Shown: positions 1-64,000 of the stretch, piece by piece
Position numbering within the stretch: the stretch's first letter is position 1
Layout of the letters: each line of letters begins with the position of its first letter
Assembly: GCA_902594395.1 (NCBI GenBank)
Contig: CACJLZ010000001.1
Span: 41,551-105,550, forward strand
Direction of reading: 5' to 3'
DNA: 64,000 nt
DNA from: an uncultured Pelagibacteraceae bacterium
Lineage (GTDB): Bacteria; Pseudomonadota; Alphaproteobacteria; Pelagibacterales; Pelagibacteraceae
Made by a program: the position numbers and the translations under genes
Notes under the pieces: generated by a model
The model's input: the letters and a program-made list of their open reading frames with translations, nothing else
Told to the model about the DNA's origin: nothing
The model's database searches: none

Positions 1-1
1 T

Positions 2-856
2 GGTGATGATCATAAATTTCCAATAAACAAATTTGGTGATCTTGCAGATTATTTAATAAGCAAAAAAATTGTAAAAAAATTTCATGAACCATATCCCTGT
101 TCAATAGAAACTTTAAAGAGAGCTCATTCAGAGGAATATATTAATCATATTAAAAATAAAACTTTGGATGAGATTGGTGTAAAAAAAATAGGATTTCCTT
201 TAGTTGATAGTGTAGTTCAAAGATCTTTTATGGCAACTGGTGGCACAGTATTAGCCTCAAAGTTAGCAATAAATTATGGCGTAGCTTGTAATACTGCAGG
301 TGGTAGCCACCATGCTAATTATCAAGGTGGTGCTGGTTACTGTGTTTTTAATGATGTAGCAGTAGCATCACAATATTTATTAGATAGAGGGTTGGCTGGA
401 AAAATCTTGATTATAGATTTAGATGTTCATCAAGGAAACGGTAATTCAGATATATTTAAAGATAATAGAAATGTTTTTACTTTTAGTATGCATTCCAAAT
501 CAAATTATCCTGCAAAAAAATCTATTAGTGACTGCGATGTAGAGCTAGAAAATGATTTAGAGGATAAAGAATATTTAAAGATACTAAAATTTTATTTAAA
601 TCAATTAAATCAAGAAAATTTTGATTTTGTATTTTATATTGCAGGAGTTGATATTCATTTCAATGATAGACTTGGAAAATTAAAAGTTTCTGATGAAGGA
701 GTAAAAAAAAGAGATGAAATTGTTACAGAAAATTTTTTTTCAAAAGGAATACCTCTTTGTGGCGTTTTAGGTGGTGGTTATAATAAAGACGCTAAAAAGC
801 TTGTTGAATTACATTCTTATTTACATCAATCATGTGCTAAATTAGTTAAAATATGA
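2..856 (+). CDS. Histone deacetylase family (AcuC/AphA-like) Zn-dependent deacetylase, 5' end outside window
   Basis: GGSHHA, GYCVFND, IDLDVHQGNG, AGVDIH..DRLG and GGGY motifs. The frame is open from base 2 (GDDHKFPINKF...), so the gene starts upstream of the window. Confidence 0.9.
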   Translation, partial: GDDHKFPINKFGDLADYLISKKIVKKFHEPYPCSIETLKRAHSEEYINHIKNKTLDEIGVKKIGFPLVDSVVQRSFMATGGTVLASKLAINYGVACNTAGGSHHANYQGGAGYCVFNDVAVASQYLLDRGLAGKILIIDLDVHQGNGNSDIFKDNRNVFTFSMHSKSNYPAKKSISDCDVELENDLEDKEYLKILKFYLNQLNQENFDFVFYIAGVDIHFNDRLGKLKVSDEGVKKRDEIVTENFFSKGIPLCGVLGGGYNKDAKKLVELHSYLHQSCAKLVKI

Positions 857-1224
857 AGAAAAAAAACTCAAATTTAACCGCAGAACAAAAATTAGTTATG
901 TTTGAAGATGGAACTGAACCGCCAGGCTCAAGCGAGTTAAATAATGAAAAACGAGATGGAATTTACCTTTGTGCAAATTGCGGTGTAAAATTATTTTCAT
1001 CTGATGCCAAATATGAAAGTGGATCTGGTTGGCCATCATTTTTTCAATCATTACCGGATGTTTTTGAAACTAAAACTGATTATATTCTTGGTTATGCTCG
1101 AACAGAATATCATTGTAAAAACTGTAATGCTCATCATGGTCACATTTTTGATGATGGACCTAAACCAACAGGTAAAAGGTACTGTAATAATGGTGTTTGT
1201 TTAGTTTTTAAGAGCAAAGTTTAG
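853..1224 (+). CDS. msrB: Peptide-methionine (R)-S-oxide reductase MsrB
   Basis: GTEPP, CANC/CKNC Zn motifs, SGSGWPSF, HHGHIFDDGP, RYCNNG. Confidence 0.96.
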   Translation: MKKKNSNLTAEQKLVMFEDGTEPPGSSELNNEKRDGIYLCANCGVKLFSSDAKYESGSGWPSFFQSLPDVFETKTDYILGYARTEYHCKNCNAHHGHIFDDGPKPTGKRYCNNGVCLVFKSKV

Positions 1225-1476
1225 AGATTCTTTTAAGTTTTTAAAATTTTGCAATTTTTAAACAGATTTTGTTTATCAAAAGAGCTTCTATTCAACTTGG
1301 GATATATATTTGGGAATATGTTAAAAAACTCTAATTTTAAATACTTTTTAAGTGATAATTTTGCAACAAATCAAAAAAAGAGAGATTTTAGATAAATTAT
1401 TTTTTTAAATAATAGCCTAATATGCTAAATATTCTGCTTATATATATAAGTTTAATATTAAACAAAGGGACAAGTA

Positions 1477-2145
1477 ATGAAGAAAATTATAGCAACTATA
1501 GTAGCTTTAGTATTTTCGACGTCAGCATATGCTGTAACACTTTCTGATATATCAGTCGGCGCAAGTATCAATCATGGTATTTACGGTGGTAATGGTAAAG
1601 AGGAAAATTTTGACCACGTTGGTACTTTGGCAACAACTACTAAAAAAGATGGTGCTGCATTTGTAGACACATATGCAACAATCTTTGTTGAGGCTGCACT
1701 TAACGAAAATATCTCTTTAGGTATTAGTTATGCTCCAGAAGCAATTGATACACCTCAAAACATTAACAGTGCTGAGGGTGAGAAAAATGGTGCAGGTCAT
1801 GTAGACATTAAAGTAAGTGCTGAATTTGAAGATTTAACTACAGTTTATGCTTTAGTAAAATCAGACATTGGTGTATTCGCAAAAGTTGGTTATTCTCAAA
1901 TGGATATTAATGTAGCTTCAGAAAATGCTGGAACTTATAAAGACACAGATACAGATGGTATTGAAGTTGCAATAGGTTATGAGCATGACATGGGTGAATT
2001 TGGTGTTAGAGCTGAATTAGCTTACCATTCATTTGATGATGTAAAAGCAGACAACGGTAAATCTTCTGATGTTGATGCAAACAAAATAACTGTATCAAAT
2101 ATGGAAGGCGCTACTGCAAGAATATCATTAGTTAAAACATTTTAA
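1477..2145 (+). CDS. Outer-membrane beta-barrel (porin/OmpA-like TM domain) protein
   Basis: Sec signal peptide, alternating amphipathic strands (GVRAELAY, ARISLVKTF), C-terminal Phe, AAGGGA RBS, strong terminator downstream. Confidence 0.8.
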   Translation: MKKIIATIVALVFSTSAYAVTLSDISVGASINHGIYGGNGKEENFDHVGTLATTTKKDGAAFVDTYATIFVEAALNENISLGISYAPEAIDTPQNINSAEGEKNGAGHVDIKVSAEFEDLTTVYALVKSDIGVFAKVGYSQMDINVASENAGTYKDTDTDGIEVAIGYEHDMGEFGVRAELAYHSFDDVKADNGKSSDVDANKITVSNMEGATARISLVKTF

Positions 2146-2168
2146 TTAATAATATAAATTTAAAATTT

Positions 2169-2199
2169 AAAGGCTGGGTTTTACCCAGCCTTTTTTTTT
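2169..2199 (+). terminator. Rho-independent terminator
   Basis: AAGGCTGGG-TTTTA-CCCAGCCTT hairpin followed by a T run. Confidence 0.9.
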
Positions 2200-2234
2200 G
2201 TTCAAATAAACAGCTCAATAATGTACTTTGAGTT

Positions 2235-2993
2235 ATGAATTTAGGATTTATCGGTACAGGAAACATTGTTTCAGATGTAATATTTGGAATAAGTAAATCG
2301 AAAATTAAATATAAAAAAATAATTCTTTCACCAAGAAACAAAAAAAAAGCACTTTACTTAAAAAAGTATTTTAAAAAAGTTACCGTCGCTAAGGATAATC
2401 AAGACGTTATCAATAAAGCAGATTGGGTATTTCTAGGAGTATTACCTAAAGTTGGAGATGCAATATTACCAAAACTTCAGTTTAAGAATAAACAAATCGT
2501 AGTAAGTTTTTTGTCTACAACAAATTATCAAAAATTAAAAAAATTAATTAAAACAAAATCTATTATTATACGAGCTATTCCAATGCCACCAATTAGATTA
2601 GCCAAAGGTCCAGTTGCAATATTTCCACCAAACAAAAACGTAAAAAAATTTTTTGATAAAATAGGCACAACAATAGAAATTAGAAATGAAAAATTATATA
2701 AGAATTTTTGGGCAATTTCAGGGACTATGGCATCATTTTATGAGTTATTAAATGTTTTATCGAAATGGTTGATTAGAAAAAAAACAAATGAAAAAGATGC
2801 ACAAAAATATGTAACTTTGTTATATTCAGCTTTAGCTGAGCTAGCACTTTTAAAATCATCAAAACCACTAAAAAATTTAGTTGATGAACAAACACCAGGC
2901 GGATTGAATTGGCAAGGTGTTAACGAATTAAGAAAATTAGGCTACTATAGATTACTGAAAAAATCACTTAAGAAAATTTATAAGAGACTATAA
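2235..2993 (+). CDS. proC: Pyrroline-5-carboxylate reductase family (ProC-like) NAD(P)-dependent oxidoreductase
   Basis: GFIGTGNI Rossmann motif, RAIPMP, TPGG near C-terminus; divergent family member. Confidence 0.65.
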   Translation: MNLGFIGTGNIVSDVIFGISKSKIKYKKIILSPRNKKKALYLKKYFKKVTVAKDNQDVINKADWVFLGVLPKVGDAILPKLQFKNKQIVVSFLSTTNYQKLKKLIKTKSIIIRAIPMPPIRLAKGPVAIFPPNKNVKKFFDKIGTTIEIRNEKLYKNFWAISGTMASFYELLNVLSKWLIRKKTNEKDAQKYVTLLYSALAELALLKSSKPLKNLVDEQTPGGLNWQGVNELRKLGYYRLLKKSLKKIYKRL

Positions 2994-3005
2994 TCTTACT
3001 TAAGA

Positions 3006-3791
3006 ATGCAAGATAATATTTTAGAAATAAAAAACTTATCAAAATATTTTGGTGGATTAGCTGCTGTTTTTAATTGTTCTTTAAAAGTAAAAAAGGGGAC
3101 TATAACAGGAATAATAGGACCAAATGGTTCAGGTAAAACCACATTGTTTAATTTAATTGCTGGAAATTTGAAATCTTCAGCTGGTAACGTTTTATTTAAT
3201 AATGAAAACATCACTGATATTCCGTCTTATGAACTATTTTCAAAAGGATTGTTAAGAACTTTTCAAATAGCACATGAATTTACAAATTTATCTGTTTTAG
3301 AAAATTTGATGATGGTACCAGGCGACCAATCTGGAGAAAAGCTGATGAATGCTTTGTTGAAACCTGGATTAGTTGCAAAAGAGGAAAGCCAAATCAAAGA
3401 AAAAGCAATGGAAGTAGTTGATTTTCTTAATTTGAGTCATCTAAAAAATGAATTGGCTGGAAATTTATCTGGAGGCCAAAAAAAACTATTAGAATTAGGA
3501 CGAACTATGATGGTTGATGCAAAATTAGTATTACTAGATGAGGTTGGAGCAGGAGTTAATAGGACTTTATTGAAGGATTTAGGCACAGCTATAGAAAAAT
3601 TAAACAGAGAGAAAGGATATACTTTTTGTATGATCGAACATGATATGGATTTTATTGGACGATTATGTGATCCGGTAATTGTTATGGCAGAGGGATCTGT
3701 TTTATTTGAGGGTTCTGTGGAAGATGCAAAAAAAGATGAAAGAGTAATTGAAAGCTATTTAGGTAGAGGTTCAAAACTAAAAGATAATTAA
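3006..3791 (+). CDS. livG: HAAT/LIV ABC transporter ATP-binding protein (LivG-like)
   Basis: FGGLAAV, GPNGSGKTT, LLRTFQ, LSGGQ, LLDE, IEHDM. Confidence 0.9.
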   Translation: MQDNILEIKNLSKYFGGLAAVFNCSLKVKKGTITGIIGPNGSGKTTLFNLIAGNLKSSAGNVLFNNENITDIPSYELFSKGLLRTFQIAHEFTNLSVLENLMMVPGDQSGEKLMNALLKPGLVAKEESQIKEKAMEVVDFLNLSHLKNELAGNLSGGQKKLLELGRTMMVDAKLVLLDEVGAGVNRTLLKDLGTAIEKLNREKGYTFCMIEHDMDFIGRLCDPVIVMAEGSVLFEGSVEDAKKDERVIESYLGRGSKLKDN

Positions 3792-3793
3792 TT

Positions 3794-4501
3794 ATGGCAT
3801 TTTTTGAGGGAAACAACATGACAGGTGGATATGGCAAAGGTCCAGATATAATCAATTCATGCACTGTTAATGTTGAAAGAGGAGAAATAGTTTCCATTCT
3901 TGGACCCAATGGCGCTGGAAAATCTACAGCTATGAAAGCCATGTTAGGTTTATTAAATTTAAAATCAGGCTCTGTAATTATTGACGGTAAAGACATCTCA
4001 AAACTTTCTCCACAAAATAGAGTGAAAGAGGGAATTTCATTTGTCCCTCAAACAAAAAATGTATTTGCAGGAATGACAGTTGAGGAAAATCTAGAAATGG
4101 GAGCTTTCTTAGTTAATGAAGATTACAAAAATGTAATTGATGAAATTTATAATCTTTTTCCGATTTTAACTGAAAAAAGAAAACAATTTGTAGGAGAATT
4201 GTCAGGAGGCCAAAGACAACAAGTTGCGTTAGGAAGGGCTCTGATGATCAAACCATCTGTACTTATGTTAGATGAGCCAACTGCTGGAGTTTCTCCAATA
4301 GTGATGGATGAACTTTTTGATCATATTATTAAAGTAAAAAAAACAAATGTCGCAATCTTGATGGTTGAGCAGAATGCTAAACAAGCTCTTAATATTTCTG
4401 ATAGAGGATATGTATTAGTCACTGGTGAAAATCGATATTCTGGGACAGGTAAAGAATTATTAAACGATCCAAGAGTAAGAAGCTCTTTTTTAGGTGGTTA
4501 A
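3794..4501 (+). CDS. livF: HAAT/LIV ABC transporter ATP-binding protein (LivF-like)
   Basis: GPNGAGKST, TVEENLEMG, LSGGQRQ, LDEPT, VEQNA. Confidence 0.9.
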   Translation: MAFFEGNNMTGGYGKGPDIINSCTVNVERGEIVSILGPNGAGKSTAMKAMLGLLNLKSGSVIIDGKDISKLSPQNRVKEGISFVPQTKNVFAGMTVEENLEMGAFLVNEDYKNVIDEIYNLFPILTEKRKQFVGELSGGQRQQVALGRALMIKPSVLMLDEPTAGVSPIVMDELFDHIIKVKKTNVAILMVEQNAKQALNISDRGYVLVTGENRYSGTGKELLNDPRVRSSFLGG

Positions 4502-5512
4502 ATGGATTTTCTAAACGCGTTAATCCTTTTATTAAATTATATTTTTGTTCCTGCTCTTGCCTATGGATCTCAATTAGCGATTGGAGCCATATTTGTAACT
4601 TTGATTTATGGAATACTGCGCTTTGCAAATTTTGCAACCGGAGACATGATGTCATTTGGTACAATGGTTGCTATACTTTTTACATGGTACTTTCAGTCAA
4701 TGGGTTTTACACTTGGTTTTTTACCCACTGCACTTTTAGCAATACCTTTTGCAATTCTATTTATGGGTTTATACATGCTAATAATTGATAAGTTTGTATT
4801 TAAATATTACAGGTTAAACAAAAGTCCCCCTGTTCAATTAGCAATGGTAAGCATAGGGGTAATGTTTGTTACTCAGGCAGTAGTAAGAATTATAATTGGT
4901 CCATCGGATAGAAGATTTTTTGATGGTGAGAAATTTTTGATTAGAGCTAATGAGTTTAAGGAAATGACAGGTTTAAACGAGGGACTTGCTATAAAATCAA
5001 CTCAATTAATTACAATTGTTGTGACTTTAATTTTAGTTTCAACTTTATTTTGGTTTTTAAATAAAACTAAAACTGGAAAAAGTATGAGAGCTTACTCTGA
5101 CAATGAAGATTTAGCATTACTTTCTGGAATAGATCCAAAAAAGATTGTTATGATAACTTGGATGATTGCTGCAATTTTAGCGACAATAGGTGGGGTTTTG
5201 TATGGTTTGGATAAAAGTTTTAAACCATTTACCTATTTTAATAATATGCTCCCAATATTTGCTGCTGCTATAGTTGGAGGAATAGGTAATCCTTTTGGCG
5301 CTTTCTTAGGAGGTTACGTAATTGCCTTTTCTGAAATACTTCTGACTTACGCGTATAAGAAATTCTTTATGTATGTGTTACCAGAAAGCATGGAACCTGA
5401 TGGCTTAATTCAGTTACTTTCAACTGATTATAAATTTGCAGTATCTTTTTCAATATTGGTAATTGTATTACTTTATCGTCCATCAGGAATATTTAAAGGA
5501 AAGATATTGTGA
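4502..5512 (+). CDS. livH: HAAT/LIV ABC transporter permease (LivH-like)
   Basis: LIYGILRFANFA, TKTGKSMRA, IVGGIGN, LYRPSGIF. Confidence 0.9.
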   Translation: MDFLNALILLLNYIFVPALAYGSQLAIGAIFVTLIYGILRFANFATGDMMSFGTMVAILFTWYFQSMGFTLGFLPTALLAIPFAILFMGLYMLIIDKFVFKYYRLNKSPPVQLAMVSIGVMFVTQAVVRIIIGPSDRRFFDGEKFLIRANEFKEMTGLNEGLAIKSTQLITIVVTLILVSTLFWFLNKTKTGKSMRAYSDNEDLALLSGIDPKKIVMITWMIAAILATIGGVLYGLDKSFKPFTYFNNMLPIFAAAIVGGIGNPFGAFLGGYVIAFSEILLTYAYKKFFMYVLPESMEPDGLIQLLSTDYKFAVSFSILVIVLLYRPSGIFKGKIL

Positions 5513-6879
5513 GAAAAAATTTAAACGTAATTGCAGCTTACAGTATTATGATGGGATTAATTATCCTTGTAGGTATATTTCAATCTTGGAATATTGCTTT
5601 ATCTATCTTTAATTTATGTTTGATATCAGCTGTCATGACGATGGGTGCTAATATTCAATGGGGTTATGCTGGTTTAATTAACTTTGGAATAATGGGCTTT
5701 ACTGCATTAGGTGGTCTAGCTGCAGTTTTAATTTCTGTAAATCCAGTTCAAGAGGCTTGGAGTGCAGGGGGTATTAACATTTTATTGAGTTTATTTCTCA
5801 TTATTGGAATTGTTTTAGCTGTAAGATTTGTTCTCAAAAAATATCAGAAATCTAAAATTAGAAGTTACATTATAGCTGCAATAATTATTTTAGGAATAAT
5901 TATCATACGATTTGTATCTGAACCTGGTATTGAGGCAATTGAAGAAGTAAACCCAGCTAGAACTGGGTTTCTAGGTGGGCTAGGGCTTCCAATAATTTTT
6001 TCTTGGATAGTGGGCGCTTTTTTTGCAGGAGGATTAGCTTTTGTAATTGGAAAAGTAGCATTGGGTTTAAGAGCTGATTATTTAGCGATAGCCACATTAC
6101 TAATATCTGAAATAGTTATAGCAATTATAAAACACGAAGATTGGCTAACTAGAGGTGTTAAAAATGTAATTGGATTAAAGCGTCCTGCTCCATATGAAGT
6201 TAACTTACAAGAAACAGAATGGTTTATAAATCTAGTTGAAAAATTTAATTCAGGAAAATTAGCTTTAATTTCTGATCTGTCAGAAAGGCAATCAGCTCTA
6301 AATCAATTTGTAATAGAAGGATCATCGGTATTTGTAAAACTTTGCTATTCAGGTTTATTCTTAGTTGTTGTGATTATTCTTTTAATCTTAACTCAGAAAG
6401 CTCTTTACTCTCCTTGGGGAAGAATGATGAGAGCTATTAGAGACAATGAGGAAGCTGCCAACGCTATGGGGAAAAATGTAGTTAAACAGCATTTGTTAAT
6501 TTTTGTTTTAGGATCAGCTATTGTTGGTATTGCAGGAGCTATGCTTGTGACACAAGATGGATTATTTACACCAGGAAGTTATAGACCTTTGAGATACACT
6601 TTTTTAATTTGGGTAATGGTAATTGTTGGTGGAAGTGGAAACAATTTTGGAGCAATTCTTGGAGGTTTTGTAGTTTGGTTCTTATGGATTGAGGCAGCAC
6701 CAATCGGATTATATTTAGTTAATTTAATAACAGCAGGTTTAGAAGACACACATTTTTTAAAAGTTCATTTAATTGAAAGTGTCCCTTATTTTAGATTTTT
6801 AATGATGGGAATAGGTTTATTATTAATTATGAGGTATAGACCAAAGGGTATACTTCCTGAAAAAATAGAAATAAAATAA
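5509..6879 (+). CDS. livM: HAAT/LIV ABC transporter permease (LivM-like)
   Basis: WGYAGLINFG, LRADYLAIATL, SPWGRMMRAIRDNE, IVGGSGN; GTG start overlaps the livH stop. Confidence 0.9.
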   Translation: MRKNLNVIAAYSIMMGLIILVGIFQSWNIALSIFNLCLISAVMTMGANIQWGYAGLINFGIMGFTALGGLAAVLISVNPVQEAWSAGGINILLSLFLIIGIVLAVRFVLKKYQKSKIRSYIIAAIIILGIIIIRFVSEPGIEAIEEVNPARTGFLGGLGLPIIFSWIVGAFFAGGLAFVIGKVALGLRADYLAIATLLISEIVIAIIKHEDWLTRGVKNVIGLKRPAPYEVNLQETEWFINLVEKFNSGKLALISDLSERQSALNQFVIEGSSVFVKLCYSGLFLVVVIILLILTQKALYSPWGRMMRAIRDNEEAANAMGKNVVKQHLLIFVLGSAIVGIAGAMLVTQDGLFTPGSYRPLRYTFLIWVMVIVGGSGNNFGAILGGFVVWFLWIEAAPIGLYLVNLITAGLEDTHFLKVHLIESVPYFRFLMMGIGLLLIMRYRPKGILPEKIEIK

Positions 6880-6883
6880 GAAT

Positions 6884-6955
6884 ATGAAATATATAATTAC
6901 AGGTGCTGCTATTGCTTGGGCTTTATATATGGCAGATAAATATTTATTTTTTTAA
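6884..6955 (+). CDS. Putative 23-aa single-TM microprotein MKYIITGAAIAWALYMADKYLFF (not in ORF track)
   Basis: ATG 4 nt after the livM stop; hydrophobic core; ends just before the operon terminator. Confidence 0.5.
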   Translation: MKYIITGAAIAWALYMADKYLFF

Positions 6956-7002
6956 AAAAAAAACCCCCAACATTAAAGATGTCAGGGGTTTAATTTTTTT
7001 TA
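6954..7002. terminator. Bidirectional terminator between convergent livM operon and SBP gene
   Basis: A run, imperfect hairpin AAACCCC-CAACAT-TAAAG-ATGTCA-GGGGTTT, then T run. Confidence 0.75.
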
Positions 7003-7010
7003 GATAAAAA

Positions 7011-8192
7011 TTATCTTTGTTTTTTAGTTTTGAATTTTCCGCCTTTAACTTCTTGTTCTAAGAAAGAACCTTCAGCTTCACCGACGCTAGTAAAAGTAAC
7101 TCCAGTTGCACCTTCGTAGTCAACTTTTTTACCTTTAGCTAATAAATCTAAACCTTTTTTAAGTTGACCTGGATAGATCTTTGTTCCAGGACCATTAGCA
7201 ACATCCATTACATTTTTTGCAATTGATGCTCTATCAGCTGAGTTACCTGCTTGCATAGCTAAAACTATTAAAGCGGCAGCATCATATGATTCTCCTGTGT
7301 ATGGACCAGAACTGTCTATACCAGCAGCACTTGCTACTTTAGCAAACACTCCAGCTCCTTTTCCAGTTGAGCCAGGTAATGAACCAAAAGATTTATTTAA
7401 ATCTTTTCCAAATTCATCAACTAAAGATTGACCGATCATACCATCTGATAAAATAAATCTATCAAATGCACCTGAGTCTAAAGATGCTTGAATAATACCT
7501 TTACCACCTTGATCTAAGTAACCTATTACTGCTACCGCATCTCCACCTGCTGAAGCAAGTGTTGCTACTTCAGATGAATAGTCCGCTTTACCATCCTCGT
7601 GCGCTGTTACAGTAGTAACTTTAATACCATGAGCTTCAACAGCTGCTTTATAAACATCTGCTAAACCTTTTCCATAGTCGTTATTAGTGTATGTAATTGC
7701 TACACTTTTAATTTTTCTGTCTTTAGTAACATCAGCTAAGATTTGACCACCTCTTGCATCTGAAGGAGCTGTTCTAAAAAAGTATCCTTTATCGTCAAGA
7801 GTTGTTAAACCTGGAGATGTTGCAGAAGGTGAAATCATTACAACACCATTTGGTACTGCAACATTAGATGCAATCGCACCTGTTACACCTGAACAGTCAG
7901 CTCCCATAATTGCTGCAACACCTTGTGCAATAACACCTTCGGCTGCCGCAGTGGCTGCCGCTGAGTCAACACAAGTTGAGTCTGCTCTTACAACTGAAAT
8001 TTTCTCACCACCAAGTAATGACCCAGAATCTGAGGCTTCGTTAAAAGCAAGCTCAGCAGATGCTGCCATTGCTGGCGTAAGGGATTCAATTGGACCAGTA
8101 AATCCTAATATAATTCCCATTTTTACTTCTGCAAAAACATTTGTTGTAAAAGTAGAAACAAATATAAATGCTGCCACAAATAGTTTTTTCAT
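7011..8192 (-). CDS. HAAT/LIV-family ABC substrate-binding protein, probably for L-pyroglutamate or a related amino acid
   Basis: Signal peptide, GADCSG, ISPSATSP, FFRTAPSD, NNDYGKG, YDAA; lies between livGFHM and pxpABC. Confidence 0.88.
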   Translation of the reverse strand: MKKLFVAAFIFVSTFTTNVFAEVKMGIILGFTGPIESLTPAMAASAELAFNEASDSGSLLGGEKISVVRADSTCVDSAAATAAAEGVIAQGVAAIMGADCSGVTGAIASNVAVPNGVVMISPSATSPGLTTLDDKGYFFRTAPSDARGGQILADVTKDRKIKSVAITYTNNDYGKGLADVYKAAVEAHGIKVTTVTAHEDGKADYSSEVATLASAGGDAVAVIGYLDQGGKGIIQASLDSGAFDRFILSDGMIGQSLVDEFGKDLNKSFGSLPGSTGKGAGVFAKVASAAGIDSSGPYTGESYDAAALIVLAMQAGNSADRASIAKNVMDVANGPGTKIYPGQLKKGLDLLAKGKKVDYEGATGVTFTSVGEAEGSFLEQEVKGGKFKTKKQR

Positions 8193-8267
8193 TATTATCC
8201 TCTTTTATTTTTAACAATTTTTAAAAACTAAATTAAATCTGATTTATAAAAAGTTGCAATAAGCAAA

Positions 8268-9125
8268 TTATTTAATTTTGTGTAAAAAAAACACCGAAGT
8301 GATTACAATTATACCACCCAATATGAACAAAATAGTGGGTACTTCACCGAAAATTAGATATGTGAGAACTATTCCAAATATTGGAAAGAGAGAATAAAAA
8401 GGAAAAATCTTACCCACAGTATAAAATTTATAGAGATGAAACATCAGCAGGTGTGCACATAAAGATACTATCACTGCTTGATAAGATATAAGCATCCATG
8501 ATTCAAAATGTATTTGCTTAATATTTTCTCGAACATTACCCTCAATGAAAACTGAAATAATTATAAGTATTATAAAACCAAAAATGCCCGTGCTAGCATT
8601 TATCATACTGATTGGCAGCTCTTTTAGTTGCCTAGAATAAACTTGTGCAAGTCCGAAAAATAAAGCCATAAGACTGGCAAAAAATAAACCTAAATAGTTT
8701 TCTGTTAATTTAGGATCAAAAAAAATTATAACTATTCCAAGAAAGGATGTGAAAATCAAAATCCATTTATTTTTACTAATATTTTCATTTAGTAGAAATG
8801 CACTTGCAAGTATTCCGAATGGTATTGCAAGTTGAGATCCTAAAATTATAGGAGCAATTATTGAGGAATGAAATAACGATAGATTCATAAATACATAAAC
8901 TAAAACACCCATAGATATTGAAAATAATACCAATGGTTTAAAAAACTTTTTATTTGGTAATCTAAATTTCCAAAAAGGTATTAGTAATAAAAAGACCAAT
9001 CCCATTCTTAATGAGGCCATTAAGATGGGTGGAACAGAATTATTAAGAGCCAACTTAGCTACAGGAAACGCACTCCCATGAGCTATCATTATAAAGATTA
9101 AAATGAATAAGTGTTTTAGTGGCAA
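8268..9125 (-). CDS. EamA/DMT family transporter
   Basis: About 10 TM helices, two EamA repeats, LLNENI and IFGEVP loop motifs. Confidence 0.85.
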   Translation of the reverse strand: MPLKHLFILIFIMIAHGSAFPVAKLALNNSVPPILMASLRMGLVFLLLIPFWKFRLPNKKFFKPLVLFSISMGVLVYVFMNLSLFHSSIIAPIILGSQLAIPFGILASAFLLNENISKNKWILIFTSFLGIVIIFFDPKLTENYLGLFFASLMALFFGLAQVYSRQLKELPISMINASTGIFGFIILIIISVFIEGNVRENIKQIHFESWMLISYQAVIVSLCAHLLMFHLYKFYTVGKIFPFYSLFPIFGIVLTYLIFGEVPTILFILGGIIVITSVFFLHKIK

Positions 9126-9134
9126 TTTTTTTGA

Positions 9135-9746
9135 TTAGAAGTATTTTTTAAAGGTTTCATTAATTGATAAAACACCATAATCATTTAATCCACCAATAAT
9201 CAACTGTAAAGCAACAAGTAAGATAAAACCTAAACCAACATAGGCAATCCAAAGATGTCTTTGAATATAATTTGCTAAATATGTAGCTAATGCACCAGTC
9301 AAAACAACTGACAAGATAAGCCCAAACATCATATAGCCAAAATTACCTTTTGCAGCACCAACAACACCAATGACGTTATCAAAACTGATGGTTATGTCTG
9401 CAAAAAGGACTTTATAAATACTTTTAATAAATGATGGTTCTTTTGATTTTTTAGTAGGTGATTTGATCTTTTTAATTTCAAATAAATCTTTTCTAAGGTC
9501 ATTAACAATCCAGATTAAAAGAAGACCGCCAATTATTTTGACCCAATAAAATTGGAAAAGGTAAGTAGCAAAAATAGCAAATAAAACTTTGAAAACAAGT
9601 GCACCAACTACGCCCCAAAAAATAATCAATTTTCTATTTTTAGGTACAAAGTTTGCAGCAATTAAACCAATTATAATTGCATTATCCGCAGCCAAGATAA
9701 TATCAATAAATATGATCTGTAAGAGTATGAGAGATTCTTCTAACAA
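9135..9746 (-). CDS. TerC family (YjbE-like) metal transport membrane protein
   Basis: IDIILAADNA, GGLLLIWI, ADITISFDNVIGV motifs. Confidence 0.88.
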   Translation of the reverse strand: MLEESLILLQIIFIDIILAADNAIIIGLIAANFVPKNRKLIIFWGVVGALVFKVLFAIFATYLFQFYWVKIIGGLLLIWIVNDLRKDLFEIKKIKSPTKKSKEPSFIKSIYKVLFADITISFDNVIGVVGAAKGNFGYMMFGLILSVVLTGALATYLANYIQRHLWIAYVGLGFILLVALQLIIGGLNDYGVLSINETFKKYF

Positions 9747-9764
9747 TGTAATATCATTTTAAAA

Positions 9765-9796
9765 AACAATTATAATTGTTCAGATCCTGTTGTCTA
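9765..9796 (-). promoter_or_regulatory. Sigma70-like promoter for the TerC gene with a 16-bp palindrome over the -10
   Basis: Minus strand TAGACA-N16-TATAAT; perfect palindrome AACAATTATAATTGTT at 9765-9780. Confidence 0.45.
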
Positions 9797-9806
9797 TTAC
9801 TAGTAA

Positions 9807-10295
9807 TTAATATTTCGATTTTTCACCAGCTATAACTGCTTTTAACTGGTCATATTCTTTACAATTACAATCTTTTAAAACTTCAAGTCTTTCAACTGCA
9901 AGATTATGTCTATTTGTGGCTACGTATAGTTCACCAAGATATTCATTTATACCAGTATGCTTTGGATCAATTTTTAATCCTTGTAGATAAAATTTTTCCC
10001 CATTCTCAAAATCACCAAGCTTTCGAGTTGTAAAACCAAGATAATTTAATGTATCAGCTTTATTTGGAAAATTTTTGTTAGATTGAACCAATAATTTTTG
10101 CGCTTTTAAATAACTTTTTTTTGCTTTATCTGGCTTATCTTTTTTTTCAAAGTTTTTTGCTGCTTTAATATGTGTAACAGCCATATCATATTTTGTTTTA
10201 GTTTTAGAGGAACCGCTATCGCTCGATCCTGCAGCATATGAGCTTGAGATAACTAAAGTAGATATAATAAGAGAAATAAGTAAATTTTTAATCAT
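9807..10295 (-). CDS. Secreted TPR-repeat protein
   Basis: Signal peptide; TPR-like ADTLNYLGFTTRKLG...GLKIDPKH...EYLGELY. Confidence 0.8.
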   Translation of the reverse strand: MIKNLLISLIISTLVISSSYAAGSSDSGSSKTKTKYDMAVTHIKAAKNFEKKDKPDKAKKSYLKAQKLLVQSNKNFPNKADTLNYLGFTTRKLGDFENGEKFYLQGLKIDPKHTGINEYLGELYVATNRHNLAVERLEVLKDCNCKEYDQLKAVIAGEKSKY

Positions 10296-11071
10296 ATAAA
10301 TTTTTTCATTTTATTTAATGTTTTTAAATTAAGTCCGTTATCCAGTAAATTTTTTCTTATAGATTTAGCTGTTTCCAAAGAACTAATATTATCGCCATGT
10401 ATACATACAGAATCGATTTCACAAGGTATTTGTTTCCCACTGTGACAATTAAGTGACTGAGTTTGCACCATTTTTAACACATGTTTTTTTGCTTGTTCTG
10501 GGTCAGTGATTAAAGCATGAGGTTTTTTTCTTGATACAAGATTTCCATCATCCTCATAATTTCTGTCAGCAAATATTTCACAGGCAATATTCATATCAAG
10601 CTTTTTAGCGGCTTGTTCCATTTTAGAACCGGTTGGCACTAAATAAATTAAGTCTGGATTTATTCTTTTAATTACTTTTGCTAAAGTCGTTGCTAAATCA
10701 ATATCCTCACATGCCATATTATTTAAAGCTCCGTGTGGTTTTATATGAGTTACATTTTCACCATGGTTAGACGAAATTGTTTGAAGAATTTCATATTGAT
10801 CAGTTATTAATTTTTCTAATTCAGAAGAGGATAAATTCATTCGTTCTCTCCCAAAATTTTCAGGATCATTAAAAGATGGATGTGCTCCTATACTGACACC
10901 ATTTTTTTTTGATATTTCTACAACTTGATTCATAGTTTCCTCATCACCTGCATGATAACCACATGCTATATTTGCTGAATTAACTATTTCAAGTAAGTCA
11001 GGATCATGCTTGTTAGAATGATGTTTAGATTTCTCACCTAAATCGCAATTTATATTAATTTCAATACTCAT
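10292..11071 (-). CDS. pxpA: 5-oxoprolinase subunit A (LamB/YcsF)
   Basis: NCDLGE, SANIACGYHAGD, GAHPS, HIKPHGAL, EIFADRNY, CIHGD. Confidence 0.93.
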   Translation of the reverse strand: MSIEININCDLGEKSKHHSNKHDPDLLEIVNSANIACGYHAGDEETMNQVVEISKKNGVSIGAHPSFNDPENFGRERMNLSSSELEKLITDQYEILQTISSNHGENVTHIKPHGALNNMACEDIDLATTLAKVIKRINPDLIYLVPTGSKMEQAAKKLDMNIACEIFADRNYEDDGNLVSRKKPHALITDPEQAKKHVLKMVQTQSLNCHSGKQIPCEIDSVCIHGDNISSLETAKSIRKNLLDNGLNLKTLNKMKKFI

Positions 11072-11092
11072 TATTCTTCAGTATAACATGGC
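11072..11092. promoter_or_regulatory. Putative bidirectional promoter producing near-leaderless pxpA and pxpB mRNAs
   Basis: 21-bp gap between divergent ATGs; TATAAC (+, 11082-11087) and TATACT (-, 11080-11085) overlap; no SD on either side. Confidence 0.5.
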
Positions 11093-11767
11093 ATGATAAA
11101 AAATATATCAAATCTTGGTGACGCAGCTTTATATTGTGATTTTGGTAAAGAGGTAAATAAAGAAATTAACACACAAGTAATAAAATATTTTAAAACTATT
11201 CAAAAAAAAAATATTGCAGGGGTGAATAATATTACCCCATCTTACAATAAATTAATTATTTCTTTTGATCTTAAAAAAATTAATTTTAATAAACTTAAAA
11301 AAGTAATTGATAATATAGAAATTATTAAAGGCGATAGCATACAAAACAAAAAATTTGAAATTCCTGTCTGTTGTGAAAAAGAATTTTCTTTAGACATAAA
11401 AAGATTAGAAGAAAAACTTAAGATGAAAGAGGAAAAAATATACGAGAGTTTTTTTGAAAAAGAATTTTTTTGCTATATGACAGGTTTTATCGCAGGAATG
11501 CCTTTTCTTGGAGATTTAGATGAAAATCTTAGAGCAAAACGTCTTGATACCCCGAGGGTTAAAGTGCCAAAGGGTTCAATTGGTTTGACTGAGCAATTTG
11601 CCAATATCTACACTTTTGAAAGCCCTGGGGGATGGAATATCATTGGAAATACTCCATTGAATATTTTTGATAGCACTAAAGAAAAAGAGCCCAATTTAAT
11701 CAATCCAGGTGATTTAGTTACATTTAAGAGGATTACTAAAGAGAATTACCAAAATTATCATGAATAA
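11093..11767 (+). CDS. pxpB: 5-oxoprolinase subunit B (KipI/AHS1)
   Basis: LGDAAL, PSYN, GFIAGMPFLG, PRVKVPKGS, SPGGWNIIG. Confidence 0.93.
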   Translation: MIKNISNLGDAALYCDFGKEVNKEINTQVIKYFKTIQKKNIAGVNNITPSYNKLIISFDLKKINFNKLKKVIDNIEIIKGDSIQNKKFEIPVCCEKEFSLDIKRLEEKLKMKEEKIYESFFEKEFFCYMTGFIAGMPFLGDLDENLRAKRLDTPRVKVPKGSIGLTEQFANIYTFESPGGWNIIGNTPLNIFDSTKEKEPNLINPGDLVTFKRITKENYQNYHE

Positions 11768-12704
11768 AAATTATTTTGAAATTATAAGGGCTGGTATTAA
11801 TTCAACTTTCCAAGATCTTGGAAGAAATAATCTTTATCATATAGGTATCCCATTCAGTGGAGCTATGGATAATAGAAATTATTTATTGGCTAATAAACTT
11901 ACTGGTAACAATCATAATGATCCAGTGATAGAATTTGCTTATCAAGGCCCTCATTTGAAATATCATGGAGATAAGATTAATATTGCTATCACTGGCGATG
12001 TCAGTTTCAAAATTAAAAAAGGTGATAATCTAATTAACGGAGAATGTTATCAATCATTTATTTTAGAAAATGATGACGAGTTGGATATTATATCAACTAA
12101 TAAATCTGTGTATGGATATCTAGCAATCAGTGGTATATTTGATTTAAAATTTCAATGGTCTAGTTGTTCAACTAATACTAAAGCAAAGATAGGATCCAAT
12201 AATGGAGAAAAGTTATCTGTTAACCAAAAAATTAATATTAAAGAAATTAATAATAACTTTGTGCATAGAAAACTAAATTATGTTAATACAAAGATAGAAA
12301 ATATTAGAGTAATTAAAGGCACAAATTTTAATTATTTTTCTGAAGAGAGTAAGAAAATTTTTTTTAAAAATGAATTTAAAGTTTCTAAATTATCTGATCG
12401 TATGGGAATGAGATTAGAGGGAAAAAAAATAGAAAATATAATTGATACTAATATTAGATCTGAGGGCTTAATTAAGGGGGTGATACAAGTGCCAGCTGAT
12501 GGTAATCCAATAATCATGCTTTCAGATCACGGAACTATAGGGGGATATCCTAAAATCGGCGTCGTTGTAAGTGCTGATTATGATAAATTAGTTCAATTAA
12601 CTCCTGGCTCCAGAGTCAAATTTCAGGAGGTCGATTTAAGTAGTGCAGAAACTCTTTTTAAATTGTATGACTTAGAGACTCAAAATTTAATTTCACAAAT
12701 TTAA
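11760..12704 (+). CDS. pxpC: 5-oxoprolinase subunit C (KipA/AHS2)
   Basis: QDLGR, SGAMD, SDRMGMRL, IQVPADGNPII, TIGGYPKI. Confidence 0.93.
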   Translation: MNKNYFEIIRAGINSTFQDLGRNNLYHIGIPFSGAMDNRNYLLANKLTGNNHNDPVIEFAYQGPHLKYHGDKINIAITGDVSFKIKKGDNLINGECYQSFILENDDELDIISTNKSVYGYLAISGIFDLKFQWSSCSTNTKAKIGSNNGEKLSVNQKINIKEINNNFVHRKLNYVNTKIENIRVIKGTNFNYFSEESKKIFFKNEFKVSKLSDRMGMRLEGKKIENIIDTNIRSEGLIKGVIQVPADGNPIIMLSDHGTIGGYPKIGVVVSADYDKLVQLTPGSRVKFQEVDLSSAETLFKLYDLETQNLISQI

Positions 12705-13582
12705 TGAATATTTTAAAAAGTTTACCCGGTCCATTACTGATATTTTTTGGCGCTATTAGTTTAAGCTTTGGTGGACTAATAGTTAAATCTTTTGAAGGTG
12801 CAACTTTATGGCAGATATTATTTTGGAGATCCTTATTTTTCTCTCTTACGGTTTTAACTTTTTTGATTATCACTTATAAAAGCAAAGTTTTAAAATCGTT
12901 TTATGACTCTGGATTACCAGGTTTTATTGGTGGATTAATATTATCTATTGGTTTCTGTGGTTATGTATTTGCCATGTATAACACCACTGTTGCTAATACT
13001 AATTTCATAATATCACTTCAAATCTTATTTTTAGCTATATTTGGTTTCTTTTTTTTAAAAGAAAAAATTAATTTAATTACGTTAATCTCAATTATTTTAG
13101 CAATGTCTGGAGTGCTGTTAATGGTTGGAAATTCATTATCTCCAGGAGAATTATCTGGAAATTTAGCAGCTTTCACAATGCCAATTACTTTTGCAGTTTT
13201 GATAATGATCGTTAGAAAATTTCCATCAGTTGATATGGTCCCAGCACAGTTTGTTGCAGGGATAAGTTCATGTCTTATTGGTTTATCACTTTCACCTACA
13301 ATAATGATTTCACCTCATGATATTTTTTTAGGTTTTTTAGCAGGATTTTTTCAAATAGGTTTTGGTTTTATATTTATAACAATTGGTGCAAGAACAACTC
13401 CTTCTGCGATGGTTGGAATAATCATGCTATCCGAATCCGTTCTTGGTCCTATTTGGGCTTTTCTTTTTGTAAACGAAATACCATCATTATATGGGTTGAT
13501 AGGAGGAGCAATAATACTTTTTGCTGTATTACTGCAGTTTTATACGCTTTTAAAAAAACCAAAGGCAATCGTTTCTAATTGA
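12704..13582 (+). CDS. EamA/DMT family transporter
   Basis: 10 TM; WQILFWRS, TTVANT, LKEKI, ESVLGPIW; TAATG-coupled to pxpC. Confidence 0.88.
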   Translation: MNILKSLPGPLLIFFGAISLSFGGLIVKSFEGATLWQILFWRSLFFSLTVLTFLIITYKSKVLKSFYDSGLPGFIGGLILSIGFCGYVFAMYNTTVANTNFIISLQILFLAIFGFFFLKEKINLITLISIILAMSGVLLMVGNSLSPGELSGNLAAFTMPITFAVLIMIVRKFPSVDMVPAQFVAGISSCLIGLSLSPTIMISPHDIFLGFLAGFFQIGFGFIFITIGARTTPSAMVGIIMLSESVLGPIWAFLFVNEIPSLYGLIGGAIILFAVLLQFYTLLKKPKAIVSN

Positions 13583-13607
13583 CATTTTAAGTTACTTATA
13601 GGATTAT
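13579..13607 (+). promoter_or_regulatory. Sigma70 promoter for the gcv operon
   Basis: TTGACA-N17-GATTAT immediately upstream of the riboswitch. Confidence 0.65.
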
Positions 13608-13612
13608 TGATT

Positions 13613-13759
13613 CACGGGAGAGACTACAGATAATCGTAGCGCCGAAGGAGCAACTACCCAGGAATCTCTCAGGCAAAAAGGACCGTAACATATTAACTCT
13701 GGAAAGAGATTTAATTCTCGCCGAAGGAGCAAAACTCTCAGGCAAATATACAGATGGGT
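13613..13759 (+). promoter_or_regulatory. Tandem glycine riboswitch (two aptamers)
   Basis: Two copies of GGA(G/A)AG...CGCCGAAGGAGCAA...CTCTCAGGCAAA directly upstream of gcvT. Confidence 0.96.
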
Positions 13760-13772
13760 ATAATGAGTTAAT

Positions 13773-14876
13773 ATGGAAACAAAAAAAACATCGCTTTACA
13801 AATTACATCAAGATTGTAACGCAAAGTTTGTTGAATTTGCAGGTTATCAGATGCCAATCCAATATTCTGAAGGTATTGTAGAGGAGCATAAATTCACAAG
13901 AAATCACTCTGGTATTTTTGATGTTTCACATATGGGTCAATTATTTATATATGGTGGCGATGAATTAATTGGAGATTTAGAAAAAATTTTTCCATTAGAT
14001 TTAAAAAATTTGAAATTAAATCATTCTAAATACAGCTTCTTAATGGATAAAGATGCTGGGATACAAGATGATTTAATCATTACAAAAATTGATGAAGGTT
14101 TTTTAATAATTCTAAATGCAGCATGTAAAGACAATGATTTTAAAATATTAAAGGAACTATTAAACAAAAAGTACAAAATGGTTTTGGATGAAAATAGATC
14201 TTTAATAGCAATTCAGGGACCAAAATCATCACAAATCTTAAATGATGTTGTTGATGGAGTAAAAGATTTAAATTTTATGTCTGGAAACTGGTTCGTATTC
14301 GAAAATCAGAAAGTATACATTACTCGATCCGGATATACAGGTGAAGATGGTTTTGAGATATCGGTTCCAAATAACTTTGCAGATAAATTGACAAGAGAAT
14401 TAATTGATAAAGGATCTAAATTGGTAGGGCTAGGAGCAAGAGATACTTTAAGATTAGAAGCTGGCTTATGCTTGTATGGTCATGACCTTGATAAAAATAA
14501 AACTCCAGTTGAAGCGAATTTGAAATGGGCAATTTCAAAAGAAAGAATATCTAAAGGTGACTTTATTGGTTCAGACATCATTATTAAACAATTGAATGAT
14601 GGTGTCACCAAAATAAGAGTTGGGATTAAACCTGAGGGAAGAATAATTGCTAGAGAAAAAACAAAAATATTTAATCAATTAGATGTCCATATTGGAGAGA
14701 TTACTAGTGGTACATATGGACCTAGTGTAAATGGCCCTGTAGCAATGGGATATGTAGAAAATGAATTTTCAAAAAAAAATACTAAAGTATTTTTAGAGGT
14801 GAGGGGCAAAAAATATGCAGCAAACATTTGTAGCCTACCATTTTATAAAAAAAGTTACGTAAAAGGAGCAAATTAA
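13773..14876 (+). CDS. gcvT: Glycine cleavage system T protein (aminomethyltransferase)
   Basis: [39 protein letters not shown]. Confidence 0.97.
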
Positions 14877-15256
14877 TGAGTGAAGTAAAATATTCTAAAG
14901 AGCATGAATGGATAAAATTAGAGGGTGATGTTGCAACAATCGGCATAACAAAGCATGCAACAGAAATGCTAGGAGATATTGTGTTTGCTGAGCTACCTGA
15001 GAAAGGTTCTAATGTTGAAAAAGATGGCACTGCAGGAGTTGTTGAGTCTACTAAAGCTGCAAGTGATGTTTATACTCCAGTTAGTGGTGAAGTTGTTGAT
15101 ACAAATCAAGAAATTGTAGATGATCCATCCAAAATAAATCAAGACCCTGAAAATTCTGCTTGGTTCTTCAAATTAAAAATAAAAGATAAATCTGAAATGG
15201 ACTCTTTAATGAACAAAGATGACTATGATAAATTTGCAAAGGAGAATAATTCCTAA
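14876..15256 (+). CDS. gcvH: Glycine cleavage system H protein
   Basis: [19 protein letters not shown] lipoyl-Lys motif. Confidence 0.97.
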
Positions 15257-18126
15257 TGTTACATAATTCTGAAAAAGATTTTATAAAAAGACACATTGGT
15301 CCATCTGAAGATGATCAATCTAAAATGTTAAAAAAATTAAATTATAAATCATTAGATGATTTAATTAATAGTACTGTTCCAGAAAAAATACAGTTTAAGG
15401 GTGAACTTAATATTGGTGAGTCTAATTCAGAATACGAAGCATTAAGAAAATTAAAAGCAATTTCTAAAAAAAATGAAATTTACTCAAATTTTATTGGCAT
15501 GGGTTATTATGGTACATACACACCTTACGTAATTTTAAGAAATATATTGGAAAATCCAGGCTGGTACACATCATATACGCCTTATCAACCAGAAGTAGCA
15601 CAAGGAAGATTGGAAATGCTTTTAAATTTCCAACAAATGATTGTTGACTTTACAGGAATGGATATTGCAAATGCATCTTTATTGGATGAGGGTACAGCTG
15701 CAGCAGAAGCTATGGGTTTAAGTTATAGACTTGATAAAAGTGATAGTAATTTGGTTTTTGTCTCAGAAAATTGTCACCCTCAAACTATTGAGGTTATAAG
15801 AACTAGAGCAGAGCCTATGGGTCTCAAAGTTCTTGTTGGAAATGAAGATAAAGTTTTAGAACAATTAAAAGAGGATATAGTTTGTGGAATATTACAGTAT
15901 CCTGGAACTTTAGGAGATATTAAAGATCCAAGCGAGGCAATAAGCAAAATTCATAAGAAAAATGGTAAAGCTATTTTAGCTTGTGATCTTTTAGCGCTTG
16001 CTAAGATTAAAACGCCAAGGGAACTTGGGGCTGATATTGCAGTTGGCAGTTCACAAAGATTTGGTATTCCGATGGGTTATGGAGGACCACATGCAGCATT
16101 TTTTGCAACAAAAGATGAATTTAAGAGATCTATGCCAGGTAGAATAGTTGGTGTTTCAGTAGATAGACATGGAAACAAGGCTTATAGATTGTCTCTACAA
16201 ACTAGAGAACAACATATTAGAAGAGACAAAGCTACAAGTAACATTTGCACTGCTCAGGCATTGTTAGCCATAGTATCTGCAGCCTATGCCATTTATCACG
16301 GTCCAGAAGGAATTATGAAAATTTCTGAGAGAGTTTCTCAATTAGCAAAAAATTTTGCTGATAAAATAAAACAATCTGGATATGAAATATACTCTGATTA
16401 CTTTTTTGATACTGTCACTATTATTACCAAAGAAAAGACTGATCAAATTTATAAAAATGCTTTAAATCAAAAAGTTAATATTCGAAAAGTAAACTCTGAA
16501 ACGCTTGCAGTTTCTTTTGATGAGAAAAAAAATGTTTACAGAGTAAATCAACTATTAAAAATTTTTAATGCAGCGGAGTCTATAAAAAAAGAAGATCCAA
16601 CAGTAAGTTTACCCAATTTACCGAAAAGTTTATTGAGAACTTCTAAATATTTAGAACATCCTGTTTTTAACTCATATCGTTCTGAGACAGAAATGCTTAG
16701 ATATCTGAAAAAGTTAGAGGATAAGGATATAGCACTTAATAGAACTATGATAGCTTTAGGCTCGTGCACAATGAAATTAAATGCTACTGCAGAAATGATA
16801 CCTATCTCATGGAGAGAATTAGCTGAGCCTCATCCCTTTGTTCCTATTGAGCAAATGGAGGGGTATCGAACATTGTTCACAGATCTAAAAAATTGGCTGA
16901 GATCAATTACTGGTTTTTCAGGAGTTTCACTTCAACCAAATGCCGGTGCTCAAGGTGAATATGCAGGATTGATGGTAATTAGAAAATATCATTTAGATAG
17001 AGGTGATGAAAATAGAAATATATGTTTAATACCAAGTTCAGCACACGGAACAAATCCTGCAAGCGCACAAATGGTTGGAATGAAAGTAGTTGTCGTTAAT
17101 TGTGATAAAGAAGGTAACGTAGATTTTGATGATTTAAAGAAAAAAGCTGAGCTTCACTCTGAAAATTTAGGAGCTTTAATGGTCACATACCCATCTACTC
17201 ATGGAGTATTTGAAGAAAAGATTATGGATATATGCGAACTGATTCATAAACATGGTGGGCAAGTTTATATGGATGGAGCAAATTTGAATGCATTAGTTGG
17301 TATTGCTAAACCTGGAAACTTTGGTCCTGATGTTTGTCATATAAATTTACATAAAACATTTTGTATACCCCACGGCGGAGGTGGACCAGGCATGGGCCCT
17401 ATTGCATGTAAAAAACATCTTCAAGTTTATCTACCTAATCATCCAGTTGTTAAAGATTGTGGTCCCGCAACAGGAATTGGGGCTGTGTCCGCTGCTCCAT
17501 GGGGAAGCTCAAGTATTTTGTCAATTTCCTGGATGTACATTAAAATGATGGGATCTGAGGGATTAAAACTTGCATCAAAAGTTGCAATACTAAATGCAAA
17601 TTATATTGCTGAAAGACTTAAAGATCATTATCCAATCTTGTATAAAGGTTCTAATGGCAATGTTGCACATGAATGCATAATTGATATTAGATCGATTAAA
17701 TCAGAAACAGGTATTACAGAGGAAGATATTGCAAAAAGATTAATTGATTTTGGTTTTCATGCACCAACAATGTCTTGGCCTGTAGCTGGAACAATGATGA
17801 TTGAACCTACAGAAAGTGAAAACTTGCCAGAGCTAGACAGGTTTTGTGATACGCTAATTAAGATTAAACAAGAAATAGATCTTATTAACACTGGTAAATT
17901 TGATAAAGTTGATAATCCAATCAAAAATGCTCCTCATACTGACACTGAGCTAGCTTCTGATAATTGGACACATAAATATTCTAGAGAACAAGCTGCTTAT
18001 CCAGCTAAATTTTTAAAAATAAATAAATTTTGGCCACCAGTAGCTAGAGTAGATAATGTTTATGGTGATAAAAATATTTTCTGTACATGTCCAAGCATGG
18101 ACGAGTTTAAAGAAGATGCAGCATAA
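15256..18126 (+). CDS. gcvP: Glycine dehydrogenase (decarboxylating), single-chain P protein
   Basis: YTPYQPEVAQGRLE, TSNICTAQ, LGSCTMKLN, HINLHKTF PLP-Lys. Confidence 0.98.
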   Translation: MLHNSEKDFIKRHIGPSEDDQSKMLKKLNYKSLDDLINSTVPEKIQFKGELNIGESNSEYEALRKLKAISKKNEIYSNFIGMGYYGTYTPYVILRNILENPGWYTSYTPYQPEVAQGRLEMLLNFQQMIVDFTGMDIANASLLDEGTAAAEAMGLSYRLDKSDSNLVFVSENCHPQTIEVIRTRAEPMGLKVLVGNEDKVLEQLKEDIVCGILQYPGTLGDIKDPSEAISKIHKKNGKAILACDLLALAKIKTPRELGADIAVGSSQRFGIPMGYGGPHAAFFATKDEFKRSMPGRIVGVSVDRHGNKAYRLSLQTREQHIRRDKATSNICTAQALLAIVSAAYAIYHGPEGIMKISERVSQLAKNFADKIKQSGYEIYSDYFFDTVTIITKEKTDQIYKNALNQKVNIRKVNSETLAVSFDEKKNVYRVNQLLKIFNAAESIKKEDPTVSLPNLPKSLLRTSKYLEHPVFNSYRSETEMLRYLKKLEDKDIALNRTMIALGSCTMKLNATAEMIPISWRELAEPHPFVPIEQMEGYRTLFTDLKNWLRSITGFSGVSLQPNAGAQGEYAGLMVIRKYHLDRGDENRNICLIPSSAHGTNPASAQMVGMKVVVVNCDKEGNVDFDDLKKKAELHSENLGALMVTYPSTHGVFEEKIMDICELIHKHGGQVYMDGANLNALVGIAKPGNFGPDVCHINLHKTFCIPHGGGGPGMGPIACKKHLQVYLPNHPVVKDCGPATGIGAVSAAPWGSSSILSISWMYIKMMGSEGLKLASKVAILNANYIAERLKDHYPILYKGSNGNVAHECIIDIRSIKSETGITEEDIAKRLIDFGFHAPTMSWPVAGTMMIEPTESENLPELDRFCDTLIKIKQEIDLINTGKFDKVDNPIKNAPHTDTELASDNWTHKYSREQAAYPAKFLKINKFWPPVARVDNVYGDKNIFCTCPSMDEFKEDAA

Positions 18127-18132
18127 TTATTG

Positions 18133-19371
18133 ATGAAAATTGCTGTAGTTGGGTCAGGCATTTCAGGACTAAGTGCTGCTTATTATCTCTCAAAAAAAAA
18201 TCATGTAGATTTATTTGAAAAAGAAGACCACTTTGGTGGTCATTCTCACACAATTGATTTAATGGTTGGAACCAAAAAAGTTCCGGTGGATATAGGTTTC
18301 ATCGTATTTAACTTTAAAACTTATCCAAATTTGATTAATTTTTTTAAGGAAAATAAAATTGAAATTGAAAAAAGCGATATGTCTTTTTCTGTATCGGTAG
18401 AAAATTCAAATTTTGAATATTGTGGTAAAGGATTGAGCGGAATTTTTTCTAATAAAATGAATTTATTTAATTTTAGATTTTTGAAAATGTTTTTTGATAT
18501 CATAAAATTTTATAAAAAATCCGAGAAACTTAATACTTTAAATGAGGAAATAACATTAGGTGATTATTTGGTTAAAAATAATCTTTCTAAAGAATTTATC
18601 AATTATCATTTAATACCTATGGTGTCAGCAATCTGGTCTATGCCACCATATGCGGCAAACAAAATGCCTTTGAAATTTTTTTTAAAATTTTTTCAAAATC
18701 ATGGATTGTTTAAATTCAAAGATAGACCACAATGGTACACAGTTTCCAATAGAAGCAGGTCTTATGTAAAAACAATTCTTTCAAAAATTAGTGGCGAATA
18801 TTTTAAGAATTATAAAGTTAATAAGATCATTAGTAAAACAAACGGTATTGATTTGTATTACGGTGGAAAAAATGAATTTTTTGATTACGATAAAGTAATC
18901 ATCGCAACACATGCTGATCAAGCCCTGTCAATGATTGAAAACCCAACCGATCAAGAAAATGAAATTTTATCTAATTTTAATTATAAAGAAAATTTTGCTT
19001 ATATACATACCGATGAGTCAGTAATGCCTAGAAATAAGAATGCATGGTGTTCTTGGAACTCATCTATGAAGGAAAATGAAATTGAAAAAAACTCAATCAC
19101 CTACTGGTTAAATTTACTTCAAAATTTAGAGTGTGAAAAAAATATATTCCTTACACTCAACCCCTATTCTGAAATTGATGAGACTAAAATTTTAAAAAAG
19201 GTAAAATTTACCCATCCATATTTTGATCAATCTGCTTTAAATTATCAAAGTAAGCTTAAAAATTTGCAAAATAAAAGAAATATTCTTTTTTGTGGCAGTT
19301 ATTTTGGTTACGGTTTTCATGAAGATGGAATAAAATCATCTATTGAAATGTTAAAAAACCTTGATGACTAG
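18133..19371 (+). CDS. FAD/NAD(P)-binding oxidoreductase (COG2907; UfaD/RSP1091-like)
   Basis: GSGISGLSAA, GGHSHT, VDIGFIVFN..TYPN, GYGFHEDG; followed by DUF1365 and cfa. Confidence 0.85.
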   Translation: MKIAVVGSGISGLSAAYYLSKKNHVDLFEKEDHFGGHSHTIDLMVGTKKVPVDIGFIVFNFKTYPNLINFFKENKIEIEKSDMSFSVSVENSNFEYCGKGLSGIFSNKMNLFNFRFLKMFFDIIKFYKKSEKLNTLNEEITLGDYLVKNNLSKEFINYHLIPMVSAIWSMPPYAANKMPLKFFLKFFQNHGLFKFKDRPQWYTVSNRSRSYVKTILSKISGEYFKNYKVNKIISKTNGIDLYYGGKNEFFDYDKVIIATHADQALSMIENPTDQENEILSNFNYKENFAYIHTDESVMPRNKNAWCSWNSSMKENEIEKNSITYWLNLLQNLECEKNIFLTLNPYSEIDETKILKKVKFTHPYFDQSALNYQSKLKNLQNKRNILFCGSYFGYGFHEDGIKSSIEMLKNLDD

Positions 19372-20122
19372 TTCAATTTATAATGGAACAGTAATTCACA
19401 AAAGATTCAAGCCAAAAATACATTTCTTTAAATATAATGTATTTTCATTACTAATTGACTTGTCCGATTTAAATTATTTAAATAAAAAAATCAGTTTTTT
19501 TTCGTATAATAGTTTCAATCTGATAAGTTTTTTTGACAAAGATCATGGTGATAGAGATGGTTCATCATTGATTGATTGGGTAAAAAAAAATTTAATAGAA
19601 AACAATATAAATTCAGAAAATATAAAGATAAAATTATTATGTTATCCAAGAATTTTTGGATATGTATTCAACCCATTGAGCGTCTTTTTTGTTTATGATC
19701 ACAATGAAAATCTAATTTCAATACTATATGAAGTAAAAAATACTTTTGGAGAACAACATACTTATGTTTTTAAGGCTAAAAATAATAATCTTTTACAACA
19801 TAATTGTTCTAAAAAATTTCATGTATCTCCATTTATTGAGATGAATTGTAATTATTTTTTTAGAATTTTAAGACCTTCAGAGAAAATTTCAGTTGTAATT
19901 GATCAATATCAATTTAATGAAAAGATTTTATTCGCATCACAAGATGGAAAAAGAGTTGATTTTAATAGTAAAGAACTATTAAAATCTTACTTAAAACATC
20001 CATTAATGACATTTAAGATTATATCTGCGATACATTTTGAAGCGTTTAAATTATGGATCAAAGGAATAAAGTTTATTAAAAAAAAATTTAAAATTAAAAA
20101 TAATATTAGTTTTGAGAATTAA
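19364..20122 (+). CDS. DUF1365 family protein (UfaO/RSP1090-like)
   Basis: HKRFKP, GYVFNPLS, YEVKNTFGEQH, KKFHVSPF, IHFEAFKLW. Confidence 0.88.
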   Translation: MTSSIYNGTVIHKRFKPKIHFFKYNVFSLLIDLSDLNYLNKKISFFSYNSFNLISFFDKDHGDRDGSSLIDWVKKNLIENNINSENIKIKLLCYPRIFGYVFNPLSVFFVYDHNENLISILYEVKNTFGEQHTYVFKAKNNNLLQHNCSKKFHVSPFIEMNCNYFFRILRPSEKISVVIDQYQFNEKILFASQDGKRVDFNSKELLKSYLKHPLMTFKIISAIHFEAFKLWIKGIKFIKKKFKIKNNISFEN

Positions 20123-21300
20123 TGAGTTTATATAATCTTTCTGACAAAATAGTTTTTAAAATATTAAAAGATATTGAATATGGTTATTTAGAAATAACAA
20201 AATATAATGGAGAACTTTTAAAATTCGGTAACTCACAAAGTCCCCTCAAAGCAATTCTGAAAATCAAAAAACCTAATTTTACTTTTAATTTAATTAAAGG
20301 TGGAAGTGTTAGCTTTGCAGAGTCTTATATGAAGGACGAATTTGAGACTGATAATTTATCTAATTTAATTGAGATCACTGCAAGGAATATAAAAATAATA
20401 TATAAATTTTCTGGTTTACTAGATTTTCCAATTATTAATTACTTAAAGAATAAGTTCGTAAAAAATACTAGAGTAAGAAGTAAAGAAAATATTTCAAAAC
20501 ATTATGATTTAGGAAATGAATTTTTTGCTCTTTGGCTCGATAAGACCTTAACCTATTCAAGCGCAATATTTGATGAGCGAAATAAAGATCTATCAAATGC
20601 TCAAAATAATAAATATCAAAAACTAATCGATTTAATAAAACCAAATAATGGAGATAAGATTTTAGAAATCGGATGTGGTTGGGGTGGTTTTGCTGAATAT
20701 TTAGGTAAAAAATATGATGTAAAATTAGACTGTATCACCATTTCAAAAAAACAGTTTGAATATGCAAAAAAAAGAATCCATGAGTGTGGCTTGAATGAAA
20801 AAGTAAATATTGAAATAAAAGATTACAGAGATTTAAAAGAAAAATATAACTCAATAGCATCAATTGAAATGATAGAGGCTGTTGGTCAAAACTATCTAGA
20901 AAGTTATTTTAAAGCGATCAAAAATAATCTATCAAATGATGGAAGAGCAGCTATACAAGCTATCACTATAGATGACAGTATGTTTGATAGATATAAAACT
21001 AAACAAGATTTTATTCAAAAATATATTTTTCCTGGAGGATTTTTACCAAGCAAAGGAATTATTAATAAGTACGTTTCCGAAAATGGTTTAACTATTAAAT
21101 CTTATGATTCTTATGCTGATCATTATTCTAATACATTATTTATGTGGAAAAATGAATTTAATAAGAAATGGGATTTAATTAAAAAACAAGGATTTGATTT
21201 AACTTTTAAAAGAATGTGGGAATTTTATCTCTCGTATTGTGAGGCAGGATTTAAATCAAAAAATATTGATTTAATTCAATTTTCACTTCAAAATAAATAG
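20122..21300 (+). CDS. cfa: Cyclopropane-fatty-acyl-phospholipid synthase family SAM methyltransferase (possibly UfaM-type)
   Basis: NISKHYDLGNEFF, LEIGCGWGG, SIEMIEAVG, YIFPGG, WEFYLSYCEAGF. Confidence 0.9.
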   Translation: MSLYNLSDKIVFKILKDIEYGYLEITKYNGELLKFGNSQSPLKAILKIKKPNFTFNLIKGGSVSFAESYMKDEFETDNLSNLIEITARNIKIIYKFSGLLDFPIINYLKNKFVKNTRVRSKENISKHYDLGNEFFALWLDKTLTYSSAIFDERNKDLSNAQNNKYQKLIDLIKPNNGDKILEIGCGWGGFAEYLGKKYDVKLDCITISKKQFEYAKKRIHECGLNEKVNIEIKDYRDLKEKYNSIASIEMIEAVGQNYLESYFKAIKNNLSNDGRAAIQAITIDDSMFDRYKTKQDFIQKYIFPGGFLPSKGIINKYVSENGLTIKSYDSYADHYSNTLFMWKNEFNKKWDLIKKQGFDLTFKRMWEFYLSYCEAGFKSKNIDLIQFSLQNK

Positions 21301-21315
21301 AACTATGGTGCACTT

Positions 21316-21864
21316 ATGATCAAAATTATAAATATTAAATCAATTTTATTGATAATTTTTCTTTTCTTAACTACAAACTGTTCACAAAATAGTGCAATGA
21401 AACCAGAAGATTTTAAAAATAAAGAGCCAAGACTTATAATTGAGAATTACTTATCTGGTAATGTAAAAGCTTGGGGTGTACTTCAAAATAGATCTGGAAA
21501 AGTAACTAGACAGTTTTCTGCTGACTTAAATGGTCAATGGGACGGAAAAAAATTAATACTTGATGAAAAATTTAATTGGGATGATGGTGAAATACAAACA
21601 CGACAATGGCAAATAACAAAAATTGATGACAACAATTACGAAGGCACAGCAGGAGATGTTGTAGGAAAAGCAAAAGGGTATTCTTATGGTCCTGCTTTTA
21701 AATTTGAATATGTTTTGTTAGTTCCAGTCAAAGGAAAAGAAATGAAAATTACTTTTGATGATTGGATCTTTAAACAGGATGATCGAGTTGCTATAAACCG
21801 TGCAACAATGACTAAATTTGGGATAAAAGTTGCAGAATTAACAGTTGTATTTGTAAAAGATTAG
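21316..21864 (+). CDS. DUF3833 family lipoprotein
   Basis: Lipobox-like TTNC, AWGVLQNRSG, LDEKF, TAGDVVGKA, FDDWIF, KFGIKV. Confidence 0.85.
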   Translation: MIKIINIKSILLIIFLFLTTNCSQNSAMKPEDFKNKEPRLIIENYLSGNVKAWGVLQNRSGKVTRQFSADLNGQWDGKKLILDEKFNWDDGEIQTRQWQITKIDDNNYEGTAGDVVGKAKGYSYGPAFKFEYVLLVPVKGKEMKITFDDWIFKQDDRVAINRATMTKFGIKVAELTVVFVKD

Positions 21865-22119
21865 TTATTTCAGTAAATCTTGAAGTTTATTTTCTTTTTC
21901 TAAAGCCCTGACTTCATCATAGCCACCAATATGCTGGTCATCAAAAAAAATTTGCGGGATAGTTCTTTTGCCGTTCGCTTTTTTAATCATCTCATCCATT
22001 GCACCATCAACTGCTGCAATATTAATTTCTTTAAAGGGAGCATTATTTCGAGTAAGTAATCTTTTTGCAGCATCACAATAATTACAAAATGGTCCTGTAT
22101 AAATCACAATATTTTTCAT
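21865..22119 (-). CDS. grxC: Glutaredoxin 3
   Basis: CNYC active site, RTIPQIF, HIGGYD. Confidence 0.93.
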   Translation of the reverse strand: MKNIVIYTGPFCNYCDAAKRLLTRNNAPFKEINIAAVDGAMDEMIKKANGKRTIPQIFFDDQHIGGYDEVRALEKENKLQDLLK

Positions 22120-22122
22120 ACC

Positions 22123-22419
22123 TCAAAGATAGTCACCTTTTTTCAATTTACTAGTAATTAGTTTTCTAGAATATTCAAATTTCTTTCTATGTTTGATACT
22201 TTTTTGATTTACTCTTTTTCTCCACAATCTAAATGAAGAAGGTTTAATTGACCTTCTCATTATTTTGATAACATCAGACTCCTTATACCCAGTTTTTTTC
22301 TCAATTTCCTCAAAAGTGATACGATCTGCCCAGGCAGCCCAAATGACCCAATCTGGATCTTCGATATTTGGCTCTGGATTTTTGACTCGGGTGATTGGCC
22401 TGTGACCTTTTTTTTTCAT
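22123..22419 (-). CDS. TIGR03643 family protein
   Basis: AWADRITFEEI...ESDVIKIMR...SSFRLWRKRV signature. Confidence 0.85.
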   Translation of the reverse strand: MKKKGHRPITRVKNPEPNIEDPDWVIWAAWADRITFEEIEKKTGYKESDVIKIMRRSIKPSSFRLWRKRVNQKSIKHRKKFEYSRKLITSKLKKGDYL

Positions 22420-22482
22420 AAATCCTTTAAATTCAAAAAAATCTTTAATGCAATTTTTTTTAAGTTTTGATATACTAGTTTA

Positions 22483-22546
22483 GATAGTCCTTCTTAGCCA
22501 TCTTTAGCTCCCGGTTTTTAAGGACTATCCCATAAGCGCTCCCCTT
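22483..22546 (+). ncRNA. Candidate small structured RNA (strand uncertain)
   Basis: Relatively GC-rich island in an AT-rich gap; 10-bp stem GATAGTCCTT/AAGGACTATC; extended -10 TGaTATACT at 22468-22476. Confidence 0.5.
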
Positions 22547-22572
22547 GAATATTTTAACATTTTTGAAGTTAA

Positions 22573-23331
22573 TTATTTTTTCTGATATTTGGTGAGTTTT
22601 CCAATTAATCCGAAATAAATTTTATTTGGTAAAAAACTCAAAATTTTTAAAATCATTGTTAAAGATTTTGGAAAATGAATCTCAAAAGAATTTGTATTTA
22701 CCAAACCATCGTAAATTTTTTCTGCTGCGTATTCAGGTGTTTTCAAAAAAGGCATTTTGAAATCATTTTTATCAGTCATCGGAGTTTTAATAAAACCTGG
22801 TGAAACTAAACATACACGTACATTTGATCTTCCAAAATCAAAATATAAACTTTCAGCAAGATTATTTAAAGCTGATTTTGATGGTCCATATCCTGTTGAA
22901 TTAGGTAATCCTCGGTAACCAGCAATTGATGAAACAATAGTAATTGTTCCATCTTTTTTATTTTTAAAGTATTCTTCTACTGCTTTAATACTATTTAAAG
23001 TTCCAAAAAAATTGACATTAAAAACATTTTCAATTTGCTCTACATCAATATCTTTTTCTTTTTTTGGATCCCAAGTTCCCGTAGAAAAAAAACAAATATC
23101 TAAGTTTTGAAATTTATTTATTATTTGATTAAAAACTTCTTTACAATTTGATTTATTGGTAACATCTAATGGAAATGAACTTATATTTTCATAATTATTT
23201 GAAATTTCCTCTAATAATTGCTCACGTCTTGCAGAAATTGCAACATTCCATCCTTCATTAGCAAATTTTATAGCTAAAGCTTTTCCAATTCCAGTACTTC
23301 CACCAGTTATCCAAATAGTTTTTTTATTCAT
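22573..23331 (-). CDS. Short-chain dehydrogenase/reductase (SDR)
   Basis: TGGSTGIG, SSIAG, YGPSK (YxxxK), PGFIKTPMT. Confidence 0.92.
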   Translation of the reverse strand: MNKKTIWITGGSTGIGKALAIKFANEGWNVAISARREQLLEEISNNYENISSFPLDVTNKSNCKEVFNQIINKFQNLDICFFSTGTWDPKKEKDIDVEQIENVFNVNFFGTLNSIKAVEEYFKNKKDGTITIVSSIAGYRGLPNSTGYGPSKSALNNLAESLYFDFGRSNVRVCLVSPGFIKTPMTDKNDFKMPFLKTPEYAAEKIYDGLVNTNSFEIHFPKSLTMILKILSFLPNKIYFGLIGKLTKYQKK

Positions 23332-23355
23332 TTTATAAAGATGTATAATACTTAT

Positions 23356-23823
23356 ATGTTAAAAAATAAATTTTTATCATTAATTCTTTTTTTTATAATC
23401 ACTTTTTCCGCGTCATTTATTGCAGGTTTAGTCTCAATTAGCTTTAAAGAACCTTGGTATTCTAGTCTTGTGAAATCAAATTATAATCCACCAGATTGGA
23501 TATTTGCACCCGTTTGGACAACACTTTATGTGATGATGACATTAGCTATTTGGTTCTTTTGGCACAGTAAAAAAAGAGATGTAAATACAATTTACATTTA
23601 TTTTATACATATAGTTTTAAATGCAACTTGGAGTATTATTTTTTTTGGATTACATCAAATATTTTTTGCATTGGTTGTTCTTGTTATTTTGATAACTTTC
23701 ATAATAGTCCTGATTATTAGATTTAAACGTGTCAATTTTGTAAGTTTTTACTTAATGATTCCATATTTACTTTGGTGTTTCTATGCATTAATTCTTAATT
23801 ATAACCTGTTGGTATTAAATTAA
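23356..23823 (+). CDS. tspO: TspO/MBR tryptophan-rich sensory protein
   Basis: WYSSLVK..NPPDWIFAPVWTTLY, LNATWS, PYLLW; likely start 23356 (TATAAT 6 nt upstream), alternative 23341. Confidence 0.92.
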   Translation: MLKNKFLSLILFFIITFSASFIAGLVSISFKEPWYSSLVKSNYNPPDWIFAPVWTTLYVMMTLAIWFFWHSKKRDVNTIYIYFIHIVLNATWSIIFFGLHQIFFALVVLVILITFIIVLIIRFKRVNFVSFYLMIPYLLWCFYALILNYNLLVLN

Positions 23824-24927
23824 ATGGATGATATTGTAATAGTCGGTGGTGGAATTATTGGTGCAGCGACAGCTTATTTTCTATCCAAAGAGGGAAGAAA
23901 AGTAAAAGTAATTGAAAGAGACCCAACTTATAAATCAGCTTCTTTTCCTCTTTCGTTAGGAGGTTTTAGAAGGCAATTTTTTCAAACCGAAAATATTCTG
24001 TTAGGAAAGTTTGCTAGAGAATTTATTTTTCAAATACCAGAATTACTTAAAACTGAAAAAAATCCCAATCCTACGGCAAGCATGGTTCCAAATGGATATT
24101 TATTAATGTTTGGCCCAGAACATGCTGAGGAACAATATAAGGCTCTAGAAAATCACAAAGCCTGTGAGGCAGGTACTAAGAATATTAAAGGTTCTGAATT
24201 AGATAAATTTTTTCCCTACATTAATAAAGAAGGAATAGAAACTGCTACATTTACTGACAATAAAAGTGAAGGATGGATTGATCCTTTCCTTTTTCACACA
24301 GCATTAAAAAGTAAAGCAATAGAGCAAGGTGCAGAATTTGTTAAAGGTGAAGTTAAATCTTTATCGGAAATTAATGCTAAAACAATAGTTTCTGCTGCTG
24401 GATGTTGGACAAAAGAATTATTGGAAGATATTCCAGTTGAGCCTCAAAAGCACACAGTCTTTAGAGTTAAGTGTCCAAAACATATTCCTGAAATGCCATT
24501 AACTGGAGATTTAACAACAGGAGTTTATTGGAGACCTGAGGGTAAAGAGTATTTAGCTGGTTCACCAAAATCAGTTTTTGATGCCACAGATCTCGAACCA
24601 GCTTGGGATGATTTTGAGGAATTGGTTTGGCCCGCTTTAGCTAAAAGAATTACTGCATTTGAAGAATTGAAGTTAACTGGTGGTTGGGCAGGTTATTATG
24701 ATTGTAATAGATTAGATAATAATGCTGTTGTCGGAAAACATCCTAAATTTGAAAACGTATACTTAGCAACTGGCTTTACGGGAAGAGGATTGATGCAAGC
24801 ACCAGGAATTGGTAGAGCTTTAACAGAACTAATTACAACAGGCGCTTATCAATCGATTGATATTTCAAATATGGCAGTAGAAAGAGTATTAGGTGCAAAA
24901 GCAAGACCAGAACCTTACGTGCTATAA
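23824..24927 (+). CDS. FAD-dependent oxidoreductase, DAO/sarcosine oxidase-beta family, FOXRED1-like
   Basis: GGGIIG, ERDPTY..S..LSLGG..QF, EGWIDP, WAGYYD.N..D.N.VVG.HP, ATGFTGRGLMQAPGIG. Confidence 0.85.
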   Translation: MDDIVIVGGGIIGAATAYFLSKEGRKVKVIERDPTYKSASFPLSLGGFRRQFFQTENILLGKFAREFIFQIPELLKTEKNPNPTASMVPNGYLLMFGPEHAEEQYKALENHKACEAGTKNIKGSELDKFFPYINKEGIETATFTDNKSEGWIDPFLFHTALKSKAIEQGAEFVKGEVKSLSEINAKTIVSAAGCWTKELLEDIPVEPQKHTVFRVKCPKHIPEMPLTGDLTTGVYWRPEGKEYLAGSPKSVFDATDLEPAWDDFEELVWPALAKRITAFEELKLTGGWAGYYDCNRLDNNAVVGKHPKFENVYLATGFTGRGLMQAPGIGRALTELITTGAYQSIDISNMAVERVLGAKARPEPYVL

Positions 24928-24937
24928 AAAATTCTAA

Positions 24938-25639
24938 ATGCAAAAAATTTTTAATTTTTTTCCTCTCACAGTCTATAAGTCGACACTCTCGCTTTCAGAA
25001 AATGAAAAAAATGAAATGATTGAAGAAGTTAGATTAATGGAAAAAAAAAGTAAAAATTTAGATTATAAATCTGCAACAGGAGCTTGGACAGGAGATACTC
25101 AAGGATTTGAGTATTTGCACAATAATCTAAAATTTAAAAATTTATTTATTCAAATTAATAATTGTATTTTAGAATATTTAGAAAGTTTATCAGTAAACCA
25201 TACAAAGCTTGATCTTTATTTTCAAAGATCGTGGGCAACAATTTCAAAAAAAACTGAACATATTGATAATCATTCACATGATCAGTCGCATCTTTCCATT
25301 GCATTTTATTTAAAGAAACAAAAAAACGATGCTAAAATCATGTTTTTTGATACTTCTAAGCATAATGAATTTATTCCTCAATTATTCGACTCAAGATCAT
25401 TAGCAAAAGAAAATATTTTTAAAAAGCGAGATATTTTAAATTCAAGTAAAGTTGTATTTGATACTAAAGAAGATGATCTGTTGATATTTCCCTCAAAAAC
25501 AATTCATGGCACAGAACAAGGAAAGTCTAATTCTGAAAGGATATCAATATCAGCAGATATAGTATTTTTAGCAAAAGACTCATCAACACTTGAACATTTA
25601 GTCCCTCCAGTCGAAAATTGGAAAAAATTTTCTAATTAA
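24938..25639 (+). CDS. Putative 2OG-Fe(II) oxygenase (TIGR02466-like)
   Basis: FFP N-terminus, SW, HSH, LLIFPS..HG, RISIS. Confidence 0.78.
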   Translation: MQKIFNFFPLTVYKSTLSLSENEKNEMIEEVRLMEKKSKNLDYKSATGAWTGDTQGFEYLHNNLKFKNLFIQINNCILEYLESLSVNHTKLDLYFQRSWATISKKTEHIDNHSHDQSHLSIAFYLKKQKNDAKIMFFDTSKHNEFIPQLFDSRSLAKENIFKKRDILNSSKVVFDTKEDDLLIFPSKTIHGTEQGKSNSERISISADIVFLAKDSSTLEHLVPPVENWKKFSN

Positions 25640-25648
25640 TTAATAAAG

Positions 25649-27103
25649 TTAAGTACCACAAAAAGTTTTGTAATCTTTGAAAGAGGTGTCCATTTTCAGA
25701 TAATCTGAAATGTTTTCTTGCAGTGTATATGGTTTCTTTAAAATTTCTAAAAGCTTATTAAATGAGTCAAGATTGTTGTTGTTAGCTTTTTCTAACAACT
25801 CCTCAATTTTATGATTTCTTGGTATTAAAAGAGGATTAACACTTCTCATTAAATTTATATAATTTTCTGAAGTATCATTATTTAATTTTAATCTCTCTTG
25901 CCAATTTTTTTTCCAGTTTTGAAAATTATTATCTGTATATATATCATCATCATAGTCTCTAAGTTTCATCAAATGACAAAAGGTATTTGTGTAGTCTACT
26001 TTATTTTGATGCATCCAAGTGAGCAAATCAACAATCAAAAATTTATCTTTGTTATCCTCACCTGATAATCCAAGTTTATTTCTCATCATATTCAGCCATT
26101 TTTCCTCATATTTTTTGCCAAAAGTATCAATTAACTCTGTTGCACTTTTAATCGCCTTATCCTCATCTTGATCAATTAAAGGGATTAAACACTCAGCAAA
26201 TCTTGAAAGATTCCATTTTGTAATAGCTGGTTGATTACAATAAGCATATCTTCCCACTCTATCAATTGAGCTAAAAACTGTTTTTGGGTCATAGGTATCC
26301 ATGAATGCACATGGACCATAATCGATTGTCTCACCAGAAATTGTCATGTTATCAGTATTCATAACACCATGAATAAATCCAACACGCATCCAATTAACTA
26401 CAAGATCAATTTGTTTATCTATAAGCACGTTCAAAAGGTCTAAAGCTTTATTGTTTGAATTTATTAGTTTTGGATAATGTCTTTTAATCACATAATTAAG
26501 TAAAATTTCTAACTCATCTTTTTTATCACGTGCTGCAACATATTGAAAAGTTCCAACTCTAATATGACTTGAAGCTACTCTCGTTAAGATAGCACCTTGC
26601 AATGGAGTCTCTCGCATTATTTCCTCACCTGTTTTAGCTACTGCTAAACTCCTTGTTGATGGAATATTTAGGTGATGCATCGCTTCACTAATTATATATT
26701 CTCTTAACATTGGACCCAGTGCAGCTCTGCCGTCACCATTTCTTGAAAATGCTGTTTTACCTGATCCTTTAAATTGAATATCGTATCTCTCATTATTTTT
26801 TGTTAAATGCTCTCCTATTAAAACTGCTCTTCCATCTCCTAACATTGTGAAATGTCCGAATTGGTGACCAGCATAAGCTTGAGCAATAGCATTACTCCCC
26901 TCTGGAAGAATATTACCAGTGAATAAAGCTGCTAATTCATTTTTGTCGATTTTGGAAAAGTCCAAGTTTAATTCTTCAACTAAATCTTTATTCATTAAAA
27001 CTAACTCAGGGTTTTTTACGGCAATAGGTTCAATATGTTCTTTAAATACATCAGACAATCTTGAATAAGAGTTATCGAAATTCCAATTCATATTATTCTT
27101 CAT
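25649..27103 (-). CDS. selO: Protein adenylyltransferase SelO/YdiU
   Basis: YAGHQFG, LGDGRA, KGSGKT..SR.GDGRA, HGVMNTDN, IDYGP, C-terminal TFCGT; start more likely 27103 than 27151. Confidence 0.94.
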   Translation of the reverse strand: MKNNMNWNFDNSYSRLSDVFKEHIEPIAVKNPELVLMNKDLVEELNLDFSKIDKNELAALFTGNILPEGSNAIAQAYAGHQFGHFTMLGDGRAVLIGEHLTKNNERYDIQFKGSGKTAFSRNGDGRAALGPMLREYIISEAMHHLNIPSTRSLAVAKTGEEIMRETPLQGAILTRVASSHIRVGTFQYVAARDKKDELEILLNYVIKRHYPKLINSNNKALDLLNVLIDKQIDLVVNWMRVGFIHGVMNTDNMTISGETIDYGPCAFMDTYDPKTVFSSIDRVGRYAYCNQPAITKWNLSRFAECLIPLIDQDEDKAIKSATELIDTFGKKYEEKWLNMMRNKLGLSGEDNKDKFLIVDLLTWMHQNKVDYTNTFCHLMKLRDYDDDIYTDNNFQNWKKNWQERLKLNNDTSENYINLMRSVNPLLIPRNHKIEELLEKANNNNLDSFNKLLEILKKPYTLQENISDYLKMDTSFKDYKTFCGT

Positions 27104-27108
27104 AAAGT

Positions 27109-27684
27109 TTATTGACTCCAGATTCTTTTTAACAATTCCTCTCTTCCACACGCTTTTTTATATCTAAGATATCTTTCTAATTTAATCTTATAAAAATCTT
27201 GATGGTATTCTTCCGCCTTATAAAATTTTTCAAAATTCCTAATGTATGTAACAACTTTTTTGTTAAATTTATTTTGTAAATCTTTTATGTCTTTTTCTAT
27301 TAATTTTTTTTCTTCTTCATTTTGATAGAATGCAACTGATCTGTAACTATATCCTTTGTCACAAAATTGACCGTAAGCATCAAATGGATCAATATTAACC
27401 CAAAAATTTTCTAGTAACTCCTCAAATGAAATAACTTTTTTATCATATATTATTTCTACAACTTCAAAGTGACCAGTATTTCCATACGTAACTTCTTTGT
27501 AGGTAGGGTTTTCAGTAATACCTCCAGAATAACCAGAAATTACCTCTTCTACGCCTTTTAATTTTTCAAATGACTCTTCAACACACCAAAAACATCCCCC
27601 AGCGAAATATGCCTTATTTTTTTGAGCAGAATATGAAAAATTTAAATTAATAAAAAAAAAGAAAATTATGAAAAAATACTTCAT
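27109..27684 (-). CDS. msrA: Peptide-methionine (S)-S-oxide reductase MsrA with signal peptide (periplasmic)
   Basis: FAGGCFWC, SGYSGG, GQFCDKG, AEEYHQDFY, CGR; hydrophobic N-terminus. Confidence 0.95.
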   Translation of the reverse strand: MKYFFIIFFFFINLNFSYSAQKNKAYFAGGCFWCVEESFEKLKGVEEVISGYSGGITENPTYKEVTYGNTGHFEVVEIIYDKKVISFEELLENFWVNIDPFDAYGQFCDKGYSYRSVAFYQNEEEKKLIEKDIKDLQNKFNKKVVTYIRNFEKFYKAEEYHQDFYKIKLERYLRYKKACGREELLKRIWSQ

Positions 27685-27726
27685 TAATTATCATAAACAA
27701 ATTCGTTATGATAAGTCCAGATTTTT

Positions 27727-27754
27727 AAGGTAGCTACTTATAAGTAGCCACCTT
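27727..27754. terminator. Stem-loop downstream of fdh
   Basis: AAGGTAGCTACTT-AT-AAGTAGCCACCTT inverted repeat; no clear U tract on the fdh strand, so it may be a stabilising hairpin. Confidence 0.55.
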
Positions 27755-27772
27755 TATTAATTATATTTAAAA

Positions 27773-28972
27773 TTATTTTTTTTTGTATTTTGCTGCTTCT
27801 TCGGATCCCCCAGTAGCTGACCCTTTACTGTATGAGTGAGCACCCATACCAGCTAACTGACCATCTTTTACAATCAAATATTGATTTCTAATTTCTTTAC
27901 CTTCGAAGAAACATTCTAGTATTTCTCTAACTCCATCAGCATATCTTGATTGAGCTGTCAAAGATGTGCCAGAAGTATGAGGTGTCATACCATGATGAGG
28001 CATAGTTCTCCATACATGATCATTAGGTGCTGGTTGAGGAAACCATACATCTCCAGCATATCCACTTAATTGACCACTCTTTAATGCTTTTGCGATTGCA
28101 TCACGATTACAGATTTTTCCTCTTGCAGTATTTACAATGTAAGCACCTTTTTTCATTTTACTTATCATTGCATCATCAAATAAGTTCTCAGTTTCAGGGT
28201 GCAAAGGACAATTAATTGTCACCACATCACAAACTTTGACCATTGATTCTACAGACTCATGAAATGTAAGGTTCAATTCTTTTTCAACACTGTCAGGTAG
28301 TTTATGTCTATCAAAATAATGCAAATGAACATCAAACGGTTTCATTTTTCTTAATGCATCTAAACCAATACGTCCTGCAGCAACTGTTCCAATGTGCATT
28401 CCTTCAACATCGTACGATCTTTGTACTGCATCTGCAATATTCCAACCACCTTCATTAACGATTCTATGTTGATTGTGGTAATCTCTTACCATTGAAACAA
28501 TCATCATAACGATATGTTCAGCGACAGATCGAGAATTACAATAAGTTACTTCTACAACATCAATTTTATTATCCATTGCAGCTTGCAAATCAACGTGATC
28601 TGAACCAATTCCAGCTGTAATAGCCATCTTAAGATTTTTTGCTTTAGCAATTCTCTCTTTTGTTAAATAATATGGAAAGAAAGGTTGAGAAATAACAATG
28701 TCAGCGTCAACAATATGTTTGTCAGCTTCACATCCATCACCATCTTTACTATTAGTAACCACTAATTCATGACCGTTGCTCTCTAAAAATTTTCTTAATC
28801 CAAGTTCACCTGATACACATCCTAGCAATTGTCCTGGAGTGTAATCTCTTCCTTTAGGGGATGGTAAAGTCATTCCATCTGGATATTTCTCTATTTTAGG
28901 TAATTCTGAAAGTGCATATGATTTAGGCATTCCACCTTTTGGATCATCATATAATACGCATAATATCTTCAT
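27773..28972 (-). CDS. fdh: NAD-dependent (metal-independent) formate dehydrogenase
   Basis: LLGCVSGELGLRKFLE, ISQPF, TAGIGSDHVD, AAGRIG, HYFDRH, NTARG, GDVWFPQP, TPHTSG; AGGAG RBS. Confidence 0.96.
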   Translation of the reverse strand: MKILCVLYDDPKGGMPKSYALSELPKIEKYPDGMTLPSPKGRDYTPGQLLGCVSGELGLRKFLESNGHELVVTNSKDGDGCEADKHIVDADIVISQPFFPYYLTKERIAKAKNLKMAITAGIGSDHVDLQAAMDNKIDVVEVTYCNSRSVAEHIVMMIVSMVRDYHNQHRIVNEGGWNIADAVQRSYDVEGMHIGTVAAGRIGLDALRKMKPFDVHLHYFDRHKLPDSVEKELNLTFHESVESMVKVCDVVTINCPLHPETENLFDDAMISKMKKGAYIVNTARGKICNRDAIAKALKSGQLSGYAGDVWFPQPAPNDHVWRTMPHHGMTPHTSGTSLTAQSRYADGVREILECFFEGKEIRNQYLIVKDGQLAGMGAHSYSKGSATGGSEEAAKYKKK

Positions 28973-29412
28973 TTAATCTCCTGTATATTTATATATTTAT
29001 TAATCGCATCTAACATTATTTTAGGATCCCAAGCAATGAATTATTTTTGACATGGATTAGTCTCTTTAAAAATAAATTTATGAATATTCATTCTAAAGAT
29101 ATTAATTATTAAATGACTTACTAATTAATCAAAGGAGACACTTTCATTATAAAAAAATTATTGAACTTCTTCTTGATTGAATGTGAAAATATTAGGTAAA
29201 ATCAGTTAGTTGACTCTTAAGCTTCCGCTATAAATAGAATTATTTATAAAAAGATGGAAATAATTTTAATAAGTACAATTTATTTCAACTTATGGTTTAT
29301 TTCATCTTAAGGTTGTAATCTGACATTTGGATGCGAATTGGTATGATTAAAATTTGCACAAACCTTAGGCATGTGATTAACTTAATCATTAACTTAATTA
29401 AGAGGGATAGAA

Positions 29413-30753
29413 ATGTTAACAAGAATGTTAAAAAGGCTTGCATCTACTTTCACAGTAGTTGTAGCTTTATTTTCTTCACTCGCTTTACCTCAAAAAGTAT
29501 TTGGAGCAGAAACTCAATACTTTCCTGTAGCTAGTAGCCGTGTTGGACCTTATTCAGCAATGGGGACTGGTTACTATGGGGCTCAGATTGACTATATGAA
29601 TTATGTCAATATGACAGGCGGAGTGAATGGAGTCATGCTTACATGGCAAGAATGTGAAACTGAGTACAACGCTGTGAAAACAGTTGAGTGTTACCAAAGA
29701 CTACTTGAAAAAGATGGTCAAAGAATAGTTGTGTTTGATACTTTAGGAACACCAGGAGCATATGCAGTTATTAACCGTATGGCAAAAGACAATGTTGTTT
29801 TAGCTCAATATGGTTATGGAAGAACTGACGGTGCTGATGGAAGAGTATGGCCTTGGGTATTTAATGCTGCAAGTCACTACTGGTCACAAATAGCCGTTAA
29901 ATTAAAATTTATGGCAGAAATCGAAGGCGGAATTGATAAGATGAAAGGTAAAAAAATCGTTCACTTACACATTGACTCTGCTTACGGTAGAGAGCCATTA
30001 CCAGCAATGAGAAAAATAACTTCTGACTGGGGAATGAAATTAGTTGAAATTTCAATTCCGCCTCCAGGTCTAGAACAACAATCTCAGTGGCTGCAAATCA
30101 GAAGAGAAAATCCTGATTGGGTTACTTTCTGGGGAGCAGGTTCTGGAATGAATTCAACAGCAATGACCAATGCTGCTAGAATTAATTTTCCAAGAGATAG
30201 AATGATGTATGTAACATTCGGCGCTGCCGAGGAGGATATGTATCCAGCGGGTGATGCAGCTAAGGGAACTTATGCTGTTGCAAATGCTTTACCTGGAGAA
30301 TATCCATTAGTTAAAGACATCAAAGACAAAGTATATGGTGCCGGAAAAGGTAACTTAGCTGATCCTAATAGGATTGGTTCAGTTTATTGGAATAGGGGAC
30401 TAGGTGCTGCAGTTATGTGGATTGAGGCGTTAAGAAATGCTCAAAAGATGCATAATAAAGTTGGTAAAGCAGTAACTGGTGCTGAGTTTAGAGATGGTTA
30501 TGAGGCTTTGAACATGACTGAAGCTAGACTTACTGAACTTGGAGTTGGAGGAATGTTAGCTCCGTTCGCTATTTCATGTGCAAATCATGAAGGTGCTGGT
30601 AAATTTGCTGTAATGCAGTGGGATGGAACAAAATTCAATCAGGTAACTGGTTGGGAAGCTCCAGGTGATCCTGCATTTATTAGAGGTCTAGTAGAGGCAT
30701 CTGCAGCTAAGTTTGCTAAAGAGAACAACATTACACCGAAAAAATGCGGATAA
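29413..30753 (+). CDS. HAAT-family ABC substrate-binding protein (organic acid/ligand-binding subfamily)
   Basis: Signal peptide, GPY, GGVNG, ECETEYN..VECY, AYGREP, SCANHEG, QWDG. Confidence 0.88.
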   Translation: MLTRMLKRLASTFTVVVALFSSLALPQKVFGAETQYFPVASSRVGPYSAMGTGYYGAQIDYMNYVNMTGGVNGVMLTWQECETEYNAVKTVECYQRLLEKDGQRIVVFDTLGTPGAYAVINRMAKDNVVLAQYGYGRTDGADGRVWPWVFNAASHYWSQIAVKLKFMAEIEGGIDKMKGKKIVHLHIDSAYGREPLPAMRKITSDWGMKLVEISIPPPGLEQQSQWLQIRRENPDWVTFWGAGSGMNSTAMTNAARINFPRDRMMYVTFGAAEEDMYPAGDAAKGTYAVANALPGEYPLVKDIKDKVYGAGKGNLADPNRIGSVYWNRGLGAAVMWIEALRNAQKMHNKVGKAVTGAEFRDGYEALNMTEARLTELGVGGMLAPFAISCANHEGAGKFAVMQWDGTKFNQVTGWEAPGDPAFIRGLVEASAAKFAKENNITPKKCG

Positions 30754-30782
30754 TTAATTTAGAGATAAATTAATATCTTTTG

Positions 30783-30822
30783 AAGGGGGAGTTTAGATAA
30801 TCAATTTAAACTCCCCCTTTAA
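30783..30822 (+). terminator. Intra-operon stem-loop after SBP gene
   Basis: 13-bp stem AAGGGGGAGTTTA/TAAACTCCCCCTT with weak T tail. Confidence 0.75.
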
Positions 30823-30845
30823 ATAAAATTTAAAGTAAAAAATTA

Positions 30846-31661
30846 ATGAGTGATAATTCAGTAGATATTCTTGATATAAAAAATATTGAGGTAATGTATG
30901 ATAACGTTATTCTAGCTTTACATGATGTTTCTTTAAAAGTTCCCAAAGGAAAAGTAGTTGCGTTATTAGGAGCAAATGGAGCGGGTAAAAGCACAACATT
31001 AAAAGCTGTCTCAACTATGTTAGCTTCCGAAAGAGGTAAAGTTACCAAAGGCTCAATAGATTATGATGGAAATTTAATAGAAAAACAAAACCCATCTCAA
31101 ATGGTTGGACTTGGAATGGTTCAAGTATTAGAGGGCAGAAGATGTTTTGGTCATTTAACTGTTGAGGAAAATATTATCTCTGGAGCTTATTCAAGAAAAT
31201 TATCTAAAGGTGATATTGATCAAGAATTAGAGAAAATTTATGGTTATTTTTTAAGATTAAAAGAAAGAAGAAAAAGTCAAGCAGCATTTACATCAGGCGG
31301 AGAACAACAAATGATTGCAGTTGCAAGAGCAATGATGGCAAAACCTAAAATGTTGTTACTAGACGAGCCAACAATGGGTCTAGCGCCTCAATTAGTTGCT
31401 GAGATTTTTAATATTGTAAAAGAGTTAAATCAAAAAGAAGGAGTTAGTATTTTGCTTGCTGAACAGAATACTAATATTGCATTAAAAAACTCTGATTATG
31501 GTTACATCATTGAAACTGGAAAAGTGATGCTCGAGGGGACTGCGGAAAGTTTATTAAACAATGATAAAGTAAAAGAATTATACTTAGGCATATCAAAAAA
31601 AGGTAGAAAAAACTTTAGAGATGTTCTTAAAGAGGAAAGTTTAAACAAAAAAATTAATTAA
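30846..31661 (+). CDS. ABC transporter ATP-binding protein (LivF-like)
   Basis: GANGAGKST, EGRRCF..LTVEEN, SGGEQQM, LDEPT, AEQN. Confidence 0.9.
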   Translation: MSDNSVDILDIKNIEVMYDNVILALHDVSLKVPKGKVVALLGANGAGKSTTLKAVSTMLASERGKVTKGSIDYDGNLIEKQNPSQMVGLGMVQVLEGRRCFGHLTVEENIISGAYSRKLSKGDIDQELEKIYGYFLRLKERRKSQAAFTSGGEQQMIAVARAMMAKPKMLLLDEPTMGLAPQLVAEIFNIVKELNQKEGVSILLAEQNTNIALKNSDYGYIIETGKVMLEGTAESLLNNDKVKELYLGISKKGRKNFRDVLKEESLNKKIN

Positions 31662-31664
31662 AAG

Positions 31665-32459
31665 ATGGCATACGAAAGAAAGTTTAAAATAGGAAAACCA
31701 ATTTTAGAGGTGAATAATATTTCACTCGCTTTTGGAGGTGTTAAGGCTATTACCGATACTTCATTTAACGTACTTGAGCACGAAGTTAGAGCAATTATTG
31801 GACCTAATGGAGCCGGGAAAAGCTCAATGTTAAATTGCATTAATGGAATTTATAAACCTCAACAAGGAACTGTATCTTTTAGAGGACAAGTAGTGCCTAA
31901 TATAACCCCGAATATTATGGCTCAAATGGGTCTATCTAGAACGTTTCAAAACTTAGCTCTTTTTAAAAGAATGTCAGTACTGGATAATATTCTAGTAGGT
32001 AGAAAACTTCACACAAAAACAAATTTCCTTGAGGTAGCTTTACAACTTCCTAAAGTTAAAAAAGAGGAAGAATTAAATAGAGAGAGGTCAGAAGAAATAA
32101 TAAGTTTTTTAGAGATAGAAGACATTAAAAATACTCCAGTTGGAAAACTTCCTTATGGATTACAAAAAAAAGTTGAATTAGGTAGAGCCCTTGCAACAGA
32201 CTCCTCAATAATTCTATTGGATGAGCCAATGGCTGGAATGAATGTTGAGGAAAAAAGAGATATGTGTAGATTTATTTTAAAGGTAAATGATGAACTTGGT
32301 ACAACAATGGTTTTAATTGAGCATGATATGGGAGTGGTAATGGATATATCTGATAGAGTTGTTGTGCTTGATTACGGCAAGGTTATTGGTGATGGAACAC
32401 CAGATGAAATAATGGCAAACCAAAAAGTAATAGATGCTTACTTAGGAGTGGAACACTAG
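31665..32459 (+). CDS. ABC transporter ATP-binding protein (LivG-like)
   Basis: FGGVKA, GPNGAGKS, RTFQN, LPYG, LDEP, IEHDM, AYLG. Confidence 0.9.
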   Translation: MAYERKFKIGKPILEVNNISLAFGGVKAITDTSFNVLEHEVRAIIGPNGAGKSSMLNCINGIYKPQQGTVSFRGQVVPNITPNIMAQMGLSRTFQNLALFKRMSVLDNILVGRKLHTKTNFLEVALQLPKVKKEEELNRERSEEIISFLEIEDIKNTPVGKLPYGLQKKVELGRALATDSSIILLDEPMAGMNVEEKRDMCRFILKVNDELGTTMVLIEHDMGVVMDISDRVVVLDYGKVIGDGTPDEIMANQKVIDAYLGVEH

Positions 32460-32468
32460 GATTATAAT

Positions 32469-33377
32469 ATGGCAAATGAATTACTATTTTTTATGGAAGT
32501 TCTGGTTGGCGGTTTACTTGCTGGTACAATGTATTCTTTAGTTGCTCTAGGCTTTGTTCTTATTTTTAAAGCGTCAGCAACATTTAACTTTTCACAAGGA
32601 GCCATGGTTTTTTTCTCAGTTCTTGCTTTCTGTGGTTTCATGCAAGATTTCAATATACCTTTTGTATTCGCTTTTATTTTAGCAGCCCTTTTGATGGTAG
32701 TGGTTGGTTTATGTACTGAGAGATTGGTTTTAAGACCTTTAATGAATGCCAGCGAAGATACAGTATTAATGGCCACAATTGGCTTAGGATATGTTTTAGA
32801 AGGACTTGCTCAAGCAGCATGGGGAGTGGAAGTAAGAAGATTAGATTTAGGCATAGGAGATTTTCCAGTGCCATGGATTGCAGATAATTTAAAATTATTT
32901 ATTAGTGCACTTGATATTACTGCTGGGTTAGTTGCAGCAATAATGATTATTGGTCTATTTTTATTGTTTAAATATACAAAAATTGGATTAGGTTTAAGAG
33001 CTGTTGCAGATGATGCAGGTGCAGCAAGTTCTATAGGAATTCCTTTAAAACATATAATGTTATTAGTATGGTCTGCTGCAGGGGTTGTAGCTTTAGTAGC
33101 AGGAATGATGTGGGGAGCAAGAGCTGGTGTTCAATTTGCTCTTGTTGATCTTGCATTAAAAGCTTTGCCGGTTTTAATTATAGGTGGATTCTCGTCTATT
33201 CCAGGAGCAATTATTGGAGGTTTAATTATTGGTGCAGTAGAAAAAATATTAGAGGTTTATATCGGACCGTTTTTTGGAGGAGCTATTGAAGGATGGGCTC
33301 CATATGTATTAGCGATATTCTTTTTATTATACAGACCGGAAGGTTTATTTGGAGAAAAAATTATCAGGAGAGTTTAA
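32469..33377 (+). CDS. ABC transporter permease (LivH-like)
   Basis: YSLVALGFVLIFKAS, NFSQG, TKIGLGLRA, IGGFSSI, RPEGLFG. Confidence 0.9.
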   Translation: MANELLFFMEVLVGGLLAGTMYSLVALGFVLIFKASATFNFSQGAMVFFSVLAFCGFMQDFNIPFVFAFILAALLMVVVGLCTERLVLRPLMNASEDTVLMATIGLGYVLEGLAQAAWGVEVRRLDLGIGDFPVPWIADNLKLFISALDITAGLVAAIMIIGLFLLFKYTKIGLGLRAVADDAGAASSIGIPLKHIMLLVWSAAGVVALVAGMMWGARAGVQFALVDLALKALPVLIIGGFSSIPGAIIGGLIIGAVEKILEVYIGPFFGGAIEGWAPYVLAIFFLLYRPEGLFGEKIIRRV

Positions 33378-33380
33378 TTT

Positions 33381-34448
33381 ATGAAACCAATTTTTATGAC
33401 TTACACAAAAAAAGACCTGATCAACTTAGCTGTTTGTATGGTTTTAAGTGTATTAATAATACCTACATTTATTAAAACAGAATATTGGTACACCTCTATA
33501 TTAATTCCTTGGCTTTGCTTGGCTTTAGCTACTATAGGACAACAAATTGTAATGGGTTATACGGGTCAATTAGCTTTGGGTGCCGCTGGATTTATGGCCG
33601 CAGGTGCTTTTGCTATGTTTAACCTTATTTTACGAGTGCCTGATCTTGGTTTTGTAGGCTCACTAATAGTGTCAGGTTTGATTGCTGCGGCTTTTGGAAT
33701 TTTGTTTGGTCTACCAAGTTTAAAGGTAAGAGGAATTTATCTGATGGTAGCAACATTAGCCTCGCAGTTTTTTATTATATGGATGATAGATAAATTTGGT
33801 TGGTTTAAAAACTACGACTCATCAGGAATTATAACTGCCCAAGATATAGTTATTTTAGGAAAACCACTTACAACTCCATTAGCTATGTATTTTGTATGTT
33901 TGGCTGTTACCACAATTTTAACTTTGTTAGCTATGAATATGGCAAGAGGAAGTACAGGCAGAAATTGGATGGCAGTTAGAGATATGGATATTGCCGCTGA
34001 GTCCATGGGGGTTTCATTATTAAGAACCAAAGTTCAAGCATTTGCTATTAGTGCATTTTATTGTGGTGTAGCTGGTGCTCTTTTTGCATTTTGTTATCTA
34101 AAATCTTTAGAGCCAGTTGCTTTTGATATTAAGTTATCTTTTAAAATCTTATTTATGTGCATCCTTGGGGGACTTGGAACTATTAATGGTGCTTTTATAG
34201 GCGCTGCATTTATTTTGCTTTTCCCGGTGCTTTTGAATGCTTTAGGAAACAATGTATTTCATGGAGCTATTGATGCTACAATTATTTCATCAATCGAACA
34301 GGTAATTTTTGGTCTATTGATGATAATATTTATGATTTATGAACCTTTAGGAATGGCTAAGCTTTGGGAAAATCTTAAGCAAAGTATGAGATCAAAATTA
34401 TCTTCATCAGATACCAAAAGTTTAAAATCTCCAGTACTAAAAAAGTGA
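33381..34448 (+). CDS. ABC transporter permease (LivM-like)
   Basis: GYTGQLALG, VRGIYLMVATLA, GRNWMAVRD, ILGGLG, EPLG. Confidence 0.9.
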   Translation: MKPIFMTYTKKDLINLAVCMVLSVLIIPTFIKTEYWYTSILIPWLCLALATIGQQIVMGYTGQLALGAAGFMAAGAFAMFNLILRVPDLGFVGSLIVSGLIAAAFGILFGLPSLKVRGIYLMVATLASQFFIIWMIDKFGWFKNYDSSGIITAQDIVILGKPLTTPLAMYFVCLAVTTILTLLAMNMARGSTGRNWMAVRDMDIAAESMGVSLLRTKVQAFAISAFYCGVAGALFAFCYLKSLEPVAFDIKLSFKILFMCILGGLGTINGAFIGAAFILLFPVLLNALGNNVFHGAIDATIISSIEQVIFGLLMIIFMIYEPLGMAKLWENLKQSMRSKLSSSDTKSLKSPVLKK

Positions 34449-34528
34449 ATAAGAAGAAATTAATTATAGCATTAGCAATAGGAGTATTAATAGGTCTACT
34501 TATTGAAAATAATTTTATAATTTCATAA
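34445..34528 (+). CDS. Putative 27-aa single-TM microprotein MNKKKLIIALAIGVLIGLLIENNFIIS (not in ORF track)
   Basis: GTG start overlaps the livM-like stop (GTGA); KKK followed by 15 apolar residues; fills the gap to the convergent HPP gene. Confidence 0.55.
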   Translation: MNKKKLIIALAIGVLIGLLIENNFIIS

Positions 34529-34532
34529 AAAA

Positions 34533-34997
34533 TTATTTTTGGCTTGGATAAGACTTTTTCAAAATAAATTTGTTAACTATTATTGCAAAAATAATAATTA
34601 TAACTGATCCTGATATTACAGGACTTAGCAAGTAATCAAAAGAAACACTTCCAATTATTACTATTATGGGATTACCGCCTGCTGGTGGATGAGTGACATT
34701 TAATAAGATCATTAATCCAACTCCAAATCCTACAGCTAAAGGGATAGTTAGAAAGATTGGTAATGGAACAAAATGTAAAAAAAGTAAACCTACTATTGCA
34801 GTAACTAAATGACCAAAAAAAACATTTTTTGGTTGGGCAAAAGGACTTTCAGGATATCCATATAGCAAAACCATAGATGATCCAAATGAAGCTAACAAGA
34901 AAACTCCAAACTCAGTTCTGTAAGTTAAAAAAGTTAAAATCCCAATAGTAATTATTGAAAATAGGCCAGCTAAAATAGATTGTTTTGTACTACCCAT
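34533..34997 (-). CDS. HPP family membrane protein
   Basis: ASFGSS, SPFAQPKN..GH, THPPAG motif. Confidence 0.92.
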   Translation of the reverse strand: MGSTKQSILAGLFSIITIGILTFLTYRTEFGVFLLASFGSSMVLLYGYPESPFAQPKNVFFGHLVTAIVGLLFLHFVPLPIFLTIPLAVGFGVGLMILLNVTHPPAGGNPIIVIIGSVSFDYLLSPVISGSVIIIIFAIIVNKFILKKSYPSQK

Positions 34998-35000
34998 AAC

Positions 35001-35399
35001 TTAAGTTGATACTATTTTTTTTAAGGTTTTGAAAGGTAACAATATGCAATCTTTTTTATTAACATTTTCCTTTTTGATCAATTTTTTCAAGGAAACCCAT
35101 TCTTTTTCAGTAATTTTTACATTGTCATCAAAATATAATTCTGCCTTGTCACATAAGTCGTTAAGCTTCTTTTTTTGGTTGTTAATAGAAATTTTTGATA
35201 GCAAACTAGCTGAGGCTTGGCAGTAAACACAAGACTTATCTAGATACCCAAAGTCTAAAATTTTTTCGTTTTTTAATATAAGCTCTATTTTAATTTCATC
35301 CCCGCACACTGAATTTTTTAACTTTGAGACATGTGTCGGGTTCTCAATATTTCTATTGTTATCGGTGTTTGCAGCTATACTTAGCACTTCTAAATCCAT
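35001..35399 (-). CDS. IscU/SufU-like (NifU N-terminal) Fe-S scaffold protein
   Basis: NSVCGDEI, CVYCQASAS, C-terminal CILLPF. Confidence 0.85.
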   Translation of the reverse strand: MDLEVLSIAANTDNNRNIENPTHVSKLKNSVCGDEIKIELILKNEKILDFGYLDKSCVYCQASASLLSKISINNQKKKLNDLCDKAELYFDDNVKITEKEWVSLKKLIKKENVNKKDCILLPFKTLKKIVST

Positions 35400-35542
35400 A
35401 TTAATTTTTAATTACATGACAAATAAAAACCAATCAAGAATAGAAATAGGCTGAACACAACTTTAAATGGAAAAGTTAAATTTAAGATTAAAGTTATCTC
35501 ATTTTTGTTGTAGTTATAAATTTTTAGATTTAATCTTCCCAG

Positions 35543-36448
35543 ATGCTTGAATTAAAAAATCCAAAAATCGCAGTTCCAGTAGTTTTGTTTGCAGGAATTT
35601 TATGGTCTTTTGGCCCTCTTGTTGTGAGATATATGGATAATCCTAACCAAGTGCCATGGCAGTATATTTTTGGCAGAGGATTAACAATTTTTATTCTTTT
35701 AAATCTTTATCTTTTTTTTGAAGAGGGGATAAAATTTTATAAAAATTATTTTAAAATGGGATACTCAGGCATTATTGGTGGAACTGGATTAGGAATTGCG
35801 ATGATAAGTTTTATCTACTCAATTACTAATACATCAGCTGCAATCACTTTGCTTTGCTTAGCAGCAATGCCTTTTTTTACTGCACTTCTTGCTTTTTTAT
35901 TTCTCAAAGAGAAGATTACATTAAATGTTTGGATATCTATTTTTATTGCAACGATTGGAATAATAACAATGGCCTTTGGAAGTTCTGGATCTAATTCTGT
36001 AGTTGGTTTTGTTTTTGGAATGCTTTCATCAATTGGATTTTCTGTTTTTTCTGTCACTCTTAGGTGGAGAACGGAGACCCCAAAGTTTACAACTGTAGCT
36101 TTTTCAGGATTTTTTTGTTTTGTTTTTGCATCAATAATGCTTTTAAGTTCAAACCAAGTATTCTTTTCAACTAGTTATAATGGAGCGTTATTTTCTCTTC
36201 ATGGAACATTAGTTTGCTTAGGACTAATTTTATATTCTATTGGCTCAAAAGCCATTCCTGCTGCAGAATTAACATTATTATCATTGACTGAAGTAATTGG
36301 TGGAATTTTTTGGGTTTGGTTACCTATCTTGGGCATAAATGAAGTACCAGATACTTACACTATAGTCGGAGGATTTTTTCTATTTATTTCATTAATTTAT
36401 TACAGTTTATTAATGCGTTGGAATAAAAGATTTATAGCTTTAAATTAA
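35543..36448 (+). CDS. EamA/DMT family transporter
   Basis: 10 TM; WQYIFGRG, PFFTALL, LKEKI, LLSLTEV. Confidence 0.88.
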   Translation: MLELKNPKIAVPVVLFAGILWSFGPLVVRYMDNPNQVPWQYIFGRGLTIFILLNLYLFFEEGIKFYKNYFKMGYSGIIGGTGLGIAMISFIYSITNTSAAITLLCLAAMPFFTALLAFLFLKEKITLNVWISIFIATIGIITMAFGSSGSNSVVGFVFGMLSSIGFSVFSVTLRWRTETPKFTTVAFSGFFCFVFASIMLLSSNQVFFSTSYNGALFSLHGTLVCLGLILYSIGSKAIPAAELTLLSLTEVIGGIFWVWLPILGINEVPDTYTIVGGFFLFISLIYYSLLMRWNKRFIALN

Positions 36449-36457
36449 TCTAGAAAC

Positions 36458-37579
36458 ATGAGCAAAGATAAAGTTATTGTTAATAGCTGGAATGAATGGG
36501 ATCCACTCAAGCATGCTATTGTTGGAAGAGCAGATGGTTGCTGTATACCAGCACCAGAACCTGCTTTAGATGCTAAAGTGCCTGAAGACTCAGATATGAA
36601 AGGTTCTCATGGCCCGCGTACTCAAGATACAGTTGATAAAGCAAATGAATTATTAAACAATTTTGCATCAATGTTGGAAAAAAGAGGAATTAAAGTTGAT
36701 CGACCTGTTCCACTTAATCATAATCAAAAAATTTCTACTCCAGATTGGGAAGCTGAAAGTATGTTTGGATGTATGCCAGCAAGAGACATCATACTTACAG
36801 TGGGCAATGAAATGCTTGAAGCAACAATGAGTTATAGATGTAGATGGTTTGAATATTTAAATTATAGACCTCTTATTAAAAAATATTTTGAACAAGATAA
36901 GAATATGCGTCATGAGACTGCTCCAAAGCCTAGATTGACAGATGCTGATTACCGTGAGGATTATTTGTCAGATAAGATTGGAATTCAAAAAAGACTTAAA
37001 TGGACTGAAGAAAAATTTTTTGTAACTACTGAAGAAGAGCCCCTATTCGATGCAGCAGATGTTCTTAGATTCGGGAAGGACCTAATTGTTCAACATGGTT
37101 TTACAACAAACTTAAAGGGGATTGATTGGCTTCGAAGACATTTTAAAGATCATAGAGTTCATGCAGTTAATTTTCCTGGAGATCCTTACCCAATTCATAT
37201 AGATGCAACCTTTACACCAATTAAAGAAGGTTTAATTATAAATAATCCCCAAAGAAGACTTCCAAAGGAACAAAGAAAATTATTTGAGGATAATGGGTGG
37301 AAAATAATTGATAGTGCTCAACCAGCTCATAACGAACCACCCCCACTTTGTTATTCATCAGTATGGTTATCAATGAATGTTTTAGTTCTTGATCCAAAAA
37401 CAGTTTGTGTCGAAAAAAGTGAAGTTTACCAAGCTGAACAACTTGATAAGTTAGGAATGGAGGTTGTTCCAGTTGAATTGAGAGATGCATATGCATTTGG
37501 TGGTGGTGTTCATTGTTGCACAGCAGATGTTTATAGAGAAGGTGATTTAAAGGATTATTTTCCTAATCAAAAAAATTAA
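36458..37579 (+). CDS. Amidinotransferase (L-arginine:glycine amidinotransferase-like)
   Basis: VNSWNEWDPL, ARD, FDAAD, HIDAT, MNVL, GGGVHCCT (Asp-His-Cys triad). Confidence 0.9.
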   Translation: MSKDKVIVNSWNEWDPLKHAIVGRADGCCIPAPEPALDAKVPEDSDMKGSHGPRTQDTVDKANELLNNFASMLEKRGIKVDRPVPLNHNQKISTPDWEAESMFGCMPARDIILTVGNEMLEATMSYRCRWFEYLNYRPLIKKYFEQDKNMRHETAPKPRLTDADYREDYLSDKIGIQKRLKWTEEKFFVTTEEEPLFDAADVLRFGKDLIVQHGFTTNLKGIDWLRRHFKDHRVHAVNFPGDPYPIHIDATFTPIKEGLIINNPQRRLPKEQRKLFEDNGWKIIDSAQPAHNEPPPLCYSSVWLSMNVLVLDPKTVCVEKSEVYQAEQLDKLGMEVVPVELRDAYAFGGGVHCCTADVYREGDLKDYFPNQKN

Positions 37580-38313
37580 TTTTCTTTAGTTACATCAACT
37601 TTAAATTTTTCCAAACCAGAGGAAAGGTTTTTATCAACTGGGTTTTCAGTTTTTTCAAATGATTTAAGTTTTTCTAATTCTCTTTGTCTTAATCTTTCCT
37701 CTCTTAAATTTTCTCTATGTTCTTTTGCTTTTTGTTCTCTATCAAATTTTTCTTCCCACTCTTTTATTTTGATATACTCAAGCTCTTTCTGTTTTTCCTC
37801 CTCTTCCTTAATCATTTTTAAGGTTCTCTCTTTTCTTCTCTTTTCTTTGAGTTCAAGGTTTTTTTGTTCTTCCTCTCTAACTTTCAAATCAATATCTTTT
37901 CTATTTTGCGCCTCATCTCTAAGCTTTAATTCCTTTTCTTTAGCTCTTAATTCTTTACTTATTAATATTAATTCCTCATCTTTTTTTACTAACCTCGATG
38001 CCTCTAGCTTTTGTGCGTCATCTTTAATTTTGATCTCTTTTTCTTTTAACTTTAATTCCTCTTCACTAAATTTTAATCTATTGCTTTCCTTAATGAGTCT
38101 TTCTTCCCAAACTTTAAGATCTTTTCTTTCTTTAAGGATTTGATTTTTATCTTTTAATTTTTCTAATTTGATAGCTTTAATCTTATTAAGTTCTTTATTT
38201 TTTTTGTAATTAGAGAAAGCATTACTTAAAAAGGACTTAGGAGCTAAGTTACTAATCTTAACTATCCCTGTACTTTTTTTTGAATTTTTTTGTTTAGTTT
38301 TTTTTCTAGGCAT
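37576..38313 (-). CDS. Lys/Glu-rich coiled-coil / single-alpha-helix protein of unknown function
   Basis: About 180 residues dominated by K/E/R/L with no Pro or Gly; internal repeats. Confidence 0.7.
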   Translation of the reverse strand: MPRKKTKQKNSKKSTGIVKISNLAPKSFLSNAFSNYKKNKELNKIKAIKLEKLKDKNQILKERKDLKVWEERLIKESNRLKFSEEELKLKEKEIKIKDDAQKLEASRLVKKDEELILISKELRAKEKELKLRDEAQNRKDIDLKVREEEQKNLELKEKRRKERTLKMIKEEEEKQKELEYIKIKEWEEKFDREQKAKEHRENLREERLRQRELEKLKSFEKTENPVDKNLSSGLEKFKVDVTKEN

Positions 38314-38487
38314 ATTTTTATAAACTCAATTGAAACAAATATTTGACTTACTTTCAATATTTCAGTTTTGTGATGAGTTAATTTGTGCTTATTTTGAGTT
38401 TCAACCTGTAAGTGATTAATTTCTGAAAAATCTATTAAAATTCATAATTTTTTTGCATAAAACAAATCTAAATATTATTAAAGTTAA

Positions 38488-39123
38488 GTGAGAAAATTTA
38501 AAAAATTAATAATAGCTTGTGATGGAGAGTCAGCAAGTGGAAAAAGCACTGCAGCAAAACTCATCTCTAAAAAATACAAATTGTTACTTATCAATTCAGG
38601 ATTATTGTATAGATATGCTAGTAAAGAAATCATTAATTATAAACCAAAAAACAGCATTAGCTTTTTAAAAAAAAAATTTAAAAATATTTCCTATAAAAAA
38701 ATAGTAAAATTAAATCTGCATTCTGAGGAAATAAGTAACCATGTTGCTATTTTAGCAAAAAATAAAAATATTCGAAAAATAATAAATGCTTTTCAAAAGA
38801 CATTGATTAAAAAAAATAAAAAGATTTGTGTAGAAGGCAGGGACATAGCTAGTAAAATATTAGCTAAAAATCCAAAATATGATTTAGCTTTTTACTTTAA
38901 GTGTAATGTTAAAGTCGCAAGTTATAGAAGATGGCTAGATATAAAGAAAAAGGTTTCCTTAAAAAATGTTAGAAAATCTTTAATTAAAAGAACTTCAATG
39001 GATAAAAAAAGAAAGAACAGCCCACTGGTTAAAGTAAAAGATGCAATCTTAATACGAACTGACAAATTAACTAAAAAGCAAGTTCTGTCTAAAATGTCTA
39101 AGTATATAGATAAACTTAATTAA
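38488..39123 (+). CDS. cmk: Cytidylate kinase
   Basis: DGESASGKST, SGLLYR, EGRDI, R...D..R..SPL. Confidence 0.88.
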   Translation: MRKFKKLIIACDGESASGKSTAAKLISKKYKLLLINSGLLYRYASKEIINYKPKNSISFLKKKFKNISYKKIVKLNLHSEEISNHVAILAKNKNIRKIINAFQKTLIKKNKKICVEGRDIASKILAKNPKYDLAFYFKCNVKVASYRRWLDIKKKVSLKNVRKSLIKRTSMDKKRKNSPLVKVKDAILIRTDKLTKKQVLSKMSKYIDKLN

Positions 39124-40409
39124 ATCGCTTTATCTTCCTCTTTAATTGGTTCTTCAATAGGCTCTGTTGTAGGATTTAATTCAATCCCAGCTGGTGTAAT
39201 TGTTTGAGGCATTGCGACAAATTGAGAGTCTGGATTTTCCACAGTTTCTCTGACTCTCATTCTATAAATTCCAAAAGCTCCTATTAAAGAATGAAAGAAA
39301 AATAAAAAAACAAAAAATCCATTAGAGCCAACAAGGTCCATAAATATTGAACATAAAAAAGGACCACTAATAGCACCTAAACCAAATGTGAATTGAAGTC
39401 CTGCACCTGCTGCTACAAATTTGTCTTTTGTAATATAATCATTTGTGTGAGCAAGGATTAATGAAAACATAGGCAAACTACAAAAAGAAAATAAAATAAA
39501 GAATATATAAAACCATGTTTTACTTGTTGCTAATCCATCAGGCAAATACATTTGTCCTGAAACAAATATTGTAATAAGAGAAAAAATTGCAGCTCCGAAA
39601 GTAGACGCGATTATTACCTTTCTTCTATCATAAACATCAGAAATTTTTCCAACAGGAAATTGAGCAACTGCACCAGAAACTGCTAATAAAAAAGTTACAA
39701 CTGATACTTCTAAAATAGTAAAATTCATTGATGCTGCATAAACTGCCAGCAAGGTAAATAAAGCAGACTGAATTGTTCCATAAAAAAAAGAACTTACCAC
39801 TCCAAATGGTGATGATTTATAAAGTTCACTAAATGACATAACATTTATTTTTTTGAAAGTTGGTGGTTTTTTTTTAGTAAGTAAAATAGGTATCAATGCT
39901 ACTGATGTGATCACAGAAACTAATATGAAAGGTTCAAAATTTTTTGGAGTACTAAAATTTAATAAAAACATTCCAATCCCCATAGACCCATAAAGTATCA
40001 CCATATAAATCGATAAGACACTTCCTCTATTTTTATTACTTGATCTATCGTTAAGCCAACTTTCAGCAACCGTGTAAATACAAACCATACTTATTCCAGT
40101 AAGAACTCTTAATAAGAACCAAATAAATGGATGAATCAAAATCGAGTGAACTAAAATAATTAGTGATGCTAAAGACGCAAAAGCTGCAAAAACTCTAATA
40201 TGACCAACTCTTGAAATTACGTTTGGTATAGTGGCTGCTCCTATGAAGTATCCAATGAAATAACCTGACATCATAAAACCAGTTGCAGTTAAACTAAATT
40301 CTTCTTGTACCGCTCTTACCCCAAGCAATGATCCTTGGAAACCATAGGCCATCATTATGAATCCCATTCCTAAAAACAATGCCCAAGAATTCTTTAAAAC
40401 TTTATTCAT
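39120..40409 (-). CDS. MFS transporter (YcaD-like)
   Basis: RVGHIRVF, AESWLN...RG, QFPVGKISD..DRR; 12 TM. Confidence 0.9.
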   Translation of the reverse strand: MNKVLKNSWALFLGMGFIMMAYGFQGSLLGVRAVQEEFSLTATGFMMSGYFIGYFIGAATIPNVISRVGHIRVFAAFASLASLIILVHSILIHPFIWFLLRVLTGISMVCIYTVAESWLNDRSSNKNRGSVLSIYMVILYGSMGIGMFLLNFSTPKNFEPFILVSVITSVALIPILLTKKKPPTFKKINVMSFSELYKSSPFGVVSSFFYGTIQSALFTLLAVYAASMNFTILEVSVVTFLLAVSGAVAQFPVGKISDVYDRRKVIIASTFGAAIFSLITIFVSGQMYLPDGLATSKTWFYIFFILFSFCSLPMFSLILAHTNDYITKDKFVAAGAGLQFTFGLGAISGPFLCSIFMDLVGSNGFFVFLFFFHSLIGAFGIYRMRVRETVENPDSQFVAMPQTITPAGIELNPTTEPIEEPIKEEDKAI

Positions 40410-40468
40410 AAAAATCGCGCTAATTATCTGTCATCTATTATTAAATCAAGACTTAATTGTGACGGTAA

Positions 40469-41347
40469 TTAAGATTTCTTTAATTTTAAAAAAGAGTGAA
40501 TAGCGATTGTTGTAATTATGATAGCACCACCCTGAAGTGTTTCAATACTAGGCTGTTCTTTAATAACAAACCAAACCCATATTGGGCCGATGATTGTCTC
40601 TAATAAGAAGAAAAGATTTACCTCAGCAGCTGGAATAAATCTTGGAGCAATAGTTACTAAAACGAATGGTATTGCTACACAAAGAATACACATTAACGGT
40701 ACAATAATTAAGTCTTTTTCTACTAGGTCAAAGCTTTCAATGAAAAACAGGGCAAAAGTAGCAACAAATAATTTCCCTACAACTGCAGCTGGAACTAAAT
40801 TTTTTGATTTTGCGGATCTGATAGTGACAGCACCTACAGCAAGACCAATAGCAGTGATAAACCCTAGTATATCACCATAAAAATTACCAAGCTTAAGGGA
40901 GTCAAAGAAAATATAGACAATTGCAGCAAAAGTAACAATTATCGAAATCCAAGTCTTTTTATCAGGAGGTTCTTTTAAAAATACTGCCCCCAATATAGCT
41001 GATAACATAGGTGCAGTTGCGATCATTACCAGTGTGTTTGCTACATTAGTATTTTGAATAGAAACTACGAAAGTAATATTAGTAACACTGAAAGTAGCTA
41101 TATATATAATACCGTGATAACCACTAGTAAAAAGTATTTTAAAAAAGTTAAGTTTGTAGATTAATAGCATTCCAAAGAAAACAGTTAAGAATGGAATTAT
41201 TCCTCTATAAAAAACAAGCCCCCAAGTATCAATGCTAGAAAGTCTGATAAACAAAGAGTCAGGTGTAATAAACATTACAGCCACAAAAGCAAGTAATGAT
41301 CCCTTTTGTTGGTCTGTTAAATTTTTCAAGCTTTTAAATCTTTCCAA
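40469..41347 (-). CDS. EamA/DMT family transporter
   Basis: TPDSLFIR, FYRG, TNVANT, APRFIPAAEV, LETIIGP. Confidence 0.88.
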   Translation of the reverse strand: MERFKSLKNLTDQQKGSLLAFVAVMFITPDSLFIRLSSIDTWGLVFYRGIIPFLTVFFGMLLIYKLNFFKILFTSGYHGIIYIATFSVTNITFVVSIQNTNVANTLVMIATAPMLSAILGAVFLKEPPDKKTWISIIVTFAAIVYIFFDSLKLGNFYGDILGFITAIGLAVGAVTIRSAKSKNLVPAAVVGKLFVATFALFFIESFDLVEKDLIIVPLMCILCVAIPFVLVTIAPRFIPAAEVNLFFLLETIIGPIWVWFVIKEQPSIETLQGGAIIITTIAIHSFLKLKKS

Positions 41348-42252
41348 AAAGTTTTGGCGAGATTAATTTTAGAAATATCAAATAAAGTTTTTAGTCCAGT
41401 TGGGGAGGTGATATTAATATCCCCATTCAGCTTTTGGTCAATAAAATCAATCCCTGCAAAAAAAATTTTTTCTTTTTTTAAATCTTTCGCAATTATTTTT
41501 GAAATTCTTTTTTCCAATTTTGTTAACTTAATATTTTTTGGTATTGCACCTTTACTCATGTTACTTAGAAATGACCCTTTTTTAGGTATTCTAGAAATTG
41601 CACCACATATTTTCCCATTAATCAAAAAAACTCTTTTATCTCCGATACTTATTTTAGGTAAATATTTTTGACACATTATATGGTCATGTTTTTTGATAAG
41701 TTTTTGAATAAACCTTGAATTAAATTTTTTGAGTAAATGAATATCATTCCCACCAAAACTGTGAATAGGTTTTATAATTACATATTTATTTTTTTTAAAA
41801 AAGTTTTTAATTTCCTCAATGTTTTGAGTAAAAATTGTATTTGGCATAAACTTTTGATATTTAACAGAATAAAGTTTTTCAGAAATATTTCTTATTGAAG
41901 TAGGGTTGTTAATTATTTTTACCTTATTTTTAATTGTCTCAAGTATGTAAGTTGTTGAAATATACTCTAAATTGAAAGGCGGATCTTGTCTAATTAAAAT
42001 GTATTTACATTTTATAAGATTTAAATTTTGTTTTTTTTGAATTTTATAAAATTTTTTATCTTTATAATTAAACTTTATAAAAAAACCTTTAGCTATGACT
42101 TTTGTATCTATTATTGATAAATCTTTAGGATCATAATAAAAAACTCTATACCTCTTTTTTTGGATCTCATTAGCTAAAAAAACACTTGTATCTGTTTTTG
42201 GATTAAGTTTAGAAGGGTGGTTACCTTGTATGGCAACAATTTTATTTGTCAT
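41326..42252 (-). CDS. gshB: Glutathione synthetase
   Basis: DTS, RQDPPF..EY, INNP, SEK, GDKRV, GIDFI, NITSPTG. Confidence 0.93.
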   Translation of the reverse strand: MTNKIVAIQGNHPSKLNPKTDTSVFLANEIQKKRYRVFYYDPKDLSIIDTKVIAKGFFIKFNYKDKKFYKIQKKQNLNLIKCKYILIRQDPPFNLEYISTTYILETIKNKVKIINNPTSIRNISEKLYSVKYQKFMPNTIFTQNIEEIKNFFKKNKYVIIKPIHSFGGNDIHLLKKFNSRFIQKLIKKHDHIMCQKYLPKISIGDKRVFLINGKICGAISRIPKKGSFLSNMSKGAIPKNIKLTKLEKRISKIIAKDLKKEKIFFAGIDFIDQKLNGDINITSPTGLKTLFDISKINLAKTFWKDLKA

Positions 42253-43537
42253 ATAAATCTTTTAAATCTTCATTTTTAGAAAATTTATTAACCATATGAT
42301 CTGCATTTGTTGTTCTATTATCAATAACTTTTTGCAAATGATTTAAAAACAAAGTTTCATTTTTTCCACTTTTATTTAGTATATCTCTATTATCCAATCC
42401 TTTTCTTGAGATTTCTAGTAAAGTTGATGCCCAATAAAAAAGGTCTTTACCCATCAATTGAGTATTGAAACCTTTTTGAGGAGCATCTAGATAAGCATTA
42501 ATTATCTTATCCTTGTCCCATGATAAGATTAAACTGTAAACTTCATCCAAATTTCCATATAGCATCCCAATAAAAAATGCAGGACCAGCACAAAGACAAT
42601 CCCAGCCACAAGTATCCATAGATCTTAATTCAATATATTTTTTTAACCTATTTTCAGTAAATATAGTGCTTAAGTGTAAGGATAAATCGCTCTCAGTTGG
42701 AAGACGATTTTTTATTTCATCTATCTTTCCATTCATGAAATCTTGAAAAGTATATTTATTACCTGAAATATATTTTTGTTTATCTTGTATAAATAAAATT
42801 GGGAAATCTATAATAAAATCAGCATACTTTTCAAAATTTAAATTTTCAAAAAATAATTTTGGAAGGCCTCCCCGGGAAGTATTTTGCCATACTTTAGATC
42901 TATAAGATAAGTAATTACTCTTTTTTTTTTCAACTATTGAAGAGTTAGCGAACAAAGCAATAGAGATTGGAACTATTGAATTTACTACTTTAAATTTTTT
43001 GAAAAAATCTTCCTCTGAAGAATAATCAATATTTAATTGAGTTCCACAAGTTCTGTACATCATATCTAAACTTAATTCTCCGCCTAGTGGCATGTCGTTT
43101 GTCATAAGTTTATATCTTTGTTTAGGATTGTTAGGAATTTCATGAAGCTTTGAAATGGGATCAAAACCAGAACTCACAATTTTTATATCAAGTTTTTTTG
43201 TGACTTGTTTTAGTTCAAATAAATAATCATAAGACTCTGCACATGCTTCGTGAATATTATTAAGTTTCTCTCCAGACAATTCAATTTGGTTTCCTGGTTC
43301 AAGAGTGATATTTTTACCTCCTTTATTCAAACCTATAATATTTTCACCTTCTTTTATTGGATTCCAACCAAACTCATTTAAGGCTGAAAACATCTCTTTT
43401 ACTTTTGAGTAATCAATTCTTTTATTGTTTTTGCTATCAAATAAAAATTTCTCGTGCTCAATTCCTATCTTGAAATCTTTTTTTTCTTTTATTCCAGATT
43501 TGAAATATTCAATTATATGTTCTTTAGAAATAGTCAT
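42242..43537 (-). CDS. gshA: Glutamate--cysteine ligase (plant/alphaproteobacterial type)
   Basis: IGIEHEKF, TLEPG.QIELSG, PKQRY, MMYRTC, FANS, IFTENRLKKYIELRS. Confidence 0.94.
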   Translation of the reverse strand: MTISKEHIIEYFKSGIKEKKDFKIGIEHEKFLFDSKNNKRIDYSKVKEMFSALNEFGWNPIKEGENIIGLNKGGKNITLEPGNQIELSGEKLNNIHEACAESYDYLFELKQVTKKLDIKIVSSGFDPISKLHEIPNNPKQRYKLMTNDMPLGGELSLDMMYRTCGTQLNIDYSSEEDFFKKFKVVNSIVPISIALFANSSIVEKKKSNYLSYRSKVWQNTSRGGLPKLFFENLNFEKYADFIIDFPILFIQDKQKYISGNKYTFQDFMNGKIDEIKNRLPTESDLSLHLSTIFTENRLKKYIELRSMDTCGWDCLCAGPAFFIGMLYGNLDEVYSLILSWDKDKIINAYLDAPQKGFNTQLMGKDLFYWASTLLEISRKGLDNRDILNKSGKNETLFLNHLQKVIDNRTTNADHMVNKFSKNEDLKDLYDK

Positions 43538-43561
43538 ATTTAATAATATAGCCTATAAATT

Positions 43562-44119
43562 TTACAGCGAAGAATATGGTTTTCTTGAAAAAACTTTTTT
43601 TACAAAGGGTTTGAAGAAATCTAATGGCAATGATTTATAATTTGGATCAAACGAGTTTTGATCGTATTTTTCACAAAAATCTACAGTATCCTGATAATAT
43701 TTATGATTTTTATATTCATCTCTTTTATTTTTGTTTCCTCCTAGATGGTGAGCGTAATAATACATCTGAAACTCACCATGTTTCTCAACAATCCAATGAG
43801 TTTTTTCTGACACATATGGTTTAAGAACTGCTGCAGCATATTCTGAATGGTTCATCGGAGCTAGCTCGTCACCAATATCATGTAACAATGCAGCGACAAT
43901 CATTTCATCACTTTCACCATTTCTATAAGCTCTCGTAGCGCTCTGAAGTGAGTGCTCTAATCTTGAAACCTGGTAACCTTCTAGAGTTTCTGTAAGTCCT
44001 GACATAAATTTCAATATTCTATCTGCAGTTTTACTTGCAAAATCTTTTTCATGTTTATCAAGAAAAAGATAATCTTCTTTGGTTCCATTTTTCATTTCTG
44101 TAAAACTTACTTTTTTCAT
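43562..44119 (-). CDS. HD-domain protein, PhnZ/MIOX-like putative diiron enzyme
   Basis: EHSLQ.ATRA, LLHDIGD, NH, KHG, YDQ metal-ligand pattern. Confidence 0.8.
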   Translation of the reverse strand: MKKVSFTEMKNGTKEDYLFLDKHEKDFASKTADRILKFMSGLTETLEGYQVSRLEHSLQSATRAYRNGESDEMIVAALLHDIGDELAPMNHSEYAAAVLKPYVSEKTHWIVEKHGEFQMYYYAHHLGGNKNKRDEYKNHKYYQDTVDFCEKYDQNSFDPNYKSLPLDFFKPFVKKVFSRKPYSSL

Positions 44120-44122
44120 AAA

Positions 44123-45604
44123 TTAATTATTTGATGCAGTGCTTAATAAAGAAAGTTGTGTTATTTTGCTATCACCTAATTCATCAATAGGTTTTACAGG
44201 ATAATCTCCAGTGAAATAATGATCTGTTAATTGTGGATAATTTTTATTTCTTTTATCAAATCCAATAGCTCTATACATACCCTCAATAGATAAAAATTTT
44301 AATGATTTAGCACCAATATATTCACAGATTTCATCGTTGTTTTTATTAGCAGCTAACAATTCTTTTTTTGTTGGTGTATCCACTCCATAAAAATCAGGAT
44401 ATCTAATCTCAGGACAAGCAATTCTCACATGAACCTCTTTTGCACCTGCATCATAAAGCATTTTTACAATTTTATGAGATGTGGTTCCTCTTACTAAAGA
44501 GTCATCAACAAGAATAATTTTTTTGTTTTCTATTGTTGTTTGATTAGCATTTAGTTTTAGTTTAACGCCTAGGCTCCTTATTTTTTGACTTGGCTCTATA
44601 AAGGTTCTTCCAACATAGTGATTTCTTATGAGTCCATGCTCATAATTTTTATTTAAATATTGTGCAAAACCTAAGGCTGCAGCATTTCCGGAATCAGGGA
44701 CTGGAACAATGATGTCGGTTTCAAAATCATTCTCTTTTGCCAACTCTTTTCCTAAATTTTTACGATGTTCATAAGCAGTTTTTCCGTTAAGAATACTGTC
44801 TGGCCGTGCAAAATAAATATATTCAAAAACACAAGGTCTAATTTTTTTTTCAGGAAATGGTTTAATACTTTGAAGTTTATCATTTTCTATTAGTACAATC
44901 TCACCATTTTCAACTTCTCGAATAAATTTTTCACCGATAATATCCAGAGCACAGGTTTCAGATGCAAGAACATAACTATTTTTTAATTTACCTATAACCA
45001 AAGGTCTTATTCCATAAGGATCTCTTACTCCGACAAGTAAATTTTGTGTTAACATAACCAATGCATATCCACCTTGAATTTGAAATATTGCATCGATAAT
45101 TTTATCTATAGTTTTTAATCTTTTTGATTTTGCAATAAGTTGAACAATAGTTTCGGTATCAGAGGTTGTGTAAAATATTGCTCCTTCTTCAACGAGCTTA
45201 TTTCTTAAATAAATTGAGTTCGTTAAGTTTCCATTATGTGCAACTCCTATTCCACCTGCGTTAGTGTCCGCAAAAAAAGGTTGAATATTTCTTAATGTGT
45301 TGTTTCCAGTAGTGCTGTATCGATTGTGACCAATCGCAAAATTTCCTTTTAGATTATCTAAAATTTTTTCTTTATTAAAGTTGTCACCAACTAGTCCAAA
45401 TCTTTTTTCCGAGTAATATCTTTCTCCATCAAATGTGACTATTCCACAACCTTCTTGTCCACGGTGTTGAAGTGAATGAAGCCCTAAAGCAGTTAAGGCA
45501 GACGCATCTTTTACATTACTAATTCCAAATACACCACATTCCTCTTTTAACTTTGGATCATAAATCCTCAATTTTCTCTTTAGATTCTCGATATGTTTTT
45601 TCAT
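44123..45604 (-). CDS. purF: Amidophosphoribosyltransferase
   Basis: EECGVFG propeptide site, QHRGQE, GHNRYST, HNGN, PVPDSG, VDDSLVRGTT. Confidence 0.97.
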   Translation of the reverse strand: MKKHIENLKRKLRIYDPKLKEECGVFGISNVKDASALTALGLHSLQHRGQEGCGIVTFDGERYYSEKRFGLVGDNFNKEKILDNLKGNFAIGHNRYSTTGNNTLRNIQPFFADTNAGGIGVAHNGNLTNSIYLRNKLVEEGAIFYTTSDTETIVQLIAKSKRLKTIDKIIDAIFQIQGGYALVMLTQNLLVGVRDPYGIRPLVIGKLKNSYVLASETCALDIIGEKFIREVENGEIVLIENDKLQSIKPFPEKKIRPCVFEYIYFARPDSILNGKTAYEHRKNLGKELAKENDFETDIIVPVPDSGNAAALGFAQYLNKNYEHGLIRNHYVGRTFIEPSQKIRSLGVKLKLNANQTTIENKKIILVDDSLVRGTTSHKIVKMLYDAGAKEVHVRIACPEIRYPDFYGVDTPTKKELLAANKNNDEICEYIGAKSLKFLSIEGMYRAIGFDKRNKNYPQLTDHYFTGDYPVKPIDELGDSKITQLSLLSTASNN

Positions 45605-46115
45605 TAGGAAAAACTTTTAATAAATAATTACTACCTTTTTCAAGATATGGAAAGGTGAATGATTTGTCTAAATTTAGGGGCCATTTGTCATAATTATATA
45701 CGATATGCACTCCTGAAAATATACATATGGATATAACATATGCTCGAATAAACCCAAAAAAGAGTCCGAAGATAGTATCTAAACTTCCTAGACCAGTATA
45801 TTTGATTGCTCTACTTATTCCTTTATTAATCAATAATATTAAAAATATAACAATAATAAAAATTGTTACTCCAAGTCCTACATCAAGCACGTATTCATTA
45901 TCTATTACATTTTCGACGTATGGCTTAATTCTAGGAAATAGTATCAAAGTTATAATATAAGCTAATAACCATTTTGACATTGAGAGTATACTCAAGACAA
46001 ACCCTTTGCTGTAACACTTAATTAGTGAAAGAACAGTTATCAATATATAGATCAAATCAATTGAAGAAATCGAATTTAGAATTTCTTTGAAAAATTCTAG
46101 AGTTATTTCAAACAT
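45558..46115 (-). CDS. cvpA: Colicin V production CvpA family protein
   Basis: D..I...S...KGF, LD..FG..FGFIR; immediately upstream of purF. Confidence 0.9.
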   Translation of the reverse strand: MFEITLEFFKEILNSISSIDLIYILITVLSLIKCYSKGFVLSILSMSKWLLAYIITLILFPRIKPYVENVIDNEYVLDVGLGVTIFIIVIFLILLINKGISRAIKYTGLGSLDTIFGLFFGFIRAYVISICIFSGVHIVYNYDKWPLNLDKSFTFPYLEKGSNYLLKVFPNEKTYRESKEKIEDL

Positions 46116-46121
46116 ATATTC

Positions 46122-48506
46122 TTATTTTCCAAATGGCTTAAAAACTAATATCAAAGATGGCAGTAAACTTAAAACAGAAATCATTGCTAATAGCATTGCT
46201 AATCCTGTAAATATTCCAAAATAGATTGTGGGTATGAATTTAGATAAAACTAAAATAGAAAAACCAAAGACTATTGTTATAGAAGTGTTTAGTATTGCAA
46301 CACCAACAGTTGAATGACAAGTTTTTAAAGTTTTTTTGTAGTCATTAATTTTGTTGAACTCCTCTTTGAATCTATAAATATAATGAATGCTGTTATCAAC
46401 AGCTATACCTATTGTAATAGCAGCTATTGTGATAGTCATCATATCTAAAGGTATCTCTAGCATACCTATTATTCCTAAAATAAAAAATGCTGCAATAAAG
46501 TTTGGGACAACTCCAATTAAAGATAATTTGATGTTCTTAAATAAGATAACAAACATTCCAAAAATACCTAGCATGACAAGTCCTAAAGTAAGAATTTGAG
46601 ATTTAAACAGGCTTTGTAATAAATTATTAAATAAGATCATCACCCCAGCTAATTTGTATTGATTTTCATTTAATCCAAATTCATTTTGTAAGTCATAATT
46701 TATTTTTTTGATTAGCTCATTTCTTTTAAGATCTTTTTGAGAGTCTATTATTCTCAAACTTATTCGAGCCTCATTATCTTTTATTGAAATATAAGGATCA
46801 ATTATCTCAGTTTTAATATTTTCAGGGATTTTAGTATACAAAACACCCATTTCTAAAGTTCCAAGAGGTTTGTTGTTATTTAATTGAGTTGCAACATCAA
46901 CTATTGATGAAAATGATAAGACTTTGCCTGTCTCAGGAAGAGCATCAAGATAATTATGTATTTTAGAAATTGTTTCTATTTTATCTTTGGTAAACCAATA
47001 TTTCTCATCATTTTTTTCCTCATCACCCCAATCTTCAAATTCATCATCTTCCTCTAATTTTTCTTTTTTTTTATCTGGAAATTTTAAAATTACTTCTAGG
47101 GGAGTTGTTCCACCCAATTTTTCATCAATTAATTTCATACCTTTATAAATTTCTGTTTTTTTACTAAAATAATTTATAAAACTATTCTCAACTTCTAATT
47201 TGCTAATACCGATTATGCTTAAAACTATTACAATTCCAGTTAATATAAAAATTTGATTTTTAGAGTTAATAGAAAGCTTTCCTAAAGTAGAAGTTATTTT
47301 AGAGTCAGTATTATCTTTTACAAAAGTATTATTATCTTTTACAAAACTTAGTAGACTAGGAAGCAATGTAAAAGTAATTAAAAAAGATATCATTAATCCG
47401 AAAGTCATCATCAAACCAAAATCAATAACTGGCTTTATCTCACTAAAGACTAAAGATAAAAAGGCAATAATAGTTGTTAAAGCTGTGTATAGGATTGGCC
47501 AGAACATTTTTTTTGTAGTTAAAGTGATTATTTCATGATTATTTTTATTAGGATAAAATTTCCTTAATTGTATAAATCTAGTGCTCATATGAATATTCAT
47601 CGCCAAAGTTAAAATTAACATCAGCGCGATAAAGTTTGATGAAATTACAGTAACTTTCCAACCAATGAGACCCAAAAGACCCATCATAATGATAACTGAG
47701 AAAAAACAGCTGCTTATTGGAACAACAATCCATATTAAATTTCTAAAAACAAACCATAATGTTGCAATAATAAATACAAGTACACCTAAACCAAAAACAA
47801 TAATATCGCTTTTGATAAAACTCATCATGTCATCAGCTATCATTGGTATACCGCCTAAATAAATTTTACCTATGTCATCATAGCTTTTGATTACCTCTCT
47901 AACCTCTAAGATATTATTATGATTCTTTTTTTTTATTTGATCTCTAAATATTTGTATTTCCTTATCAGATTTATTTTCAATATCCTTTAATTTTTCATTT
48001 TCTTTAATATTAACAATAATTCCACTTGTTTTTCCGTCTTCACTTATGACAAAGTTTCTGAAAACTGGACTTTCTAAAATCTCTCTAAAACCTCTCTCTT
48101 TATCTACACCTTCATCTTTTAGTGTTTTGAAGTTCATAAGCCTTTCCTGGAGAGGTGCATCAGAATTGTCTAATAGAGGTATATCTAAAAGAGTGATAAC
48201 ACTGTGTACCCAATCTAAGCTTTGAAGTTTATATTTTAAACTAAGGAGATTGTTAATCGCACTGTCGGTTACCATACCATCATTAGGTGTATGAGTTAAA
48301 ACTAAAAAATCTTTTGATCCATATCTATCTGTTACTTTTTTTAAATATTCAAGATCAGGATCTCCCTCAATTAACAAAGTCTCAGACGAGGCATCAAGCC
48401 TAAAGTCCTTTGAGTGATATCCAAAACTAATTAAAACAATGAATAAAATTACTAAAATAGATCTTGGATTTTTTAAGATCGAATTTTGGTATAAATGATC
48501 AATCAT
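46122..48506 (-). CDS. MMPL/RND-family (YdfJ-like) exporter
   Basis: Two repeats of TM-large loop-5TM; GGTTP, GIAVDNSIH. Confidence 0.9.
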   Translation of the reverse strand: MIDHLYQNSILKNPRSILVILFIVLISFGYHSKDFRLDASSETLLIEGDPDLEYLKKVTDRYGSKDFLVLTHTPNDGMVTDSAINNLLSLKYKLQSLDWVHSVITLLDIPLLDNSDAPLQERLMNFKTLKDEGVDKERGFREILESPVFRNFVISEDGKTSGIIVNIKENEKLKDIENKSDKEIQIFRDQIKKKNHNNILEVREVIKSYDDIGKIYLGGIPMIADDMMSFIKSDIIVFGLGVLVFIIATLWFVFRNLIWIVVPISSCFFSVIIMMGLLGLIGWKVTVISSNFIALMLILTLAMNIHMSTRFIQLRKFYPNKNNHEIITLTTKKMFWPILYTALTTIIAFLSLVFSEIKPVIDFGLMMTFGLMISFLITFTLLPSLLSFVKDNNTFVKDNTDSKITSTLGKLSINSKNQIFILTGIVIVLSIIGISKLEVENSFINYFSKKTEIYKGMKLIDEKLGGTTPLEVILKFPDKKKEKLEEDDEFEDWGDEEKNDEKYWFTKDKIETISKIHNYLDALPETGKVLSFSSIVDVATQLNNNKPLGTLEMGVLYTKIPENIKTEIIDPYISIKDNEARISLRIIDSQKDLKRNELIKKINYDLQNEFGLNENQYKLAGVMILFNNLLQSLFKSQILTLGLVMLGIFGMFVILFKNIKLSLIGVVPNFIAAFFILGIIGMLEIPLDMMTITIAAITIGIAVDNSIHYIYRFKEEFNKINDYKKTLKTCHSTVGVAILNTSITIVFGFSILVLSKFIPTIYFGIFTGLAMLLAMISVLSLLPSLILVFKPFGK

Positions 48507-48526
48507 TTAACCTGTTATATTGTAAA

Positions 48527-49945
48527 TTAATTATTTTGAGTATCTTTAAATTTTGTAAATCTCTCTTCAAACTCAAGTGTAACTTTACCTATTGGACCGT
48601 GTCGTTGTTTCCCTATGATAATTTCAGCTAAATGTGCAACCTCATTCATCTTTGCTTGCCATTCTGCGTGTTCCACTGTTGCTTCTCTAGGCTCTTTTCT
48701 TTGAAGATAATATCCTTCTCTATAAACAAACATTACAACATCTGCATCTTGTTCTATTGAACCAGATTCTCTTAAATCTGAGAGTTGTGGTTTATGATCA
48801 TCTCTTTGCTCAACTTGCCTTGATAATTGTGATAATGCTAGAACAGGCACACCCAGTTCTTTTGCGATTGCTTTCAGACCTTGAGTAATTTGAGAAATTT
48901 CCTGAACTCTTCCATCTTTATTATTCAATGATCCTTTCATAAGTTGTATATAATCAACAACAATTAGATCTAGACCATGAAGTCTCTTGATTCTTCTTGC
49001 TCTATTGCTCATTGCCGCAATACTTATTGCTGGAGTTTCATCGATAAATAATGGAAGTTCAGAAATATTTTTAGAAGTTTCAAGAAATCGATCAAATTGT
49101 TCATCAGAAATTCTTCCTCTTCTAATATCATTCGATCCAATTCTTGCTTGTTCAGAAATTATTCTTGTTGAAAGTTGTTCTGATGACATTTCTAGGGAAA
49201 AAAAAGCAATAGAAGATTTAGATCCATTATTTTGAATATTTTGAGCTGCATTAAAAGCAATATTTGTTGCAAGGGATGTTTTACCCATTGATGGTCTACC
49301 TGCAATGATTATTAAATCAGATTGATGAAGTCCTCCAAGTTTATCATCCAAATCACGTAACCCAGTTGGCACTCCTACAATTCCTCCCTCGTTTTTATAT
49401 GCTGCTGATGCCATTTCAATTGTTTGTTTCATTGCATCATCAAATTTGATTAATGATGAGTTGAAAGTTCCTTTTTCAGCTAAATCGTAAAGAAGCTTTT
49501 CAGAATTCTCAATAATATTTTGACCACTTGTATCAATATTATTCTCTTTAGCATTATCAATCATTTGTTCAGAAATTTTTATTAGTTCTCTTCTCACAAA
49601 CATATCATATATTATCTTTGAATACTCTATTGCTTGCCTAGCTGAAGTAGAAAATTTAGTAATCTTTACTAAGTATTCAGGAATATTAATTTCATCTTTT
49701 TCATTTTCAAAATAATTTTTTAGTGTAATTGGATTTGCAAGCATTCCTTTATAAATCAAGTTTTCTATTGAGCTAAAAATTTTTTGATGCATAGGATCAT
49801 AAAAATTGACATTTGAGATTATGGTATTTATTTCATCAAAGATTTCATTGTTTACTAAAATTGAGCCAATTACTGATTGTTCTGCCTCTATATTATTCGG
49901 TAACTCTTTAAAATTATCTCTAATAATACTCAGGTTGTTTTCCAT
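48527..49945 (-). CDS. dnaB: Replicative DNA helicase
   Basis: EAEQSVIG, AGRPSMGKT, SLEMS, VDYIQL, LSQLSR, DLRESGSIEQDAD, KQRHGP. Confidence 0.98.
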   Translation of the reverse strand: MENNLSIIRDNFKELPNNIEAEQSVIGSILVNNEIFDEINTIISNVNFYDPMHQKIFSSIENLIYKGMLANPITLKNYFENEKDEINIPEYLVKITKFSTSARQAIEYSKIIYDMFVRRELIKISEQMIDNAKENNIDTSGQNIIENSEKLLYDLAEKGTFNSSLIKFDDAMKQTIEMASAAYKNEGGIVGVPTGLRDLDDKLGGLHQSDLIIIAGRPSMGKTSLATNIAFNAAQNIQNNGSKSSIAFFSLEMSSEQLSTRIISEQARIGSNDIRRGRISDEQFDRFLETSKNISELPLFIDETPAISIAAMSNRARRIKRLHGLDLIVVDYIQLMKGSLNNKDGRVQEISQITQGLKAIAKELGVPVLALSQLSRQVEQRDDHKPQLSDLRESGSIEQDADVVMFVYREGYYLQRKEPREATVEHAEWQAKMNEVAHLAEIIIGKQRHGPIGKVTLEFEERFTKFKDTQNN

Positions 49946-49993
49946 TAAAAGTATTTTACAGAAATAATAAGTATTTTATATTCAAAAAAAAGC

Positions 49994-50002
49994 TGTGGAT
50001 GA
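49994..50002 (-). promoter_or_regulatory. Putative DnaA box upstream of dnaB
   Basis: TCATCCACA on the minus strand, 8/9 match to TTATCCACA. Confidence 0.4.
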
Positions 50003-50012
50003 AATTGTATAA

Positions 50013-50471
50013 TTATTGAATTGTCTCTGCAGTTTTGACATCAATAGTAATTTCTGCATCAACCTCGGAGTGCAAAGAAACTTTTACTCTAAACTTTCCC
50101 AGAGCCTTAATTTCTTTTAATGGCTGTATCATCGATGGTTTGATTTCTATTTTACTTGACTCAAAGATAAGTTTTGAAATCTCAGTTGGTTTCACAGAAC
50201 CATATAATTCTTTATTTTCAGTGCAAAGTTTTTTGACACTATATTCTTTTTTGTTTATCTTTTCAGAAATTTTTTTAGCCTCTTGCTTTTTTTCATTATC
50301 TTTTTTTGAAAGTTCAGATTTAATTTTTTCCACTTCTTTAATATTCTCTTTTGAAGCATAAAGAGCTTTTTTATTTGCAATCAAAAAATTTCTTGCAAAG
50401 CCTCGTTTAACATCTATCACTTCACCGATAGATCCAATTCTTTTTAAGTTTTCTAATAATATTACTTTCAT
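50013..50471 (-). CDS. rplI: 50S ribosomal protein L9
   Basis: MKVILLE, VKRGFARNFLI, LYGSV, IKALG, LHSEV. Confidence 0.97.
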   Translation of the reverse strand: MKVILLENLKRIGSIGEVIDVKRGFARNFLIANKKALYASKENIKEVEKIKSELSKKDNEKKQEAKKISEKINKKEYSVKKLCTENKELYGSVKPTEISKLIFESSKIEIKPSMIQPLKEIKALGKFRVKVSLHSEVDAEITIDVKTAETIQ

Positions 50472-50743
50472 TAAATTAGTGCTAGATTTCTTGCTCTCTT
50501 TATAGATGCAGAGAGTTCCCTCTGTTTTTTTTGCGAAACGTTTGTGATTCTTGATGGAAGTATTTTACCATTTTCAGAAACATATTTTTTAAGAAGTTTA
50601 ATATTTTTATAATCAACCTTTGGAGCTCCTTTTACAGAGAGTGGGCATGTTTTTTTAAATTTATATTTGTTAGGTTGGAAAATGCTTAACTTAGCAAAGT
50701 TACTTTGTTTATTTTTTCTATTACCGCTTTGTTTTTTTGGCAT
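50471..50743 (-). CDS. rpsR: 30S ribosomal protein S18
   Basis: [32 protein letters not shown]. Confidence 0.97.
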
Positions 50744-50745
50744 AA

Positions 50746-51108
50746 TTAATTTTTAATTTTTTCCTTTTTTGGATTTTTTTCAGTTTCTTCTTTTTTTGTA
50801 AAATAATTTGTATCTAGGTCAAATTTTTTAACTTTAACAGTTAGATGTCTAATTAGTTTTTTATCTATCGCTTCATTTTTTTCTAATTGTTCTATAACAT
50901 TTCCATTTCCTTTAATTTTGAAATGAATGTAGCTACCTTTTCTATTCTTTTTAATCAAATATGATAAATTGAGTAGACCCCAGTTTTCAGTTTTAATAAT
51001 TTCTCCCTCATTTTTTTCAATAATCTTAGAATATTTTTCCGTTAGTTGCTTAAGTTCTGCAGGTGAGGTGTCTTGTCTAGCTATAATTGTATGTTCGTAT
51101 AAATTCAT
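50746..51108 (-). CDS. rpsF: 30S ribosomal protein S6
   Basis: YEH, ENWG...LSY.IKK..KG.Y; rpsF-rpsR-rplI order. Confidence 0.96.
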
Positions 51109-51194
51109 ATTTAATCTTTAATAAAAAGTGAGGATATACTATTATAAACCTTCAATTACAATAGTAAAAAACCAATAATTAATTTATTTTTTAA

Positions 51195-52121
51195 ATGTTT
51201 TCTGTAATTTTTCCAGGTCAAGGTTCACAAACGGTTGGTATGGGAAAAGAGTTTTTTGAAAAATATGACATAGTAAAAAAATTATTTAGTCAAGCAGATG
51301 ACGTATTAGATTTTAATATTTCAAAAATGATTTTAGAAGGTCCTAAAGAAAATTTGGATTTAACTGCCAATACTCAACCTGCAATATTTTTAGTAAGTTA
51401 TTCAATTTTTAAAGTGATTAAGGATGAATTTAATATCAATTTGAATGAAGCAAAATATTTTGCTGGACATTCATTAGGCGAATATTCTGCTCTATCATGT
51501 GCTGGATATTTAGATTTTGAAAAAACAATAAAAATTTTAAGAATTAGAGGAAAAGCTATGCAAAACTCTGTTCCAAAAGGAGAGGGTGGAATGTTAGCTG
51601 TTCTAGGAGTAAAAATTGAGGATATCGAAAAAATATTAAAAGATAATGAAAAAAATTTTTATGCTCAGATTGCTAACGATAATTCTGAGGGTCAAATTGT
51701 ATTAAGTGGTAAAAACGGAGATTTGGGGTCCTTAAGCAATTTTTTGAAAGATAATAAAATTAAAAATATAAAACTTCCAGTTAGTGCCCCCTTTCACTGT
51801 GAATTAATGACTAAAGCAACAGAGATAATGAGAAAAGAGCTAGATAAAGTTGATTTTAAAAAATCGAATAATAAATTGGTTTCTAATGTTACAGCTGATG
51901 AAATTTTAGATGTTAAAGATTTAAAGAATTTACTAATTAGTCAAATAGAAAAAAGAGTTAGGTGGAGAGAAAGTATAATTAATATGATCAATCATGGAGT
52001 TAGTCAATTTATTGAAATAGGTCCGGGAAAAGTTTTGAGCGGGTTAATAAAAAGAATTAATAAAAATGTAAAAACTACTACTATTAACAATCAATCAGAT
52101 ATAGAAAGTTTAAGAATATGA
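51195..52121 (+). CDS. fabD: Malonyl-CoA:ACP transacylase
   Basis: FPGQGSQ, TQPA, GHSLGEY, VSAPFH, EIGPGKVL. Confidence 0.97.
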   Translation: MFSVIFPGQGSQTVGMGKEFFEKYDIVKKLFSQADDVLDFNISKMILEGPKENLDLTANTQPAIFLVSYSIFKVIKDEFNINLNEAKYFAGHSLGEYSALSCAGYLDFEKTIKILRIRGKAMQNSVPKGEGGMLAVLGVKIEDIEKILKDNEKNFYAQIANDNSEGQIVLSGKNGDLGSLSNFLKDNKIKNIKLPVSAPFHCELMTKATEIMRKELDKVDFKKSNNKLVSNVTADEILDVKDLKNLLISQIEKRVRWRESIINMINHGVSQFIEIGPGKVLSGLIKRINKNVKTTTINNQSDIESLRI

Positions 52122-52855
52122 ATGATTTAAAAAATAAAAATATCATTGTTACTGGTGCAACAGGAGGAATAGGGAATTCAATAATAAAGAAACTTGATGA
52201 ATTTGGTGTTAATATTTTAGCCTCAGGAACAAAAATTGAAAAATTAGAAGAATTAAAAAATAAATTTAAAAATATTAAAATTTTAAGATTTGATATTTCA
52301 GAAAGCGATAAAGTAGAAAATTTTATTGAAAACGCCTCGAAGGAACTTGGTGGCGAAATTGATTGCATTGTCAACAACGCAGGTATCACACAAGATAATT
52401 TAGCAATTAGAATGAATTTGGATGAATGGAGAAATGTAATAGAAGTTAATTTAACATCTACATTTTTAATTTGTAAATTTGCAATTAAAAAGATGTTAAA
52501 AAATAAAAAAGGAAAAATTATAAATATAACCTCAGTAGTGGGGCATACAGGTAATCTTGGTCAGGCAAATTATACAGCTTCTAAAGCTGGAATAATTGCC
52601 ATGTCTAAAAGTCTTGCGATTGAGTATGCAAAAAAAAATATTAACGTAAATTGTATATCACCCGGATTTATTAAGACAGCAATGACAGATAAAATTGATG
52701 AAAAATTTAAAGATATAATTACTTCCAAGATACCTTCTGGTAGATTAGGTGAACCTGAAGATATAGCTAATGCAGTTCTTTTTTTAGCTTCTAATCAATC
52801 AAACTATATTAATGGAGAAACATTACATGTAAATGGGGGCATGTATATGGCTTGA
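52118..52855 (+). CDS. fabG: 3-oxoacyl-ACP reductase
   Basis: TGATGGIG, NNAGITQD, GQANYTASK, LHVNGG. Confidence 0.97.
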   Translation: MNDLKNKNIIVTGATGGIGNSIIKKLDEFGVNILASGTKIEKLEELKNKFKNIKILRFDISESDKVENFIENASKELGGEIDCIVNNAGITQDNLAIRMNLDEWRNVIEVNLTSTFLICKFAIKKMLKNKKGKIINITSVVGHTGNLGQANYTASKAGIIAMSKSLAIEYAKKNINVNCISPGFIKTAMTDKIDEKFKDIITSKIPSGRLGEPEDIANAVLFLASNQSNYINGETLHVNGGMYMA

Positions 52856-52904
52856 CAATCTAAGTAATTAAACTATTAACGATTATAATAATAAAAGGAT
52901 CAAT

Positions 52905-53144
52905 ATGTCAGATGATGTTTCAAGTAAGGTAAAAAAAATAGTAGCAGATCACTTGGGAATTGATGAATCTAAAGTTACAGAGGAATCAAGTTTCATTGAT
53001 GATCTAGGAGCTGATAGCTTAGATACTGTTGAATTAGTGATGGCTTTTGAGGAGGAATTTGGATCAGAAATTTCTGATAGCGAAGCTGAGAAAATATTAA
53101 CAGTTGGTGATGCCGTTAAATTTATTGAAGGCAAAGCTAATTAA
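52905..53144 (+). CDS. acpP: Acyl carrier protein
   Basis: [20 protein letters not shown]. Confidence 0.98.
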
Positions 53145-53154
53145 TAAATTTTAG

Positions 53155-53787
53155 ATGCCCTCAGTAAATGATGGGATAATGGTTATATTGTCCTCTCCCT
53201 CTGGAGCAGGGAAAACGACACTTGTAAATTTACTATCAAAAAATGATGATTTTGAAATCTCGATATCTCACACAACTAGGAAACCAAGAGAGGGCGAGAC
53301 CCCTAATAAAGATTATTATTTTGTAAATGATAATGAGTTTAAAAGATTAATAAATAACCAAGAATTTTTGGAATATGCGAAAGTTTTTAATAATTATTAC
53401 GGAACAACTAGAACACCAATCATAAATAATTTAAATAGAGGAAAAAATGTATTATTTGATATTGATTGGCAAGGTGCTGATCAAATAAAGAATAAAAAGT
53501 TGGATTATAAATTAATTACATTTTTTATTTTACCACCCAGTAAAAAAATTTTATTTAGTAGACTTTCTAATAGAGACATGAAGGATAAACTTATAGCTGA
53601 AGAAAGAATGAAACAATTTGAGAGAGATGTACTTCATTGGATAAATTATGATTATGTAGTAATTAATGATGATCTTGAAAAATGTTATTTGAGAATAAAA
53701 AATTTGATTAACGCAGAAATAAATGACGAATCAAAAGATTATGATTTAGATTTTATAAGAAATCATGTGGAAAAATTAACTTCGTAA
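53155..53787 (+). CDS. gmk: Guanylate kinase
   Basis: [34 protein letters not shown]. Confidence 0.97.
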
Positions 53788-54564
53788 AGTCTCATACTTT
53801 TTGGTTAATTCATAATAAGTTTTAAAATCTAAATTTTGAGGTCTTAAATTAAGGTCTATTCCCAATTCAGATGCAATATTTTCATTATCATGAAAAAGTT
53901 GCTTGAAAGGTTTTTTAATCATTTTTCTTCGATGCATGAAGAAAATTCTTGTAATTTTTTCAAGATTTTTAGCGTTTTTAAACTTCGTAAAAGTTTTTTT
54001 TGGTTCAAAAAATAAAACAGTGCTCTCAATTTTTGGTTTCGGTTGAAAACTATTAGGTTTTATATCCATTATTTTTTTTATATTAAGTCTCCAATTGGCT
54101 AAAATTGTTAATCTTCCATACTCTTTGGTATTAAATTTTGATATTATTCTATCAGCAACTTCTTTTTGAAACATAAGAACAAGACAATTAAACCAAACTT
54201 TTTTAGGATTTATATTTAATATCCACTTACTTAAGATTTCTGTTGATATGTTATATGGTAAATTACCAAATACTGTCAGAATTTGATTGTTCAAATTATT
54301 TTCATCTATTTTTAATATATCTTTATTAATAAACTCAATATCTTGGTTAAATTTATCTTTTAGAAGATCAACTAATCTGTCGTCTTTCTCTATTACAGTA
54401 ATTTTTTTTGGTTTTTTTTTCAAAATTTCTCTAGTTAAACTTCCTGTTCCAGGTCCAATTTCTAAAATATTTTTATCTTTAATATTTACAATATCTATTA
54501 TTTTGCTAATTATATTTTGATCAACAAGAAAGTTTTGTCCAAGGCTTTTTTTTGCCTTTATCAT
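53776..54564 (-). CDS. rsmA: 16S rRNA dimethyladenosine transferase KsgA
   Basis: [32 protein letters not shown]. Confidence 0.97.
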
Positions 54565-55505
54565 CTCTTATCTAAAAAATTAATTGCTTTGATCAAACTT
54601 AATGGATTTGACTTATTTTTGCCAACCATCATTTCATTAGGCCCATGATCAGGAGTTACTCTTAAAAATGGTAAACCTATTGTTATATTTATCGCATCAT
54701 ATTCGAAAAGTGTTTTAATTGGTGTAAGAACTTGATCATGGTACATACCAACTATAACATTAAATTTTTTTCTATTATTTTTTAAAAATATTGTGTCAGA
54801 TGGGTAAGGGCCACTAACTCGAATATTTTTCTTTTTAAGGGAATTTATAGCTGGAAGAATAATTCTAGTATCTTCATTAAATTTTGACAAACTTTCACAA
54901 TGTGGGTTTAAACCAACAACAGCAATTTTAGGTTTAAACCTTAATTTTTGATTATAAAATCTATTAATAATCATGATTTTTTCGGTAATTAATTTTTTAG
55001 TAATTTTTTTTGCAACCATTTTTAATGGAAGGTGGGTTGTTAAAGGAGAAACTGAGAGCTTATTATTATAAATCAACATTGCAAATTTTTTTTCATTAAA
55101 ACTTTTAGAAATATATTCAGTCATACCAGGATATTTTCCTTTTAAGGTTTTCGATTTATTTATTGGACCATTAATCAATTTATTTGTTAATCCTCGTTTA
55201 ATTATATGAAAAGCAACTTTAAAACATTCATGAATATAATTTTTTGAATTTGAATTTTTAATGTCAATAAAGTAGATATTTTTATTTATAATTTTTTCAT
55301 TTAAGATTTTTTTAAAATCAATTGGCTCAATTTTTTTATAAAATTTGTATTTTTTGATCTCTTTTTCTAAAATTTTTTTATCACAGATTATGATTAAGGG
55401 ACTAGTAATTTTTTTTGACTTAATTGACTTAAAAAAAATTTCAAAAAAAATACTTTTTTTTTCTCCAGGTATAATTAAAATTGGCTTAAAATTCACTAAT
55501 TTCAC
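54561..55505 (-). CDS. pdxA: 4-hydroxythreonine-4-phosphate dehydrogenase
   Basis: PINK, TTHLPL, GLNPH, MYHDQ, GLPFLRVTPDHG. Confidence 0.93.
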   Translation of the reverse strand: MKLVNFKPILIIPGEKKSIFFEIFFKSIKSKKITSPLIIICDKKILEKEIKKYKFYKKIEPIDFKKILNEKIINKNIYFIDIKNSNSKNYIHECFKVAFHIIKRGLTNKLINGPINKSKTLKGKYPGMTEYISKSFNEKKFAMLIYNNKLSVSPLTTHLPLKMVAKKITKKLITEKIMIINRFYNQKLRFKPKIAVVGLNPHCESLSKFNEDTRIILPAINSLKKKNIRVSGPYPSDTIFLKNNRKKFNVIVGMYHDQVLTPIKTLFEYDAINITIGLPFLRVTPDHGPNEMMVGKNKSNPLSLIKAINFLDKR

Positions 55506-56421
55506 TATTAAGTTTAATTTTATTATAAAAAATATTAGAAAATTTATCTAATTGTTTTGATGTTTCAACAAATATCATTTTATCTAATTCTTTTTTTTTA
55601 TCTATTTCAATTTCAATCTTTCTAATATCATTAATTTTAAAAATGAAATAATTATTATTTATCTTTAAAGGAGGACTGTATTCACTAACACTTAAATTTT
55701 TTAAACTCTCAATAATTACATCTGATAAACTATTTTTTTTTACCCAGCCTATTTTACCACCAACTTTGGAACTTTCTGATATACTATAAAGATTTGCTGT
55801 ATTTTCAAATCCATTTTTTTTAATACTTTCTTGTACATTTTCAAACAATTGTTTTAATGAAACATCTTTTGTATTTGTAAAAACTATTTCAGATAAATTA
55901 TACTCGAGTAAAAATTTTTCTCTGCTTGACCTTTCAATTTTGTCGATTAATTCTTTTTCATTAATTTTGACAGTCTTTATGTACTTACTATATATTAAAT
56001 TTTTCCACTCATTCTCTATTTCAATTTTTTTTTTTAATTCTTCAAGTGAAAAGTTGAAAGCATTTAAATAACTCTCTAATTCACTTTCATTTTGAAGATT
56101 TAAATTCTGAATTAGATTATTCAAAACATTATTAATTTGGGTGTTTTCTAAATTTAATTTTTTATATTTCTCAATCTCTTTTCTTTTTATAAATTCTTTG
56201 ATAAGAGATTTTTTTGCGATTATAAGTAATTCATCTTTATTTATTTGATTTAGTCTTGGATTGAGAGCTTTTAAATAATTAATTTCCTGTTCAATATCAT
56301 GAGATGTAATGATTTCATTATCAATTTTCATTATTATTTTAAGTTGAATTTTTGAATAAGAAAAGTTTATTAATGAAAAAAAAATTAAATTTAAAATGAG
56401 TGTCCTTTTTAATATAATCAT
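55486..56421 (-). CDS. surA: SurA-like periplasmic chaperone / parvulin PPIase
   Basis: DNEIIT, FE..A..YS......GG.IGWV; lies between lptD and pdxA. Confidence 0.82.
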   Translation of the reverse strand: MIILKRTLILNLIFFSLINFSYSKIQLKIIMKIDNEIITSHDIEQEINYLKALNPRLNQINKDELLIIAKKSLIKEFIKRKEIEKYKKLNLENTQINNVLNNLIQNLNLQNESELESYLNAFNFSLEELKKKIEIENEWKNLIYSKYIKTVKINEKELIDKIERSSREKFLLEYNLSEIVFTNTKDVSLKQLFENVQESIKKNGFENTANLYSISESSKVGGKIGWVKKNSLSDVIIESLKNLSVSEYSPPLKINNNYFIFKINDIRKIEIEIDKKKELDKMIFVETSKQLDKFSNIFYNKIKLNSEISEF

Positions 56422-58778
56422 TTTAAATTAGGGGTATTAAAACCACCAAAAGGTAAAATTGTAATTTTAAATAACAAATTTTCTGAAGGTTTTAGTTCTT
56501 TGTCACTATAATATTCTTTATTGTATTCAATTCCAGCTCTCAAGCAATCGTTTTCATATTGGTAAATAAGATTATAGTATTCCGTAAAACTTTTTTCTTT
56601 ATTTTCAATTGTCTCAAAAATTAAACTATTTTTATCGTTAAATTTATACTTAGTTTCATTTTTCAAATATGAAGATTTCAGATTAGTATTATTCTCATTT
56701 AAATACTCAAATCTTGTAGTAAGATTTTTCAAGTAATATTCAAATCCAAATAGTTCATAGTTTTTATCATCTAAATTATTCTTAATTGAAAAATCATAAT
56801 TAAATTTAAAGTTATCATTATGCTTGTATTCAAATAACCCAACAAAATCTGACATTTTATCACCTAAATTACTATTTGATGGTAAATCTTTATTTTCTTC
56901 AATTCTTAGATTATTTGCAAAACCAAATTTCATTATTTCATCAAAACTTGTTTTATTAATTTTTGTATATTCATATCCATAGGTTGCTGAAATTCCTCCT
57001 TCAGTTGACTCGTCTATCCCTAATCTGTTGAAATCGTAAATATTTTTATAGTTTATTGTTCTATCAGTTGAACTAATATCTTTGGTGAATGGTATACTTA
57101 ATCTTAAAGAAAGTTTAGGTGTTAAAATATTATTGAATTCTCCTATTTCTTTACGTAATGGCAATGTATAGTCAGACTGAAAACTTGGAATTAACAAATT
57201 TGTATTTTTATTTTGAAAATTATTTGAGTTTGTTGCGTCAGAATTTATATTTTTAAGAATTAATTTTTTATCATTTAAAAGTCCGTTATCAAAATATTTT
57301 AGATCTGATTGATATTCTAAATTGTTTATTAAAACTTTTTCTGTGATATTGGTATTATAATTTTTATAATATCCCTGTGATCTAAAAGTGTAATTATTAT
57401 TCATAATCTTTGAAAAATTAAAATTGGGGATATATTCAAATTTATCACTATCATTTTTGGTTAAATCTTCATAGACCTCAAGGCTTGTATCAAATGTCAA
57501 ATTTTCATTGTACATCTTTAGACTTAATGAATTTGTTAAATTAGATAAGTTATTGATTATTGGACTTTCTATTTTATTTGATTTTAGATAGGTTTCATCT
57601 GTGACTTGCTCTAACTTTATATTCAATTCTACATTATCAAAATTGTTGGTTTTATAATTTTTGTCATAATTATAAAACAAGTGACTATTCGAATTCTTTT
57701 CGCTTGAGAAAAACTGACTAAAATCTGCTATATGATTAGAGTATTTATTTTTTTTTCTAAATTCTGATTGTATTAAAAATTTATCATCATTAAAAAATCT
57801 TGGTGTTAGTGTTAAATCTCTATTATCAGCTATTACTAAAAAATAGGGTAAATTAAATGATAAACCCGTTGAACTATTGTCTTGAAATCTAGGTATTAAA
57901 AACCCACTTTGTCTTTTTACAGTTGGATCAGGATGAAAAAATTTTGGAAAATAAAAAACTTTTTTGTCATAAATTTTTAAACTTGCATTTTTATAATTAA
58001 TAGTTTTTTTTTGTTTATCATGTCGAATTTCCTCCGCGCTCATTTCCCACGGAGGACATTTATCTCTTCTTTTACAAAAGGTAAAAGTTCCCTTTTCTAC
58101 AATAGTGTTTCTTTTATTACTTACTAAGCTCCTACCTTTTAATCTAGGTTCATTTTCCGAATTTTCATCGAGTTTAAAATTCATACTAATATCTTTTGCG
58201 ATTAATTCTTTTTTGTTTAAATCAAGATAAGATAAATCTACTAAAAAAGAATTTTTGTCTTTATCTTGCGCAACTAAATTATTTAATTTAATTATTTTGT
58301 CTTTAAAAGAATACTCAAATCCATCAACTTTGTAAGTATTGTTAAGGTCATCAAAAATTTCTGAATATTCCTGGCTTAGAATTTTTTGCTTATCTAAATT
58401 ATAATTAATTTTATTAGATTTAATAACCAAATTATTGATACCATCGTTTATCACAATATTATTTTCAAAATTCAGATTAGACTCATTAATTTTATACTCA
58501 ATTATCTCTGATTTAATTTCAAAATTTCTATCAATTGATGAAATTTTTCCGTTATTAATTATTAATAATGATTTATCTTTGAAATATTTTATTTTTTTAC
58601 CTTTTATTTCTAAGCCTTCATCTTTGATAATTGCTGTTCCATTATTAGCAATTGTCAAGTTTTGATCATTTGAAATTTCTATGTCTGAAGCTTGAAAATC
58701 TATTTCGCTAGAGAGAGATTTATTAATCAAAACGAGTTGAAATAGAATTGTGATAATTATAAAGATTTTATTTTTCAT
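56418..58778 (-). CDS. lptD: LPS-assembly protein LptD
   Basis: FTFC...CPPW, HPDPTVKRQSGFL, Y.NDC; conserved lptFG-lptD-surA-pdxA-ksgA order. Confidence 0.92.
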   Translation of the reverse strand: MKNKIFIIITILFQLVLINKSLSSEIDFQASDIEISNDQNLTIANNGTAIIKDEGLEIKGKKIKYFKDKSLLIINNGKISSIDRNFEIKSEIIEYKINESNLNFENNIVINDGINNLVIKSNKINYNLDKQKILSQEYSEIFDDLNNTYKVDGFEYSFKDKIIKLNNLVAQDKDKNSFLVDLSYLDLNKKELIAKDISMNFKLDENSENEPRLKGRSLVSNKRNTIVEKGTFTFCKRRDKCPPWEMSAEEIRHDKQKKTINYKNASLKIYDKKVFYFPKFFHPDPTVKRQSGFLIPRFQDNSSTGLSFNLPYFLVIADNRDLTLTPRFFNDDKFLIQSEFRKKNKYSNHIADFSQFFSSEKNSNSHLFYNYDKNYKTNNFDNVELNIKLEQVTDETYLKSNKIESPIINNLSNLTNSLSLKMYNENLTFDTSLEVYEDLTKNDSDKFEYIPNFNFSKIMNNNYTFRSQGYYKNYNTNITEKVLINNLEYQSDLKYFDNGLLNDKKLILKNINSDATNSNNFQNKNTNLLIPSFQSDYTLPLRKEIGEFNNILTPKLSLRLSIPFTKDISSTDRTINYKNIYDFNRLGIDESTEGGISATYGYEYTKINKTSFDEIMKFGFANNLRIEENKDLPSNSNLGDKMSDFVGLFEYKHNDNFKFNYDFSIKNNLDDKNYELFGFEYYLKNLTTRFEYLNENNTNLKSSYLKNETKYKFNDKNSLIFETIENKEKSFTEYYNLIYQYENDCLRAGIEYNKEYYSDKELKPSENLLFKITILPFGGFNTPNLK

Positions 58779-59850
58779 TTATTCGAATCAAACCTATAGT
58801 TGAAATAATACTTAAAAAAATAATTGGAAAAAATACAGATAAATAAATTGGTATTTTATTAGTTAATCCAAAAATATTAAATATATTGTTTATGTAATAA
58901 ATAATCACAGATAATAATATTCCTAACAAAACATGGAATATATATGGTTTATCTCTCTTAATATTTAACATTATTATTGAAGAAATAATGACCATAATAC
59001 TTAGGTAAATAGGCAAAGAAACAATCTTTAAAAAATGTAAATCTACATCCTGCGAGGAATATCCTAACAACTCATTTTCCTTTTTTAGATCAAATAACTC
59101 AATCAAATTTAGTGAATTAAGATCCCTGAAAGTTTTATTTATTTTATCAAAATTAAAATGACTGGATAATTTGATATTTTCCTCAAGTTGAATTTGTTTA
59201 TTTTCTCTAAAAATAACTGGTTTCTCAATAACCCAATCATTTGCAGAAATGTCAGCTTTATTTGATGAAATAACTTCGACAAGATTAAAATTCTTATCAA
59301 ACTTATTAATAAAAACATCTTTGAGAAATTTTTCTTTATTATTTGCAGATGCATTAATTATATAAATTTCATCATCTATTTCGTCTTTTATCCACAATCC
59401 ATTATCGCTGTAATGTTTAAGATATTTGCCATCTTCAGAATAAATATTTTTTATATCAAAATAGAAAAATTTTAATTTTGAAGACATGGGATAATATAAA
59501 GTAATTATTATAATCCCAAATATAAAAGAACAAATTGCAAGTAATTTTATTAAATAAAAATTATCTAAACTATTAACTTTTATTAATTCATTTTCTTTCT
59601 TTTTGATAATATCAACAAAAAAAAGTTGAGTAGATATTAGTACAATAAAAGGGAAAATTTCTAATAGAGTTGTTGGAACATTAAAAAGAGTTATCAAAAA
59701 TGGCAAATACATTTTTGATTCAGAATCACTAAAAAAAGTAATTTCCTCAAACAAAGTTAATATAAATGTTAAAGAAAAAAAGATTAGAGTAAGTAAAATT
59801 ATTTTTTTAAAAAATAATTTTATAAAATATTTATCAAAAGTTTTTACCAT
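58768..59850 (-). CDS. lptG: LPS export permease LptG
   Basis: YjgP/YjgQ architecture, GLWIKD, context. Confidence 0.85.
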   Translation of the reverse strand: MVKTFDKYFIKLFFKKIILLTLIFFSLTFILTLFEEITFFSDSESKMYLPFLITLFNVPTTLLEIFPFIVLISTQLFFVDIIKKKENELIKVNSLDNFYLIKLLAICSFIFGIIIITLYYPMSSKLKFFYFDIKNIYSEDGKYLKHYSDNGLWIKDEIDDEIYIINASANNKEKFLKDVFINKFDKNFNLVEVISSNKADISANDWVIEKPVIFRENKQIQLEENIKLSSHFNFDKINKTFRDLNSLNLIELFDLKKENELLGYSSQDVDLHFLKIVSLPIYLSIMVIISSIIMLNIKRDKPYIFHVLLGILLSVIIYYINNIFNIFGLTNKIPIYLSVFFPIIFLSIISTIGLIRINEK

Positions 59851-60968
59851 AATCTTACTTTAGAAATTAAAAAGTTATAAATAAAAATATAAATTATCAT
59901 TGGCAGCAACATTATAGAAATTAATTGTAATTTTGACTCATCAGCATATCTCATAAATACCTCAGATAATATCAAGATTAAAAAAACATATAAAAAAACT
60001 TTTATAGAATTTATTGTAAAATTTTTTTGTACTTTTGAAAAGGTTAATAAGAAACAACTTATTAGTGCAAGCAAAGGTATATAAAATGGTTTTATAAATC
60101 TTTTATAAAGTTCTTGATTAAGATTTTTTAATCTTTCTTTTTCACATCTAAACATTTCATCAATATATATTTTTTCATAAAATAAACTCAGTGAACATTT
60201 TATAATCTTTGACGAAGGTAACTCTTGTATTTTAGCAACCTTAATAGTTTTTGATGTAAATTTTGATAAATTATAATCTATTTTATCAAACTCAAAACTA
60301 ATTAACTTATTATTATTTGTACTAATAATTTTTCCATTTATAAGTCTAAATATTTTTTTATTCTCGTTAAGGAGCAATCCTTCTTTTGCAAAAATAATTT
60401 GATTATTGTTCTGATTGAGATTGAACAAGTCTCCCTCTTGAATAAAAATATTTCTAAATGAATTATTAGTAACTTTTTCATTTATAAAAATAGTTAATCC
60501 AGAAACTGTATCTATAAACTTTCCTTGTTTTATTAAATTTGGTAAAAAATCCATATTAGAATCTTTTAATACTGATCTTGCCTTTAATTGACTTGCTGGG
60601 GAAATAATACTTCCAATTAATATTTGAATTAACATTACAACAATGGCAAAATTAACAAGATTAATAATAAATTTTCTTTTTGTTACACCATTAGTCCAGA
60701 ATAAAAGTAATTCATTATTTTTTTCATATTTTAATAATTCAAAAAAAATAGATATAGCAAATACAAAAGGTAATATTCTGTGAATTATCTTTGGAAAGTT
60801 AAATAGGTTGTAATAAAAATAAATTAAAAAATTGTGACCGTCATCTATGACAAAATCTAAATAATTTACAGCTTGAATAATCCAAACAATTAAACCAATT
60901 GTTAATATAATAATCAAGGATCTTAGGGTTATATCTGCGATGAGTTTTCTAAAAAGTATTTTTTCCAT
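59844..60968 (-). CDS. lptF: LPS export permease LptF
   Basis: YjgP/YjgQ architecture, NNEL...GV, IKQGKF; divergent from pepA. Confidence 0.87.
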   Translation of the reverse strand: MEKILFRKLIADITLRSLIIILTIGLIVWIIQAVNYLDFVIDDGHNFLIYFYYNLFNFPKIIHRILPFVFAISIFFELLKYEKNNELLLFWTNGVTKRKFIINLVNFAIVVMLIQILIGSIISPASQLKARSVLKDSNMDFLPNLIKQGKFIDTVSGLTIFINEKVTNNSFRNIFIQEGDLFNLNQNNNQIIFAKEGLLLNENKKIFRLINGKIISTNNNKLISFEFDKIDYNLSKFTSKTIKVAKIQELPSSKIIKCSLSLFYEKIYIDEMFRCEKERLKNLNQELYKRFIKPFYIPLLALISCFLLTFSKVQKNFTINSIKVFLYVFLILILSEVFMRYADESKLQLISIMLLPMIIYIFIYNFLISKVRLW

Positions 60969-61027
60969 TGAAATATAATTGTTTTACTCATATATAGCAT
61001 TATCTCGTATAGATTGTATTAAATTTT

Positions 61028-62482
61028 ATGAATATTAAAATTAATTTTAAAAACCGAGTTTCTGATAAATCTACTGGAAATCTCATATTGTTTGTTGACG
61101 AAAAGCTAAACGTCACAGGTTTGAAAAAAGTTTTATCGGATAATGAATATTCTTATGTTAGTGATTTAATAAAATTAGAAGATCAAAAAAAAAAGATTTT
61201 AACTTTTGATATAAGCTCAAAAAAAAAAATAATCCTAATATCTTTTAAAGGTAATTTCAATAGTTCTGATGCTGAAAATTTAGGAGCTAAGTGTTATGAA
61301 GTATTTAGCAAATTAAAAAAAAATCAATATATTGTAAATACGAATACATTATCAAACCAATCAATAAAACTAATTGGATATTTTTTACACGGGATCAAAC
61401 TAAAATCTTACAAATTTGAAAAGTATAAAACAAAAAAAAATAAAAAAGACATTTTCTTAAATGTGATTGGTAAAAATGTTCCTAATCAAAAAGATCAAAT
61501 TAAATTTAAGGCACTTGAGGATGGAACTTTTTATACAAGAGATCTAGTGTCTGAACCTGGAAATATACTACATCCTGATGAATATGCTAAAAGAATAAAA
61601 TCTCTAAGTAAGATAGGTCTGAAAGTTAATATTTATGATGATAAGAAATTGAAAAAACTTGGTATGAACACTTTACTGGGTGTTGGCCAAGGAAGCATTA
61701 GGGGATCATACTTAGTAACAATGGAATGGAATGGAACAAAAAATAAATCCAAACCTCTTGCTTTTGTTGGTAAAGGAGTTTGTTTTGATACAGGAGGTAT
61801 TTCTTTAAAACCTGCTAAATTTATGGAGGACATGACATATGACATGGCTGGTTCTGCAGTTGTAGTAGGGTTGATGAAAAATTTAGCTTTAAGAAAAGCT
61901 AAAGTTAATGCTGTAGGTGTGGTTGGTCTTGTAGAAAACATGCCTGGTGGTAATGCACAAAGACCAGGTGATATTGTAAAGTCTTATAGTGGCAAGACAG
62001 TGGAAATTTTAAATACTGATGCAGAGGGCAGATTAGTTCTTGCTGATGCACTTACTTATACTGAAAAAAAATTTAAACCAAGATTTATAGTGGATTTAGC
62101 AACTTTGACAGGAGCCATCATTGTTTCTCTAGGTTCTGAGTATGCTGGCCTATTTTCTAATGATGATAAGTTGTCTAAGCAATTGATAAATGCTGGTGAA
62201 ATTGTTGAGGAAAAAGTTTGGCGTATGCCGTTAAATAAGAATTATGATAAATTGATAGACTCAAAAAATGCAGATATGCAAAATATAAATTATGTTGGAG
62301 GAGCTGGATCCACAACTGCTGCACAATTTTTACAGAGATTTATTTTGAATAATACACCTTGGGCTCATCTAGATATTGCTGGAATGGCATTTTCTAAATA
62401 TGGTGGAGCCTTAAATTCAGGTGGTGCAACAGGTTATGGTGTAAGATTATTAAACAAATTAATTGAGGATAATTATGAGTAA
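61028..62482 (+). CDS. pepA: Leucyl aminopeptidase (M17)
   Basis: [38 protein letters not shown]. Confidence 0.97.
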
Positions 62483-62885
62483 CATAGAGCAAACTTTGTC
62501 AATTATTAAACCAGATGCGGTAGAAAGAAACCTTGAGAATGAAATAAAAGAAATGTTTAAAAAAGAGGGTTTTTCGATCTTAAAAGAGAAAAAAATTCAA
62601 ATTGAAAAATCCGAGGCAGAAAAATTTTATAAAGTTCATGAAACAAAGTCATTTTATAACGATTTGTGTAATTATCTTTCTTCAGGACCAATTGTTGCTA
62701 TGGTTCTCGAAAAAGAGAATGCAGTTTTGGGAAATAGAGAACTTATGGGGGCAACAAATCCAAAAGATGCAAAAGATGGCACTATCAGAAAAAAATATGG
62801 AATTTCAATTGATAAGAACTCTATTCATGGATCTGATAGTATTGAAAATGCTAAAATAGAAATTAATTTTTTTTTTAAAGATTAA
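62475..62885 (+). CDS. ndk: Nucleoside diphosphate kinase
   Basis: [30 protein letters not shown]; ATG at 62475. Confidence 0.97.
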
Positions 62886-63456
62886 ATATTTTTGATATTG
62901 CTTTAGGGTAAAGTTTATGCTCTTGAATTAAAATTTTTCTAGTAAGAGTTTTTTCTGTCTCATTTTTTGAAATTTTTACTCTTTTTTGTAGAATTATTTT
63001 ACCAGAGTCTAATCTTGAATTTACATAATGGACAGTACAACCAGAGTATTTTTCCTTATTCATTAAAGCTCTTTTATGAGTATTTAATCCCTTATATTTA
63101 GGCAGTAATGAGGGATGAATATTGATAATTATACCGCTAAATTTTCTTATAAAATATTTTGATAAAATTTTCATAAATCCAGCAAGACAAATCATTTCAA
63201 TTTTATTATTTCTTAAAATGGAAATTAATTTATTATCAAAAATTTTAGTGTTTCTAAAGTTTATTACTTTTTTTTTTATTCTAAATATTTTACCGTAATT
63301 AAGACCTTTAGCTTTTGAATTGTTTGATATAATCAACCTAATTGATATAGGTGATTTACTGGACTTAGAAAACTTTATTAAAGATTTTAAATTACTTCCG
63401 TTGCCAGATATAAATACGGCTGTTTTAACTTTATTGATTCCAGTCAATATAGCCAT
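62875..63456 (-). CDS. purN: Phosphoribosylglycinamide formyltransferase
   Basis: ISGNGSNL, LAGFMKIL, NIHPSLLP, GCTVH, DSG.II.Q, EHKLY. Confidence 0.96.
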   Translation of the reverse strand: MAILTGINKVKTAVFISGNGSNLKSLIKFSKSSKSPISIRLIISNNSKAKGLNYGKIFRIKKKVINFRNTKIFDNKLISILRNNKIEMICLAGFMKILSKYFIRKFSGIIINIHPSLLPKYKGLNTHKRALMNKEKYSGCTVHYVNSRLDSGKIILQKRVKISKNETEKTLTRKILIQEHKLYPKAISKIFNL

Positions 63457-64000
63457 TGAGATTTACCTTTTCCTTACCTGTGCAAATTTTTCCGATAACA
63501 TAAGGTTTATATTCTTTTGAAAAATATTTATTTATTTTTTTAATATTTTTCGGATTTATAATTAAACAAAAACCCACTCCACAATTGAAAGTTTTAAGCA
63601 TTTCTTTATCGCTAATATTGTTCTGTTTAAGCCATTTAAAAATTTTGAGAAGTCTAATTTTATTCAAATTTATTTCAGCACTAAGTTTATCAGGTATAAT
63701 TCTTTTTAAATTGTCTACTATTCCACCACCTGTAATATTAGCACAACCGTTTAATAAATCTTTATTTGTAAGTTTCAAAATTTCTTTAACATAGATTTTG
63801 GTAGGTTTTATCAACTCTTGTTTTAAGAATAAATTTTTTCTTAGATTTATTTTTTTTATTTTAAGCAAGTGTCTTACTAAAGAAAAACCATTGGAGTGTA
63901 ATCCATTAGATGGAATCGCTAAGATTAAATCATTTTTTTTTATTTTTTTTTTATTTAATAATTTTTTTTCATTAACAACTCCAACAGCAAAACCAGCAAT
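63431..64000 (-). CDS. purM: Phosphoribosylformylglycinamidine cyclo-ligase, 5' part outside window
   Basis: Frame open from window end (IAGFAVG...SNGLHSNGFSLVR), PTKIY, ITGGG, TFNCGVG. Confidence 0.95.
   Translation of the reverse strand: MAGFAVGVVNEKKLLNKKKIKKNDLILAIPSNGLHSNGFSLVRHLLKIKKINLRKNLFLKQELIKPTKIYVKEILKLTNKDLLNGCANITGGGIVDNLKRIIPDKLSAEINLNKIRLLKIFKWLKQNNISDKEMLKTFNCGVGFCLIINPKNIKKINKYFSKEYKPYVIGKICTGKEKVNLNGYIDWNQ

What the first reader, a model, noticed from the sequence alone, without database searches (positions are those of the whole stretch)
6884..6955. Unannotated single-TM microprotein closing the first LIV-type ABC operon
Seen: an ATG 4 nt after the livM stop opens MKYIITGAAIAWALYMADKYLFF*, which ends right before the operon terminator. 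In a genome with gaps of 0-15 bp, about 75 bp between the last gene and its terminator asks for an explanation. A second, sequence-unrelated HAAT operon in this window ends the same way (34445-34528). Both peptides have an N-terminal Lys, 13-15 apolar residues with small-residue spacing, an acidic/polar turn (DKY / ENN) and a short hydrophobic tail. Established: small TM partners of transporters exist (KdpF, AcrZ, MgtS). Inference: these may be accessory or regulatory micro-subunits of HAAT ABC importers; I know of none described.
Basis: partly seen in the sequence, partly recalled or inferred. Interest (0 to 1): 0.78.

Follow-up and report, generated by a model that had tools for sequence, protein, structure and literature searches.

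The report
Conserved SAR11 membrane microprotein, LivM-independent
The 23-codon frame behind this amino-acid importer is a real, previously unnamed gene kept under purifying selection across most SAR11 ocean bacteria examined; it is predicted to be one membrane helix that likely tunes a membrane protein encoded elsewhere rather than this importer, because it persists in genomes that lack the importer, whereas the window's second tiny gene does travel with its own importer.

Summary
Observation confirmed; interpretation mostly not. ORF 6884-6955 is a real gene: start, stop and frame are conserved, G, Y and DKY are invariant in 105 distinct DNA versions, and dN/dS is 0.05-0.22. It matches 152 of 173 Pelagibacteraceae genomes (one copy decaying) and none of 27 of the sister family. 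It is not a dedicated LivM subunit. Twenty genomes of five other genera carry it without this LivM; two single-contig genomes carry it with no LivH/LivM-family gene at all; one genome lost the transporter and kept the peptide; others lost the peptide and kept LivM. Best reading: a non-essential single-helix partner of a membrane protein encoded elsewhere; target unknown. The second ORF (34445-34528) shows no detectable homology, is also real (dN/dS 0.075) and followed its livM wherever flanking DNA allowed a check (80 of 80, 14 of 14, 28 of 28), across three families. It is the better accessory-subunit candidate, though three 70-79% LivM orthologues lack it. Other SAR11 HAAT operons have no such tail. 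No description found; no earlier scan finding matched.

The parts
6884..6955 (+). Peptide 1 ('DKY' microprotein) gene, 23 aa; family 22-32 aa; predicted single helix
6961..6991 (.). Intrinsic-terminator-like hairpin, A-tract before and T-tract after (likely bidirectional)
5509..6879 (+). livM-type permease (456 aa), upstream neighbour of peptide 1
   Evidence: best NCBIfam hit LivM, below cut-off
4502..5512 (+). livH-type permease (336 aa)
   Evidence: named from position and weak similarity to livM
3006..4501 (+). livG- and livF-type ATPases (3006-3791, 3794-4501)
   Evidence: Walker motifs read in the translation
2235..2993 (+). proC, first gene of the same-strand run
7011..8192 (-). Convergent binding protein, likely SAR11_1346 orthologue (branched-chain/hydrophobic amino acids)
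   Evidence: last 23 residues match the paper's SAR11_1346 gene at 20 and SAR11_1346* at 22, read by eye; ligands from PMC11485210 passages
34445..34528 (+). Peptide 2 gene, 27 aa, GTG start overlapping the livM2 stop; A-x3-G-x3-G helix then [ED]NNF
29413..34448 (+). Second HAAT operon: binding protein, two ATPases, livH2, livM2 (33381-34448); substrate unknown
34533..34997 (-). HPP-family membrane protein gene, convergent with peptide 2

Best explanation
ORF 6884-6955 is a conserved, mostly single-copy gene of SAR11 bacteria whose product is predicted to be one short membrane helix that likely docks on, and would stabilise or tune, an inner-membrane protein encoded elsewhere in the genome, while its place behind livM is likely only a ride on that operon's transcript. 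Shown: coding selection, family range, independence from LivM, varied neighbours, dispensability in some lineages. Inferred: translation by coupling to the upstream stop (start within -11 to +20 nt of a preceding gene in most loci, SD-like words in only 11 of 123), membrane insertion with the Tyr/Trp near the N-terminus and Y-x-x-D-K-Y at the two interfaces, binding through the Gly/Ala-rich helix, and an AcrZ/MgtS-like mode of action. The target is not identified. Peptide 2 is a separate family that likely serves its own importer.
For: Coding: 105 distinct 21-codon cores, G, Y, D, K, Y invariant with synonymous codons; dN/dS 0.052 (802 close pairs), 0.22 (all 5460); shifted frames hold stops in 92 and 94 of 105; livM-anchored loci alone 0.19 and 0.10. 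Range: 100 of 141 genus genomes, one match each; 152 of 173 family genomes after removing 5 weak genus-g5 hits. Independence: 0 of 20 peptide-bearing genomes of genera g6-g10 have this LivM; G217 and G218 (one contig, 98-99%) have no PF02653 gene; G084 (one contig, 99%) lacks LivM and the binding protein yet keeps an intact peptide behind a decayed livM 3' remnant; neighbours include ProW-type permease, NlpC/P60, PRA-PH, SDR, DUF3047, DUF6279, thioredoxin-like, PhyH, or none. Helix: one helix, residues 2-27, pLDDT 88.5. A helix this weakly hydrophobic (best 15-residue mean 1.45-2.51) with invariant residues suggests packing on a protein (inference).
Against: No partner identified and no binding tested. 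Conservation does not fall significantly on one helix face (2491 of 20000 shuffles as high). No direct evidence of translation; RNA contigs cover the ORF in 4 runs but without a silent-stretch control. Within the main genus the peptide stays directly behind livM in 83 of 100 genomes (counted by hand), which is long-lived linkage. It is missing from several near-complete genomes, so any partner works without it. dN/dS pairs are not independent and most loci were found by the protein profile.
Confidence: 0.6

Rival explanations
1. Peptide 1 is an accessory or regulatory micro-subunit of the HAAT importer it follows, at least in the main genus.
For: Directly behind livM in 18 of 24 genus loci (2 more cut by contig ends) and 83 of 100 peptide-bearing genus genomes; 97 of 100 have this LivM somewhere; stays in the operon when a thioredoxin-like gene is inserted (7 genomes).
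Against: Present without this LivM in 20 of 20 genomes of five other genera and without any family member in 2; kept after transporter loss in G084; cleanly deleted in G220 and decaying in G285 beside full-length livM; absent behind livM in 6 of 6 sister-family loci and from 27 of 27 such genomes.
Confidence: 0.08
2. Peptide 1 is a promiscuous modulator or assembly aid of several nutrient transporters, which would explain why it lands beside different transporter genes.
For: Neighbours include livM, a ProW-type permease, MFS (directly downstream in 26 of 117 distinct loci), Mem_trans, TauE and sulfate permease.
Against: Many neighbours are enzymes; SAR11 is rich in transporter genes, and I ran no enrichment test; the MFS gene does not co-occur with the peptide (absent from 10 or more near-complete peptide-bearing genomes, present in 8 without it).
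Confidence: 0.12
3. Peptide 1 derives from, or mimics, the membrane helix of UppP/BacA that ends in F-G-x-x-L-Y-x-A-D-K, and modulates carrier-lipid recycling.
For: The best hit outside SAR11 lies in that helix with the same G, G, Y, A, DKY spacing; profile comparison probability 54%, 17 columns; UppP is in 10 of 10 genomes tested.
Against: E 0.004 per genome over 347 genomes is expected by chance; the comparison was chosen after the fact and includes that hit; SAR11 UppP is intact, also where the peptide is missing; SAR11 UppP helices score only 0.2-8.5 bits; Pfam BacA does not hit any member.
Confidence: 0.07
4. The peptide is a precursor whose C-terminal DKY-hydrophobic tail is cut off and released as a signal, like streptococcal short hydrophobic peptides (resemblance recalled, not tested).
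For: The most conserved part is the tail, preceded by a small residue (A/G/S in 103 of 105).
Against: Invariant Tyr at -3 is disfavoured for signal peptidase I (established knowledge); no receptor or exporter is linked; helix residues are conserved too; C-terminal extensions vary by up to 5 residues.
Confidence: 0.04
5. The peptide acts on the bilayer or on itself (homo-oligomer, membrane stress factor) with no larger partner.
For: G-x3-[GA] motif; nearest named clusters by language-model features are YncL and YoaK, scores 0.76 and 0.75, lead only.
Against: Invariant Y and DKY are more than lipid anchoring needs (inference); scores are under the tool's 0.9 level.
Confidence: 0.08
6. Not a protein gene: conserved spacer or RNA element in front of the terminator.
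For: None beyond the short length.
Against: Variation falls on third codon positions (0.33 against 0.20 and 0.11); it moves without the hairpin; no Rfam match reaches a gathering score (13 weak matches).
Confidence: 0.01

Closest known systems
AcrZ (E. coli; PMC7267776, search listing and start of abstract seen) and MgtS (recalled)
   Same: Single membrane helix under 50 aa; encoded apart from the target (recalled); non-essential modulator.
   Different: No sequence similarity found; target unknown here; shorter (22-32 aa); restricted to Pelagibacteraceae in the genomes searched.
KdpF (recalled)
   Same: Tiny hydrophobic gene inside a transporter operon; the closer analogy for peptide 2.
   Different: KdpF leads its operon and serves a P-type ATPase complex; peptide 1 does not track its transporter; no homology found.
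aa3 oxidase subunit IV (PF07835) and PetM/PetG
   Same: Short single-helix subunits of bioenergetic complexes; PetM/PetG give weak hits (E 0.018-0.022 in 3 of 36 members).
   Different: Subunit IV is a separate gene in this genome (C3:2884-2994, E 2.5e-12); the Pet hits are marginal and SAR11 has no b6f complex (recalled).
SAR11_1346 branched-chain amino-acid ABC system (Clifton et al. 2024, PMC11485210; passages and supplement rows seen)
   Same: The binding protein beside peptide 1 is likely this orthologue.
   Different: The passages I saw treat binding proteins only and mention no small ORF; supplement MOESM1 was too large to read and one file was a scan.
UppP/BacA transmembrane helix (PMC5861054, passages seen)
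   Same: Local motif ending in L-Y-x-A-D-K.
   Different: Not significant; UppP is complete in SAR11.

Membership tests
Small membrane accessory/regulator of a transporter (AcrZ, KdpF, MgtS kind) | Gene of 50 codons or fewer under coding selection | tested here: met
   (both peptides)
Small membrane accessory/regulator of a transporter (AcrZ, KdpF, MgtS kind) | Single transmembrane helix | tested here: inconclusive
   One helix predicted; hydrophobic stretch only about 15 residues, 1.57 in the window copy; insertion not shown
Small membrane accessory/regulator of a transporter (AcrZ, KdpF, MgtS kind) | Physical binding to and effect on a transporter | not testable with these tools
   needs experiment; no complex prediction was obtained
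Dedicated subunit of the first HAAT importer (peptide 1) | Occurs only where the permease occurs | tested here: not met
Dedicated subunit of the first HAAT importer (peptide 1) | Kept where the permease is kept | tested here: not met
Dedicated subunit of the second HAAT importer (peptide 2) | Occurs only with the permease | tested here: met
   14 of 14 genome hits; 28 of 28 metagenome loci with upstream DNA, 6 of 34 too short
Dedicated subunit of the second HAAT importer (peptide 2) | Kept wherever the permease is kept | tested here: inconclusive
   80 of 80 close loci but not in G435, G539, G182, which fall outside the peptide-bearing branch (support 84/79)
One family holding both peptides | Detectable homology | tested here: not met
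   hhalign probability 25%, 13 columns
PetM/PetG, PF07835, YncL/YoaK or any Pfam, NCBIfam, PHROG or PDB family | Significant profile match | tested here: not met
Split-off helix of UppP/BacA | Host UppP lacks the helix | tested here: not met
Attenuator leader peptide | Fixed place upstream of one regulated gene, with a leader RNA | tested here: not met
   varied downstream genes or none; no Rfam gathering match

The most novel reading that the evidence does not exclude
Streamlined ocean bacteria carry an unannotated layer of membrane microproteins: peptide 2 is the first dedicated micro-subunit of a HAAT-type ABC importer, gained once by one subclade of the operon and carried with it across three families, while peptide 1 is a family-wide regulator of a core SAR11 membrane protein (possibly UppP).
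Probability: 0.3. Interest if true: 0.75.

Novelty: new member of a known kind. Interest (0 to 1): 0.52.

Why it matters
SAR11 genomes are pared to a minimum, so a 22-32 aa gene held under purifying selection in 152 of 173 family genomes, through repeated moves and through loss of its neighbours, must do something the cell pays for. Gene callers mostly miss it (named only 'hypothetical protein' where called). It gives a concrete pull-down target in a very abundant marine group. Peptide 2 makes the question 'do ABC importers have micro-subunits' testable with a natural pair: 79-82% identical permeases with and without it.

Tried and rejected
Complex prediction (peptide 1 homologue with UppP of the same genome): the queue was full, so no job ran and there is no verdict; peptide 2 (27-28 aa) is under that tool's 30-residue minimum and was not sent. 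Longer homologues: 55 hits among 1.84 billion representatives are all this family, with unrelated extensions that look like read-through or miscalled starts. Other Alphaproteobacteria: 350 genomes, only one SAR11 genome and one partial UppP match. Viruses: 1 IMG/VR locus, at the edge of an apparently chimeric contig; no match in 50,697 phage records. Genus g5 weak hits: in G172 a ProRS-like motif (name recalled; the other 4 not inspected). MFS as partner: rejected. UppP split helix: rejected. Binding protein as SAR11_0655 or SAR11_1361: rejected. One-face conservation: not significant for either peptide (2491 and 1062 of 20000). Expression: contigs of 4 RNA runs from 4 studies cover the ORF, but contigs show no strand or level and I laid no silent control: inconclusive. 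ESM Atlas: best 0.75-0.76. No fold search was run, since a single helix gives meaningless matches. Literature: searches listed nothing on these peptides (listings only); six short motifs were absent from 9 supplements of PMC12856327, which may not list all sequences. Earlier scan findings concerned other features.

Full report
1. Observation. The window is from a SAR11 (Pelagibacteraceae) genome: close relatives of its genes carry that name. The second ORF is at 34445-34528 with a GTG overlapping the livM2 stop. Anatomy alone proves little: 18 of 87 gaps of 45 nt or more hold a tail ORF, 3 pass a hydrophobicity cut against 1.4 +/- 1.2 in shuffles, and peptide 1 is under that cut (Kyte-Doolittle values recalled).

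2. Peptide 1 is a gene. Loci found by LivM alone (best 30 kept) show the ORF directly behind livM in 18 of 24 genus loci; 2 are cut by contig ends, 4 lack it there; 0 of 6 sister-family loci have it. Over 123 peptide-bearing loci (some genomes fetched twice; 105 distinct 21-codon cores) G, Y, D, K, Y are invariant with synonymous codons, starts are ATG in 119 and TTG in 4, lengths 22-32 aa, dN/dS is 0.052 for close pairs and 0.22 for all, and the two shifted frames hold stops in 92 and 94 of 105; the mirrored antisense frame also scores low (0.14) but is broken in 32. The 18 livM-anchored cores alone give 0.19 and 0.10. Pairs are not independent. AlphaFold2 gives one helix (2-27, pLDDT 88.5) for a 30-aa member.

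3. Range. One match in each of 100 of 141 genus genomes. In an order-wide draw: 157 of 173 family genomes at E 0.05, of which 5 (genus g5) are weak hits that I dropped after seeing one inside a long ORF, leaving 152, one of them a decaying copy (G285); 20 of 22 in genera g6-g10; 0 of 27 in the sister family. Five genomes had a second weak match that I did not inspect. One unpublished genome (G223) is among the non-matches of that draw; no claim depends on it. Not found in other alphaproteobacterial families among 350 genomes, and the 55 hits in 1.84 billion proteins are the same family. No Pfam, NCBIfam, PHROG or PDB family matches.

4. It does not belong to LivM. In the same 141 genomes: both 97, peptide only 3, LivM only 14 (4 look cut at contig ends; 2 checked), neither 27. 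Of the 100, 83 are adjacent, 7 have a thioredoxin-like gene inserted, 7 lie far away, 3 have no LivM (counted by hand). None of 20 peptide-bearing genomes of g6-g10 has this LivM. Of 5 of them searched for PF02653, 3 have other members and 2 (G217, G218; one contig, 98-99%) have none. G084 (one contig, 99%) lacks LivM and the binding protein; an intact peptide follows about 120 nt of decayed livM 3' end. Conversely G220 lost the peptide cleanly and G285 has charged residues in the helix, both beside full-length livM. In the 14 of 20 other-genus loci inspected, and in 20 selected genus loci, the upstream neighbour is NlpC/P60, PRA-PH, DUF3047, SDR, DUF6279, a ProW-type permease, ProC, thioredoxin-like, livM, or a gap of several hundred bases. 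The commonest downstream neighbour, an MFS gene (26 of 117 distinct loci), does not co-occur with it (26 of 74 genomes). Against this reading stands the long-lived linkage in the main genus; synteny explains it, but co-option is not excluded.

5. The host operon. The convergent binding protein is distant from the solved SAR11_0655 candidate 8WCH (identity of that entry recalled) and differs at its C-terminus from SAR11_1361, but matches SAR11_1346 and SAR11_1346* at 20 and 22 of the last 23 residues, read by eye. PMC11485210 describes that protein as binding branched-chain and hydrophobic amino acids (passages). So the operon is likely the SAR11_1346 importer.

6. Peptide 2 behaves differently. 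It follows livM2 in 80 of 80 loci (the best 80 of 433 relatives, 93-98% identity), dN/dS 0.075 over 59 distinct cores. Its profile hits 14 of 201 genomes, all directly behind livM2. Of 34 metagenome loci found by the peptide, the 28 with upstream DNA all have livM2 there, 2 with a Fur-like gene in between; 6 are too short. It also occurs in the sister family (G038) and a third family (G608). It was not found with three orthologous operons (LivM2 79, 78 and 70%), nor seen behind 26 relatives at 46-53%. In a 24-row LivM2 tree the 15 bearers form one side of a branch (84/79, not firm): one gain, then retention. A passenger in a transferred cassette would also stay linked, so this is suggestive only. 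The two peptides show no detectable homology. Twenty loci around other SAR11 permease systems show no hydrophobic tail ORF, so the pattern is not general.

7. Mechanism. Shown: two coding genes; peptide 1 independent of its neighbours and dispensable; peptide 2 linked. Inferred: peptide 1 is translated by coupling to whichever gene precedes it, inserts as one short helix and binds a membrane protein encoded elsewhere, as AcrZ does with AcrB (PMC7267776 abstract start; separate encoding recalled). I put this at 0.6. The only sequence lead to a target is a non-significant likeness to a UppP helix. A conserved helix face was tested and not significant.

8. Novelty and verdict. No description was found in seven literature searches (listings only) or in the supplements of a marine small-protein survey; subscription papers and small-protein databases were not searchable, and gene callers have called some members as hypothetical proteins. 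Two new families of a known kind of molecule. Interest 0.52.

Noticed in passing
L070:4318-4374 and matching places in L071, L072, L074-L076, L150-L152: A third conserved micro-ORF (18 aa, hydrophobic, synonymous changes) on the strand opposite the relocated peptide 1, behind a 46-aa signal-peptide-like ORF that is 192 aa in L151; 9 of 9 such loci, not in the window's genome.
   Followed up: partly
own genome C3:2884-2994: 36-aa aa3 cytochrome c oxidase subunit IV gene (PF07835), another small tail ORF.
   Followed up: yes
own genome C3, after the gene at 56982-57506 (-): 41-aa tail ORF, basic N-terminus and hydrophobic C-terminus, overlapping the upstream stop.
   Followed up: no
L356:5507-5818 (G182): The second operon without peptide 2 is followed by a different 103-aa ORF with one hydrophobic N-terminal stretch.
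   Followed up: partly
L117 (G084) about 5870-5990: Whole first transporter deleted, leaving a decayed livM 3' remnant in front of the intact peptide.
   Followed up: yes
L077, L088 (G157, G122; 77% complete): proC-peptide-binding protein with livGFHM missing from the locus and no LivM found; orphan binding proteins also in G208 and G228.
   Followed up: partly
L312, L315: A Fur-family gene inserted between livM2 and peptide 2.
   Followed up: partly
L159: IMG/VR contig that looks chimeric: SAR11 peptide and MFS start fused in frame to a phage-like gene.
   Followed up: partly
window 10292-12704 (-): pxpABC-like genes (names recalled from the translations) lie 2 kb from the first transporter, whose binding protein is not the pyroglutamate one.
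   Followed up: no
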